Shown here: positions 1 to 36,134 of the stretch, piece by piece
Position numbering within the stretch: position 1 is the first letter of the stretch
How the letters are laid out: each line of letters opens with the position of its first letter
Source: a virus
Taxonomy: Duplodnaviria > Caudoviricetes
DNA length: 36,134 nt
Reading direction: 5' to 3' (one strand)
IMG/VR virus record: IMGVR_UViG_3300032257_000060
Location: 1-36,134 of that record
Notes under the pieces: generated by a model
The model's database searches: none
Told to the model about the DNA's origin: nothing
Seen by the model: the letters and a program-made list of their open reading frames with translations, nothing else
Program-made: the position numbers and the translations under genes

Positions 1-127
1 GTCTTAAAGAGCGTTATACTGAGTATGAAAAAGCAACGATGACCGACCCTGTAGGGCGTAAAATCTACTTAAACAAGAAATTATGCGAGCAGTTAATCAC
101 AAATCATAACGAGGCGCACAGGAATGA
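1..127. repeat. Terminal direct repeat copy 1 (circular-assembly overlap)
   Basis: Identical to 36008-36134; the reading frame of the o-spanin runs across the junction. Confidence 0.95.
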
Positions 128-504
128 TTGAATTATACCGCTGGTATCACGACGACTGCACTATAGGTAGATTATGCTTTGAAGATTTCCAGTGCTTTAC
201 GCTTGAGCTACCCGACTTAAACAACCAGAGAAATATTAGCTGTATCCCAGAAGGCGTTTATAACTGTCATATATTCAACAGCCAAAAGAACGGAAAAGTA
301 ATCAGCATTGAAGACGTGCCTGGCAGGAGCTACATTCAAATTCATTCAGGCAATTTCACGTCACAAATTGAAGGGTGTATATTGGTTGGCGATTCAATCA
401 AACGGCTAAACGCTGACAACATACCTGATGTAACAAATTCAAAGAAAACACTGTCCGAGCTATTAGCAATAGTTCCGATGAAAACAAAGATAAGTATTTA
501 TTAG
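124..504 (+). CDS. DUF5675-family L,D-peptidase-like protein, putative endolysin
   Basis: CFTLELP...N...SCIPEG.Y and IQIHSGN...IEGCILVG (H..GC catalytic motif); follows the spanins on the circular map. Confidence 0.8.
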   Translation: MIELYRWYHDDCTIGRLCFEDFQCFTLELPDLNNQRNISCIPEGVYNCHIFNSQKNGKVISIEDVPGRSYIQIHSGNFTSQIEGCILVGDSIKRLNADNIPDVTNSKKTLSELLAIVPMKTKISIY

Positions 505-514
505 GAGATAAATC

Positions 515-727
515 ATGGCATTATTAGCAGATACACGAAAAGCAAATAACAACGTAGCACGACAAGACGACTTAAATCGTAGGATAGGCACAATTGAATC
601 ACAAGTATTAGCTTGGATGGCAGAGGCTACCCAACTGCACACTGATGTGGATGCAGGTGATAAAGCTGAGGTATTAGCAATGCGTGACGACTTAATCGCT
701 AAACTAACGGCGTCTGTAGTTATCTAG
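515..727 (+). CDS. Hypothetical protein, helical
   Basis: Strong SD AGGAG; tight packing with flanking genes. Confidence 0.75.
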   Translation: MALLADTRKANNNVARQDDLNRRIGTIESQVLAWMAEATQLHTDVDAGDKAEVLAMRDDLIAKLTASVVI

Positions 728-728
728 C

Positions 729-1793
729 ATGGCCTACGGGTTTCTCTATACGCTTCCAACGATAACCGGATCACATACGGATTTTCCGGTTGTCTTGAAA
801 ACGGCTGATTTTCCAGCGACATCAATAGATGGAAGTGCTAACGCGTTCACCACTGGTGGCGGTGAGATTAAAGCCTATACTTCTAGCGCAAAGACCACCC
901 AACTACCTATCGAGGTGGTGACTTTTGTATCAAGCGCAACCGTACCTGAAGCTGAGGTATGGGTGAAGATTGGAACGGCTGCAACAGGCGGAACGATATA
1001 TCTAGAGAAAGACGCGGTACAAACGGCTCAACCAGCGGTAACAGATACCTATGGTAGAAATGCTGTTTGGTCTGATTATGAGGCTGTTTATCACGGTAAT
1101 GACCTTGTTGATGCGACAGGCAATGGTCATACATTAACAAGAGTAGGGACACCGACAGAGGGAAATGCAGGAAAGATTGGCGGAGCTTTTAATCTAGACG
1201 GCTCAACTGAATATTATGATTTAACCTCAAATATAGCGTCTGCCGAACCATTGAGTTTAAGCGCTTGGTTTAACGCAAACAATATTACAGCGCAGCATAC
1301 AATTGCATGTCTTGGAAATAATGGCGCTCAAGGTATGATGAGATTGTTTGCAGCAGGGGCAACCACGGGCGATCCTGTTAGGGCTCAAAAGCAAGGTGAT
1401 ACAGGCGTTGCATATCAATCTGACACAACTTCAGGATATTCAGCGTCAACATGGGAATATGCTGTAGGGTCTTTTGCTAGCGACACAAGTAGGTCATCAT
1501 TTCTAAACGGCGGATCTAAAGCAACAGACACAAATAGCGTAGCAGATCCAACTGGCGATTTTACTACAATCGGAGTAATGAAGAGATCGACAACAGCGCA
1601 CTATTTTGGAGGCTCTTTAGACGAGGTTAGGTTTTCTTTAAGGACATATTCAGACGATTGGATAGCTGAAGAATACGCCAACCAAAACGCCTCTACAGCA
1701 TGGGGTACGGTAGGAGCTTGGTCTGATAGTGGCGGTGGGCCAACAGGAATACAAATATTTAGACGAAGAATTCAACAAAGGAAAGCGGCATGA
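729..1793 (+). CDS. DUF2341-like N-terminus plus LamG/concanavalin-A-like lectin domain; probable virion accessory protein
   Basis: TDFPVVL...EVWVK N-terminal region; GKIGGAFNLDG, SLSAWF, WEYAVG, FLNG, YFGGSLDEVRF...WIAEEY LamG signature. Confidence 0.8.
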   Translation: MAYGFLYTLPTITGSHTDFPVVLKTADFPATSIDGSANAFTTGGGEIKAYTSSAKTTQLPIEVVTFVSSATVPEAEVWVKIGTAATGGTIYLEKDAVQTAQPAVTDTYGRNAVWSDYEAVYHGNDLVDATGNGHTLTRVGTPTEGNAGKIGGAFNLDGSTEYYDLTSNIASAEPLSLSAWFNANNITAQHTIACLGNNGAQGMMRLFAAGATTGDPVRAQKQGDTGVAYQSDTTSGYSASTWEYAVGSFASDTSRSSFLNGGSKATDTNSVADPTGDFTTIGVMKRSTTAHYFGGSLDEVRFSLRTYSDDWIAEEYANQNASTAWGTVGAWSDSGGGPTGIQIFRRRIQQRKAA

Positions 1794-2731
1794 TATTAGG
1801 CAAGTATAACCAAGCAAAAACAATCACCTTCGACCTATTTGAGATTGACGGCATTGATTTGTCTGTAGCTGCTACCTTTGCTGCTGGCGATGTCAAAATC
1901 CAAAAAGACGAGGGAGTAGAGGCCAACACCACTAATTTACCAACTGATGAAGGCTCGACTTATTCGCTAGTATTAACCGCAGCAGAAATGAGCGCAGCAA
2001 GAATACGCATAATAATTATTGATCAAACAGCGACGAAAGTATGGCTAGATACGTCGATCGGGATTGAAACGTATGGCAATGCCAGCGCTGAACATGCTTT
2101 TGATTTAGACACGGCAAGCACAGCCCAAACAGCAGACCACACAGCAGGCATAGCCGACATTCCAACGGTTGCTGAATTCAATGCTCGAACGCTATTGGCG
2201 GCCAACTACTTCGATCCAGCAGTCGATGTTGTGGCTAATGTAACTTTAGTTGACACCACCACCACTAACACAGATATGCGCGGAACAGATAACGCGGCAC
2301 TAGCTACCTCATTAGCTACCGCTCAACTAGACCTTGATACTATTACTGGTGCGGACGGTGTAACACTGGCAACTACTCAAGGCGCGATTACATGGGGCGC
2401 TGTGACTATTTCGGTGGCAGATGGGCTGAACAATATTACCTTGGCTGGCTCGGGTTCTGCTGACGGATTAGCGTACACAAGGATTGGAACAGGAAGTCTA
2501 TTTGATACAGCATGGGCGGCCGCTTTAGAGTCCGAAGTAACAGACGCTTTAACAGCATACGCGCCAGCAACCGAGGCTAAGCAGGACATTATAGATACTG
2601 TAGTTGATGGGATTAAGGTAACAACCGATAAGTTCGTGTTTACAGTGGCTAACCAAGTTGACTCAAATATCCAGTCAATTAACGACGTAACTATAACTGG
2701 TGACGGCAGTGCCACGCCTTTTGATGTATAA
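1790..2731 (+). CDS. Putative virion structural/fibre protein
   Basis: Thr/Ala/Asp-rich 313 aa; ATGA-coupled to the LamG gene. Confidence 0.65.
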   Translation: MILGKYNQAKTITFDLFEIDGIDLSVAATFAAGDVKIQKDEGVEANTTNLPTDEGSTYSLVLTAAEMSAARIRIIIIDQTATKVWLDTSIGIETYGNASAEHAFDLDTASTAQTADHTAGIADIPTVAEFNARTLLAANYFDPAVDVVANVTLVDTTTTNTDMRGTDNAALATSLATAQLDLDTITGADGVTLATTQGAITWGAVTISVADGLNNITLAGSGSADGLAYTRIGTGSLFDTAWAAALESEVTDALTAYAPATEAKQDIIDTVVDGIKVTTDKFVFTVANQVDSNIQSINDVTITGDGSATPFDV

Positions 2732-2937
2732 TGAGTCTTGAGGTTGCAGGCGTATGGAATACTGGCGTCTGGGCTACTACGGTCTGGGCTGATGACGTAT
2801 GGCGTGAGGGTGAGTATGTGTCTGCAACACTTATCGGCAATAAGATGTACGTTAGTTACGAAGAAAGAAAAATGACCATTGACGCAAGAGACAGAACAAT
2901 GATGCCCGAATATACAGAAAGGAAAATGACAGTATGA
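2731..2937 (+). CDS. Small protein with a VW pentapeptide repeat
   Basis: GVWNTGVWATTVWADDVW; stop/start overlaps on both sides. Confidence 0.65.
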   Translation: MSLEVAGVWNTGVWATTVWADDVWREGEYVSATLIGNKMYVSYEERKMTIDARDRTMMPEYTERKMTV

Positions 2938-3242
2938 AGGTTCAAAGCTGGCCAAGCAGAAAAGGCGCTGCAACTCATTACGAGGTTGATTATAGTGTAT
3001 TAGTTGGAAGATTAGGTACAACTGTTTCAACCGTAACATGGAGCGTGGAAAGCGGAAGCGCCACAATTTCAGGCGAAACACTAGCAAGCGGCGTAGCTTC
3101 AGCGCTAATAACAACCGGATCAGAAGACTGCTCTCTTATTAAGCTAGAGGCAGTATTGGCAGACGGTCAAACAGACGTGTTCTTCTTTAAGATAAAGACA
3201 GAAGACCCAAAATGTGTGCAAAGTACAGCAGGGAGATATTAA
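2934..3242 (+). CDS. Putative fibre/adaptor protein (beta-rich)
   Basis: YEVDYS...TVSTVTWSV pattern seen in phage adaptor-like proteins upstream of terminases. Confidence 0.55.
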   Translation: MKVQSWPSRKGAATHYEVDYSVLVGRLGTTVSTVTWSVESGSATISGETLASGVASALITTGSEDCSLIKLEAVLADGQTDVFFFKIKTEDPKCVQSTAGRY

Positions 3243-3249
3243 TCTAACC

Positions 3250-4404
3250 ATGTACAAATACAAAATGATTAATACGAGCGAATTAAATGGTTATAAAAAT
3301 AATGCCAGGACACACTCGCCTGAGCAAGTAAAACAGATTGCCAGTTCTATCAATGAATTTGGCTTTACTAATCCACTATTAATCAACGATAAGAAAACCA
3401 TTATTGCAGGCCATGGCAGAATAGAGGCTGCACTAACATTGGGAATGGATAAAATTCCTTGCATAATAGTAACAAATCTTACGCTCGACCAAGAGAAAGC
3501 ATTAATCATTGCCGACAATCAACTAGCATTAAACGCAGGGTGGGATTTAGATATACTCAAAGCTGAAATTGACGACTTAAGGCTAAACGATTTCGACGTT
3601 GAGCTATTAGGGTTTGATGATGACTTTATAACCGACCTGCTACAGCCAGAGCCAACAGAAGGGCTAACCGATGAGGATGCTGTTCCTGAAGTGCCAGAAG
3701 AGCCAGTAACCGCGTTAGGCGATATATGGGAGCTAGGTAACCATAGATTAATGTGTGGTGACTCTACCAGTATTGACGCTGTTGAAAAATTAATGGATGG
3801 CGTATATCCCGATTTAATACACACCGATCCTCCGTATGGGATGAATGCTGTCACAAAAAGTGGCGTATTATCAAAGAGCTACAAAACAGATATTATTGGC
3901 GATGATAACACTGATATAGCTAAAGACGCTTTTCGCCTTATAAACGGGATGTATCCTGAATCAAAACAAATATGGTGGGGCGCCAATTATTACTGCTCTG
4001 TTCTGCCTGATAGCGAGTGCTGGCTAGTGTGGGATAAAAACAACGGGCAAAGCGATCAAACTGATTGCGAGCTAGCTTGGGCTAATTTCAGGAGTGTTGT
4101 GGGGCAATTCACGCAAGCAAGCGAAAAAACAAACAGAGTTCATCCAACTCAAAAGCCTGTGTCGTTAATGGAATGGATAATTAAAAGATTCAAATTGTCA
4201 TCAAGTACGATAGCTGATTACTTTGGTGGCAGTGGGTCGACATTGATGGCTGCAGAGAAAAACAATACCAAATCATTTAATATGGAGTACGATCCGAGGT
4301 TCTGCGATGTAATAATCAACAGATGGCAAGATTACACTGGACGTCTAGCCATCCATACGGCTACAGGCAAAACATATTCGGAGTTAAAGAATGACAAAGA
4401 ATAA
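3250..4404 (+). CDS. ParB/Srx N-terminal domain fused to a beta-class N6-A/N4-C DNA methyltransferase
   Basis: NARTHS..QV.QIA.SI.EFGFTNP, IAGHGR, ADN.LA (ParB); HRLMCGDST, TDPPYG, HPTQKP, DYFGGSGST (MTase); start moved to ATG 3250. Confidence 0.92.
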   Translation: MYKYKMINTSELNGYKNNARTHSPEQVKQIASSINEFGFTNPLLINDKKTIIAGHGRIEAALTLGMDKIPCIIVTNLTLDQEKALIIADNQLALNAGWDLDILKAEIDDLRLNDFDVELLGFDDDFITDLLQPEPTEGLTDEDAVPEVPEEPVTALGDIWELGNHRLMCGDSTSIDAVEKLMDGVYPDLIHTDPPYGMNAVTKSGVLSKSYKTDIIGDDNTDIAKDAFRLINGMYPESKQIWWGANYYCSVLPDSECWLVWDKNNGQSDQTDCELAWANFRSVVGQFTQASEKTNRVHPTQKPVSLMEWIIKRFKLSSSTIADYFGGSGSTLMAAEKNNTKSFNMEYDPRFCDVIINRWQDYTGRLAIHTATGKTYSELKNDKE

Positions 4405-4780
4405 AGGCGGTCGACCTAGAAAGGAGTTTGATTATAAAACGCTTGATAACCTTTGTGGAATCATGTGTACAGCAGAGGAAATATCATCGATATTAGATAT
4501 AAGCGCAGACACATTAGACAGGCGGTTGAAGGAAGATGGTCATGCTGGTTTTGCGGAGTACTTTAAAAAGAAGTCGTCAAATGGCAGGGCTTCACTAAGG
4601 AGAGTGCAATTTAAATCAGCGTTAGACGGCAACACTACCATGTTAGTGTGGCTAGGTAAGCAGCATTTAGGGCAGACAGATAAGCAAGCAATTGACTTAG
4701 AGGCCAACATAACGGCAAGGGAGGCAGATGAGCTCACAGATGAACAGCTCGCAGATATCGCCACAAGCGGCAGCAAGTGA
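4391..4780 (+). CDS. terS: Terminase small subunit
   Basis: GGRPRKE, HTH-like CTAEEISSILDIS, SLRRVQF..A..GNTTMLVWLGKQHLGQ; directly upstream of terL. Confidence 0.85.
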   Translation: MTKNKGGRPRKEFDYKTLDNLCGIMCTAEEISSILDISADTLDRRLKEDGHAGFAEYFKKKSSNGRASLRRVQFKSALDGNTTMLVWLGKQHLGQTDKQAIDLEANITAREADELTDEQLADIATSGSK

Positions 4781-6209
4781 GCTGCTAAAGCGTAGAGAGG
4801 CGCGTAAAGGCTTATTACCTTTTGTAGAGTACACTATGCCGAACTTTCAAAGCGGCGAGCATCATCAGCAAATAGCGGAAGCATTGGAAAAGGTTGAAAG
4901 GGGCGAGATTAATCGTTTAATGATATTCGCGCCACCTAGGCACACTAAGAGCGAATTAGCATCAAGACGGTTTCCAGCGTGGTACTTAGGAAGGAATCCA
5001 GACAAACAGATAATTGCTACAACATACGGATATGATTTAGCCAGCGACTTTGGTCGTGATGTTAGAGGGATAGTAGACAGCGAAGAGTATGACAAGTTGT
5101 TTGATACCAAGCTAAGAGCTGACTCTAAAAGCGCTAACAGGTGGCACACGAACGAAAACGGCGTTTATATTGCTACTGGTGTAGGTGGCTCGATAACGGG
5201 CAGAGGCGCACACATAGCGCTCATTGACGACCCATTTAAGAACAGAGATGACGCTGATAGCGAGTTAATGAGAGATAAAGTATGGAAATGGTACACATCA
5301 ACATTTTATACTCGACTAATGCCAGGCGGCGCAATAATTATTATCCTAACTCGATGGCATGAGGACGACTTAGCAGGAAGACTGCTAGAGGACGAAAAGA
5401 ACGGCGGCGACAAGTGGACAAAGATTAGCTTGCAGGCCATTAAGAACGAAGGCACAAAGCAAGAGGAAGCATTGTGGCCAGAGTGGTATAATTTAGACTA
5501 CTTAAAGCAAACTAAACACGTTATAGGGAATAGAGACTGGACAGCGCTATATCAACAAAACCCAGCGCCAGACGAAGGCATTTATTTCACTAAGGATAAA
5601 TTTAGGTGGTATGACAAGCTACCTAATAACTTAACTTATTATGGTTCTAGCGATTACGCGGTAACCGATGGAGCAGGAGACTTTACAGAACATGGTGTAT
5701 TTGGTGTTTCGCCTAATGATGATATTTACATCACAGACTGGTGGAGCGGACAAACGCAATCCGATGTATGGATTGAAACACAGTTAGATTTAGTGCTTAA
5801 GTGGAAAGTTATGATGTGGGCTGGTGAGACTGGCCCAATTAGAAAGGCGGTAGAGCCGTTTCTAGATTTAAGAATGAGAAAGCGCAGGGCGTTTACTAGT
5901 TTAGAGTGGCTTCCAACTGTAGCAAATAACAAAGAAGCTGGGGCTAGAACATTTCAGGCTTTGGTCAACAGCGGCATAGTTTATTTGCCAAAAGGTGAGC
6001 AATGGGCGATTGATTTAGTCGATCAACTTATTAGGTTTCCGGTAGGCAAGTTTGACGATAAAGTTGACGTATGTACTGGATTTGCAAGAATGATTAACAA
6101 TGTATGGGCGTCAAGCCCTAGCACAAGTGAAGATGATAAAAAGCCGGACAGATACGACAGGGCATTTGATGACAGCGAAGAACATGACAATTCATGGAAA
6201 TACGCATAA
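4728..6209 (+). CDS. terL: Terminase large subunit
   Basis: Walker A APPRHTKS, Walker B ALIDDPFKN, TRWHEDDLAG, ALYQQNP, C-terminal nuclease FPVGKFDDKVD. Confidence 0.95.
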   Translation: MSSQMNSSQISPQAAASELLKRREARKGLLPFVEYTMPNFQSGEHHQQIAEALEKVERGEINRLMIFAPPRHTKSELASRRFPAWYLGRNPDKQIIATTYGYDLASDFGRDVRGIVDSEEYDKLFDTKLRADSKSANRWHTNENGVYIATGVGGSITGRGAHIALIDDPFKNRDDADSELMRDKVWKWYTSTFYTRLMPGGAIIIILTRWHEDDLAGRLLEDEKNGGDKWTKISLQAIKNEGTKQEEALWPEWYNLDYLKQTKHVIGNRDWTALYQQNPAPDEGIYFTKDKFRWYDKLPNNLTYYGSSDYAVTDGAGDFTEHGVFGVSPNDDIYITDWWSGQTQSDVWIETQLDLVLKWKVMMWAGETGPIRKAVEPFLDLRMRKRRAFTSLEWLPTVANNKEAGARTFQALVNSGIVYLPKGEQWAIDLVDQLIRFPVGKFDDKVDVCTGFARMINNVWASSPSTSEDDKKPDRYDRAFDDSEEHDNSWKYA

Positions 6210-6221
6210 AAGGTTAATACT

Positions 6222-8105
6222 ATGACTATAGGATTAGAAACATTAGTTCAATACTTCGAGGATTCTGCAAGTTCTTCTGATAGTGCGAGAGCGCTCAGCG
6301 AGAAAGCAAGAGATTATTATGACGGCAAGCAACTTACCAGCGAAGAAATTACAGAGCTAAAAAAGAGAATGCAGCCACCCGTTGTATTTAACCGCATTCA
6401 GCCAAAGATTGACTTTCTGTTAGGCTCAGAGCGCAGGCAGCGAACCGATCCAAAGGCATTTCCTAGAACACCTGATCACGATGAAGCGGCAGACGCTGCA
6501 ACAGACGCTATTAGATACGTTCAAGACAACAATAACTTTGATGTACTTAGCTCAGATGTGTTCGAGAGTGGTTTAATTGAGGGAACTGGTGGTGTATCAG
6601 TTGAGGTTGATCCTGAAACACTAGACATCATCATTAAGCGCGTTCATTGGGATAGATACTTTTACGATCCACACTCAAGAGAAAGAGACCATAGAGACTC
6701 GCGCTATGATGGCGTTGTTATGTGGATGGACTTTGAAGAAGCTAAAGAGAAGTGGGGCGACGCTGCAGACGAGCTAGAAACCCAAATGCAACACACTTTA
6801 GCAACTGGCGATACATTCGAGGACAAGCCAACATCAGCACAATGGTTTGATTCAAGTCGAAAGCGCGTCATGGTTGTGCAGATTAACTATATTGACAAAG
6901 GCAGATGGTATACGTCTATTTACACCAAGGGCGTATATTTAGAAAAGCCAAAAGAATCGCCTTATGTGGACGAAATCGGAAAGCCCGAAAACCCTTTAAT
7001 CATGATGAGCATGAAGGTTGACCGTGAAGGTAATCGTTACGGCGCTGTTAAAAACTTAATTGATATCCAGGACGAGATAAATAAACGTCGCTCTAAATCG
7101 CTTCACTTGCTAAACACGAAGCAAACCTTTAGTAAAGAAGGACATTTGAAGGATATTAATCGATTTAAGCGCGAAGCCAATAAACCTGACGGACATTTAG
7201 AGTTTCCTGCAACTGGTGAATTTGGTAAAGACTTCGGTGTTATTCCTGATAGCGGACTAGTAGCTAGTCAATTCCAGATGTATCAAGAGTCTATTCAGCA
7301 AATGGATTCAGTCAGTGCAAACGCCGCATTAAGCGGACAAACAGATCAAGGGTTAAGCGGTCGTGCTGTTCAGGCATTGCAGCAAGGTGGCTCGATTGAG
7401 CTAGCTCCATTGTTTGATGTTCATCTACAATGGAAAAAGCGCGTGGCTCGGGCTATATGGTCAAGGGTCAAGCAATACTGGAAAGAGCCTAAATGGTTAC
7501 GAGTTACTGATGAAGAAGAAAACTTAAAGTGGGTCGGACTTAATCAGCCTGTTACAATGGCAGAGCAGGCGGTAATGGAAAAAACAGGTATGAGCCTTAA
7601 AGACGTTCAGGCGCAGTTTGGCGATAAGATAAAAGAAGTAGTTGCTCAAGACCCTGAGCTAGCTAAACCAGTGGCGAAGGACAACGACGTTGCTGAAATT
7701 GACGTGGACATTGTTCTTGAGGAAGTGCCAGACACTGTTAACTTGCAAGGTGAGCAGTTCGATCTATTAGTTAAGATGTATCAAGTTAATCCACAGTCTG
7801 CTGATAATCCAAAAGGAATACCATGGGAATCATTGGTTCAGATGTCTAGTTTACGCAATAAAGATAAATTGCTGGGTAATGATTTAACGCCAGAACAACA
7901 ACAAGCAAGAGAACAGCAATCCGCAATACAACAACAGCAAGTGCAAATGCAACAAGCCCTCGCAGAGCTTGAGGCTGGCAAAACTAAGTCTGAGATAGAT
8001 AAGAACATGGCTACTACAGAAAAACTCACTCAGGAGGCGGCGCAGAAGCAATTAGAGAGCATACTGATAGCAACTGATCCAGCTAAGGTGAATGTTTCCG
8101 TATGA
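6222..8105 (+). CDS. Portal protein (P22-like)
   Basis: YYDGKQ, NRIQPKID, DIQDEINKRRSK, SGRAVQALQQGG, Q-rich C-terminal barrel coil; follows terL. Confidence 0.92.
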   Translation: MTIGLETLVQYFEDSASSSDSARALSEKARDYYDGKQLTSEEITELKKRMQPPVVFNRIQPKIDFLLGSERRQRTDPKAFPRTPDHDEAADAATDAIRYVQDNNNFDVLSSDVFESGLIEGTGGVSVEVDPETLDIIIKRVHWDRYFYDPHSRERDHRDSRYDGVVMWMDFEEAKEKWGDAADELETQMQHTLATGDTFEDKPTSAQWFDSSRKRVMVVQINYIDKGRWYTSIYTKGVYLEKPKESPYVDEIGKPENPLIMMSMKVDREGNRYGAVKNLIDIQDEINKRRSKSLHLLNTKQTFSKEGHLKDINRFKREANKPDGHLEFPATGEFGKDFGVIPDSGLVASQFQMYQESIQQMDSVSANAALSGQTDQGLSGRAVQALQQGGSIELAPLFDVHLQWKKRVARAIWSRVKQYWKEPKWLRVTDEEENLKWVGLNQPVTMAEQAVMEKTGMSLKDVQAQFGDKIKEVVAQDPELAKPVAKDNDVAEIDVDIVLEEVPDTVNLQGEQFDLLVKMYQVNPQSADNPKGIPWESLVQMSSLRNKDKLLGNDLTPEQQQAREQQSAIQQQQVQMQQALAELEAGKTKSEIDKNMATTEKLTQEAAQKQLESILIATDPAKVNVSV

Positions 8106-8620
8106 TAGTTGCCTGCCCAACAGTTCCGCATACAGGATCATACTTTATTGTTAAGCATTTGTTTGAGGGCTATGAGCAGGTTTTATTTAATCAGCAACAT
8201 ACTCAAGAGGACGCTATTTATTTCGATCACATGTTTCCGCATAAACGGGCGTCTATTGAAGCGATATGCGATCAATATCCGGTGATTATTCCGCTTAGGC
8301 ATCCGAAAGTATGCGCTTTAAGTTGGGAGCGAAGAAATAAAGAGCTTGGCGATATGTGCCAAATGTTTAGGGAATTGACCAATATTTACGACAAATACGA
8401 TCCTTTTTACATTCCTTTGGATACAGAGTTAAGAAAAAGCGCACTTAATAGCATTAATGACGAATTAGTGGTAAAATTGACTACAGACTGGCGGCCTATT
8501 CATTCAAAGCGTGAAGGCTCATCAGTAAGGTTTACAGATAACATAGAATTAAAGGAAGGAGAACTAGTCGATGAGTTAATCGAAGAAATTAAGCCTTTTT
8601 TAGATAGGTTTTACAGTTAG
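8102..8620 (+). CDS. Sulfotransferase-like (PAPS-binding P-loop) protein
   Basis: N-terminal VPHTGSYF resembles the 5'-PSB loop; IIPLRHPKVCALSW resembles the 3'-PB motif R-x-P-x5-S. Confidence 0.6.
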   Translation: MIVACPTVPHTGSYFIVKHLFEGYEQVLFNQQHTQEDAIYFDHMFPHKRASIEAICDQYPVIIPLRHPKVCALSWERRNKELGDMCQMFRELTNIYDKYDPFYIPLDTELRKSALNSINDELVVKLTTDWRPIHSKREGSSVRFTDNIELKEGELVDELIEEIKPFLDRFYS

Positions 8621-8628
8621 TAAAAAAG

Positions 8629-8670
8629 CGCCACCGGCTATCGGGTGATCGTGACGCCAACGCAAGGGCG
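8629..8670 (+). promoter_or_regulatory. Tandem bulged hairpins in the scaffold gene leader
   Basis: CGCC-AC-CG..CG-GGTG and CGCC-AA-C-GCAA-G-GGCG just before the SD. Confidence 0.5.
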
Positions 8671-8682
8671 ATAGGAAACGCA

Positions 8683-9426
8683 ATGGAAAGTTTAAGTAAT
8701 GTATTTGAAGATGGTGAACCAGAAGCAATTGACCAAGTAGACGATAAAGCAGTTGAAGAGGTCGAAGAACCAGCAGAGGCAGAGCCAGAAAAGGTCGAAA
8801 AAGAACAAGAGCCGGAGGCGACGACAGCACCGGAAACAACAGAGCCAGAACCGAAAAGCGTGCCAATAAAAGCATTAATGGCAGAACGTGAGAAACGGCA
8901 AGAGCTAGAAAGAAAGGTTGCAGATTTAGCCGCCCAAAAAGCGAAAGAGCCTGCGCCAGATATTTTTGAAGATCAACAAGGATTTACTGAACACCTGCAA
9001 AAGCAGATTGATACCGACAGATTTAACGATCGCGCTAATCAATCAGAGTTTTATGCAAAGCGGGAATTTGGCGAAGAGGAGTTATCAGCAAAAGTTGAAG
9101 CTTTCAAAGAGCTTAAAATGACCAATCCAGAGCTAGAGGCTCAAGTATTGAATGCAGTTAGCCCATACCATGAAATTGTTGATATTGTCAGCAAGCATGA
9201 GAAAATGGAAAAAATGCAAAATATAGATGAGTTTGAAGCAAAGACTAGAGCAGAAATTGAAGCTAAAGTCAGAGCTGAAATAAAGGCTGAGCTGGAAGGT
9301 AAAATAAATGCCGATAAAGACTTGCGTGATTCTATCCCAACATCGTTGGTAGATGAGCCGTCCAAAGGGACAATAAACAAACCCACATGGGCAGGGCCTT
9401 CTACCTTAGACAGTATATTAGACTAA
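8683..9426 (+). CDS. Capsid scaffolding protein
   Basis: Acidic E/P-rich N-terminus, VPIKALMAEREKRQ coiled coil; immediately before the major capsid gene. Confidence 0.88.
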   Translation: MESLSNVFEDGEPEAIDQVDDKAVEEVEEPAEAEPEKVEKEQEPEATTAPETTEPEPKSVPIKALMAEREKRQELERKVADLAAQKAKEPAPDIFEDQQGFTEHLQKQIDTDRFNDRANQSEFYAKREFGEEELSAKVEAFKELKMTNPELEAQVLNAVSPYHEIVDIVSKHEKMEKMQNIDEFEAKTRAEIEAKVRAEIKAELEGKINADKDLRDSIPTSLVDEPSKGTINKPTWAGPSTLDSILD

Positions 9427-9438
9427 AGGTATAACATC

Positions 9439-10536
9439 ATGGCAGATACAGCAGCAGCAACCGGCTTAACGGTTCAGCAGTGGGACGAGAAGTTTTTCGT
9501 AGACTCTCTAAACGCATCAATTTTCAAACCCTTCATGGGGTCTAAAACAAACTCAGTAATTAATGTTAAAGAAGATTTAACTAAAAAGCCTGGCGACTCA
9601 GTCACGTTTTCACTGGTTAATGCCCTTTCTAACAGCGCAGTTACTGGCAGCAACACGCTAGAAGGCAATGAAGAGGCTTTAATCTCTCGTAGCCAGAAAG
9701 TGACTATCGATCAATATCGTAACGCTGTACTCATTCCGGCACTTGAGGAGCAGTTTTCAGCGATCCCGCTTCGTAACGCAGGAAGTGACGCGTTAATGAA
9801 CTGGGAAATGGAATTAACACGCGACAAAGTTATTACAGCTTTAGGCTCTATTAACGGCGTTGCTTACGGTTCGGCTTCAGAAGCTCAAAAAGACGCTTGG
9901 TTAGTAGATAATGCGGACAGAGCGTTGTTTGGCGCAGTGCTTTCTAATGACAGCGGCCCTGGCGATCACTCGGCAGCTTTAGCTAACATTGATAACACAG
10001 CGGATAAGTTAACCCCTGGAGCTATCAGCTTAATGAAGCGCCTTGCTAAGACAGCATCGCCTAAGATTGGGCCGCTTAAGCCTCGTAAGGGTGGCGTAAC
10101 TAGTGATAGTTATGTAATGTTTGTTCCTTCTCTGCTTTTGAGAGACTTGACGAACAACAGTGACTTTTTGCAGGCCAATCGTGAAGCTCGCCAACGTGGA
10201 AAGATGAACCCTATCTTTGCAGGTGCTGACTACATTTATGATAATGTAGCTATCATTGAAGTTGAAGATATCGCCGTATTAACCGGCGTTGGTGCAGGCT
10301 CAATTGATGTTGCTCCAGCTTACCTATGTGGCGCAGGCGCAGTAGCAATGGCATGGGGTAAGCGTCCGCAAACAATCGCTGAAGAGCATGACTATAAAGA
10401 CAAGCAAGGTTTAGCAGTTCGTCAGTGGTACGAGATCGAAAAAATGACGTTCGGCACTGCTGCGGGTTCTGATACTGGTGATTTAAAAGATCACGGTGTT
10501 GTAACTGGTTTCTTCGCTGCTGTAGCAGACTCTTAA
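9439..10536 (+). CDS. Major capsid protein (N4-gp56/DUF4043 type)
   Basis: DLTKKPGDSVTFSL, LEGNEE, IDQYRNAV, NPIFAG, LCGAGAVAMAW, KDHGVV. Confidence 0.92.
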   Translation: MADTAAATGLTVQQWDEKFFVDSLNASIFKPFMGSKTNSVINVKEDLTKKPGDSVTFSLVNALSNSAVTGSNTLEGNEEALISRSQKVTIDQYRNAVLIPALEEQFSAIPLRNAGSDALMNWEMELTRDKVITALGSINGVAYGSASEAQKDAWLVDNADRALFGAVLSNDSGPGDHSAALANIDNTADKLTPGAISLMKRLAKTASPKIGPLKPRKGGVTSDSYVMFVPSLLLRDLTNNSDFLQANREARQRGKMNPIFAGADYIYDNVAIIEVEDIAVLTGVGAGSIDVAPAYLCGAGAVAMAWGKRPQTIAEEHDYKDKQGLAVRQWYEIEKMTFGTAAGSDTGDLKDHGVVTGFFAAVADS

Positions 10537-10574
10537 TCAATAGGGGGTTAATAGCCCCCGCATAGGAGAAGATT

Positions 10575-11048
10575 ATGACAACATTTACAGCAACGAGAGC
10601 AGGGGAATCATTGCCTGTTTTCAAAGCAAGTGGAGCAGGCATTTTATGTGCCGCTTATGGAACTGTAGAAATTGCCACTAATCCAGTGGCTGCAGATATT
10701 TACGAAATGTGTCGAGTGCCAGCAGGCGCGGTAGTTGTTGGCGGCATGATTTACGCCGATGATTTAGATACAGGCGTAGAGACGCTTGATATGGACATCG
10801 GCTGGGCTGCTAATGGCAGTGATGCTGCAGATCCAGATGGCTTTGGCAACTTAGGCGTTTGGACTGGTGATGTAACTACAGACGTTAAGCCTGTAGCTGG
10901 CAACATGTTCAACTTCCAAGGTGTTCTATTGGCAGACGGCCCTAAGGCCTTTGTTAATGAAACCGTCATTCAGCTTGTAGCCAATGTGACCGCCGCAACA
11001 GGTGGTACAGGCACTTTAAGCGCGGTTGTATACTACGTTAACCCTTAA
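10575..11048 (+). CDS. Putative capsid decoration/cement protein
   Basis: Beta-rich 157 aa directly after the major capsid gene; VPAGAVV...DDLDTG..TLDMDIG. Confidence 0.7.
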   Translation: MTTFTATRAGESLPVFKASGAGILCAAYGTVEIATNPVAADIYEMCRVPAGAVVVGGMIYADDLDTGVETLDMDIGWAANGSDAADPDGFGNLGVWTGDVTTDVKPVAGNMFNFQGVLLADGPKAFVNETVIQLVANVTAATGGTGTLSAVVYYVNP

Positions 11049-11054
11049 ACCCAT

Positions 11055-11080
11055 TGAGGGCTTCGGCCCTCATTTTTATT
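11055..11080 (+). terminator. Rho-independent terminator
   Basis: TGAGGGC-TTCG-GCCCTCA followed by TTTTTATT. Confidence 0.9.
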
Positions 11081-11103
11081 ATCTACTGCAAAGGTACTTA
11101 ATC

Positions 11104-11283
11104 ATGAAATTTAAACTTATTAAACTTGGATGCAAGGATGTCGGCGCTTATGGCGGGGCAAAATTATCTACTGGCGACACATTTGAACTGGATGGCCACT
11201 TGGCAGAAAAAGCCAGCAATAATCCGGATTTTGAATTGGTTAAAGCAGCTAAGAAAGCTCCAGCTAAGAAAGCTGCCGATTAA
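11104..11283 (+). CDS. Small hypothetical protein with a basic KKAPAKKA tail
   Basis: AAGGT SD before ATG 11104; the longer ORF-track start would run through the terminator. Confidence 0.7.
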   Translation: MKFKLIKLGCKDVGAYGGAKLSTGDTFELDGHLAEKASNNPDFELVKAAKKAPAKKAAD

Positions 11284-11308
11284 CATGTGATAGTCGGCTT
11301 TTATTTTT
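11275..11308 (+). terminator. Rho-independent terminator
   Basis: GCCGATTA...TAGTCGGC followed by TTTTATTTTT. Confidence 0.7.
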
Positions 11309-11338
11309 CCGAAGTTAAATCAAGAAAGGTAACAAAGA

Positions 11339-11689
11339 ATGGCAACAGCGGCGGAAATAAGAAACAAGGCAGCATCTAAACTTGGCGTAAAGGCTATTGG
11401 TCAAACTTTAGACAACCCAATATCAAGCGACTTAGATGAGGCTTATGCCGAGGTTTACACAAGGCTTAGAGCTGAAGACTTGGTTAATTGGCATATTACA
11501 TCAGAAGTGCCAGACGACATAGTTAGCCCTGTTGTTGATTTGGTTGCATTTGCTAGAGCTGTTGAGTATGGCGTTAGTGGCGATAGGTACAATCGAATTA
11601 TTCTAGCGGCTAGTCAGGCAGAAACAAGAATAAGGCGCTCACTTCAAGACGATTACTTTACCGATGAGTCAGAGGCTAAATACTACTAA
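11339..11689 (+). CDS. Head-to-tail adaptor (P22 gp4-like)
   Basis: MATAAEIRNKAASKLGV..IGQ pattern, size, and position before the gp10-like gene. Confidence 0.75.
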   Translation: MATAAEIRNKAASKLGVKAIGQTLDNPISSDLDEAYAEVYTRLRAEDLVNWHITSEVPDDIVSPVVDLVAFARAVEYGVSGDRYNRIILAASQAETRIRRSLQDDYFTDESEAKYY

Positions 11690-13089
11690 TGGCTATCGTT
11701 AGCCTTCCATTAATAGGCCCAACATATACAAACCGATCTCTACCCGTTGGCGCTCAGGTCACTCGTAACTTTTACGCAACGATTAACGATCAAGGCGGCG
11801 AACAACTATCCTTTCAACCGTTCCCGGGACTAAAGACATTTGCTACAGGCACAGGCTTTGCGCGTGGCGCTGGTCGGCTGAATAACGTCCTGTATGTTGT
11901 TATGGGCGACAACCTTAATAAAGTGTCATCGTCTGGGGTAGTAACAGAGATTGGCGCTATAGAGGGTTCTGGTCGATGTGTACTAGCAGAAGATCAAGCA
12001 GGCAATCTAATCATTGCAACTGGCGAAGGCAAGCCTTATCAGTACGACGGCTCAAGCTTGACGCAAGGCACTGATGTTGATTTGCCTGACGCCAACACAG
12101 TCACCTACATTAACCGAAGAGTTGCTTATGATGGCATTGGCGGTGACGTTGCTTTTTCAGACTTAAGTGACCCAGACAGCGTAAATAGTTTAAATGTGGC
12201 GATAGCAGAGGCTAAAGCAGATGATTCTATTGCGGTATATGCCTACAAGTCACAATTACAGGTGTTTGGCGAAAAGTCTATTCAGCCCATGTATAACAGT
12301 GGCGTTGGCAACCCACCTTATTCATTTATATTAAACGCCAATCAAGAGGTCGGACTTGCGGCGGTTCATTCGATAAACTCAAACAATAATTTTCTGTATT
12401 TCTTAGGCAGTGATTTGTCTATATATCAAATGGCGGGACTCAGTTTGAGAGCTATTGGCAATCCTGCGATTGGGCAAGCTATCGAAAACTACACTGATGT
12501 TTCTGATGCTTACGGCGTTTGTTTTACGCTAGATAACACTAATTTTTATATGCTCTCATTTCCAACAGGTAACGAGACATGGTTATTTAACGAAACCGCC
12601 GGAATATGGACTAATCTAGCTTATGGCATGGATGGATCGCAACACCTAATATCAAGCTATGAGCATATTTACAACAAGCACCTAGTTACGGACAGAAGAA
12701 ATGGCAATGTTTACGAACTAGACTTTGATACTTATACAGACAATGGCGACCCAATCCAGCACCAAAGAGATACTATATCTATTAATGGCGCTACTTTTGG
12801 CGCGCCTGGCGTTACTGTTTTTATGAACTATTTGCGCTTAGAAATTGAATCAGGCGCAAGCCTAGTAACCGATGAATCGCAAATCATCATGCAATACTCG
12901 GATGATAACGGTCGTTCGTGGAGCAGTGAACGATGGATGTCAATCGGTGAGCAAGGTGAGTTTGAGCATGAATTAGTTTGGTGGGGCATGGGTTCTTTTA
13001 AGAACAGAATGTTTCGATTCACTATGTCAGATAATATCAAATGGGTGTTGATTAAACTTTCAGCAGATGTGGAGCTTGGCAGTGGCTAA
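11689..13089 (+). CDS. Tail hub / DNA stabilisation protein (P22 gp10-like)
   Basis: PFPGL, AEAKADD, VFGEKSI, MQYSDDNGRSWS.ERW.SIGEQGEF...WWGMG; 466 aa. Confidence 0.88.
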   Translation: MAIVSLPLIGPTYTNRSLPVGAQVTRNFYATINDQGGEQLSFQPFPGLKTFATGTGFARGAGRLNNVLYVVMGDNLNKVSSSGVVTEIGAIEGSGRCVLAEDQAGNLIIATGEGKPYQYDGSSLTQGTDVDLPDANTVTYINRRVAYDGIGGDVAFSDLSDPDSVNSLNVAIAEAKADDSIAVYAYKSQLQVFGEKSIQPMYNSGVGNPPYSFILNANQEVGLAAVHSINSNNNFLYFLGSDLSIYQMAGLSLRAIGNPAIGQAIENYTDVSDAYGVCFTLDNTNFYMLSFPTGNETWLFNETAGIWTNLAYGMDGSQHLISSYEHIYNKHLVTDRRNGNVYELDFDTYTDNGDPIQHQRDTISINGATFGAPGVTVFMNYLRLEIESGASLVTDESQIIMQYSDDNGRSWSSERWMSIGEQGEFEHELVWWGMGSFKNRMFRFTMSDNIKWVLIKLSADVELGSG

Positions 13090-13549
13090 CGTCGATCCTT
13101 TTGTCATTCAGTGGCCTAGAGCGTGGACAGACGATCCAGAAATAGGGCCAGTCGTCCACTACTTAAACCGCTTTTTACATGACTTGTTTATCAGGTCTGG
13201 TGGTGGCGACGATCTGATTGAAGAAGCTGAAAAGCTATTGGTCGGCGTTGATTCAAGAGTGTCTAAAAACACAGCAATTATTGACTATCTCTCGAACAGA
13301 GAAAAGATTGTAGTCACGACCGCCGGATTAACGGCGTACAGGTTTGATACGATTATTTGCAACAACACTTCGAGCATTAATATAACTTTAGATCCTAACG
13401 CTAAAAAAGGCGATGTGATTAACGTGAAACGACAAAACGCTGAGGTTATTGTATTAGGTGACATTGATGGCGATACAGATATGGTGATAAATGTGCAGTA
13501 TTATTCAGCTAAACTTGTGTTTAATGGCACAGATTGGTCAAGGGTGTAA
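13082..13549 (+). CDS. Putative tail needle/fibre-associated protein
   Basis: GTG start after a GGAG SD; YLNRFLHDLFIRSGG N-terminus; C-terminal ITLDP..KGD...FNGTDW. Confidence 0.65.
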   Translation: MANVDPFVIQWPRAWTDDPEIGPVVHYLNRFLHDLFIRSGGGDDLIEEAEKLLVGVDSRVSKNTAIIDYLSNREKIVVTTAGLTAYRFDTIICNNTSSINITLDPNAKKGDVINVKRQNAEVIVLGDIDGDTDMVINVQYYSAKLVFNGTDWSRV

Positions 13550-13551
13550 CT

Positions 13552-14031
13552 ATGATTACTCAAGAAGAATTAAAAGAACTATTCAACTACAAGGATGGGT
13601 GTTTTTATTGGAAGAATACTGGAAAAGGAAGAAAGAAATCAAAGTCAGCAGGGTATAATAGCGTTCGCGGGTATAATAGATTAGGCATTCACGGCATAAG
13701 TTATATGACACACAGGTTAATATTTTTGTACCATCACGGATATCTACCTAAATACATCGATCATATAGACAACAACCCATCTAACAACAGGATAGAAAAC
13801 TTGCGTGAGTGCACCGTCAGCCAAAATGGATGCAACTCTAGAAACGCAAGCAATAATACGTCAGGCGTTAAAGGTGTTTACTGGCACAAAATACATAAAA
13901 AATGGCTTGCTAGGATTCAAGTAAACGGGAAAAGAATGATTGTAGGTTATTTTAATGCTATTGAGGATGCAAAAGCATCCATTGATGCAGCAAGAATAAA
14001 ACACCACAAAGAGTTCGCGAGGCACGTATGA
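13552..14031 (+). CDS. HNH homing endonuclease with an AP2-like DNA-binding domain
   Basis: HRLIF...IDHIDNNPSNNRIENLRE; NTSGVKGVYWHK...WLARIQVNGKR...EFAR. Confidence 0.92.
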   Translation: MITQEELKELFNYKDGCFYWKNTGKGRKKSKSAGYNSVRGYNRLGIHGISYMTHRLIFLYHHGYLPKYIDHIDNNPSNNRIENLRECTVSQNGCNSRNASNNTSGVKGVYWHKIHKKWLARIQVNGKRMIVGYFNAIEDAKASIDAARIKHHKEFARHV

Positions 14032-15215
14032 GTTTTGATGCGATACCCAATCCATTGCCAACAAAAGGCTCACCAGTTGACCTTTATTTGGACGCTTGGA
14101 AAATTCCAAAGGTTTCGTTTCCTGTCAGCTTGTTTTCTAGCGCATTTACTTTCAATGTAGATCCTGCTGCTTGGTTTATGTTTGAAAATGGGTCGCAGGT
14201 TTACACATCAACTGATATAACAAGCACTAACAGCGCAGGGAAATTACTAACAACGGTCACAAATACAAACTTGTTACTAGAGTCCAGAGAATGCCCAAGA
14301 TACCAACCAAACAGAGGTCACTTATACTCAACCGCTTTATGGTGTCCAAATAAGACAAGAGACGGGGTTAGACAGTGGGGCGTAGGCGTTATAGCTGAGA
14401 ATGGTGTTGGCTTTAGGCTGAAGTCTGACGGACTACTGTATGCCGTATTGATGTCTGGCGGTGTTGAAACAAAAGAGGAGTTAATTGATACATCATCGGT
14501 GACTGGGTTCGATGTAGAAAAAGGAAATGTATATGACGTTCAGTACCAGTGGCGAGGCGTTGGTAATTATGAGTTCTATATTAACTTAACCTTAGTTCAC
14601 ACTTTCTCTAATTTAGGTCAATTAACAGCGCTAAGCATGGAAAACCCAGCCTTGCCAGCTCATTTCTCTGCTATTAGAACGACAGAGGACGTTGAGATAA
14701 ATATAGGATGTGTCGATATTTCATCTGAGAACGGCAAAAACAACTTTAGAGAGGCGTATACATCGGCTTATGCCGCCGCCGTAGCCGTCAGCACAGACAC
14801 GCCAGTTATTGTGATCCACAACCCTTTGCAAATTAGCGGACAAACAAACACAAGAACAATGACTCTAGCTAGGATTAGTGCAACCTGTAGTAAAAAGGCT
14901 GTATTTAAAGTATGGATGACACGAGACCCAGCACAAATAACGGGTGAGACATTAAAAGTTGTTGGCAATGGGTCTTATGCTCAGACAGACTCTACCGATA
15001 TGGATGCGACAGCAGTAAGAGCAACATCTGTGACACTAGCTGGCTTGTCTTTTGTTACAAGCATCCCTGTTGAGGCGGCCACAACAAGAGAAGTTGACAA
15101 CCCGTATAGAGATAGAATTGAATTCCCTATTGTTAGGGGCGACTATTTAGTGGTTACGTGTACCGCGGCCTCAGCAAGCGCAGAGGTAACAGTTGAGTGG
15201 GGTGAGCAGAGATGA
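14028..15215 (+). CDS. Putative virion structural protein
   Basis: 395 aa beta-rich, RYQPNRG and YQWRGVG motifs, ends VEWGEQR; within the tail module. Confidence 0.7.
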   Translation: MSFDAIPNPLPTKGSPVDLYLDAWKIPKVSFPVSLFSSAFTFNVDPAAWFMFENGSQVYTSTDITSTNSAGKLLTTVTNTNLLLESRECPRYQPNRGHLYSTALWCPNKTRDGVRQWGVGVIAENGVGFRLKSDGLLYAVLMSGGVETKEELIDTSSVTGFDVEKGNVYDVQYQWRGVGNYEFYINLTLVHTFSNLGQLTALSMENPALPAHFSAIRTTEDVEINIGCVDISSENGKNNFREAYTSAYAAAVAVSTDTPVIVIHNPLQISGQTNTRTMTLARISATCSKKAVFKVWMTRDPAQITGETLKVVGNGSYAQTDSTDMDATAVRATSVTLAGLSFVTSIPVEAATTREVDNPYRDRIEFPIVRGDYLVVTCTAASASAEVTVEWGEQR

Positions 15216-15409
15216 TTTTAACAAGAGTAACCAGCCATCACGATTCAGCGCCTATCTATATTAATTTAGATCAAATTGTTAGTGTCCACCTTCACTCTGG
15301 CGTTGATTATCATGTTGAGATGTCTGACGGGTCTAGTATGCACATCGAGCTTACCGACTCAGTGATTGATGGATTGATAAACGATGCTGATACGGCTTAC
15401 ACGCCATAA
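15212..15409 (+). CDS. Small hypothetical protein
   Basis: IYINLDQIVSV...VEMSDGS small beta fold; ATGA-coupled. Confidence 0.65.
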   Translation: MILTRVTSHHDSAPIYINLDQIVSVHLHSGVDYHVEMSDGSSMHIELTDSVIDGLINDADTAYTP

Positions 15410-15438
15410 TGGACAATAAAGGATAAGGGTTTATTTTA

Positions 15439-15780
15439 ATGACCATAACAACATCAACACCAATAGTAAGTGGGTTTGACTTAACGACGTCATTTCAAGC
15501 TATTTACACAGTGCAATCGCCTTACTTAAGGGTCAGCATCACCTCGGCTGTATTTAACAACTACAGCGCGTCTAATGCTGATTTAACGGTACGCATTACC
15601 CAAGGTGGCACAAGTGACTCACTTGATGAGATAGTCACAGAGTATGAAATAAGAGCAAAAGACAATTATTTGATCCCTGCTTTAATAGGTCAGGCAATTT
15701 CTCAGGGCGGTACAATAGAGGCAAAGGCCAGTGCAAATTCCAGTATTAACGCAAATATAACAGCGACATTAATATCATGA
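15439..15780 (+). CDS. Putative virion structural protein
   Basis: Beta-rich, IYTV...FNNYS...LIGQAISQGGTI. Confidence 0.7.
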   Translation: MTITTSTPIVSGFDLTTSFQAIYTVQSPYLRVSITSAVFNNYSASNADLTVRITQGGTSDSLDEIVTEYEIRAKDNYLIPALIGQAISQGGTIEAKASANSSINANITATLIS

Positions 15781-15799
15781 ATACAAAAACACCAAAATT

Positions 15800-15808
15800 T
15801 GGTATAAT
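15800..15808 (+). promoter_or_regulatory. Extended -10 promoter
   Basis: TGGTATAAT ending 6 nt before the GNAT ATG. Confidence 0.55.
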
Positions 15809-15814
15809 TGACCA

Positions 15815-16249
15815 ATGATTAGACTAGCAACCATTGAAGACATGCCAGAAATACTAAGAATGGGTGAAAACTTCTTTAATGCCTCTGGTTATGGTGAGCT
15901 TACCACCTTTAATAAAGACGACACCAGAAATTTAGTTGAGAGGCTTATAGAAACAGGCACTCTTCTAACAGATGGCAAATCAACCATACTTGGATTTATT
16001 GTGTTTCCAATATTCATGAACGTTTCATACCTTATGGCTCAAGAGTTGTTTTGGTGGGTCGATGAGGACGCCAGAAATACAGGTGTCGGCATTAAGATAC
16101 TAAGAGCAGCAGAGGCTCTAGCTAAAGAAAAAGGCGCAAACTTAATGATCATGCTGTCACTAAACGACTTAAATGGTGAAAAAGTGAATAAATTATATGA
16201 AAAATTAGGGTACAAGCCGAAAGAGCAAAATTATATGAGGTTATTGTAA
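15815..16249 (+). CDS. GNAT-family acetyltransferase
   Basis: MIRLATIEDMP, ELFWWVDEDARNTGVGIKIL (motif A), LYEKLGY. Confidence 0.9.
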   Translation: MIRLATIEDMPEILRMGENFFNASGYGELTTFNKDDTRNLVERLIETGTLLTDGKSTILGFIVFPIFMNVSYLMAQELFWWVDEDARNTGVGIKILRAAEALAKEKGANLMIMLSLNDLNGEKVNKLYEKLGYKPKEQNYMRLL

Positions 16250-16944
16250 TGGCTATTGGTACAGCGACGGCATTAATAGGGTCTGCTATTATAGGCGGCG
16301 CACTTCAGCACTCAGGTAGCAGAAGGGCGGCAAGAGCGCAAGAGCGAGGCAATCAAGCGGCAATTGATGAGCAGAGAGCAGCAAGAGAGCAGTTTTTTGC
16401 AAGGACTCAACCATTTGTTGATATTGGTTTAAGCGCTGGCGAACAGCTCCAAGCTTTACTCAATAATCCGCAAGCTGGACTTGATGAAATCAACCCTGTT
16501 GTCGATATTTTGAGAAATCAAGGTTTTGAGCAAATCCAAGAGTCGGCAGCGGCAGGCGGTCGATTAGGTGCTGGTGGCACTTTGAAGGATTTAACTCAAT
16601 TTAATACCGATTTAACGACAACCGTTATCCCTCAATTACAGAATCAGCGGTTCAATCAACTGTTTAATGTGTTGGGACTTGGTCAAAACGCAGCGACCGG
16701 ACAAGGTACAGCAGCGCTACAGACTGGAGCTAACATATCAGGCTTTCAACAAGGTATCGGCAACGCAAGAGCTGGAGGCATTGTTGGCAGCACTAACGCG
16801 CTAACTGGCATGCTTAGCAATATTGGATCGGCCTTTGGGGCACAACCGTCAGGAGGCGCAGATATGTTTTCAGATCAAAACCTATACGGCGAAAGCGGCG
16901 CGCCTTCATTCACAATGCCAACGTTCGCCCCGCCTCAATTTTAA
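16249..16944 (+). CDS. DNA ejection protein (P22 gp7-like)
   Basis: G/A/Q-rich; AAAGGRLGAGGTLKDL, GLGQNAA; follows the GNAT gene. Confidence 0.8.
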   Translation: MAIGTATALIGSAIIGGALQHSGSRRAARAQERGNQAAIDEQRAAREQFFARTQPFVDIGLSAGEQLQALLNNPQAGLDEINPVVDILRNQGFEQIQESAAAGGRLGAGGTLKDLTQFNTDLTTTVIPQLQNQRFNQLFNVLGLGQNAATGQGTAALQTGANISGFQQGIGNARAGGIVGSTNALTGMLSNIGSAFGAQPSGGADMFSDQNLYGESGAPSFTMPTFAPPQF

Positions 16945-16955
16945 GGAATATTCTA

Positions 16956-18143
16956 ATGGCTCAATTTGCACCATTTAACCCTGTACAAGACTACCAGAGA
17001 GCTAGATCTAATGCTTTGTCAATGCAAAGGCAAGAGCAGGCTATACAGAGAGAGCGAGAGGCTGCGCCAATAAGAAGCCAGATGGACAAACTTGGCTTAG
17101 AGCAAGCTCAAAAAGGCGTGGCTAGAAGTGAAACAGAGTATAAGCAAGAAGACGCCATACAAAAAGCAACTATTCTGCACAATACCGCGAAAGCTATTCG
17201 AGGATTAGACCCCTCTCAATATACACAAGCGGTCGCCTCTATGATCCCTCAGTTAAAGACTTTTGGTATCGACACTAGCCAGTTTGAAGGTATTGAAATA
17301 ACGCCAGAAGGTTTAGATCAAGTTATCGCAGAAACTCAAGGATTCATTAAAGACCCTAATAAACTTGCTCAACTATCTTCAGGGCAACGAGAAAGAAGAG
17401 ACTTAATGACCGACTTGGAAGGCGCTATTGATCAGAATACAGGGAAATTAATTCCTGTCAATAAAATGACGGCGAGACAAAGAGCTGCAGCAGTTAAGCT
17501 TAGACTGGTCGCTCCGCCAGTTGGTTCGGCAATCCAGACAATTGCAGACAAGGGTACTGGGCAAGAAGTCGCTGACGTAGAGAAAACCATTGCAACAGGA
17601 AAAGAAGAAGGCAAGCTTGACGCTCAAGGCAGATTAGCCCCAGACATCGAAAAGCAAAAGGTTCTGGCAAAAGACGCTGGAGCATTATCAACTGAAATAT
17701 TTAAACGCATTGGCGCTGTTGAGCTAAATGTTGGAAAGCTAAAAGAAGGCATAAGATTAATCGACGAAGGCGCCAATGTTGGCCCTATCGATAAGTGGTT
17801 TCCTAGCTTTAAGCCAGCATCCATTAAGTTAGACAATCTTAAAAACAGATTAGGGCTTGATGTTATTTCGTCAATAACCTTTGGCGCATTATCAGAGAAA
17901 GAGCTGCAAGTTGCATTTGATACAGCCATGCCGTCTAATCTCGATAGTGATGAGTTGAAGATATGGTTTCAAGAGCGAATAGACGCGCAAACAAAACTGC
18001 TAGCGGCACTTGAGGATTCTGGGATATTCCTAGCTGAAGATGGCGCGACAATACCTAAGCTAATGGCGAGGCGCAGACAGCAAAGAGGTCAAATCCAACA
18101 GCCTAGCGTTAAAGACCTATCAGACGACGAGCTATTTAACTAA
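16956..18143 (+). CDS. DNA ejection protein (gp20-like position)
   Basis: Helical 395 aa with LGLDVISSITFGALSEKEL; synteny. Confidence 0.7.
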   Translation: MAQFAPFNPVQDYQRARSNALSMQRQEQAIQREREAAPIRSQMDKLGLEQAQKGVARSETEYKQEDAIQKATILHNTAKAIRGLDPSQYTQAVASMIPQLKTFGIDTSQFEGIEITPEGLDQVIAETQGFIKDPNKLAQLSSGQRERRDLMTDLEGAIDQNTGKLIPVNKMTARQRAAAVKLRLVAPPVGSAIQTIADKGTGQEVADVEKTIATGKEEGKLDAQGRLAPDIEKQKVLAKDAGALSTEIFKRIGAVELNVGKLKEGIRLIDEGANVGPIDKWFPSFKPASIKLDNLKNRLGLDVISSITFGALSEKELQVAFDTAMPSNLDSDELKIWFQERIDAQTKLLAALEDSGIFLAEDGATIPKLMARRRQQRGQIQQPSVKDLSDDELFN

Positions 18144-19939
18144 TGGACACTAAAGAAAAATGGCAAGAGATAGCTAATCGAGGCTTGCAAGACAGGTTCG
18201 ATCCGGAAACTCGCGCCAAGTTTGACGAGGCCGTTAGACGTGGATTAATTACCATGCCCGAGCAACAACAAGCTCCGCAGTTTCAGTCTGAGTCAGAAAT
18301 TCCAATTGCAGAAGAAATCAGACTTCCTTTTAAGCCTAAGCCTGCTCAAGAGCCTACTTTGGCCGAAGAGTTAATTGGCGGATTAGAAGGCGCTGCAACA
18401 ATGACGTCTGGCGCAATAGCCGCGCCAATCGCAGGAATTGTCGGTTTAGCCGAGGCTGCTTACCCTTTTTCTGAGCCTGGCGCAGGAGGAAGGCGCGCAC
18501 AACAAATTCAAGAAGCCCTGACCATTAAACCAACCAAAGGCGCTGAAATGGCGATGCAGCCGCTTCAAGCTGTTGGAGAAAAAATTGAGTCGGCTCGGCG
18601 GTATTTTGGCGAAGACACATTGCAAGCAACTGGAAGTCCTCTCTTGGCAACAATGGCAAGTATTTTGCCGGATGCTACCATGTCTTTATTTGGTGTTAGA
18701 CTAGGAAAGCCAAGCACGCAACAACCATCTATACCAAAAGGCACATCTAAACTGCAAAGCGCCACCAAACAGAAAATAGGCGAATTGATACAAGAAGGGT
18801 CGAAAGACGTCAGTACGGCTAAATTCAAAGTTGCGCCTAACACCGTATTAAGTAAAATAACAGACGGAGCGCCTAGAGTTGTTGGTGATGCAACCGCGAA
18901 AACCACAATTAAGCAAGGTTTCGATCCTGCTATTGTTGCTATGGTTAAAGGCTCGAACAACATAGACAAGGCAGGCTTCTCTAAAATGGTCGAAATAACC
19001 AAGAAGTCACTTAAAAACGCTGAGTTTGGCGCTAAAAACCGCGCTAGTGACGTTTTAGGCGATTCCTTTCTAAAAAGGATTAATCAGGTCAGTAAAGCCA
19101 ATAGGAAAGCAGGCGGCAGGCTTGACAGGGTAGCTAAGTCGCTAAAAGGAAGTAATGTTGACAGTTCGCCAGCCGTTACTCAGTTCTTAAAAGACCTAAA
19201 AAACAAAGGCGTAACAGTTACAGAGGATTTAAAGCTTGGATTCAAAGGGTCTGATTTTGAGGGTGCAAGCGCTGAAGCCAGAAGCGCTCAAAGCATACTA
19301 AGGACAACATTCAACAGAATGTCAAACACTAGAACGCCTGATGCCTTTGATTTGCATAGAATGAAGAAGTTTCTAGATTCTCAGGTGTCATTCGGAAAAT
19401 CCAAAAGCGGAATGCCTGGCGTTGCCGAAGGAACATTGAAATCATTAAGACGTAATATCGACGAAATACTAGATAATAATTTTCCTGAATACGACAAGGT
19501 TAATACTGTATTTGCTGAGACAAGAACCGCTTTAGATAATCTACAAGACGCGGCGGGCAAGAAACTGTCATTTACAGGCGGCAACGCAAACAAGGCGCTA
19601 GGCACAAAATTAAGATCGCTGCTAAGCAACAATCAGTCACGAGTTAAGTTAATGGACTCAGTTAATGAGATGGAAAACCTATCAATAAAGCATGGCGGCA
19701 ACTTTAAAGACAACTTGTTAGCTCAAGCCCTCTTTGTTGACGAATTAGAAAATGTCTTTAAAACATCAGCTAGAACTGGATTTAAAGGTCAAATTGCAGA
19801 GGCTGCGGTTGACGTTGCCACAGGATCGCCTCTTAGAGCTACGCTAGGCGCAGGAAAGGCGGCTGTGAGCAAGATAACAGGTAAGTCGCCAGATAAAGCG
19901 CTTGAAGCTATTAAGCAACTAATAAAGGAAATCAAATAA
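18143..19939 (+). CDS. DNA ejection protein (gp16-like position)
   Basis: Helical 598 aa; synteny before the tailspike. Confidence 0.7.
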   Translation: MDTKEKWQEIANRGLQDRFDPETRAKFDEAVRRGLITMPEQQQAPQFQSESEIPIAEEIRLPFKPKPAQEPTLAEELIGGLEGAATMTSGAIAAPIAGIVGLAEAAYPFSEPGAGGRRAQQIQEALTIKPTKGAEMAMQPLQAVGEKIESARRYFGEDTLQATGSPLLATMASILPDATMSLFGVRLGKPSTQQPSIPKGTSKLQSATKQKIGELIQEGSKDVSTAKFKVAPNTVLSKITDGAPRVVGDATAKTTIKQGFDPAIVAMVKGSNNIDKAGFSKMVEITKKSLKNAEFGAKNRASDVLGDSFLKRINQVSKANRKAGGRLDRVAKSLKGSNVDSSPAVTQFLKDLKNKGVTVTEDLKLGFKGSDFEGASAEARSAQSILRTTFNRMSNTRTPDAFDLHRMKKFLDSQVSFGKSKSGMPGVAEGTLKSLRRNIDEILDNNFPEYDKVNTVFAETRTALDNLQDAAGKKLSFTGGNANKALGTKLRSLLSNNQSRVKLMDSVNEMENLSIKHGGNFKDNLLAQALFVDELENVFKTSARTGFKGQIAEAAVDVATGSPLRATLGAGKAAVSKITGKSPDKALEAIKQLIKEIK

Positions 19940-22047
19940 TGTCATGGTCAAAAATGTCCAGCGTTCCCAACCCACTATTCGACACCAATGGCGATCCTTT
20001 TTCTGGCGCGGTACTGAAGGCTTACTTGCCTGGCACAACTACCAGCACTAGTATTGCTATTGATTCAGACGGAACAAGCCCGCAAGCCTCTATAACAGCT
20101 AATGCCGATGGCATATGGGAAGTTTCTGGAAACGAAATCATTCCTCATATTGACAGGCTTCATAAGTGGGGTATTTTTGCTAATGCGACTGATGCCGCTG
20201 CTAACACGCCTTTTTACATGGGGCCGTTTGATAGTGTTTCTCAGACTGTTGATTCGTCTGGAAGCGTTTCTACGCAAGAGCTAACCACGGCAACAATGGC
20301 GAACAATACCGCAAAAACTTACGCTGACGGTGATGTTGTTCAAACAGCAGAGTTTTCAACGGGTAACGGCGGTGGTGGAACTTATGATGTTGTTTTGACT
20401 TCAGGCGTAACGCCTAACGCACAAGATATTATTGTTGGCGTTGCAGACGCAACTATTAGCTTTGTATTAAGGCGACCAGACGTTTTGACTCCGTTACATC
20501 TTGGCGCTATACCGTCTGTTGATTCTGCGGCAAATACTTCTGCACTAAGGAGGTGGGCTGAGCTTGGCGGAGAATTAAAAATATCAGATGGAGAGTTTTT
20601 ATTTGACAATACCACGCCATTAACGGAGTTTCCTGCTGATACGTTGATTGATATAAGGCAGGGCGCGACACTAAAAAGCACTATCGCCACAGCTACATTC
20701 ATTGAGCTGACCAGTAAAGACAACATTAAGTTTAAGGGTGGCGGAAAAATAAAAGGAACGCCTGGGATAGCTTCGGCTTACGATGGAATTACAGTAACGT
20801 CGTGTGATAATTTCAGAATGTATGGAATGAATGTAACGCAGTTCAATGGTATAGGCTTGAAGATGGAAAGCTGCACAAATGCTGTTGTTAGAAAAAACAG
20901 GTGTTTTAACAACTCTATATATGGCATTCAGGATAAGTTAGGCGTTAATAACTCTATCACTTATAACAAGCTTCATGATAACGGAACTACGGATGCAGGC
21001 TCTAATGCGCTTGGTCGTGGACTTGTTACATGGATGGTTACTAAAGGCAAGTATAATAATAACGATTGTTATAACAACACTGAATACGGGTTAAGGGTTT
21101 ACTCTGAAACTGGCGATGCTTCTGGTACAAGTGACAACGCTTATAAAGGAAATGTTTGTTATGGAAACGGCACAAGTGGCGACATTGAGTTTTATGTGTT
21201 CAACGAATCCGGTCTTATTAAAAATAATCTATTTAAAGATAACATAATAACCATTGACGGCGTTGTATCAACTATTGGGATGAGCGCACAAGGAACTGAA
21301 AATAATTACATTGATAATCAGATCATTAACTCGAGTAATGACCAAACTGGCACAGCTTATCAGTTGTTCGGAATCTATGACTCAACCATTAAAGGCGGTA
21401 CTGTTAAAGGTGTGTCGACCGTTTTAGGGTTCAGCGGCACAGCCACATATATTCCAGACGGATTGACTATTAAGGATATAACAGCGCTTGAGGTGGCTAG
21501 TTTTATTCCTTCAATAACCTATTTTGGGACTGGCGCCAAAGGACATATAATTGCAGGCAACAAAGCTACTCACGGAGGGCTTGGAACAGACAACGGAATA
21601 GTGTTGACGGCATGGGCTGAAGGTCAATTTGAGCTTAAAAATAACACAATGGACGGATTTAACAAGGGCTTTGAAATTTCAGATGTTGCTGTAAATGTTC
21701 AAGGCAACACTTCGCTAAATTCTACCACATGGGGTTGCGAGGTAATAACTGCCGTTAACGACCGCGTTGAAATGTGGGGCAACTCATTCGATAGTGGATT
21801 TCCCTCATCTATTGTAAATATGAGTACAGGAAGGGTTGAGGCGCAAGGATCAAGGGTGACGTCAAGCAATGCCTCGCCATCGTCTGATAGTAGGCTTTCA
21901 GCGTGGGAGTCTGGCGACTTTTGCCACAAAACAGGAGGCGTTACAGTTGACGCCAATGGGCGCATTCAGATCGGTTGGATTTGCACAGTATCTGGGACTG
22001 CTGGCACTTGGGAGCCTGTCTGGGCAAGTTCTGCAACATGGGTGTAG
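19939..22047 (+). CDS. Tailspike with an N-terminal particle-binding domain and a right-handed beta-helix (polysaccharide depolymerase-like)
   Basis: FDTNGDPFSGAVLKAYLPGTTT...NADG; GNGGGGTYDV; Asn-rich beta-helix repeats. Confidence 0.88.
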   Translation: MSWSKMSSVPNPLFDTNGDPFSGAVLKAYLPGTTTSTSIAIDSDGTSPQASITANADGIWEVSGNEIIPHIDRLHKWGIFANATDAAANTPFYMGPFDSVSQTVDSSGSVSTQELTTATMANNTAKTYADGDVVQTAEFSTGNGGGGTYDVVLTSGVTPNAQDIIVGVADATISFVLRRPDVLTPLHLGAIPSVDSAANTSALRRWAELGGELKISDGEFLFDNTTPLTEFPADTLIDIRQGATLKSTIATATFIELTSKDNIKFKGGGKIKGTPGIASAYDGITVTSCDNFRMYGMNVTQFNGIGLKMESCTNAVVRKNRCFNNSIYGIQDKLGVNNSITYNKLHDNGTTDAGSNALGRGLVTWMVTKGKYNNNDCYNNTEYGLRVYSETGDASGTSDNAYKGNVCYGNGTSGDIEFYVFNESGLIKNNLFKDNIITIDGVVSTIGMSAQGTENNYIDNQIINSSNDQTGTAYQLFGIYDSTIKGGTVKGVSTVLGFSGTATYIPDGLTIKDITALEVASFIPSITYFGTGAKGHIIAGNKATHGGLGTDNGIVLTAWAEGQFELKNNTMDGFNKGFEISDVAVNVQGNTSLNSTTWGCEVITAVNDRVEMWGNSFDSGFPSSIVNMSTGRVEAQGSRVTSSNASPSSDSRLSAWESGDFCHKTGGVTVDANGRIQIGWICTVSGTAGTWEPVWASSATWV

Positions 22048-22053
22048 TTAAAT

Positions 22054-22079
22054 AGCGCGACTATATGCCGCGCTGGTTT
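22054..22079. terminator. Hairpin after the tailspike, probable terminator
   Basis: AGCGCG...CGCGCT stem followed by GGTTT. Confidence 0.5.
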
Positions 22080-22317
22080 AATGTCAATATGAAGGGAGGT
22101 TGCTAAGGCACTCGAATCCTCTTTTACTTGCCTGTCGTTCCGCGCGCAACAACTGACAAAACTCTACCTAAACACTCTCTGCCGCACTGCATGCCTACAC
22201 CGCACCAACCCGCATTTAGGCTTAGACAACCTCACCACATATTAACACTAGTTGGCTTCTTCGGAAAATCCTTAAGAGCTTCAGCCATTGCCCCATTAAC
22301 CCTCTAATATATTCGGC

Positions 22318-22346
22318 ACACCCCACTAGATAGGGTGTTTTTGTTT
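22318..22346 (+). terminator. Rho-independent terminator in the convergent intergenic region
   Basis: ACACCC...GGGTGT followed by TTTTGTTT. Confidence 0.6.
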
Positions 22347-22412
22347 AGGCGCTATTATAATTGAATCAATAACACCCAATATGCCTTATTCAGAACTTAA
22401 TCAGGTTAATTA

Positions 22413-22823
22413 TCAAAACGGCGACAGCTCATCGTCAAACGGACTGTTATTCGCCACAGGTTGCGCCTGAGCGCTCGCTGGTTGCGTGTTTGGCCTAGAG
22501 TCTAGCATCTGCATATTGTTAGCTATAATCTCTGTAGAGTAACGATCTGAGCCGTCTTGAGCTTGCCACTTGCGCGTTTGCAATTTGCCCTGAATGTAAA
22601 TCTTAGAACCTTTCTTAACGTACTGAGCAATTATATCAGCCAGTTGTCTAAACGCGACTATTCTATGCCATTCGGTACGCTCTTGCTTTTGACCTTGTTT
22701 ATCCTTCCATGATTCGCTCGTTGCTACGCTGAAATTGACCACGGTATCGCCATTAGGCATAGCTTTAATTTCTGGGTCGTTTCCGACATTGCCTATAATT
22801 GTTACGCTGTTTACGCCTTTCAT
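22413..22823 (-). CDS. ssb: Single-stranded DNA-binding protein
   Basis: [25 protein letters not shown]...[23 protein letters not shown], acidic DDELSPF tail. Confidence 0.97.
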
Positions 22824-23068
22824 ACTGAAGCCCTCGATTGATTAGTTGACTTTAACAACTTATACACATTTCTTGTGCAAGCATGAAGCATTACAACTGG
22901 ATTCCAGTCGCCCTTTCTAATAATTCGCGTCTGAGCAAGCCCGTTATCATCTATAAATTTCTGCCTTACTAATAGTTGCGGTTCATGCGGTCTATAGGCG
23001 ACATTTGGCATTCCTACGGTTAATTGTTGCGCCTGCTTTCTGATTTGCTTAGCTTTTTTATTGTTCAT
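22820..23068 (-). CDS. Hypothetical protein
   Basis: Coupled within the leftward operon. Confidence 0.7.
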
Positions 23069-23670
23069 ATTAACCCCTTAATTTTGACTCGATTATCGAG
23101 CATTGTGTTTATAAATTTATCCATTAGCAAGTCTAGTCGATTGTGAAAGTCTTTATCCGCATCAACTTTAATGATTAACGGCGGCATATCAGGATGATAG
23201 CTCATAAAATCCCATTGCTCCAAGCCAGTGACCCACATTGAACCTTGCACTTGTGCGACATACTTTGACGGTATTTTGCCGGCCAACAAATATTCAACGT
23301 GCGTATGAGGCGCAGGGCATTTAATCTCAAGTCCCCTGTCACCAATTAAGCCATCAGGACTACATGACACTAGTTTATCATCGTCTTTATAGATTAGCCC
23401 AACCTCTGATACCTCGGAATCTGTCAGGAACTCATAAGCCTGTCTAGCCTCTGGCTCTAACTCAACGCCTCTGGACATCCACTCGTTTTGATCTACGCTG
23501 ATTTTATCCTTCATAAAGTATTCAGCTACTAGTTTATTGCAGTACGCCTTAGCTTGCGTACTAGGCTTGCCAGTGGACGTTATGATTTTATCGAAGCATG
23601 AGGCGGTTGGTATGCCGCAACGCGCCTTAAACCACGCCTCTGAGCATTGTTCAACGTCTACTATAATCAT
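23065..23670 (-). CDS. YqaJ/lambda-type exonuclease
   Basis: EQCSEAWFKARCGIPTAS, RGVELEPEAR, SCSPDGL, LEIKCP, YVAQVQGSMW. Confidence 0.95.
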   Translation of the reverse strand: MIIVDVEQCSEAWFKARCGIPTASCFDKIITSTGKPSTQAKAYCNKLVAEYFMKDKISVDQNEWMSRGVELEPEARQAYEFLTDSEVSEVGLIYKDDDKLVSCSPDGLIGDRGLEIKCPAPHTHVEYLLAGKIPSKYVAQVQGSMWVTGLEQWDFMSYHPDMPPLIIKVDADKDFHNRLDLLMDKFINTMLDNRVKIKGLI

Positions 23671-24365
23671 TTGGCTCTACTCTTAAGCATTCGCACTACT
23701 CGCTCATATTGAGACTCAAGGATTGTATCAACTGATTTCGCCTTAAAGAATCCAAGTAATTTATCTTCATTGGCTTTGGTTTCAACAATCAAATCTTTAA
23801 TCTCATTAGCCTGATCTGCATTGATGTAGCCGCAAGCCGTATCAATGCGCCCGTCAACGTCTTTATCGGCTGTCAAGATACCTAACGCGCCTATTAAGGT
23901 ATAACGCTGTAGGTAGCTCACTGTAGAACCTCTTGACTGAATGGCGTTTTTAGAACCTGATTCATCTGGCTGACCTTGCATTGACGTACTTTCGCTGTGT
24001 CCATCTACATGGGTAACGATACAAGTAACGCTAATCGTTTCGCCGTGAGATTGCTCAAATCGGTAGGATAATCCGCACTTCTTAAGTAATCCACCGATAG
24101 CTAGTTGAATATCAGCTAAAGGCGCGTATGAGAAATTATGCCCTTCTTTGTTCTTATAAATCACGCCCTGATTTGCTTGGAACTCAGACAAGGCAACAAA
24201 GAATGCTTTTTTCGCCTGCTTAACTTCCCACCTATCTTGTAAGTCCATTAGTCGCTCTAGTGACTCAACAGGCGAATTACTTTGTATTGCTATTTCAAGC
24301 AACTTAGGAACGTCAAGCGCATTGGCTTGAACTTGTCCCTCTTGTTTAACTACTAAATCATTCAT
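23667..24365 (-). CDS. erf: ERF-family single-strand annealing recombinase
   Basis: YAPLADI, GLSYRF, VTHVDGHSE, QSRGSTVSYLQRYTL...DKDVDG. Confidence 0.92.
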   Translation of the reverse strand: MNDLVVKQEGQVQANALDVPKLLEIAIQSNSPVESLERLMDLQDRWEVKQAKKAFFVALSEFQANQGVIYKNKEGHNFSYAPLADIQLAIGGLLKKCGLSYRFEQSHGETISVTCIVTHVDGHSESTSMQGQPDESGSKNAIQSRGSTVSYLQRYTLIGALGILTADKDVDGRIDTACGYINADQANEIKDLIVETKANEDKLLGFFKAKSVDTILESQYERVVRMLKSRAK

Positions 24366-24654
24366 TCAAGTACTCCTCATATCTTTTATTATAAATTTTA
24401 CCTAGCCCATTCTGTAGGATAGCTACAAATAAATCGGTTTCATCTGATTTAGGGAATACACTCTTTCTGCCAGATTCGATAAACGTACGCATTAACGAAC
24501 GGTGCGCGGCTTCAATATCAGCAGATATAATATCATCCATTATATCTTCAAGGTCTTGCTCTGATAGCCAGTCGCTGAACGATAATAGTTCGCGCTCATA
24601 ACCTACAAATTCTTTTTCTGGGTTGCTTGGATAATCGTCTACATTCCATCCCAT
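24358..24654 (-). CDS. Hypothetical acidic protein, first gene of the leftward operon
   Basis: Strong GAGGAG SD; downstream of the leftward promoter. Confidence 0.75.
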   Translation of the reverse strand: MGWNVDDYPSNPEKEFVGYERELLSFSDWLSEQDLEDIMDDIISADIEAAHRSLMRTFIESGRKSVFPKSDETDLFVAILQNGLGKIYNKRYEEYLNE

Positions 24655-24688
24655 CTTTGTAACTCCTCATTAATTAATTACATGACCT

Positions 24689-24716
24689 AGTATAATGATT
24701 ATTTAACTAATTGCAA
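24689..24716 (-). promoter_or_regulatory. Leftward sigma70 promoter
   Basis: TTGCAA-16-TATACT on the minus strand. Confidence 0.75.
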
Positions 24717-24724
24717 GATTTTAT

Positions 24725-24752
24725 TTTACTTTAGCTAAATTTCGTGTATTAT
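24725..24752 (+). promoter_or_regulatory. Rightward sigma70 promoter
   Basis: TTTACT-16-TATTAT. Confidence 0.6.
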
Positions 24753-24783
24753 GAAATGACAATCACATTTGGAGAGATAAAAG

Positions 24784-24951
24784 ATGTCAATGGTAAAGAT
24801 AGATGAACATATCCACAAGAAACTGAAAGAAATCAGCAAAGCAAGAAAGAAAAATTATGTAATTGTACATAAGTACAAAGACATCCTGGCAGAGCTGGTA
24901 ACAACGGCTCACAAGAAAGAAGTTCCTGTTAAAAAAGGAGAGGGTAAATGA
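24784..24951 (+). CDS. Small ribbon-helix-helix-like DNA-binding protein (55 aa, missed by the ORF track)
   Basis: MSMVKIDEHIHKKLKEISKARK...KDILAELV; GGAG SD; stop overlaps the next ATG. Confidence 0.7.
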   Translation: MSMVKIDEHIHKKLKEISKARKKNYVIVHKYKDILAELVTTAHKKEVPVKKGEGK

Positions 24952-25163
24952 AACTGGATTACAAAATGGGGTTAGAAAAAGCACTTGAGCATTCAGGCAT
25001 ATCATCCAATGAAATGTGCAAGAAGCTCGGCATTACTACAAGCACATGGCTTAACTACACAAGAGGCACTTGCAGGTTAAATGTTCAGCAAGCTGTGAGA
25101 ATAGCCGAGATTGCAGGCACAGACATTCATCAGCTAATCGACTGGATGAGGGGTGAGCAATGA
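24948..25163 (+). CDS. XRE/Cro-like HTH regulator
   Basis: GISSNEMCKKLGITTSTWLNYTRG...QAVRIAEIAG. Confidence 0.85.
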   Translation: MKLDYKMGLEKALEHSGISSNEMCKKLGITTSTWLNYTRGTCRLNVQQAVRIAEIAGTDIHQLIDWMRGEQ

Positions 25164-25384
25164 AAATCTTTTCCACAAAACTTGTTGAGGAAAGCATTGT
25201 TAGCGCGGTTGAGTGCGACTGTTGCTTAAAGATTTATGATGATGAAATGGAGTTGCAAGAGTTTTTTGTCCATGAAGATATAGGCGGGTACAGCTCTGTT
25301 TTTGGAGACATGAGCGAGATAGAGCTTCACTTGTGCCAATATTGCGTGAAGGACTTGCTTGGACATATTGTGAGGGTGTCATGA
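25160..25384 (+). CDS. Hypothetical Zn-binding protein
   Basis: CDCC...GYSSVFGD...LCQYC. Confidence 0.75.
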   Translation: MKIFSTKLVEESIVSAVECDCCLKIYDDEMELQEFFVHEDIGGYSSVFGDMSEIELHLCQYCVKDLLGHIVRVS

Positions 25385-25575
25385 GCACAACAAGCAATAA
25401 CTTCATGAAATGGCCTGCGCCTAAAGCAATACATTATTGTCAGCCTAGCGAGACTTTATGCGCTTGCGGTAGATTTAAAATGGCTGTAATAGCTACTGAG
25501 AACAAAGGTCTCGTGGACTGCCTTCGGTGCAAAAAGACCGCTAAATTTAACAAGGAGTTAAGCAATGACTCATAA
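25381..25575 (+). CDS. Hypothetical Cys-rich protein
   Basis: H...LCACG...VDCLRC; GAGGG SD before ATG 25381. Confidence 0.65.
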   Translation: MSTTSNNFMKWPAPKAIHYCQPSETLCACGRFKMAVIATENKGLVDCLRCKKTAKFNKELSNDS

Positions 25576-25750
25576 ATACTGGATTAACGGCATAACAGGC
25601 GTAAAAATGACCGACAAGGAATACAGCGACATAGGCTTGGAAGCAATCAGAAAGATGCGCTCTAAGTTTGTATACAACGCCGCGTTTAATGTTGAGCAGC
25701 TAAACATCATTGAAAGCTACATTGATGAACAGGAGAGGATAAATGACTAA
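25565..25750 (+). CDS. Hypothetical protein
   Basis: AAGGAG SD; overlap-coupled. Confidence 0.65.
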   Translation: MTHKYWINGITGVKMTDKEYSDIGLEAIRKMRSKFVYNAAFNVEQLNIIESYIDEQERIND

Positions 25751-25943
25751 GAAGCAAAAACTACTGCAAGCATTGAAATCAGGCAAAGCAATGTCTAAAA
25801 AAGAGCTGTATCACGCCACACGCTATTGGAACATAGGCGGAGGCATTAACAAACTACGCAACGAAGGCTATAACATCATAACTAAGATGGTCGAGCGCAA
25901 TGATGAGCGTTATGGGGTTTATAAGTTGGAGGTAAAACAATGA
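25743..25943 (+). CDS. Small winged-HTH protein
   Basis: KLLQALKSGKAMS...INKLRNEGYNIIT...YGVYKL. Confidence 0.75.
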   Translation: MTKKQKLLQALKSGKAMSKKELYHATRYWNIGGGINKLRNEGYNIITKMVERNDERYGVYKLEVKQ

Positions 25944-26314
25944 GAGAGTTTAAATTCAGAGCTTGGGATGAATCGAGGAGAAAAATGTGTAAGAGCATAG
26001 ATGTTGGCTGGATTGTTTGCTCTGGAAGGCTGTTTGCAGAAAACTATAACCAGAGTGGAGTTGTTCAAAAATTAACAATAATGCAGTCAACAGGACTCAA
26101 TGATAAGAATGGCGTGGAGATATTTGAGTTAGATGTTGTAAAGAATATTCACGGAGACACTCAGTTGATAAAATGGCTGGATAAAGAAGCTTGCTTTTGC
26201 GCCGAGGACATTCCAATTATTGACGACGACGATCGTTTATTCAATATTGAATCAACTGATGAGGTAATCGGAAACGTATTCACCAACCCAGAACTCCTGG
26301 AGCTTGATAACTAA
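25940..26314 (+). CDS. YopX-family protein
   Basis: MREFKFRAWD, MQSTGLNDKNGVEIFELDVV, EVIGNVFTNPELL. Confidence 0.93.
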   Translation: MREFKFRAWDESRRKMCKSIDVGWIVCSGRLFAENYNQSGVVQKLTIMQSTGLNDKNGVEIFELDVVKNIHGDTQLIKWLDKEACFCAEDIPIIDDDDRLFNIESTDEVIGNVFTNPELLELDN

Positions 26315-26332
26315 TGCAACTTTATGTAGTAT
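26304..26332 (+). promoter_or_regulatory. Putative sigma70 promoter heading the long non-coding region
   Basis: TTGATA-17-TAGTAT. Confidence 0.55.
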
Positions 26333-26337
26333 ATAAG

Positions 26338-26810
26338 GAAAGGGGCTAGCGAAAGCCAACCCCTTTAGAATACTTGAACTTTGACCGAGAAAAGTATTCG
26401 TAGAAATGTAATGTTATAACATAACGCTTCTATTTTCAACACTTCTTAAATTTTCGGTAACAGTATTTAAAGTAAAAAGCTTAAGACGGCTAGAAAACGT
26501 ACAAATGTTGATAAGAGTGTTTTTGCCAAGTTAGACTCTTAAAACTCAAACTAAACGGTTAAGTGTTTTTAATGGGCGGCATTAGTCAAAGAGTATTCAT
26601 GGATTCGTGCAATCTGCTAGAGCTTGAGATTAGTGTCACCCCATAAAAACATTTAATTAAAGTGACCAGACACTTAAAAGGCTCTATCAGAGAAGGCACT
26701 CTATAAAATGCTAGTACGATACTTAACTTTAAATAATGGTAATGCTTAGATTCAATATGCAGTATATGAGTTATCAACTTATGTCTAAATGACAACTATG
26801 ACTTAAAGAA
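26338..26810 (+). ncRNA. Candidate structured non-coding RNA or replication-origin region
   Basis: No credible ORF; several stems including a ~27-bp G-U-rich stem (26559-26587 with 26628-26656). Confidence 0.5.
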
Positions 26811-26819
26811 AGGCATAAC

Positions 26820-27314
26820 ATGGAATACATGACAATTATTAAATTTGACAAGATAGACGAATCAGTGAATAGTCTTATCAAGGATGGCTGGACACCTTTG
26901 GGCGGGGTAACAATGACAACGGTTAGCGATAAGGTCTGTATGGCTCAAGCTTTAACGAGAAAGCCAAAGGCTAAGAAGCGTACCGAGAGATTCAAAAAAC
27001 CAACCAGAGAGGCTGTGAGCGCGTTTGAGAAGGAAAACAACCTTAATTTAGAGGGCATGTATGATTTCTATGAGTCAAATGGGTGGAAAGTTGGTAAGAA
27101 CTCAATGAAAGACTGGAAAGCATCAGCAAGAAATTGGAGCAAGCGCTCAATCGGAACTGAACCAGTTAAACCATCAGTTTCACATATTGACGCTAACGAG
27201 CTTAAAAAGGCTCAAGACAACCAAGAGCTGATGAACGCTAAAAAGAACGGCTTTGAAACAGTTGACGAATATAACGCGCATCTGTTCCAGCAGCAGATTA
27301 ATAAATACAAGTAA
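26820..27314 (+). CDS. DUF1737-like N-terminus fused to a phage replication-protein C-terminal-like domain
   Basis: VNSLIKDGWTPLGGV...MAQAL; FKKPT...YDFYESNGWKVGKNSMKDWKASARNW. Confidence 0.7.
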   Translation: MEYMTIIKFDKIDESVNSLIKDGWTPLGGVTMTTVSDKVCMAQALTRKPKAKKRTERFKKPTREAVSAFEKENNLNLEGMYDFYESNGWKVGKNSMKDWKASARNWSKRSIGTEPVKPSVSHIDANELKKAQDNQELMNAKKNGFETVDEYNAHLFQQQINKYK

Positions 27315-27325
27315 AGGAGAATAGA

Positions 27326-27409
27326 ATGATGTGTAGTATTGGCGGTGTGGTTTTATGGTTTGTTATTGGCTTTTGTATAGCTATATGGGCTACAACAAAG
27401 GACAAATAA
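27326..27409 (+). CDS. 27-aa single-TM peptide
   Basis: MMCSIGGVVLWFVIGFCIAIWATTKDK; AAGGAG SD. Confidence 0.6.
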   Translation: MMCSIGGVVLWFVIGFCIAIWATTKDK

Positions 27410-27466
27410 AATGAAAACACCTATATGGTACTAAGCGAACTTTAAATACAAATAAGGAGAGTAACA

Positions 27467-28021
27467 ATGAAACCAAATAATAAAGGTGTGATAAACCAAG
27501 AAAATCTGATGTCTTTGCTGCACTATAATAAGGTCACCGGAGTGTTTACATGGAGAAAACGTGACGCATCCTTGTTTGCATCAGCACAAGCAGAGAGGAT
27601 GTGGAATAAACGCTACGCAGGGAAGGAGGCAGGAACAGTCCGTCAAGAACCTGGCGGCTATAGGGTTATTCTTATAAATGGAAGAAAATACATGGCTCAT
27701 CGTTTGGCGTGGATGTATGAGTATGGCAAGATTCCAGAAGGGTGTATAGATCACATCAATTGCAATAAATTGGATAATAATATATCAAATCTTCGTGAGT
27801 GTACTATGTCAGAAAACCTAATGAACTCCAAATTAATGCGCGGAACTATGTCTGGGATAAAAGGGGTGCATTTACACAAGCCATCCGGAAGATGGCAGGC
27901 GAGACTTAGGTATGACGGAAAGAATAGGCATGTTGGTAGTTATGGCACAAAAGAGGAGGCGAAAAATGCAATTATTGCCAAGAGAAATGAGGTTCACGGG
28001 GAGTTCGCCAGACATGAGTAA
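27467..28021 (+). CDS. HNH homing endonuclease with an AP2-like domain
   Basis: AHRLAW...IDHINCNKLDNNISNLRE; SGIKGVHL...RWQARL...HGEFAR. Confidence 0.92.
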   Translation: MKPNNKGVINQENLMSLLHYNKVTGVFTWRKRDASLFASAQAERMWNKRYAGKEAGTVRQEPGGYRVILINGRKYMAHRLAWMYEYGKIPEGCIDHINCNKLDNNISNLRECTMSENLMNSKLMRGTMSGIKGVHLHKPSGRWQARLRYDGKNRHVGSYGTKEEAKNAIIAKRNEVHGEFARHE

Positions 28022-28256
28022 AGATATTAACGAAATGACAGAAGCAGAGAAGAATCTTGAGATAGCTAGGTTGGCTTATCCTCAGCATAAAGTATACATT
28101 GTTAAGACGACTGGTGAGGTCAGAGTAGAGGAAGTGTGTCATCAAGGCTTTACTAGGGATATGCGTGTTGACTACTACAAAAACTTGCATGATCTAGCAG
28201 ACTGCCTGTTATTGCTATTGCGCGAGAAAGCAAGGGAGAGTAACGATGAGCGATAA
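28014..28256 (+). CDS. Hypothetical protein
   Basis: Start moved to ATG 28014 (GGGGAG SD) overlapping the end of the HNH gene. Confidence 0.6.
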   Translation: MSKDINEMTEAEKNLEIARLAYPQHKVYIVKTTGEVRVEEVCHQGFTRDMRVDYYKNLHDLADCLLLLLREKARESNDER

Positions 28257-28584
28257 ACCACAACAGGCAACACCCCATAAAAGCTTAATTGATCAAGTTA
28301 TGGATAGTCGTGTGGCTAAAAACGAACGTGAATGGGCTTGTGCTATAGAAATAGAAAAGTTACAAGCCAGAGTGCAAGAGTTAGAAGAAAAAATGAACAT
28401 CACCAATAAGCACGATTTAATTTGGTTAGAGCGACGGGAAGTTAAACGAATCAAAGCTGAAGGGATTGAGGAAATGCTAGAAGATTTGGCAAAAACTCAA
28501 GATGGCAGATATATGATGCTCATCCCTTTAAATCGGATTATTGATTGGAAAAACAAGTTGGAGGTCAACAATGACAACAGCTAA
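28246..28584 (+). CDS. Hypothetical coiled-coil protein
   Basis: KNEREW.CAIEIEKLQARVQELEE; SD present. Confidence 0.7.
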   Translation: MSDKPQQATPHKSLIDQVMDSRVAKNEREWACAIEIEKLQARVQELEEKMNITNKHDLIWLERREVKRIKAEGIEEMLEDLAKTQDGRYMMLIPLNRIIDWKNKLEVNNDNS

Positions 28585-28897
28585 CGCAACAACAGACAGC
28601 ACAGGCAATATGCTTTACTCAGTCAACACAAGTGGCAAGTTTAGAGCGAGGCAATTAACATCTAAAACTATTGGCGTATGGGATTATGTGTTACCCGGTA
28701 AATCAAAAACCGTTCAATTAGTCACATTACTAGGTGATTCAGCCTATGACCTGCTGGCTAGACACATTCACGAAAGCGAGAAAATACCACTAGGCGCAAC
28801 GGTTAATATTAATCGCTCAAGCCGAGTCGTTGAAATCAAGGTTAAGCAAAACAAGCGAGACTATCGATTATTCTCAGGCGCGATATATAGGAAGTGA
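28571..28897 (+). CDS. Hypothetical protein
   Basis: GGAGGT SD before ATG 28571. Confidence 0.65.
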   Translation: MTTANATTDSTGNMLYSVNTSGKFRARQLTSKTIGVWDYVLPGKSKTVQLVTLLGDSAYDLLARHIHESEKIPLGATVNINRSSRVVEIKVKQNKRDYRLFSGAIYRK

Positions 28898-28925
28898 TAT
28901 GAGCAAAATAGCGGGAGGTAAAATA

Positions 28926-29933
28926 ATGCCAGAGGATAAATCAATGAACGTACTAGATTTGTTCTCTGGTATTTGACTCGGAGGCTTCGCATTAGCATCA
29001 CATCCACATGGATTTAAAACAGCAGCATTCTGTGAATACGACAAAGACGCCCAAGCAGTATTGAAAAAGCGATTTCCAGAAGTGCCAATAATTAACGATA
29101 TTAAGGAGTTAGTGTTTTGCCTAGAACATCTAAAAGAAAATCAGATGCTGCCAGAGAAAATCAAAAAAAAGCTGTTGCAGCGAGAGTTAAGAATGGAAAT
29201 GTTGAGTGCGTCTGCAAAAACTGTGGCAAGCAGTTCAACACACCAAAAAGCTACATTGCAAAAGGTGGCGGAAAATTCTGCTCTAACAACTGTCGATATG
29301 TTTTCAAGCGAGGAGACAACGGAGCAAACGCAGGGGGTGGGGCATGGATGCTCGGAGAAAATAACCCCAATTATATTGACGGCAAATCCTCAGAGCGGAA
29401 AGAAGGGCGCGTTAGATACGCAAAAGAACTCAACCAATGGAGAAGAAGGGTTTACGCAAGAGATGGATACCAGTGCCAGGAGTGCGGAATCAAGCCAAGA
29501 AAACAAGGGCAGCTTAACGCCCATCACATCAAGCACTGGGCAACGCACGAATCGTTGCGATTCGATATTAACAACGGAATTACAGTCTGTATTGACTGTC
29601 ACAAAGCAATTCATGCAAGGGGGAATTGATGTCGTCACAGGAGGGTTTCCATGCCAGCCAGCTTCAGTTGCTGGGGCAAGAAAAGGAAGGGAAGATGAGC
29701 GATGGCTCTGGAATGAGATGTTTAGAGTTATACAAATTGCACGTCCAAAATGGGTTATCGGAGAAAATGTATCTGGGCTTATCACGGTTGATGAAGGGCT
29801 GGCATTCGAGAATGTGTGTCTTGACCTGGAAAGAGAAGGTTACACCGTACAAACGCTTATTATTCCAGCTTGTGCCAAAGACGCGCACCACAGAAGAGAC
29901 AGGGTTTGGATTATTGCCCACACCAACATCTAG
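28926..29933 (+). CDS. C5-cytosine DNA methyltransferase, N-terminal (alpha) part with motifs I-VIII; in-frame TGA at 28974 and a ~170-codon insert
   Basis: GGAGGT SD then MPEDKSMNVLDLFSGI*LGGFALA...FCEYD...NDIKEL-[insert]-IDVVTGGFPCQPASVAG...DERWLW...VIGENVSG...HRRDRVWIIA. Confidence 0.85.
29117..29629 (+). CDS. HNH endonuclease with a Zn-ribbon, nested in an alternate frame of the MTase
   Basis: CKNCGKQF...KFCSNNC, GENNPNY, WRRRVYARDGYQCQECG...LNAHHIK...FDINNGITVCIDCHKAIH; AAGGAG SD 8 nt before TTG. Confidence 0.9.
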   Translation: MPRTSKRKSDAARENQKKAVAARVKNGNVECVCKNCGKQFNTPKSYIAKGGGKFCSNNCRYVFKRGDNGANAGGGAWMLGENNPNYIDGKSSERKEGRVRYAKELNQWRRRVYARDGYQCQECGIKPRKQGQLNAHHIKHWATHESLRFDINNGITVCIDCHKAIHARGN

Positions 29934-30423
29934 TGACGGCACATCGGGCGGAGTTATTGGAAAAAATGACACATATTATCAAACATCTGGACTGCCAAGA
30001 AAGATAACGCAAAACGGTGTTGATGGATCGGTTGGACTAGGCAGGCTTGTGCAAATGTGGCCAACACCTAACGCCGGAGACGATAGAGACAGAGGAAATC
30101 TGTCAAATCCTTGTATTCAAAGGCGAAAGGAAATTGGCAAGCAAATCATGTTGAGCCAGTGTGTTAGTGAAGAATCAGGCAGATTAAACCCAGATTGGGT
30201 CGAGCCTCTAATGGGCTATCCAGTCGGCTGGACTGATTTAGAAAAGGATAATGTAACGCATGAGATAACTGAGTTTGTTGGTAATCCTGACGATTCAGGC
30301 GAGCCAAGAGTAACAACTAGATCCGACTTAAGAGCCAAACGACTTAAGCAGCTTGGAAACTCAATAGTTCCACAGGTGGCCAGCGAGATATTTAAAGCAA
30401 TCAGGAGCATAGAAGATGAATAA
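29629..30423 (+). CDS. C5-MTase C-terminal (beta) part: target-recognition region and motifs IX-X
   Basis: LLPTP and WPTP repeats, GRLNPDWVEPLMGYPVGWT, RLKQLGNSIVPQVA; ATG overlaps the HNH stop (TGATG). Confidence 0.85.
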   Translation: MSSQEGFHASQLQLLGQEKEGKMSDGSGMRCLELYKLHVQNGLSEKMYLGLSRLMKGWHSRMCVLTWKEKVTPYKRLLFQLVPKTRTTEETGFGLLPTPTSSDGTSGGVIGKNDTYYQTSGLPRKITQNGVDGSVGLGRLVQMWPTPNAGDDRDRGNLSNPCIQRRKEIGKQIMLSQCVSEESGRLNPDWVEPLMGYPVGWTDLEKDNVTHEITEFVGNPDDSGEPRVTTRSDLRAKRLKQLGNSIVPQVASEIFKAIRSIEDE

Positions 30424-30535
30424 AAGAGAAATTAAAGAATTCAACCGAAGAAACAATTGGAATAAGTTAATCGCTGTGATTGCTGTATGTATCGCTATCA
30501 ATGTATTATTTGGCCATGAATGGTGGACAGGATAA
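30416..30535 (+). CDS. 39-aa single-TM peptide
   Basis: MNKREIKEFNRRNNWNKLIAVIAVCIAINVLFGHEWWTG; AGGAG SD. Confidence 0.6.
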   Translation: MNKREIKEFNRRNNWNKLIAVIAVCIAINVLFGHEWWTG

Positions 30536-30542
30536 TAAACAC

Positions 30543-30572
30543 TTGACACTATAAGCGCATGAGCGTATAGTG
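30543..30572 (+). promoter_or_regulatory. Near-consensus sigma70 promoter with an overlapping palindromic operator
   Basis: TTGACA-17-TATAGT; CACTATA...TATAGTG inverted repeat. Confidence 0.85.
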
Positions 30573-30602
30573 AGTATATAGGTTAATGAGGGAGTAAATA
30601 GC

Positions 30603-30776
30603 ATGACACAGCAAGAGTTTTATGATCTACCAGAAGTTCAGGCGCTAATAAACATTCAAAAAATGAATATGTACGGAAGCGATGCGCACAAGCAAGCGCA
30701 TGGCAAGATTGCAGATGTAGCCAAGAGGGAGGGCGTATTTGAGGAATATAGAGCCTCTGGTGGTTGTGATTATTAA
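30603..30776 (+). CDS. 57-aa hypothetical protein (missed by the ORF track)
   Basis: MTQQEFYDLPEVQALINIQK...GGCDY; GGGAG SD. Confidence 0.7.
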   Translation: MTQQEFYDLPEVQALINIQKMNMYGSDAHKQAHGKIADVAKREGVFEEYRASGGCDY

Positions 30777-30799
30777 TAAATCAATAAAAAGGAGTAAAC

Positions 30800-30991
30800 A
30801 TGAAGCATCAAGTATTTAAACTTCAACAATACGTCGACATCTACCACGACGGCAACAAAGCCTCATTTGGCAGAGAGTTCGGCAGAATGCCTCAGAGCGT
30901 AACGCGCTTGTTCCATAAGCCTGAGCAATGGGCTGTTATCATGGTTAAGCGTAAAGCGCTGTTAGTTCAAATAAGAGGAGAGAGCAAATGA
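30800..30991 (+). CDS. Small Cro-like HTH protein
   Basis: LQQYVDIYHDGNKASFGREFGRMPQSVTRL. Confidence 0.6.
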   Translation: MKHQVFKLQQYVDIYHDGNKASFGREFGRMPQSVTRLFHKPEQWAVIMVKRKALLVQIRGESK

Positions 30992-31485
30992 ATAAAGTAA
31001 CGCTGGAATTAACTGATGAGCAGTTAGCGAAAATACAAAAGATGCTTGCTGATGAGCCTATGTCTACGGGCGTTAGATGGAGGGCTGAGAAAGACAAGAG
31101 GTATTGGCTCATTGACGATTATGGTGATATATTCGGAACCGTAGACATGAGACTTTCATCAGATAATTACAGATACGATATAGGCAACTACTACAAAACA
31201 GAAGATGAAGCCCTTGTCGCTGAGAAGAAACAATTAGCTATGCAGAAAATCTTTGACTACATTGCTAAAGGCGATGCGGAAAAAGGATTGGTTATTGGGC
31301 GGAATAATAAAAGCCAGACAAGATATCGCGTATTTTACGACTCAACTCAGAACGCCTTACTGCTGAGCTATAATCGCTTCATTGTGGAAACAGACCCGCG
31401 CCTCTATGGGCATAAGGACGTTATCGAGCAATCAATAATTGACCTTGAGAGCGAGTATTTGATTTATTTTGGGGTGGAGCGATGA
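30988..31485 (+). CDS. Hypothetical protein
   Basis: RWRAEKDKRYW...DNYRYDIGNYYKTEDEA, a common phage motif. Confidence 0.75.
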   Translation: MNKVTLELTDEQLAKIQKMLADEPMSTGVRWRAEKDKRYWLIDDYGDIFGTVDMRLSSDNYRYDIGNYYKTEDEALVAEKKQLAMQKIFDYIAKGDAEKGLVIGRNNKSQTRYRVFYDSTQNALLLSYNRFIVETDPRLYGHKDVIEQSIIDLESEYLIYFGVER

Positions 31486-31835
31486 CCATATCCTGTAGTT
31501 GTGATTTTGAGCTAGATGAATGTAATTGGGCATACATACCAAAGATGAATTTAACTGCACTGAGTACCAAACGAGGAAGGCGTTGCTGTGGTTGTAATAA
31601 ACTAATAAAGGTTGGCGAAAGTTGTCAGCCATTGACAAGATTTAGATTGGCTAGAACAGAAATTGAAGAGAATATTTATGGGGATGAAGTCCCAATAGCA
31701 ACATGGTATAACTGTGAGAGCTGTTTTGACTTTTACGAGTCAATTACAGAGCAAGGTTATTGCGTAACCCTTAGCGATGGATGGATGGGTGATGCAGTAG
31801 AGGAGTTGAAACGTGTGGCGGAGGAGGGCGAGTGA
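31482..31835 (+). CDS. Cys-rich hypothetical protein
   Basis: RRCCGCNKLIKVG...YGDEVPIATWYNCESC. Confidence 0.75.
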   Translation: MTISCSCDFELDECNWAYIPKMNLTALSTKRGRRCCGCNKLIKVGESCQPLTRFRLARTEIEENIYGDEVPIATWYNCESCFDFYESITEQGYCVTLSDGWMGDAVEELKRVAEEGE

Positions 31836-32017
31836 TGACAACAACAGAACTTATAAAGATATTAAAAAAATTTGAACTGGGTGCTTGTGGTAGATCCAGA
31901 AAAGTATCTTTCAGTGTTGATGGAGCGTTTATTCCAGAGCCAGATATATCAATTAACAGTACAGGTACTGGAATTGCTGGTGCGGAAATCTGTTTACTAT
32001 TGAAAACGGGGAGGTGA
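31832..32017 (+). CDS. Hypothetical protein
   Basis: GGAGG SD; coupled. Confidence 0.65.
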   Translation: MMTTTELIKILKKFELGACGRSRKVSFSVDGAFIPEPDISINSTGTGIAGAEICLLLKTGR

Positions 32018-32020
32018 GCA

Positions 32021-32236
32021 ATGAACACAGCAACTCAACTGGCATCCCTTGACGTATGCGATATATACACTCAAGCAAAGGATAAAGCCGTTCAAATCGA
32101 CAAGAAAGGCAATAGATTATGCTTCACCTTCGAGGATGGATCTAAACTAAGGCTAGATTACTCAGGCGTATACGTTGAGCTAGTTGAGGATATGTTTAAC
32201 GATGATATTGCAGTAAAGCAATTTGAGGAGAAATAG
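32021..32236 (+). CDS. Hypothetical protein
   Basis: GGAGGT SD. Confidence 0.65.
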   Translation: MNTATQLASLDVCDIYTQAKDKAVQIDKKGNRLCFTFEDGSKLRLDYSGVYVELVEDMFNDDIAVKQFEEK

Positions 32237-32237
32237 A

Positions 32238-32459
32238 ATGAGTGATAGCTTAGAGAGCCTAGCTGAAGAAGATGCCCAATTTAGCGCAATCAGAGAACTT
32301 GCAAAAGGTATAGGGTGCGATGATTACGAATCAGCAGCATACGCTATTGAAAGGTTTTCTGTTGAATATTACGTTAATGATGAGACACCTAAAATGAGCC
32401 TGTCACTAGCAAAGAAAACATTTTTATCAGTAGGCGGACAGTTAACAAAGGAGAAATAG
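32238..32459 (+). CDS. Hypothetical protein
   Basis: GAGGAG SD before ATG 32238. Confidence 0.65.
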   Translation: MSDSLESLAEEDAQFSAIRELAKGIGCDDYESAAYAIERFSVEYYVNDETPKMSLSLAKKTFLSVGGQLTKEK

Positions 32460-32460
32460 A

Positions 32461-32706
32461 ATGAGCGTTCAAGTCTATAAAGAGCCTGAAGTAATAACTT
32501 CAAAAGAACTGAAGGCAGTAGCTAGTCACTTATTGAAGATGGCGAAAATCGTTAAAAAGAACAATGGAACATGCTTTGGAATTATTGAGTTCGCGCAAAG
32601 CGAAACTGTAAATAGCGAGAATAGCATTGTATCTACATTTTCAATGGCAACTGTAAAGGTAAGTGCAAGCGAACACCATGCCCGTAACAAAGTAGAAATA
32701 GAATGA
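32461..32706 (+). CDS. Hypothetical protein
   Basis: AAGGAG SD. Confidence 0.65.
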   Translation: MSVQVYKEPEVITSKELKAVASHLLKMAKIVKKNNGTCFGIIEFAQSETVNSENSIVSTFSMATVKVSASEHHARNKVEIE

Positions 32707-32719
32707 GCGAGCCAAGCCA

Positions 32720-33136
32720 GTGAAAATAACCTGCCATAAAATATCTGATGGATTTATACCTATTGAGCGCGACATTGACAAGATTCGCAAGATACCCAAT
32801 GGCTCGGTGATTGAGATTACAATCAAGATCGAGAAAAGAACGGACAAGCAGAACAACTGCCTTCATGGGTACTTAGGTCAAATGTCTACCAAGATGAACG
32901 AGGCAGGCTATGATTTTAAAAAGGTCGTTCAATTACCTGTTAGTTTCACAACGTCAAACATGAAAGAATATATGTTTAAGCCTGTTATGACTGGAATGTA
33001 TCCAGAGATAACATCAACTACAGAATTAAGCACTATTCAGATCCAGCAGGTTTACGAGACATTTAATAATGCTATGGGTGTAAAGTTTGGGATAAGCGGT
33101 AACTGGCCTGATAGATTTACGGGCGGTAAAGTGTAG
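32720..33136 (+). CDS. NinB/Orf-like recombination accessory protein
   Basis: KRTDKQNNCLHGYLGQMS...STTELSTIQIQQVYE. Confidence 0.7.
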   Translation: MKITCHKISDGFIPIERDIDKIRKIPNGSVIEITIKIEKRTDKQNNCLHGYLGQMSTKMNEAGYDFKKVVQLPVSFTTSNMKEYMFKPVMTGMYPEITSTTELSTIQIQQVYETFNNAMGVKFGISGNWPDRFTGGKV

Positions 33137-33167
33137 AACAAAAGGTTGTTTTATGCTAAGCTAACAA

Positions 33168-33226
33168 TGTTTCCAGTAGTACCCGCCCTTGTTTTTTACT
33201 CCTCATTTTGGCAAGGGCGGTTTTTT
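33168..33226 (+). ncRNA. Candidate small RNA / terminator hairpin with an anti-SD loop
   Basis: TGCTAAGCT extended -10 at 33154-33162; stem CCGCCCTTG/CAAGGGCGG plus T6; loop contains ACTCCTCATT. Confidence 0.55.
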
Positions 33227-33323
33227 AAGAATTGCTCGTGACAATGCGTTCTGGCCGTAAGGTGCGCGCATTGATACAGAAAGTAAGTCCGTTGAGTCAC
33301 GACAGCGGCAATCTGAGGACAAG

Positions 33324-33908
33324 ATTATCAACTCCAAGAAAAAATGTACCTACTGCGGAAAGTTCAAGCCATATGACCAGGTTATCAAAACCAACGTCGG
33401 CAATTTCTGCAATAATGACCACAGAGTAAAGTACGGCATTGAGAAAACTGACAAGCTACTAGCCAAATCCAGAGACATCACCAAGAAGAAACACTCAAAG
33501 AAAAAGCGGGAGTTAAATGCCAATAGCTTAAAAACGCGCAAAAGAGCCGCAAGAGAGGCTTGTCATGCCTACATAAGAGCTAGAGACGAAGGAAAACCTT
33601 GTATATGCTGCAACAGACCAATGACAGGACAAATCCATGCAGGACACTGGTTAGAATCGGGAAACAACCCTATAATCAGATACAATGAAAATAACATCAA
33701 TTCCCAGCTAGCTTACTGCAATACATACAAAGGCGGCGACTCAGGCGACTACGAAGCCAATTTAAGGCTAAAGATAGGTGATAGGAAGGTTGACCAGCTA
33801 AAACGCTTCAAAGGCTCTAAGATACGCGGTAAAGTGCTAAAACGAACCGCAGATGATTACAGGGCTATTGAGAAACACTATAAGCAGAAGCTAAAGGATA
33901 TGATATAA
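33324..33908 (+). CDS. ninG: NinG/Rap-family recombination endonuclease with a non-canonical start
   Basis: Frame open from 33261: INSKKKCTYCGK...FCNNDH...ACHAYIRARDEGKPCICC...HAGHW...RYNENNINSQ...CN; start inferred at ATT after a GAGGA SD. Confidence 0.8.
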   Translation: MINSKKKCTYCGKFKPYDQVIKTNVGNFCNNDHRVKYGIEKTDKLLAKSRDITKKKHSKKKRELNANSLKTRKRAAREACHAYIRARDEGKPCICCNRPMTGQIHAGHWLESGNNPIIRYNENNINSQLAYCNTYKGGDSGDYEANLRLKIGDRKVDQLKRFKGSKIRGKVLKRTADDYRAIEKHYKQKLKDMI

Positions 33909-33909
33909 T
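33901..33909 (+). promoter_or_regulatory. Extended -10 promoter
   Basis: TGATATAAT directly before the C4-like RNA. Confidence 0.65.
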
Positions 33910-33912
33910 GTA

Positions 33913-33963
33913 TGTGGCTAGGGCATGCAACCCGAAAAGCAGCAACACCAACTGCCTGCCACA
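33913..33963 (+). ncRNA. C4/c4-2-like three-way-junction RNA
   Basis: TGTGGC-TA-GGG(loop)CCC-GAAAA-GCAG(loop)CTGC-CT-GCCACA. Confidence 0.65.
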
Positions 33964-34001
33964 AACATGCTTATTGGTAATAATAGCTAAAGGTGATAGT
34001 T

Positions 34002-34604
34002 ATGAAAAATTGCATCAAATGCAACACTAGAAAAAAAGAAGAGCAATTCCACAAAGACAGCAGAAGGCCTGACGGTTTATTCCCATACTGCAAAAAATGC
34101 AGGCAAATACCAAGGAAGCCCGCAAAGTGCAGGCCGATTAAAGAAGTTCTTTCTAACTATAGAGTTGCAGAAAACGAGTGTTGGGAATGGAGTGGAACGC
34201 TTGACATAGATGGATATGGCGTTGCCTGCTTCAAGGGGGAGCGGCAAAAAGCCCATAGGCTTAGTTTTTCACACCATGTTGAACCAATTAAGCAGGGCCT
34301 AATTATATGTCACAAATGCGACAATCCTTCCTGTATAAATCCAAATCACTTGTACCAAGGAACAAGCCAAGACAACACTAACGACATGATAGCAAGAAAA
34401 AGGCAAAATCCGCCCATAGGAGAAAGGTCTGGCAATGCGGTTTTGGAAATAGAGCAAGTAAGAGCGATAAAGCACGACCCAAGAAGGCATAATAAAATCG
34501 CTATGGATTACGGAATAGCGGCATCCACTGTAAGTAGCATTAAGACTGGCAGAAACTGGTCGCGCGCATTAGGTGAGGCTGATAGAAATGCGAAAGCAAT
34601 TTAA
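34002..34604 (+). CDS. HNH endonuclease with a Zn-finger N-terminus and HTH C-terminus
   Basis: CIKC...FHKD...CKKC; CWEWSG..DGYG...AHRLSF...CHKCDNPSCINPNHL.QGT..DN.NDM. Confidence 0.92.
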   Translation: MKNCIKCNTRKKEEQFHKDSRRPDGLFPYCKKCRQIPRKPAKCRPIKEVLSNYRVAENECWEWSGTLDIDGYGVACFKGERQKAHRLSFSHHVEPIKQGLIICHKCDNPSCINPNHLYQGTSQDNTNDMIARKRQNPPIGERSGNAVLEIEQVRAIKHDPRRHNKIAMDYGIAASTVSSIKTGRNWSRALGEADRNAKAI

Positions 34605-34674
34605 CAAAGAGATTAGAGAGTTAAAACGTTATCTTACTCTCTAAAAAGCCGCTATGTATGACTTGGTTGTTATG

Positions 34675-34683
34675 TGATATAAT
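34675..34683 (+). promoter_or_regulatory. Extended -10 promoter heading the lysis cassette
   Basis: TGATATAAT about 30 nt upstream of ATG 34713. Confidence 0.6.
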
Positions 34684-34712
34684 TCAAGGATTAATAACGA
34701 TGGAGAACTGCA

Positions 34713-34799
34713 ATGCAACCTTTAACAATGGCTGGCGACGGCGGAAAGACTCGACCAAAAAAGACAACTAGAAAATCTAAACCCAAAAAGACAAAATGA
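34713..34799 (+). CDS. 28-aa basic peptide
   Basis: MQPLTMAGDGGKTRPKKTTRKSKPKKTK; GGAG SD; ATGA overlap with the next gene. Confidence 0.65.
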   Translation: MQPLTMAGDGGKTRPKKTTRKSKPKKTK

Positions 34800-35281
34800 A
34801 CACAGTCATAATACTATCTATCTTTGTTTCATCGTTTTTCATTGAAAAGCTGATAGATAAACTTGCATTGTCTGTTTTCTGTTTTGCAGTACTTTCATTC
34901 AATATTGCAGGGCACTACATACCTAATGAATACGGACAGTTATATTATCTGTTGGCCGCTATTGTCGATCTCTCGCTTATTATAATTCTTAGTAAGATGA
35001 GCGCGATAACCAGCCTAATCACCAAAATACAACAAGTGTGTAAAGCATTTATAGCTGTCAACTTCATTGGATGGGCTTTATTTATGCTGTATTATGAGCC
35101 GATATTGTATGAGATTATGTGCGGCGTACTGTACGCCTACCTATTAACACTAACTCTCGCAAGTAAGGAGCGCGGCGATGTGGGATATTTTACAATGGAT
35201 CGTTGGAGTCCTGGCTTTTTGCTCAATCTTTATAAGAGCTACAGGTTTGTGCAAGGCGGCAAAACGGAGAAGAGAGCTTGA
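34796..35281 (+). CDS. Polytopic membrane protein (about 4-5 TM)
   Basis: Several long hydrophobic segments; coupled at both ends. Confidence 0.8.
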   Translation: MNTVIILSIFVSSFFIEKLIDKLALSVFCFAVLSFNIAGHYIPNEYGQLYYLLAAIVDLSLIIILSKMSAITSLITKIQQVCKAFIAVNFIGWALFMLYYEPILYEIMCGVLYAYLLTLTLASKERGDVGYFTMDRWSPGFLLNLYKSYRFVQGGKTEKRA

Positions 35282-35405
35282 ATTACTTAATAGAAGGCGT
35301 GGCAAGAGCTGCACAGGATGTAAAGACGGCAGCCACAGTAAGCACGACAACTGCAACAGCGGGCGTGGCAACATGGCTGGAAATGATACCGACCGACATA
35401 GGTAA
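35178..35405 (+). CDS. Possible overprinted single-TM protein
   Basis: AAGGAG SD 7 nt before ATG; TM helix then a basic stretch; wholly overlaps two other genes. Confidence 0.35.
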   Translation: MWDILQWIVGVLAFCSIFIRATGLCKAAKRRRELELLNRRRGKSCTGCKDGSHSKHDNCNSGRGNMAGNDTDRHR

Positions 35406-35532
35406 GATAGCGACCATAGTGGGCATACTGCTATCAAGTGTTCTAATTATTGTCCATGTCCGAAAGGATATGCGCGAAACAAGAGAGCACAGAGTCAGAA
35501 TGGAGCGGCTGGAAAATGGCAATGACATTTAA
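35278..35532 (+). CDS. Putative holin/antiholin
   Basis: 84 aa, 1-2 TM, charged C-terminus, in the lysis cassette. Confidence 0.6.
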   Translation: MNYLIEGVARAAQDVKTAATVSTTTATAGVATWLEMIPTDIGKIATIVGILLSSVLIIVHVRKDMRETREHRVRMERLENGNDI

Positions 35533-35743
35533 AGGTGCTGATAACAAGACCTGTATGGCTAAAACTGCATTTATGTATAGCCTAGGTATCTGCTTAATCA
35601 AAATCCTTATATCTGGCGTTGCAATAGGCGACATGACCTTTGAGCAAGCTGATTATACGGGCATGGCGGCATTCTTAGCCCCAGTAGCCGCTATTTACTA
35701 CGGTAGAGCAAAGACTAAGGCGGAGCATCAAACTTATGTTTAG
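35516..35743 (+). CDS. Putative holin (2 TM)
   Basis: Two hydrophobic segments then YYGRAKTK; start moved to ATG 35516. Confidence 0.6.
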   Translation: MAMTFKGADNKTCMAKTAFMYSLGICLIKILISGVAIGDMTFEQADYTGMAAFLAPVAAIYYGRAKTKAEHQTYV

Positions 35744-35960
35744 CGGAATAATGACAAAGATAGCAGGCGCACTCACGTTAGCAGTCACCATTCTGCTGGC
35801 AATTGTCGGTTATCAGCGTAAAGAAAACAAACGCAAGCAAGAAGTCATTGACACGCACGAAAAGAAAGACGACATCCAAGACCAAATTAAACAAGGTGAG
35901 CAGGACATTGAAGCTAATAAAGATAGCATTGATACTGATGATTGGAAGCGTAACATTTAG
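35736..35960 (+). CDS. Inner-membrane spanin (Rz-like)
   Basis: N-terminal TM plus a coiled coil; overlapped by a lipoprotein gene. Confidence 0.7.
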   Translation: MFSGIMTKIAGALTLAVTILLAIVGYQRKENKRKQEVIDTHEKKDDIQDQIKQGEQDIEANKDSIDTDDWKRNI

Positions 35961-36134
35961 TTGTTCAACGATTAAGCTAATCCACGAGCCACTAGATATC
36001 GAATCTTGTCTTAAAGAGCGTTATACTGAGTATGAAAAAGCAACGATGACCGACCCTGTAGGGCGTAAAATCTACTTAAACAAGAAATTATGCGAGCAGT
36101 TAATCACAAATCATAACGAGGCGCACAGGAATGA
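35908..36134 (+). CDS. Outer-membrane spanin lipoprotein (Rz1-like); continues across the circular junction to TGA at 129-131
   Basis: TTG start, MKLIKIALILMIGSVTFS-C lipobox-like signal, 76 aa, overlaps the i-spanin 3' end. Confidence 0.75.
   Translation, partial: MKLIKIALILMIGSVTFSCSTIKLIHEPLDIESCLKERYTEYEKATMTDPVGRKIYLNKKLCEQLITNHNEAHRN
36008..36134. repeat. Terminal direct repeat copy 2
   Basis: Identical to 1-127. Confidence 0.95.

Follow-up and report, generated by a model that had tools for sequence, protein, structure and literature searches.

Can a C5-methyltransferase gene still yield its enzyme when a stop codon interrupts motif I, a nuclease gene lies nested within it in a second frame and the other subunit overlaps it in a third? 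The question is raised by a locus in a 36,134-nt virus record (hereafter the window, i.e., the whole stretch that was analyzed), which is listed under a microbial mat run and carries terminase, P22-like portal, capsid and ERF/YqaJ genes identified by Pfam. An initial annotation had described methylase alpha, an HNH gene and methylase beta in three different forward frames, all of which were found in place (Table 1), and had read them as one integrated system. On balance, we favor reading the locus as the gene of a two-subunit phage cytosine methylase with a stop-first 6-nt insert in motif I and a nested HNH gene, which was likely invaded twice by homing nucleases and whose insert is likely hopped by ribosomes. 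A contig from run X1, possibly the source of the record, matched the window over the whole stretch. A contig from another study (X2) matched positions 28786-28975 with zero differences; since it ends two bases into the TGA, its independent support for the motif I insert is weak.

Table 1. Positions of the features of the methylase locus in the window.
Feature	Positions	Strand	Remarks
Probable relic of a lost upstream nuclease cassette, 18 nt	28911..28928	+	Contains alpha SD and ATG
C5-methyltransferase alpha	28926..29933	+	Motifs I-VIII; one TGA at codon 17
ATT (Ile), predicted take-off codon	28971..28973	+	Role inferred
TGA CTC, 6-nt motif I insert (stop and predicted landing triplet)	28974..28979	+	Coding predicted to resume at GGA 28980
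AAGGAG, SD of the HNH gene	29103..29108	+	Built from alpha motif III Lys-Glu codons; 8 nt before the TTG start
Nested HNH endonuclease gene, 170 aa, TTG start, +2 frame vs. alpha	29117..29629	+	PF01844, phrog_1271
SD-like AAGGGGG, HNH stop TGA and beta ATG (TGATG)	29617..29631	+	Host Gly-Gly-Ile-Asp-Val codons
C5-methyltransferase beta, +1 frame	29629..30423	+	Overlaps alpha motifs IV-VIII by ~100 codons

The two methylase chains

Alpha matched PF00145 (E 1.6e-33); it is preceded by the SD GGAGGT (28914-28919), starts at ATG 28926 and ends with the TAG at 29931-29933. The stop-containing 6-mer reported earlier for motif I was confirmed as TGA (28974-28976) plus CTC (28977-28979), so that the motif reads F-S-G-I-stop-L-G-G, and 318 open codons follow the insert up to the TAG. 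When aligned with ten insert-free relatives, alpha showed two additional codons in motif I and approximately 160 additional codons between motifs III and IV; its Pro-Cys lies at 29649-29654. A model with the stop read through kept the C5-methylase core, with an rmsd of 2.8 Å to M.HhaI over 103 columns, and gave pLDDT values below 50 for residues 121-211, the middle of the insertion. Since no relatives of the alpha-frame peptide across the HNH gene were found among 226 candidates, this peptide looks like filler. From its sequence, the gene is predicted to encode an active methylase enzyme.

Beta, from the ATG at 29629 to a TAA ending at 30423, matched the phrog_1008 DNA methyltransferase (E 6.4e-28) and had no Pfam match. 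Its C-terminal part gave weak matches to phrog_363 and phrog_116, and no match to its end was detected among solved structures. It contains the variable region as well as two stretches (30184-30222 and approximately 30352-30400) which, by motif consensus, we take to be motif IX-like and motif X-like. Motifs I-VIII are located on alpha and the putative IX and X on beta, the layout of a two-chain split. M.AquI shows the same division, with motifs I-VIII on alpha and the variable region, IX and X on beta, and in M.EcoHK31I beta overlaps alpha in another frame, as in the window; unlike the window, neither a nested nuclease nor a stop insert is mentioned for these enzymes in the available portions of the sources (PMC3404938, PMC2836561).

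The initial annotation had also reported that the HNH stop overlaps the beta start. This overlap is present, but the TGATG derives from host Ile-Asp-Val codons and also occurs in 3 of 18 insert-free clusters. Since the +1 beta frame was open in 15 of these 18 clusters, where no HNH was detected, the two-frame alpha/beta layout is, judged by sequence, a family trait. The further claim that beta translation depends on the HNH gene was not borne out: the beta frame and the TGATG exist without HNH, and an SD-like AAGGGGG of beta's own lies 5 nt ahead of its ATG. A translational coupling of HNH and beta is nevertheless possible.

Elsewhere in the window, a ParB-N plus N6/N4 methylase gene lies ahead of the terminase (3214-4404), its PF01555 match covering the last third only. 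Over the whole window, GGCC, CCGG and GATC were depleted to 0.37, 0.55 and 0.62 of the Markov expectation, respectively; the depletion of GGCC and CCGG was considered as a pointer to the methylase target and does not identify it.

The nested HNH gene and the host frame

The nested gene, which ends with the TGA at 29627-29629, matched PF01844 (E 1.4e-8) and phrog_1271 (E 4e-19) and retains the His-His, Asn and Cys-x-x-Cys-His residues of the active site; by sequence, it thus has both the domain and the active site of an HNH homing endonuclease. Its SD is formed by alpha Lys-Glu codons (AAG GAG), as had been pointed out before. This detail is less distinctive than it seems, an SD-like word at motif III being present in 2 of 16 insert-free clusters. 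Two further HNH genes in the window, at 27467-28021 (HNH_3-AP2) and 33993-34604 (HNH_3), are free-standing.

Across the HNH gene, the alpha frame contains no stops vs. 6.2 expected by synonymous resampling (P(0) = 1.5e-4), and all 14 stop-risk codons are in the stop-avoiding NTY form. None of 32 equal-size blocks in other window genes was open, and in the two free-standing HNH genes this frame is interrupted by 10 and 15 stops. An out-of-frame nested nuclease with an open alpha frame was found at two further loci, L401 and L207. These results support the earlier view of a mobile nuclease that resides in a gene without splicing and keeps the host frame open. They argue for translation through alpha, either now or in the recent history of the cassette. 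With regard to splicing elements, the ~480 nt of extra DNA are filled by the HNH ORF, which leaves no space for a ribozyme, and a Pfam search of alpha gave no intein match.

Relatives of the window HNH comprised six weak loci in viral contigs and 76 annotated-phage records with less than 60% identity, and only distant empty genes (52-57% identity) were available for its insertion site. No second locus with the exact nested arrangement was found in sequence searches of viral contigs, alpha-frame peptide candidates and annotated phages. As 4 of 150 family representatives bear methylase motif remnants (P0006 starts with motif I, and P0008, P0023 and P0029 end in IX or X), the nested HNH probably specializes in methylases and came in separately; conceivably, it targets motif I as well. 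Apparent motif VIII matches in the same remnant scan were discarded as false, being the HNH's own residues.

Inserts and nucleases among phage C5-methylases

A starting set of 46 loci was fetched by similarity to the catalytic half of alpha. In one of them, L052, motif I is interrupted at the matching site by a stop and one further codon; in another, L040, such an insert separates the catalytic Pro from the Cys in motif IV. Viral, metagenome and genome collections were then scanned with patterns that fixed Ile or Pro as the codon before the insert, and the matches were filtered with a profile of 33 insert-free proteins. For motif I, 56 of 154 pattern matches were genuine, a count to which the record of the window contributes and in which one contig appears twice; 46 of the 56 belong to one gut-phage family. 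For motif IV, 97 of 164 matches were genuine, with TAA in 40, TAG in 31 and TGA in 26. TGG, which the motif IV pattern allowed, was found in none of the 97 vs. 30 of 67 background rows, which indicates that a stop is required in these inserts. Twelve genuine motif IV matches came from genome records labelled Clostridia, Bacteroidota and Pseudomonadota, among others, which are mostly metagenome bins with uncertain host labels. The strict motif I pattern with TGA gave no viral matches, and a looser one gave two, both rejected as background.

Scans free of insert length returned 96 rows for motif IV, among them 80 inserts of 6 nt (many of them loci from the earlier motif IV pattern scan), 2 of 7 nt and 8 of 9 nt; all 90 of these genuine inserts were stop-first. 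The 66 motif I rows comprised 31 stop-first inserts of 6 nt, 18 stop-first inserts of 5 nt, five sense-first inserts of 6 nt, two of 4 nt, one of 1 nt and nine rows below threshold, i.e., 49 stop-first among 57 genuine rows. Four "4-nt" motif IV rows (register artefacts) and one motif I row scoring 24 were dropped, and the 1-nt row, L474, was kept as insert-free. Within one family (L163/L491/L475/L495), stop and sense interchange, the first inserted codon being TAG, TTA, CGG or CTA.

Random decay of the homologues had been named at the outset as the sign of a pseudogene; instead, the stop insert recurs and is linked to nucleases. Motifs IV-VIII are open in 22/22 motif I and 63/64 motif IV clusters, and pN/pS was 0.18-0.29 in insert-bearing vs. 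0.15-0.34 in insert-free genes (pairs with at least 60% identity). By these measures the insert-bearing genes appear as constrained as insert-free ones, although frames would also be intact, and pN/pS low, if selection had acted before a recent insertion. In a quick tree (89 columns, few resolved forks, 22 of 111 clusters left out), the motif I label was patchy, with 14 changes, 4 of them forced by strong branches.

The same data bear on the suggestion that the insert is a knock-out scar, which shields the gene from the nuclease at the price of killing a dispensable methylase, the matched last triplet being a decayed insertion duplication. The inserts do occupy the two least dispensable motifs, the conservation could predate a recent sweep, and a duplication accounts for the exact Pro-stop-Pro cases. 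However, landing positions 1-2 hold a purine in only 1 of 97 motif IV inserts and position 3 varies freely, cassettes rebuild a full motif I and a start codon ahead of the stop, 85 of 86 clusters (motifs I and IV together) are intact through motif VIII, and the alpha frame stays open across the HNH gene. We therefore regard a scar as unlikely.

To quantify the nuclease link, loci were clustered at 90%, a nuclease was counted if just upstream, nested or close downstream, and six clusters with short flanks were excluded. An HNH or HNH-type gene was detected in 60 of 86 insert clusters (61 of 87 before removal of the L526/L461 duplicate) vs. 0 of 18 insert-free clusters. The corresponding Fisher P of 1e-8 overstates the association, as two of the five nuclease profiles were built from insert-bearing loci, the clusters share ancestry and the insert-free set is small. 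In 26 of the 87 clusters no nuclease was detected. Motif I inserts, whose co-occurrence with a nested HNH the initial annotation had proposed to survey, are recurrent and nuclease-linked (15 of 21 clusters), and the nuclease is usually upstream (12 of 14 HNH-positive clusters).

A test independent of the insert patterns employed 121 proteins in which an HNH lies in frame between motifs III and IV (the best 120 of 337 matches plus one longer match). In this set, 102 end at the motif IV Pro, and 13 (P0186, P0189, P0199, P0214, P0265 and others) end one sense residue past it, a further insert type at the protein level. FPCQ occurred in none of the 121, in a search that is weak for long fusions. 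In L040, L081, L119 and their relatives, an in-frame HTH-HNH located between motifs III and IV has its own SD-like word and Met, and the motif IV stop is also the nuclease stop.

An empty/filled pair was found in L032 and L290, whose flanks are 96% and 93% identical. The ~570 nt extra in L290 consist of the old methylase 5' end, an HNH-type gene (phrog_8446) and a new insert-bearing 5' end, which is the layout of a MobA element. The HNH-like family of L290, also assigned to phrog_8446, has no Pfam HNH match, scored 87-91% against HNH profiles in hhalign and is a predicted nuclease. In its members at L290:1927-2448, L182, L476, L504, L506, L516 and L519, Y-E/D-W/Y-A-N replaces the His-His pair.

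The window itself may preserve a trace of such a gene. Positions 28911-28928 are identical to the 3' end (R-E-V-K-stop) of the HNH_3 gene upstream of the methylase in L475 and L491; the similarity to this nuclease tail stops just upstream of 28911, and no nuclease precedes alpha in the window. The motif I insert was thus probably left by a since-lost upstream nuclease, although the 18 nt could possibly be shared by convergence, since the ribosome-binding site lies within them. Given this tail and the usual upstream position of nucleases at motif I inserts, we consider it likely that the insert and the nested HNH arrived separately, in two invasions.

This speaks against the single integrated system of the initial annotation, in which the nested HNH would target motif I, the insert would be its immunity element and HNH translation would drive beta. 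Such a system would find a parallel in P0006, which begins with a motif I remnant, and in L207, which also combines a motif I insert with a nested nuclease; moreover, distance is no obstacle, given the 20 nt that separate the protecting insert of MobA from the nick. It is, however, at odds with the relic, with the upstream nucleases in 12 of 14 clusters and with the beta frame and TGATG in genes without HNH, and strikes us as decidedly improbable.

Under two separate arrivals, a nuclease gene would have entered at the methylase 5' end and substituted that end with one carrying the motif I insert, as is seen in a relative, and would later have been lost in the window except for its last codons. 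By analogy with MobA, we infer that the insert protects the target by disrupting the nuclease site within a motif that tolerates no change at the protein level. A second HNH gene would then have inserted between motifs III and IV, taking the host Lys-Glu codons as SD; the layout is observed and the order is our reconstruction. With HNH codons that keep the alpha frame open, alpha would bear a largely unstructured loop of ~160 residues, and beta, made from its own +1-frame start, is predicted to pair with alpha as in M.AquI. The "recoding gate" proposed earlier survives in part: target protection has a precedent in MobA/gene 60, but no evidence was found that the insert limits ribosome traffic.

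Decoding of the inserts and comparison with known systems

The last triplet of the motif IV inserts is YYN, which permits pairing with Pro-tRNA (G:U allowed), in 96 of 97 cases and in all ten inserts of 7 or 9 nt. Similarly, all 26 distinct motif I inserts offer at least two of three pairs with the Ile anticodon, for a chance of 0.375 each (0.625 for 5-nt inserts). All landing triplets of 6-nt motif I inserts code for Ile, Val, Leu or Met, which readthrough would favor too. The CTC of the window is among the weaker matches, with two of three pairs to tRNA-Ile and a mismatch at position 1. No consistent fold, and hence no conserved stimulatory hairpin, was found in 33 motif I segments. A TCN Ser codon was present in all folded-set lineages from Ser-unrestricted scans vs. 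19 of 59 insert-free segments.

A ribosomal hop with re-pairing in the P site would explain all insert lengths, and we judge it the probable mechanism. As in gene 60-type bypass, the stop (TGA 28974) directly follows the predicted take-off codon. Once TGA has entered the A site, the ribosome would stall while Ile-tRNA still occupies ATT; a fraction of ribosomes would slide 6 nt, re-pair on CTC and resume at GGA, by which F-S-G-I-G-G is restored, and the remaining ones would terminate after 16 residues. Unstimulated stop hops are described as low-level in the available part of one report (10.1101/2024.12.09.627546).

If the TGA were instead decoded, alpha would gain two residues in motif I. In the window the insert is in frame and a Leu ahead of Gly-Gly suits motif I, and five 6-nt motif I inserts lack a stop. 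Nonetheless, inserts of 4, 5 and 7 nt are impossible to read through, and these out-of-frame lengths exclude readthrough as the general rule; in motif IV, it would turn the catalytic Pro-Cys into Leu-Cys or Ser-Cys. All three stops are in use in the inserts, and TGA terminates 5 of 15 genes checked in the window genome. Readthrough is thus very unlikely. A recoded genetic code was likewise rejected, since TAA, TAG and TGA all end genes in this genome and all occur in inserts. Removal of the bases before translation, from RNA as a micro-intron or from DNA by slippage between short repeats, would fit the fixed points in conserved motifs and the hairpins around some inserts, but the lengths of 4-9 nt, constant ends consisting only of the first stop and a tRNA-compatible last triplet, the often imperfect repeats, the inconsistent folds and the lack of any joint or deletion over the insert in matched contigs (which drop rare variants) make it highly improbable.

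To our knowledge, few systems use programmed bypass, namely relatives of T4 gene 60, a yeast mitochondrion and the Hau3 terminase. In MobA/gene 60 of T4, according to the accessible part of the source, the bypass insert protects from nicking and can outlast the nuclease (10.1101/2022.08.31.505936; Bonocora 2011 as cited there). The methylase loci resemble this case, as far as it is described there, in an HNH gene within a conserved gene, a replacement gene end, a protective insert with a stop or hungry codon first, and exchanged nucleases. They differ in that MobA/gene 60 has 50 nt, elaborate stimulators and matched codons in a topoisomerase gene, whereas the methylase inserts are 4-9 nt long, often in frame, near-matched, at two motifs and with at least four nuclease types; unlike the MobA host as described, the host ORF of the window is not split by the HNH. 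Membership was rejected, since MobA proteins have 269-279 aa and reside in the topoisomerase large subunit with a 50-nt gap, vs. a 170-aa HNH, a methylase and a 6-nt gap in the window. The window locus would work like a MobA element and is not a member of that group; we read it as a miniature version of a homing-plus-bypass cassette, in which the hop itself is predicted.

Short inserts with a slow codon first are also described for the Streptomyces phage Hau3 terminase (7-10 nt), where bypass has experimental support and UUA can be replaced by UAA in E. coli; in contrast to the methylases, that system is UUA-based, proposed to be regulatory and known from three genes, and the portion of the paper available mentions no nuclease link (PMC10732093). 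Synthetic stop hops, in which matched codons flank the stop and nine nucleotides yield one residue, are presented only as synthetic in the part of a 2016 review at hand, which states that no natural in-frame stop hops were known (PMC5009743). MobE in Aeh1 nrdA and collaborative homing are, in the excerpts available, similar in that a nuclease sits in or beside a gene without splicing of its own and a neighbouring insert gives immunity (10.1101/2022.08.31.505936; PMC10448857). In the window, the host frame continues across the HNH, whereas with MobE the ORF is divided between two proteins (10.1101/2022.08.31.505936), and collaborative homing uses a group I intron (PMC10448857).

We give an even chance to the general proposition that phage C5-methylases carry widespread 4-9-nt hop elements, which would be the first in-frame stop hops known from nature. 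In this view, they would act as splice-free minimal introns, each making an unalterable catalytic or cofactor motif immune to a partner homing nuclease, and would have spread with at least four nuclease types and outlasted them; nested nucleases would also evolve frame-opening codons. No prior report of methylase hops was found in the literature searched, which was covered in part. If the proposition holds, many phage methylase genes now labelled truncated or pseudogenes are active, nucleases have a third way of living inside genes, and the MobA logic of immunity by bypass extends to a second gene family. The dozens of natural 4-9-nt variants also form a series for probing ribosome departure and re-pairing.

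Several loci showed further peculiarities. The single gene at L526:1461-2189 (the L461 locus) has inserts in both motifs, of 5 nt in motif I and of 9 nt in motif IV, along with an in-frame HNH, such that two hops would be needed. In L483, just ahead of motif I, the methylase start H-V-D-L-F-S-G-I is doubled in different frames before the 5-nt insert, which resembles a cassette with its nuclease deleted. Alpha shifts into the beta frame after motif VI, through a frame break, in the four loci L047-L050. Finally, in three contigs (L018, L019 and L025) an otherwise open C5-methylase gene has TGA where relatives carry Trp, at two sites ~150 and 30 nt ahead of motif IV; local TGA readthrough, recoding and shared decay are candidate explanations.

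Follow-up and report, generated by a model that had tools for sequence, protein, structure and literature searches.

A short coding gap in motif I of phage C5-methyltransferase genes, probably hopped by ribosomes and associated with a homing endonuclease element

A methyltransferase gene with a split motif I and a nested nuclease

The window, i.e., the whole 36,134-nt (36-kb) stretch of DNA analyzed here, is an entire phage contig with P22-like portal, capsid and terminase genes, and the region is present in two sequencing runs, both labelled as microbial mat metagenome. On its plus strand, a Shine-Dalgarno sequence (GGAGG, 28914-18) precedes an ATG at 28926, from which a frame reading ...DLFSGI*LGGF... 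extends to 29933 (317 codons after the interruption), with a product matching Pfam DNA_methylase (E 1e-28). The interruption is a TGA CTC (28974-28979) that splits motif I of this C5-methyltransferase, positions 28959-28991 reading TTG TTC TCT GGT ATT TGA CTC GGA GGC TTC GCA. The gene thus consists of a 16-codon, element-supplied leader from the ATG to the Ile codon of motif I (28926..28973, +), which ends on the candidate take-off codon AUU (28971..28973, +), a six-nucleotide coding gap (28974..28979, +) made of the UGA stop (28974-76) and a candidate landing codon CUC (28977-79), and a large-subunit body from the rest of motif I to motif VIII (28980..29933, +). The original prediction held that excising exactly these six nucleotides would restore motif I and that all later motifs were intact. 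The insert is confirmed and its removal does restore the motif, although three registers of removal give the same protein; among the PF00145 motifs, IV (PCQ), VI (ENV) and VIII follow in this frame, whereas motif X lies in an overlapping +1 ORF.

M.HhaI has no residues at the gap site when aligned with the relative L082. TGA terminates 5 of the 15 checked genes of the window genome and is an ordinary stop there, which excludes an alternative genetic code for TGA. Support from the sequencing runs is thin and at contig level: one run, which may be the window's own source, is identical across the insert at a depth of 17, and a contig of a second run stops at 28975, with one informative base of the insert. 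An assembly error, or a change private to this genome, was named beforehand as what would overturn the finding; both are excluded because gaps at the same site recur in many other loci.

A second nuclease gene lies within the methyltransferase body. This nested HNH endonuclease gene (29117..29629, +) uses another frame and its own Shine-Dalgarno sequence (29103-08), and falls between motifs III and IV, with the host frame open through all 170 codons. Its stop overlaps the start of the +1-frame ORF (29626..30423, +; phrog_1008 DNA methyltransferase, E 3e-28), which carries motif X as a small subunit in an EcoHK31I-beta-like layout. The nested HNH is weakly similar to the HNH proteins found upstream of other gap genes (best E 0.002), a related-locus search with it returned six distant loci, two relatives (P0002, P0003) contain homologous shadow peptides at ~40% identity, and in a third (P0004) a duplicated motif IV flanks a comparable insert. 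The nested gene is probably a second, separate insertion, seemingly of another type of nuclease element that targets methyltransferases and persists through frame overlap. The idea that it is the nuclease against which the gap guards is unsupported, given that best E-value and given that P0002-P0004 share the nested insert and P0002 and P0004 are gapless. The overlapping +1 ORF was likewise rejected as a part of the mechanism, since the +1 frame is also open in 104 of 110 gapless controls. In Cr-LKS3 (g59; L391, 887-2737), a gene annotated as an N6/N4 DNA methylase likewise overlies an HNH match, which suggests that the nested-nuclease layout also exists in that methylase class. Elsewhere, the window encodes a ParB-N6/N4 methyltransferase fusion (3214-4404) and two free-standing HNH genes (27467-28021 and 33993-34604), one with an AP2 domain.

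Recurrence of the gap and codon usage at its edges

The proposed homologue search for Ile-stop-x-Gly-Gly worked in modified form: the exact I-TGA-x-GG pattern had no match in viral contigs and a related-locus search with the window methyltransferase found none, whereas wider patterns recovered the family. With six unspecified bases allowed to separate the Ile codon from Gly-Gly, 207 matches were obtained (34 viral, 117 metagenomic and 56 genomic), 33 of which are methyltransferases with a six-nucleotide gap (7 viral, 25 metagenomic and 1 genomic, a count that takes in the window and a few duplicates). The first gap triplet is a stop in 11 and a sense codon in 20 of these 33, apart from L126/L131 (match 301-333, minus strand), which read ATA GGT TGA GGT GGG, i.e., a matched Gly stop-hop (GGU, UGA, GGU) displaced by one codon. 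When gap lengths from 1 to 30 were scanned in viral contigs, the 20 matches comprised 7 at six nucleotides, 11 at five (9 of them methyltransferases), one at one nucleotide and an unrelated one at 30, so that methyltransferases were confined to lengths 5, 6 and, once, 1. A looser five-nucleotide scan added one locus (L387) for a total of 10 five-nucleotide methyltransferase loci, all with TAG or TGA first. Against ~1300 gapless viral stretches, ~1% of such genes would carry a gap, the patterns behind the two counts differing slightly. When other take-off codons were also allowed before a six-nucleotide gap, the 15 viral-contig matches included methyltransferases only with Ile. One match was set aside as a likely indel (L216, one extra G in a G run, no stem), three were not methyltransferases (L220, L232, L227), and L157 (GAG ATC, no stem) is doubtful and was retained in the counts.

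At the protein level, a search with the first 42 residues of L082, a query biased toward one clade, listed 120 hits: 59 with a two-residue insert, 3 with one residue (Ile-Ile), 57 gapless and 1 unscored. The three single-residue cases (P0173, P0175, P0234) have an extra Ile in motif I together with hairpin-type N-termini (see below) and could represent a three-nucleotide gap class; one further protein (P0191) has a Ser-Thr insert (landing ACN). On a poorly resolved quick-search tree (133 rows, 78 columns), the gap is scattered, with 18 changes, at least 4 of them forced by starred branches, a distribution as expected for a mobile or repeatedly lost part.

These inserts could in principle be translated, by stop readthrough or by plain decoding of the sense gaps, the enzyme tolerating two extra residues in motif I, and both the 20 of 33 six-nucleotide gaps that are open and the 59 database proteins with a two-residue insert are in line with this reading. 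UGA readthrough had indeed been offered as the alternative to a hop, and it leaves the out-of-frame class unaccounted for: the 10 five-nucleotide loci, as well as the Gordonia phages Gudmit and Lton described below, change frame. Moreover, the first inserted residue is free (Leu, Arg, Pro, Gln or a stop) and the second is never encoded by NTA or NTG, neither M.HhaI nor 95 scored close homologues have an insert, and where the insert is present it is accompanied by the start-codon hairpin in all cases except L157. We thus consider translation through the gap to be quite unlikely.

The conserved NTY landing codon that had been predicted is borne out, with a second triplet of this form in 31 of 33 six-nucleotide gaps (15 of 16 distinct hexamers), and the final triplet of the five-nucleotide gaps is RYY in 10 of 10. 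The third landing base is U or C without exception (gapless genes use ATA for this Ile in 34 of 114 cases), which fits the requirement of a G34 anticodon. The candidate take-off codon is Ile in all metagenomic and viral gap loci except for the Gly of L126/L131, and the landing codon tracks the take-off codon where the latter changes: Tyr UAU goes with AAC in Gudmit and Lton, and Gly GGU with GGU in L126/L131. The window pair AUU/CUC matches at two of three bases, as in the other loci, a full match being seen only in L126/L131, L135, L225 and the stemless L157, with the mismatch at the first landing base in most loci; one locus combines take-off AUA with landing AUU (L043). A stop follows the take-off codon in 11 of the 33 six-nucleotide loci, among them the window, as well as in L126/L131 and in every five-nucleotide locus; among the sense codons found there, only CUA and UUA are rare (18 and 19 of 269 Leu codons), and CGG, CCA and CAA are common. 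The position of a mini-Shine-Dalgarno sequence, 5-7 nt before the landing codon, is occupied by the Gly codon of motif I (GGC/GGU).

A stop at this site could also release a 14-18 residue peptide complementing a second chain re-initiated at the landing triplet. Split C5-methyltransferases do exist (M.EcoHK31I, PMC2836561), and an overlapping second ORF is already present in the window gene's own family. M.EcoHK31I shares with the window a second chain in an overlapping frame, a likeness with no bearing on the gap, and differs in layout: its beta chain holds motif IX only and its alpha chain keeps motif X, whereas motif X of the window lies in the second ORF (PMC2836561). Against re-initiation, the sense-codon gaps bring no termination and the split would fall inside the glycine loop. 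The landing triplets CUC, GUC, ACC, GCC and AAC are also poor start codons, and we regard this explanation as highly improbable.

The start-codon hairpin, the upstream element and empty sites

In the window, an 18-bp hairpin is predicted between 28925-42 and 28956-73 (28925..28973, +), which would bury the AUG by pairing its region with the D-L-F-S-G-I codons and whose final paired base is the third base of the take-off codon (MFE -28.9 kcal/mol, z -2.98, 3 of 200 shuffles equally good). For a wider comparison, near-copies were removed from 42 gap loci and from the first 120 of the ~1300 gapless genes, leaving 21 and 114. Of the gap loci, 14 of 21 have an uninterrupted helix of at least 7 bp joining a start codon to the Ile codon, vs. 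0 of 114 gapless genes, and a helix of at least 5 bp is present in 19 of 21 vs. 12 of 114. In an alignment of 28 of 43 loci (omitting among others L126, L157, L226 and near-copies), 93% of cells pair and 11 changed on both sides, vs. 2.5 in shuffles (0 of 500 reaching it). The compensatory signal comes mostly from a single column pair (codon 2 base 3 with Ser codon base 3), and in these related sequences pair-count measures were weaker, being reached by 40 and 44 of 500 shuffles. Because the 5' arm of the hairpin encodes them, protein starts of the form M[PSL][ED] are seen in 59 of 59 proteins with a two-residue insert vs. 4 of 57 gapless hits. A covariance model (R1) failed to split gap from gapless genes (held-out L226 at 46.7 bits and L126 at 26.3, gapless up to 43.9) and missed the Gordonia loci. 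L218/L374 retain the 5' arm just upstream of the motif I match with the ATG changed to AAG, and may start at an ATA or a later ATG.

In nearly every locus the stem ends precisely at the 5' edge of the gap, as a processing signal might, and one can imagine the gap being removed from the RNA, whether by a nuclease and ligase acting at the stem end, by a trans-acting ribozyme or by hairpin-driven skipping of RNA polymerase. Several features speak against such removal, which we judge very unlikely: there is no second helix 3' of the gap, the gaps end in U or C rather than in the terminal G of group I introns, and the third-base U/C interchange and the Tyr-linked switch of the middle base fit an anticodon, not a splice site. 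An Rfam search of 28000-31000 gave no match at E up to 1, and with neither a family match nor a terminal G, a group I intron or other Rfam RNA was rejected.

The ORF directly upstream of the gap gene encodes an endonuclease in 22 of the 25 gap loci examined, including one GIY-YIG, and upstream windows of equal length contain an endonuclease in 15 of 25 gap loci vs. 1 of 109 gapless ones. In nine loci an old methyltransferase start (..VLDLFSG) is fused to the N-terminus of the HNH protein, in six further loci the old DLFSG start persists further upstream, and in L377 an intact old start lies at -91. The window has no upstream nuclease; the last 15 bases of the element, the hairpin and the gap remain. 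These bases (28911..28925, +), which include the GGAGG, correspond to the last HNH codons and stop of intact elements, and the 12-16 nt directly before the window ATG are identical to those of 9 of 10 compared elements. Further upstream, an LFSG (28868..28879, +) at the tail of ORF 28541-28897, 106 nt before the gap, probably represents what erosion has left of the methyltransferase's original 5' end, a suggestive, post hoc identification set against a background of 1 hit in 28,743 nt of gapless controls. Among individual loci, a GIY-YIG/HTH protein takes the usual place of the HNH in one (L082, 522-1325), HNH-like pieces are split over two ORFs in another (L043, 832-1755), and a gapless, stemless-looking paralogue occurs in the genome bin of a third (L188). 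When two element junctions were compared by blastn with cultured phages, there were 98 and 6 hits, none covering 80% of the query, and HNH matches in Ralstonia phage YL1, Javan74 and plasmids came with no gap element.

Occupied and empty versions of the site can be compared in cultured Gordonia phages, Gudmit and Lton having been found with one old-start-fused HNH as query. Both carry the HNH, the new start and the gap, reading M-S-E-T-L-R-T-G-S-L-F-S-G-Y, then TGA AC, then G-G-L-D. A stem is predicted on the start region of both (duplex -15.6 and -11.5 vs. -9.1 in gapless relatives). In CheeseTouch and Whitney, motif I is gapless and there is no HNH, i.e., the site is empty. The gene upstream in Lton is common to CheeseTouch and Whitney, and the 94% identity between Lton and CheeseTouch restarts at the second base of the landing triplet; this base and the third are those of the host's original codon, and the landing match may thus be partly inherited rather than selected. 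Gudmit gp58 (L389, 2331-3716) and Lton gp60 (L390, 2193-3323) were deposited with starts that use the downstream frame, so that the encoded proteins lack motif I; a few bases later, in another frame, lies what appears to be the true start.

Whether these genes still function bears on a further explanation, in which the element inactivates the methyltransferase, the gap confers immunity to the nuclease and nothing else, and the gene has no function until it is repaired by recombination. Loss of a phage methyltransferase is often tolerated, and the gap is rare in viral contigs (7 six- and 10 five-nucleotide loci vs. ~1300). Downstream of the gap, dN/dS is 0.07-0.13 in five pairs with a stop in both genes, a value that may predate the arrival of the element, and in the stop-led loci L083 and L219/L375 the methyltransferase frame ends 66 and 72 codons after the gap, through decay, a frameshift or another insertion. 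On the other side, the element rebuilds a Shine-Dalgarno sequence and a start, followed by a leader that is in frame and free of stops; the stem shows covariation; and the window, despite the loss of its nuclease and the erosion of its old start, has kept intact both the 18-bp stem and the frame of 317 codons. This rebuilding, and a stem and frame outlasting the nuclease, are stronger signs of function than dN/dS, and we consider a dead gene unlikely.

A proposed ribosomal hop and its relation to known bypasses

The best reading of these sequences is that a homing element supplies a substitute 5' end to phage C5-methyltransferase genes, and that ribosomes probably hop the five- or six-nucleotide coding gap left in motif I by means of the peptidyl-tRNA. 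The sequences show an HNH gene placed where the original gene began, or fused to that start, and an element that brings its own Shine-Dalgarno sequence, start codon and duplicate of motif I's first half; the gap comes next, and from there the host gene continues. In the proposed hop, the ribosome would have Ile in its P site and, in its A site, either a stop or a sense codon that is read slowly; the start region, by then free, would zip onto the mRNA leaving the ribosome, peptidyl-tRNA-Ile would leave AUU and re-pair two-out-of-three at CUC, and decoding would restart at GGA to give a normal F-x-G-I-G-G loop; the hairpin would also bury the AUG and so hold off a trailing ribosome. The hop is preferred because it is the sole route that covers both frames, the U/C third base and the AAC and GGU landing switches. 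The first-base landing mismatch, the possibly inherited landing bases and the common sense codons count against it, as does the stem reaching the P-site codon, further than a six-nucleotide push requires. The hop first proposed for the window gene is supported, and that proposal had overlooked the start-codon hairpin, the homing-endonuclease element and the sense codons in many six-nucleotide gaps.

By analogy, the methyltransferase gap is likely a miniature counterpart of the T4 gene 60 bypass, working like mobA/gene 60 without being a member of that system. As in T4 gene 39/mobA/gene 60 and its Topo2L homologues (bioRxiv 2022.08.31.505936), a homing nuclease sits in a conserved gene, an element-supplied N-terminus replaces a piece of the host gene (Lton vs. 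CheeseTouch/Whitney; the old DLFSG starts), the gap directly follows the new N-terminus and ends at the landing codon, a stop or rare codon follows take-off in part of the loci (sense in 20 of 33 six-nucleotide methyltransferase gaps), and the gap can outlive an exchange of the nuclease (GIY-YIG in L082) or its loss. The gap likely spoils the target of the element's own nuclease, a role that the gap of gene 60 plays towards MobA. Unlike gene 60, the host is a C5-methyltransferase rather than a topoisomerase II large subunit, the gap is 5-6 nt rather than ~50 nt and often in frame, and landing is usually mismatched at base 1, whereas the gene 60 homologues described there always match. The take-off codon forms the 3' end of an upstream, AUG-containing stem, whereas in gene 60 it is on the take-off stem-loop's 5' side, and the leader of most loci, with 14-18 codons, leaves no room for a KKYK-type signal such as gene 60 has 25-30 residues before take-off. 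Forward drive is presented as the main unsolved problem of gene 60, and pairing of the exiting mRNA has been proposed as its driver (bioRxiv 2024.12.09.627546); the methyltransferase hairpin would fit such a role.

Shorter hops offer closer parallels in length. The title of a paper by Weiss et al. from 1987 reportedly names +5 and +6 shifts. Synthetic stop-hops in E. coli decode nine nucleotides as one residue (PMC5009743), as proposed here and with the same hop lengths; those are laboratory constructs, whereas the methyltransferase gaps are natural, conserved and provided with a dedicated stem, and as of 2016 no natural in-frame stop-hop was known according to the same source. A short bypass in the terminase of Streptomyces phage Hau3 was confirmed by mass spectrometry (PMC10732093), and the byps of Magnusiomyces mitochondria land with two-of-three pairing (PMC5009743). 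Both share with the methyltransferases a short gap and a slow or unused A-site codon, and byps also a relaxed landing; unlike here, no homing nuclease is described in the consulted portions of either source, and the Hau3 bypass depends on UUA, whereas byps rely on mitochondrial ribosomes and seem context-independent. The main text of PMC3711429 contains no such methyltransferase case, and a gap in methyltransferase motif I is undescribed in the literature searched, most subscription journals and bioRxiv supplements being beyond its reach.

Overall, these genes represent a real, widespread and apparently undescribed variant of a cassette that combines a nuclease with a probable bypass, and its gaps are the shortest to date. 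Bench proof of programmed bypassing exists for very few genes. The cultured Lton and Gudmit, together with the near-identical gapless CheeseTouch and Whitney on one laboratory host, form a ready bench system, in which a single covarying hairpin next to a 5-6-nt gap is a far simpler test bed for forward drive than gene 60. On this reading, the gap methyltransferases are mis-annotated, with a wrong start, as pseudogenes or with a false two-residue insert. More broadly, neither an intron nor an intein is needed for a homing nuclease to settle in a conserved motif. It is tempting to speculate, tentatively and with somewhat less than even confidence, that the start-burying hairpin is a minimal portable module that alone drives efficient 3-, 5- and 6-nt hops in several bacterial phyla, with no need for a nascent-peptide signal, a matched landing or a stop. 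If so, this would be the first natural in-frame stop-hop, the efficiency of hopping would be tied to the rate of initiation such that the methyltransferase is throttled, and homing nucleases could colonize a conserved motif near the start of any gene.

Follow-up and report, generated by a model that had tools for sequence, protein, structure and literature searches.

The stretch of DNA considered here, below called the window, is an entire virus record of 36,134 bases that has 42% GC and a terminal repeat of 127 bases. It belongs to a podophage, was recovered from a microbial-mat metagenome and encodes a P22-like portal, a terminase, ERF and YqaJ (Pfam search). Its plus strand contains, at 28926..29933, the alpha frame of a C5 DNA methyltransferase, 335 codons with motifs I-VIII (Pfam PF00145, E 1.6e-33; PHROG 363), which begins with an ATG at 28926 and is closed by a TAG that ends at 29933. 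The Shine-Dalgarno sequence of this gene (GGGAGGT, 28913-19) and its start codon are located within 28911..28928, as recognized from the sequence and from comparison with the cassette-bearing loci L092 and L100. An RNA hairpin of 18 base pairs occupies 28925..28973; its 5' arm (28925-42) consists of the AUG and the codons next to it, its loop covers 28943-55, and its 3' arm (28956-73) ends with the codon for the Ile of FSGI, in motif I. Directly after the hairpin, at 28974..28979, the six bases TGA CTC divide motif I (FSGI|GGF), and they form a putative coding gap, given that 14 other genes have gaps of five or six bases at the same site.

Between motifs III and IV, in the variable loop of the methylase, the frame is overprinted by the gene for a 170-aa nuclease with a zinc finger and an HNH domain (29117..29629, plus strand; Pfam PF01844, E 1.2e-8; PHROG 1271, E 4e-19), for which the nearest solved structure is 5H0M (E 1.8e-5). 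This gene starts with TTG, has the Shine-Dalgarno sequence AAGGAG (29103..29108) eight nucleotides upstream, built from the I-K-E codons of the methylase, and ends with a TGA built from the I-D codons (ATT GAT) of motif IV. The first ATG of the methyltransferase beta frame (29629..30423, plus strand; PHROG 1008, E 2.7e-28), which holds the variable region and the C-terminal motifs, overlaps the HNH stop (TGATG), and the beta frame overlaps the last ~100 alpha codons, so that the window displays a two-frame C5 methyltransferase with its second subunit in an overlapping frame. On the minus strand, an antisense ORF of 131 codons (29390-29785) extends across the HNH gene and motif IV, and is probably a by-product of dual coding. 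No sigma-70 promoter was found in 28800-29700. Elsewhere in the window there are two free-standing HNH genes (27467-28021 and 33993-34604; HNH_3, one with AP2), the +1 frames of which have 10 and 15 stops, and a second methylase (3214-4404), with a ParB-like domain and an N6/N4 methylase, directly upstream of the terminase gene.

The six bases in motif I mean that codon 17 of the alpha frame is a TGA (28974-76), and that the frame reads FSGI*LGGF, six bases longer than FSGIGGF. The first-pass annotation had foreseen a plain alpha product of ~335 aa; this can not be upheld, since the frame is not open from its start and the TGA requires recoding. An alternative genetic code was ruled out, as 9 of the 24 ORFs checked terminate in TGA. 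The same TGA occurs in a contig of run X1, which may itself be the source of this DNA; in run X2, positions 28976-83 are uncovered.

Genes with a similar interruption were found only with loose patterns, the exact TGA-CTN and GAY/TGA forms of motif I giving no match each in viral contigs. A scan with a six-base wildcard at motif I gave 34 matches with 7 methylases, a five-base wildcard 22 matches with 10 methylases, and a wildcard of 1-15 bases 50 matches with 14 methylases, all 14 with a gap of five or six bases. Together with the window, the class comprises 15 distinct genes, eight with a five-base and seven with a six-base gap, which are in part non-independent (L084/L109; L092/L100/L103/L147). 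The gap begins with a stop codon (TAG or TGA) in all eight five-base and in three of the seven six-base cases, i.e., in 11 of 15, and its last base is a pyrimidine in 15/15. The first gap triplet has the form Y-N-R in all seven six-base genes with DNA seen. Among related cassettes both the sequence and the length of the gap vary (CGGCTT, TTAGTC, CTAGTT, TAGCC). The frame downstream of the gap is intact in 13 of the 14 genes where this could be assessed, including seven of the eight in which the gap breaks the frame; the exception, L124, has decayed, its frame breaking 72 codons downstream of the gap, and L092 is cut by the end of its contig. Grouping the gap genes in one clade was rejected (AU p 2e-46; 8 changes) in a test on 51 of 81 rows, namely the full set of 20 special rows and alternate plain rows, and the genes are scattered over the methylase tree. 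The in-frame TGA of the window does not, therefore, look like a private lesion.

A corresponding class is seen in proteins. When one stop-free form was used as query, the best 120 of 7,437 matches, in a ranking that favours the query's own LV, contained 59 with two extra residues in motif I, 55 with none, 3 with one and 3 that were left unparsed. In these 59 clusters with FSGI-xx-GGF, among the best 120 of 7,437, the first added position is taken by L, R, P or Q, the second by V, L or I, and the PC and EN motifs are intact. Three among the proteins P0020-P0139, two of them with cassette-like leaders, have a single extra Ile (FSGI-I-GGF), which by its sequence is possibly a three-base form of the gap. 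A different place in the family is affected in L253, a C5 methylase on the reverse strand of its contig, where a stop-first six-base insert separates the catalytic Pro and Cys codons of motif IV and makes up a second gap site in C5 methylases; in a marine phage (L308, KT997847.1, 1013-1849), the annotation divides a C5 methylase near motif IV into two genes. The hairpin-gap cassette was not encountered in any cultured phage or plasmid, one set of matches having been judged without motif I DNA. In the literature covered, mostly open-access main texts, no description of a motif I gap was found, and the available parts of PMC5009743 and PMC4351075 do not describe it.

The hairpin belongs to the gap. 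In the window its fold has a z-score of -4.3, and none of 200 shuffles is equally stable. Pairing of at least 9 out of 10 bases between start codon and motif I is found in 12 of the 15 gap genes and in 4 of 98 controls (p 1.5e-10), the controls being uninterrupted genes with the same motif context, drawn from 120 of ~170 matches. When the hairpins are aligned, 89% of the cells pair, to be compared with 31-49% in slid registers; two-sided changes occur in only 2 of the 11 pairs, with no excess over shuffles (86/500). One gene, L123, lacks an ATG at the start of the hairpin. Since the conserved leader M-[PSL]-E is also an arm of the hairpin, the roles of leader peptide and hairpin are inseparable by sequence.

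So does the nuclease gene. Of 14 gap genes, 9 have an HNH-type motif no more than 380 nt upstream, as against 1 of 94 controls. Profiles support an HNH assignment for seven of these nine upstream genes; L103 is plainly homologous to L100, L179 is without assignment, and the genes belong to at least three nuclease families. In L092, L100 and L103 the HNH protein starts with the old start of the methylase, DLFSG, followed by Y, from which follows that the element broke motif I and supplied the methylase with a new start. In the window no HNH gene is present upstream of the gap. The window bases 28911..28928, 18 in all, are identical to the HNH end (codons R-E-V-K-stop) plus start codon in L092 and L100, and this identity likely marks the relic of a lost upstream endonuclease cassette. 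Across unrelated phage methylases, the gap, the hairpin from AUG to Ile and the neighbouring HNH gene thus occur together.

To see how such a gene could be expressed, consider a ribosome that initiates at 28926. It would stall with Ile-tRNA on AUU (take-off ATT, 28971-73) and with its A site occupied by UGA. Refolding of the hairpin behind the ribosome would then drive a forward movement of six bases, the Ile-tRNA would re-pair loosely at CUC (landing CTC, 28977-79), and decoding would restart at GGA, by which FSGIGGF is restored. After the hop the 171 codons of the HNH overlap would be read, to yield an alpha product, predicted at 333 aa, with a poorly ordered loop, which would join the beta product. 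A single process could in this way serve the five- and the six-base gaps, with stop or sense codons alike: Ile-tRNA would leave AUU, move by five or six bases, land on the gap's final triplet and continue at GGN. The gap itself may once have shielded motif I from the upstream HNH nuclease that is lost in the window. That ribosomes hop over the six bases is, judged from such sequence comparisons, somewhat better than an even bet.

Landing is the weak point of the hop. In the window, CUC mismatches the take-off codon AUU at the first base; only one of the 15 landing triplets is an Ile codon (ATC, in L137), and four of the 15 mismatch at the second base (GCC, ACC twice, ACT). Many stop-free six-base forms, moreover, require no recoding, and although their second extra residue is always V, L or I among the best 120 of 7,437, selection at the level of protein would give the same. 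Transcriptional slippage was judged less likely, since C is often the last base of the landing triplet where take-off is at ATT, a combination that agrees with tRNA wobble and not with an RNA-DNA hybrid. Initiation at UUG after the hairpin was dropped, since this codon is not in frame in the window and the TAG forms lack it.

The main rival to the hop is that the two extra residues in motif I are tolerated. The HNH overlap would be read through as before, the TGA would be passed by readthrough, the five-base forms would be expressed by a -1 shift to give I-L-x-GG, and the hairpin would only tune initiation. This has in its favour the intact PC and EN motifs of the 59 clusters just described, among the best 120 of 7,437, that the common LV form is the expected output of a -1 shift on ATT TAG TY, and that the AUG is covered by the hairpin. 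It does, however, demand three mechanisms for one conserved element, and a -1 slip would move the Ile-tRNA from AUU to CAU, where it matches poorly. The first extra position, furthermore, with L, R, P, Q or stop, is alike in nucleotides (Y-N-R) but dissimilar in chemistry, and in C5 methylases an insertion of two residues in the FxGxGG cofactor loop is likely harmful. Tolerance is for these reasons unlikely, with perhaps one chance in a handful.

It is less probable still that the methylase of the window is dead or silenced, so that the TGA simply terminates translation and the open frame beneath the HNH gene is an inheritance from an ancestor that expressed it. A stop codon within the most conserved motif is what this would predict, orphan phage methylases are dispensable according to the available sections of PMC11855218, L124 has in fact decayed, and the six relatives with an HNH gene at the same internal site, described below, all have a plain motif I of FSGIGG type. 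Against it stands that the hairpin of the window is still perfect over its 18 pairs, that both the alpha and the beta frame are kept intact, that the overlap has zero stops, and that 13 of 14 gap genes, among them seven of the eight frame-breaking ones, are intact downstream, all over the tree.

The second insertion is the HNH gene between motifs III and IV. The first-pass annotation described it as a complete HNH gene within the methylase frame, with about 170 extra stop-free codons between NDIKEL and IDVVTGGFPCQ, and both observations hold: the nuclease ORF is whole, and 171 codons separate the two motifs without a single stop. The methylase frame is +1 relative to the HNH frame. When the HNH protein is recoded with the phage's own codon usage, this frame acquires on average 6.2 stops, and is free of stops in 5 of 40,000 trials; with the third-base bias of the HNH gene itself the mean is 9.2 stops, and none of 20,000 trials is free of them. 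Elsewhere in the phage the longest stop-free run in a +1 frame, over 30 other genes, is 68 codons. The earlier argument that so long a shadow frame is improbable in AT-rich DNA in the absence of selection is accordingly right about selection and wrong about composition, as the genome has 42% and the HNH gene 45% GC, i.e., the DNA is only mildly AT-rich. The codon shuffling proposed as a check has a similarly divided outcome, in that the recoding nulls reject chance and shuffles restricted to the codons already present in the HNH gene do not reach significance (P 0.33 and 0.42). The latter is so because codon choice is the signal, the risky codons having been dropped from the gene: none of its 20 Ile, Leu and Val codons ends in TA, and 23 of its 41 four-fold codons end in A. 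The HNH gene, with its own ribosome-binding site, thus avoids codon pairs that would create stops in the host frame, and these comparisons support the view that selection preserves the open host frame beneath it.

When viral contigs, metagenomes and genomes were scanned with four aligned HNH proteins (27, 43 and 2 loci, respectively), eight distinct loci with close relatives of the HNH gene were identified besides the window; a previous scan with a single protein had given 5 distant loci, none in a methylase. Six of the eight lie inside a C5 methylase at the site used in the window (L008, identical to L040, L009, L035, L036, L038 and L113). Their HNH proteins are 43-49% identical to that of the window and 44-61% identical to each other, except for L008 and L036 with 81%. 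Cultured phages gave 40 HNH matches, all below 60% identity and none annotated under a methylase. In the host frame of the six invaded relatives there are zero stops, with 5.1-7.8 expected, and the check that homologous insertions preserve the frame therefore comes out in favour of the original suggestion: 7 of 7 invaded loci, the window included, have no stop, where 5.1-9.2 are expected in each. The other two loci serve as controls from within the nuclease family. In L039, where the HNH gene lies just upstream of an intact methylase, the corresponding frame has 10 stops, and in L007 (identical to L037), where it lies outside a methylase, 17. All six non-invaded loci analysed have 4-20 stops, with 4.4-16.9 expected; of the 20 loci in this set, L007 was treated by hand and six others, all of them non-invaded, were omitted. 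Five more distant HNH genes also have stop numbers as expected.

With the insertion, the motifs of the host frame lie considerably further apart. From FxG to PC the distance has a median of 65 and a range of 60-126 in 88 uninterrupted genes, as against 221-239 in the six invaded relatives, and the uninvaded genes already differ by ~60 residues in this distance. Motif III and the HNH start are separated by 17, 20, 59 or 62 nt, and the frame relation is nonetheless kept. The HNH stop is 19 bases before the PCQ codons in the window, L035, L036, L038 and L113, the five loci whose junction is of the standard form and was parsed; in L009 the distance is 31, and L008 was left unparsed. About 60 bases before the HNH start, L008, L009, L035 and L113 have an additional in-frame spacer, which the window and L038 lack. 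Within this spacer, a TATAAT-like box, seen by eye in L008, L009 and L035, could be an internal HNH promoter. In L008, L035, L036 and L113 the beta ATG precedes the HNH stop, so that none of the three forward frames is closed within the last 10-20 HNH codons.

The first-pass annotation further held that the methylase tolerates the insert as a disordered loop rich in S, T and Q. The structural part is borne out by an AlphaFold model of an invaded relative, L113 (alignment of 60 rows), with pLDDT 83-95 for residues 1-60 and 82-98 for residues 241-335, i.e., 82-98 over the core, and mostly 32-70 in the insert; the model supports the reading that the methylase core folds and that the insert encoded by the overlap forms a poorly ordered loop. 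The composition, in turn, is a property of the window and not of the family, Ser making up 3-6% of the overlap in five of the six relatives. No PHROG family and no homologues were found for the overlap peptide. At four-fold sites, pairs of invaded loci are identical in 44% and other pairs in 31% of cases, the invaded pairs being also closer and A-rich. A single clade for the seven invaded methylases was not rejected (AU p 0.89; 51 of 81 rows), and the earlier proposal of active homing is left without backing from the tree. The internal HNH gene is inferred to be a homing-type element that may persist without splicing since the host gene survives it.

All this is in keeping with the HNH overlap being read through, unspliced, wherever the methylase is made, which is quite probable. 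It has been considered, as a poor competitor, that the internal nuclease is the methylase's cognate restriction enzyme, or a toxin, nested in a frame that stays open because the methylase is the antidote. Strong selection on a normally dispensable gene would be accounted for, L039 has the same HNH family directly upstream of an intact methylase, and the invaded hosts may be one clade; still, L007 carries the family without a methylase motif, though on a contig that ends just past the HNH gene, and more distant HNH relatives adjoin varied non-methylase genes. That the HNH region is spliced out, or that alpha consists of two fragments, the second re-initiated at the ATG within MQGGIDVV, is very improbable: the window and L038 do have an ATG in frame, a few codons ahead of motif IV, but five of the seven invaded loci have none, neither route needs an open frame, and, as the first-pass annotation had noted, there is no sign of an intein (no Hint domain in a Pfam profile search) or of a group I or II catalytic core (no Rfam intron match), for which the HNH ORF, filling nearly the whole insertion, leaves no room.

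Taken together, the slightly favoured reading is that the methylase carries two separate insertions, both likely from selfish nucleases: a frame-shifted HNH gene, and a stop-first gap that ribosomes likely hop. The overprint is genuine, and nothing out of the ordinary among elements of its kind. The principle of an open host frame under a selfish gene is already published, and what is added here is statistics, and inside-versus-outside controls from one nuclease family, for selection holding the frame open, in another class of methylase. The motif I gap is the new and weightier part, its anatomy being apparent and the hop likely. To our knowledge, very few systems of programmed bypassing exist. 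It is an even proposition that C5-methylase genes across many hosts share a mobile, HNH-driven cassette which leaves a gap of five or six bases, passed by a programmed +5 or +6 hop that the hairpin between start and take-off promotes and that needs no matched landing codon; this would be, in minimal form and next to T4 gene 60, the second natural system that combines an endonuclease with bypassing, and the enzyme of the window would combine a hop, a dual-coded read-through of 171 codons and a second overlapping subunit. The cassette, of ~70 bases, occurs in natural variants that differ in the length of the gap, in its first codon and in the triplet for landing, and could test whether an upstream hairpin alone pushes the ribosome forward and how close a codon match landing requires. 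Phage methylase genes interrupted by a stop or a frameshift, and now taken for pseudogenes, may also turn out to be expressed.

The first-pass annotation had presented the overprint as a homing strategy distinct from introns, inteins and gene splitting. The strategy is not new: hidden, out-of-frame HNH genes in mycobacteriophage methylases have been described by Arsenault, Gosselin and Gogarten in 2025 (PMC11855218), the ShiLan-type insert having first been reported by Gosselin in 2023 (PMC9957025). Shared with the window are an HNH ORF inside a methylase in another frame, a stop-free host frame (7/7 loci here), and the lack of an intein or intron signature in profile searches (Pfam, Rfam). 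In contrast, ShiLan gp65 and Pacc40 gp60 are N6/N4 methylases (PF01555) and the window has a C5 enzyme (PF00145), and since the methylase class differs the insertion site is not homologous. Of the ShiLan HNH protein only the N-terminal zinc-finger part aligns with that of the window (residues 27-90; 33% over 64 aa, E 2e-7), and the Pacc40 HNH protein does not match it. The ShiLan and Pacc40 genes have 63% GC, the HNH genes of the window family 38-55%, and the window HNH gene has a Shine-Dalgarno sequence, whereas leaderless starts have been proposed for the ShiLan type (PMC11855218). By these sequence criteria the insertion in the window is of the same kind as the ShiLan element, with an apparently separate origin. 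A second C5 subunit in another frame that overlaps the alpha gene is known from M.EcoHK31I, where (as described in PMC2836561) motif X remains in alpha and the whole of beta is contained in alpha; in the window alpha ends after motif VIII, and the C-terminal motif is in the beta frame.

The hop over the motif I gap has its parallels in the terminase of Streptomyces phage Hau3 and in T4 mobA/gene 60. Bypass in Hau3 is triggered by the UUA codon, rare in Streptomyces (Antonov et al. 2023, PMC10732093, in the reference list of which the +5/+6 hops of Weiss 1987 are cited); the motif I gaps mostly begin with stops, occur in many hosts and are tied to HNH genes. In T4, where bypass is proven, and not inferred from sequence as for the motif I cassette, the gap has 50 nt and the host gene encodes a topoisomerase, as compared with five or six nt in a C5 methylase. 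Gene 60 also has matched take-off and landing codons; in the cassette the take-off codon is Ile and most landing triplets are unmatched, only 13-17 codons precede take-off, and the stem pairs with the start codon itself. The 5' stem-loop is conserved, with weak two-sided covariation, and linkage to a mobile endonuclease is patchy on the tree, with an 18-base relic in the window. The gap of mobA/gene 60 blocks self-cleavage, outlives the loss of the nuclease, and can have a stop or a slow codon first (Manning and Atkins 2022, 10.1101/2022.08.31.505936; Wills et al. 2024, 10.1101/2024.12.09.627546). The two systems are alike in that a gap with a stop or a slow codon first is found in a conserved gene behind a 5' stem-loop, in that an adjoining HNH gene splits the host gene and gives it a new start, and in that the endonuclease family is exchangeable and sometimes lost while the gap remains.
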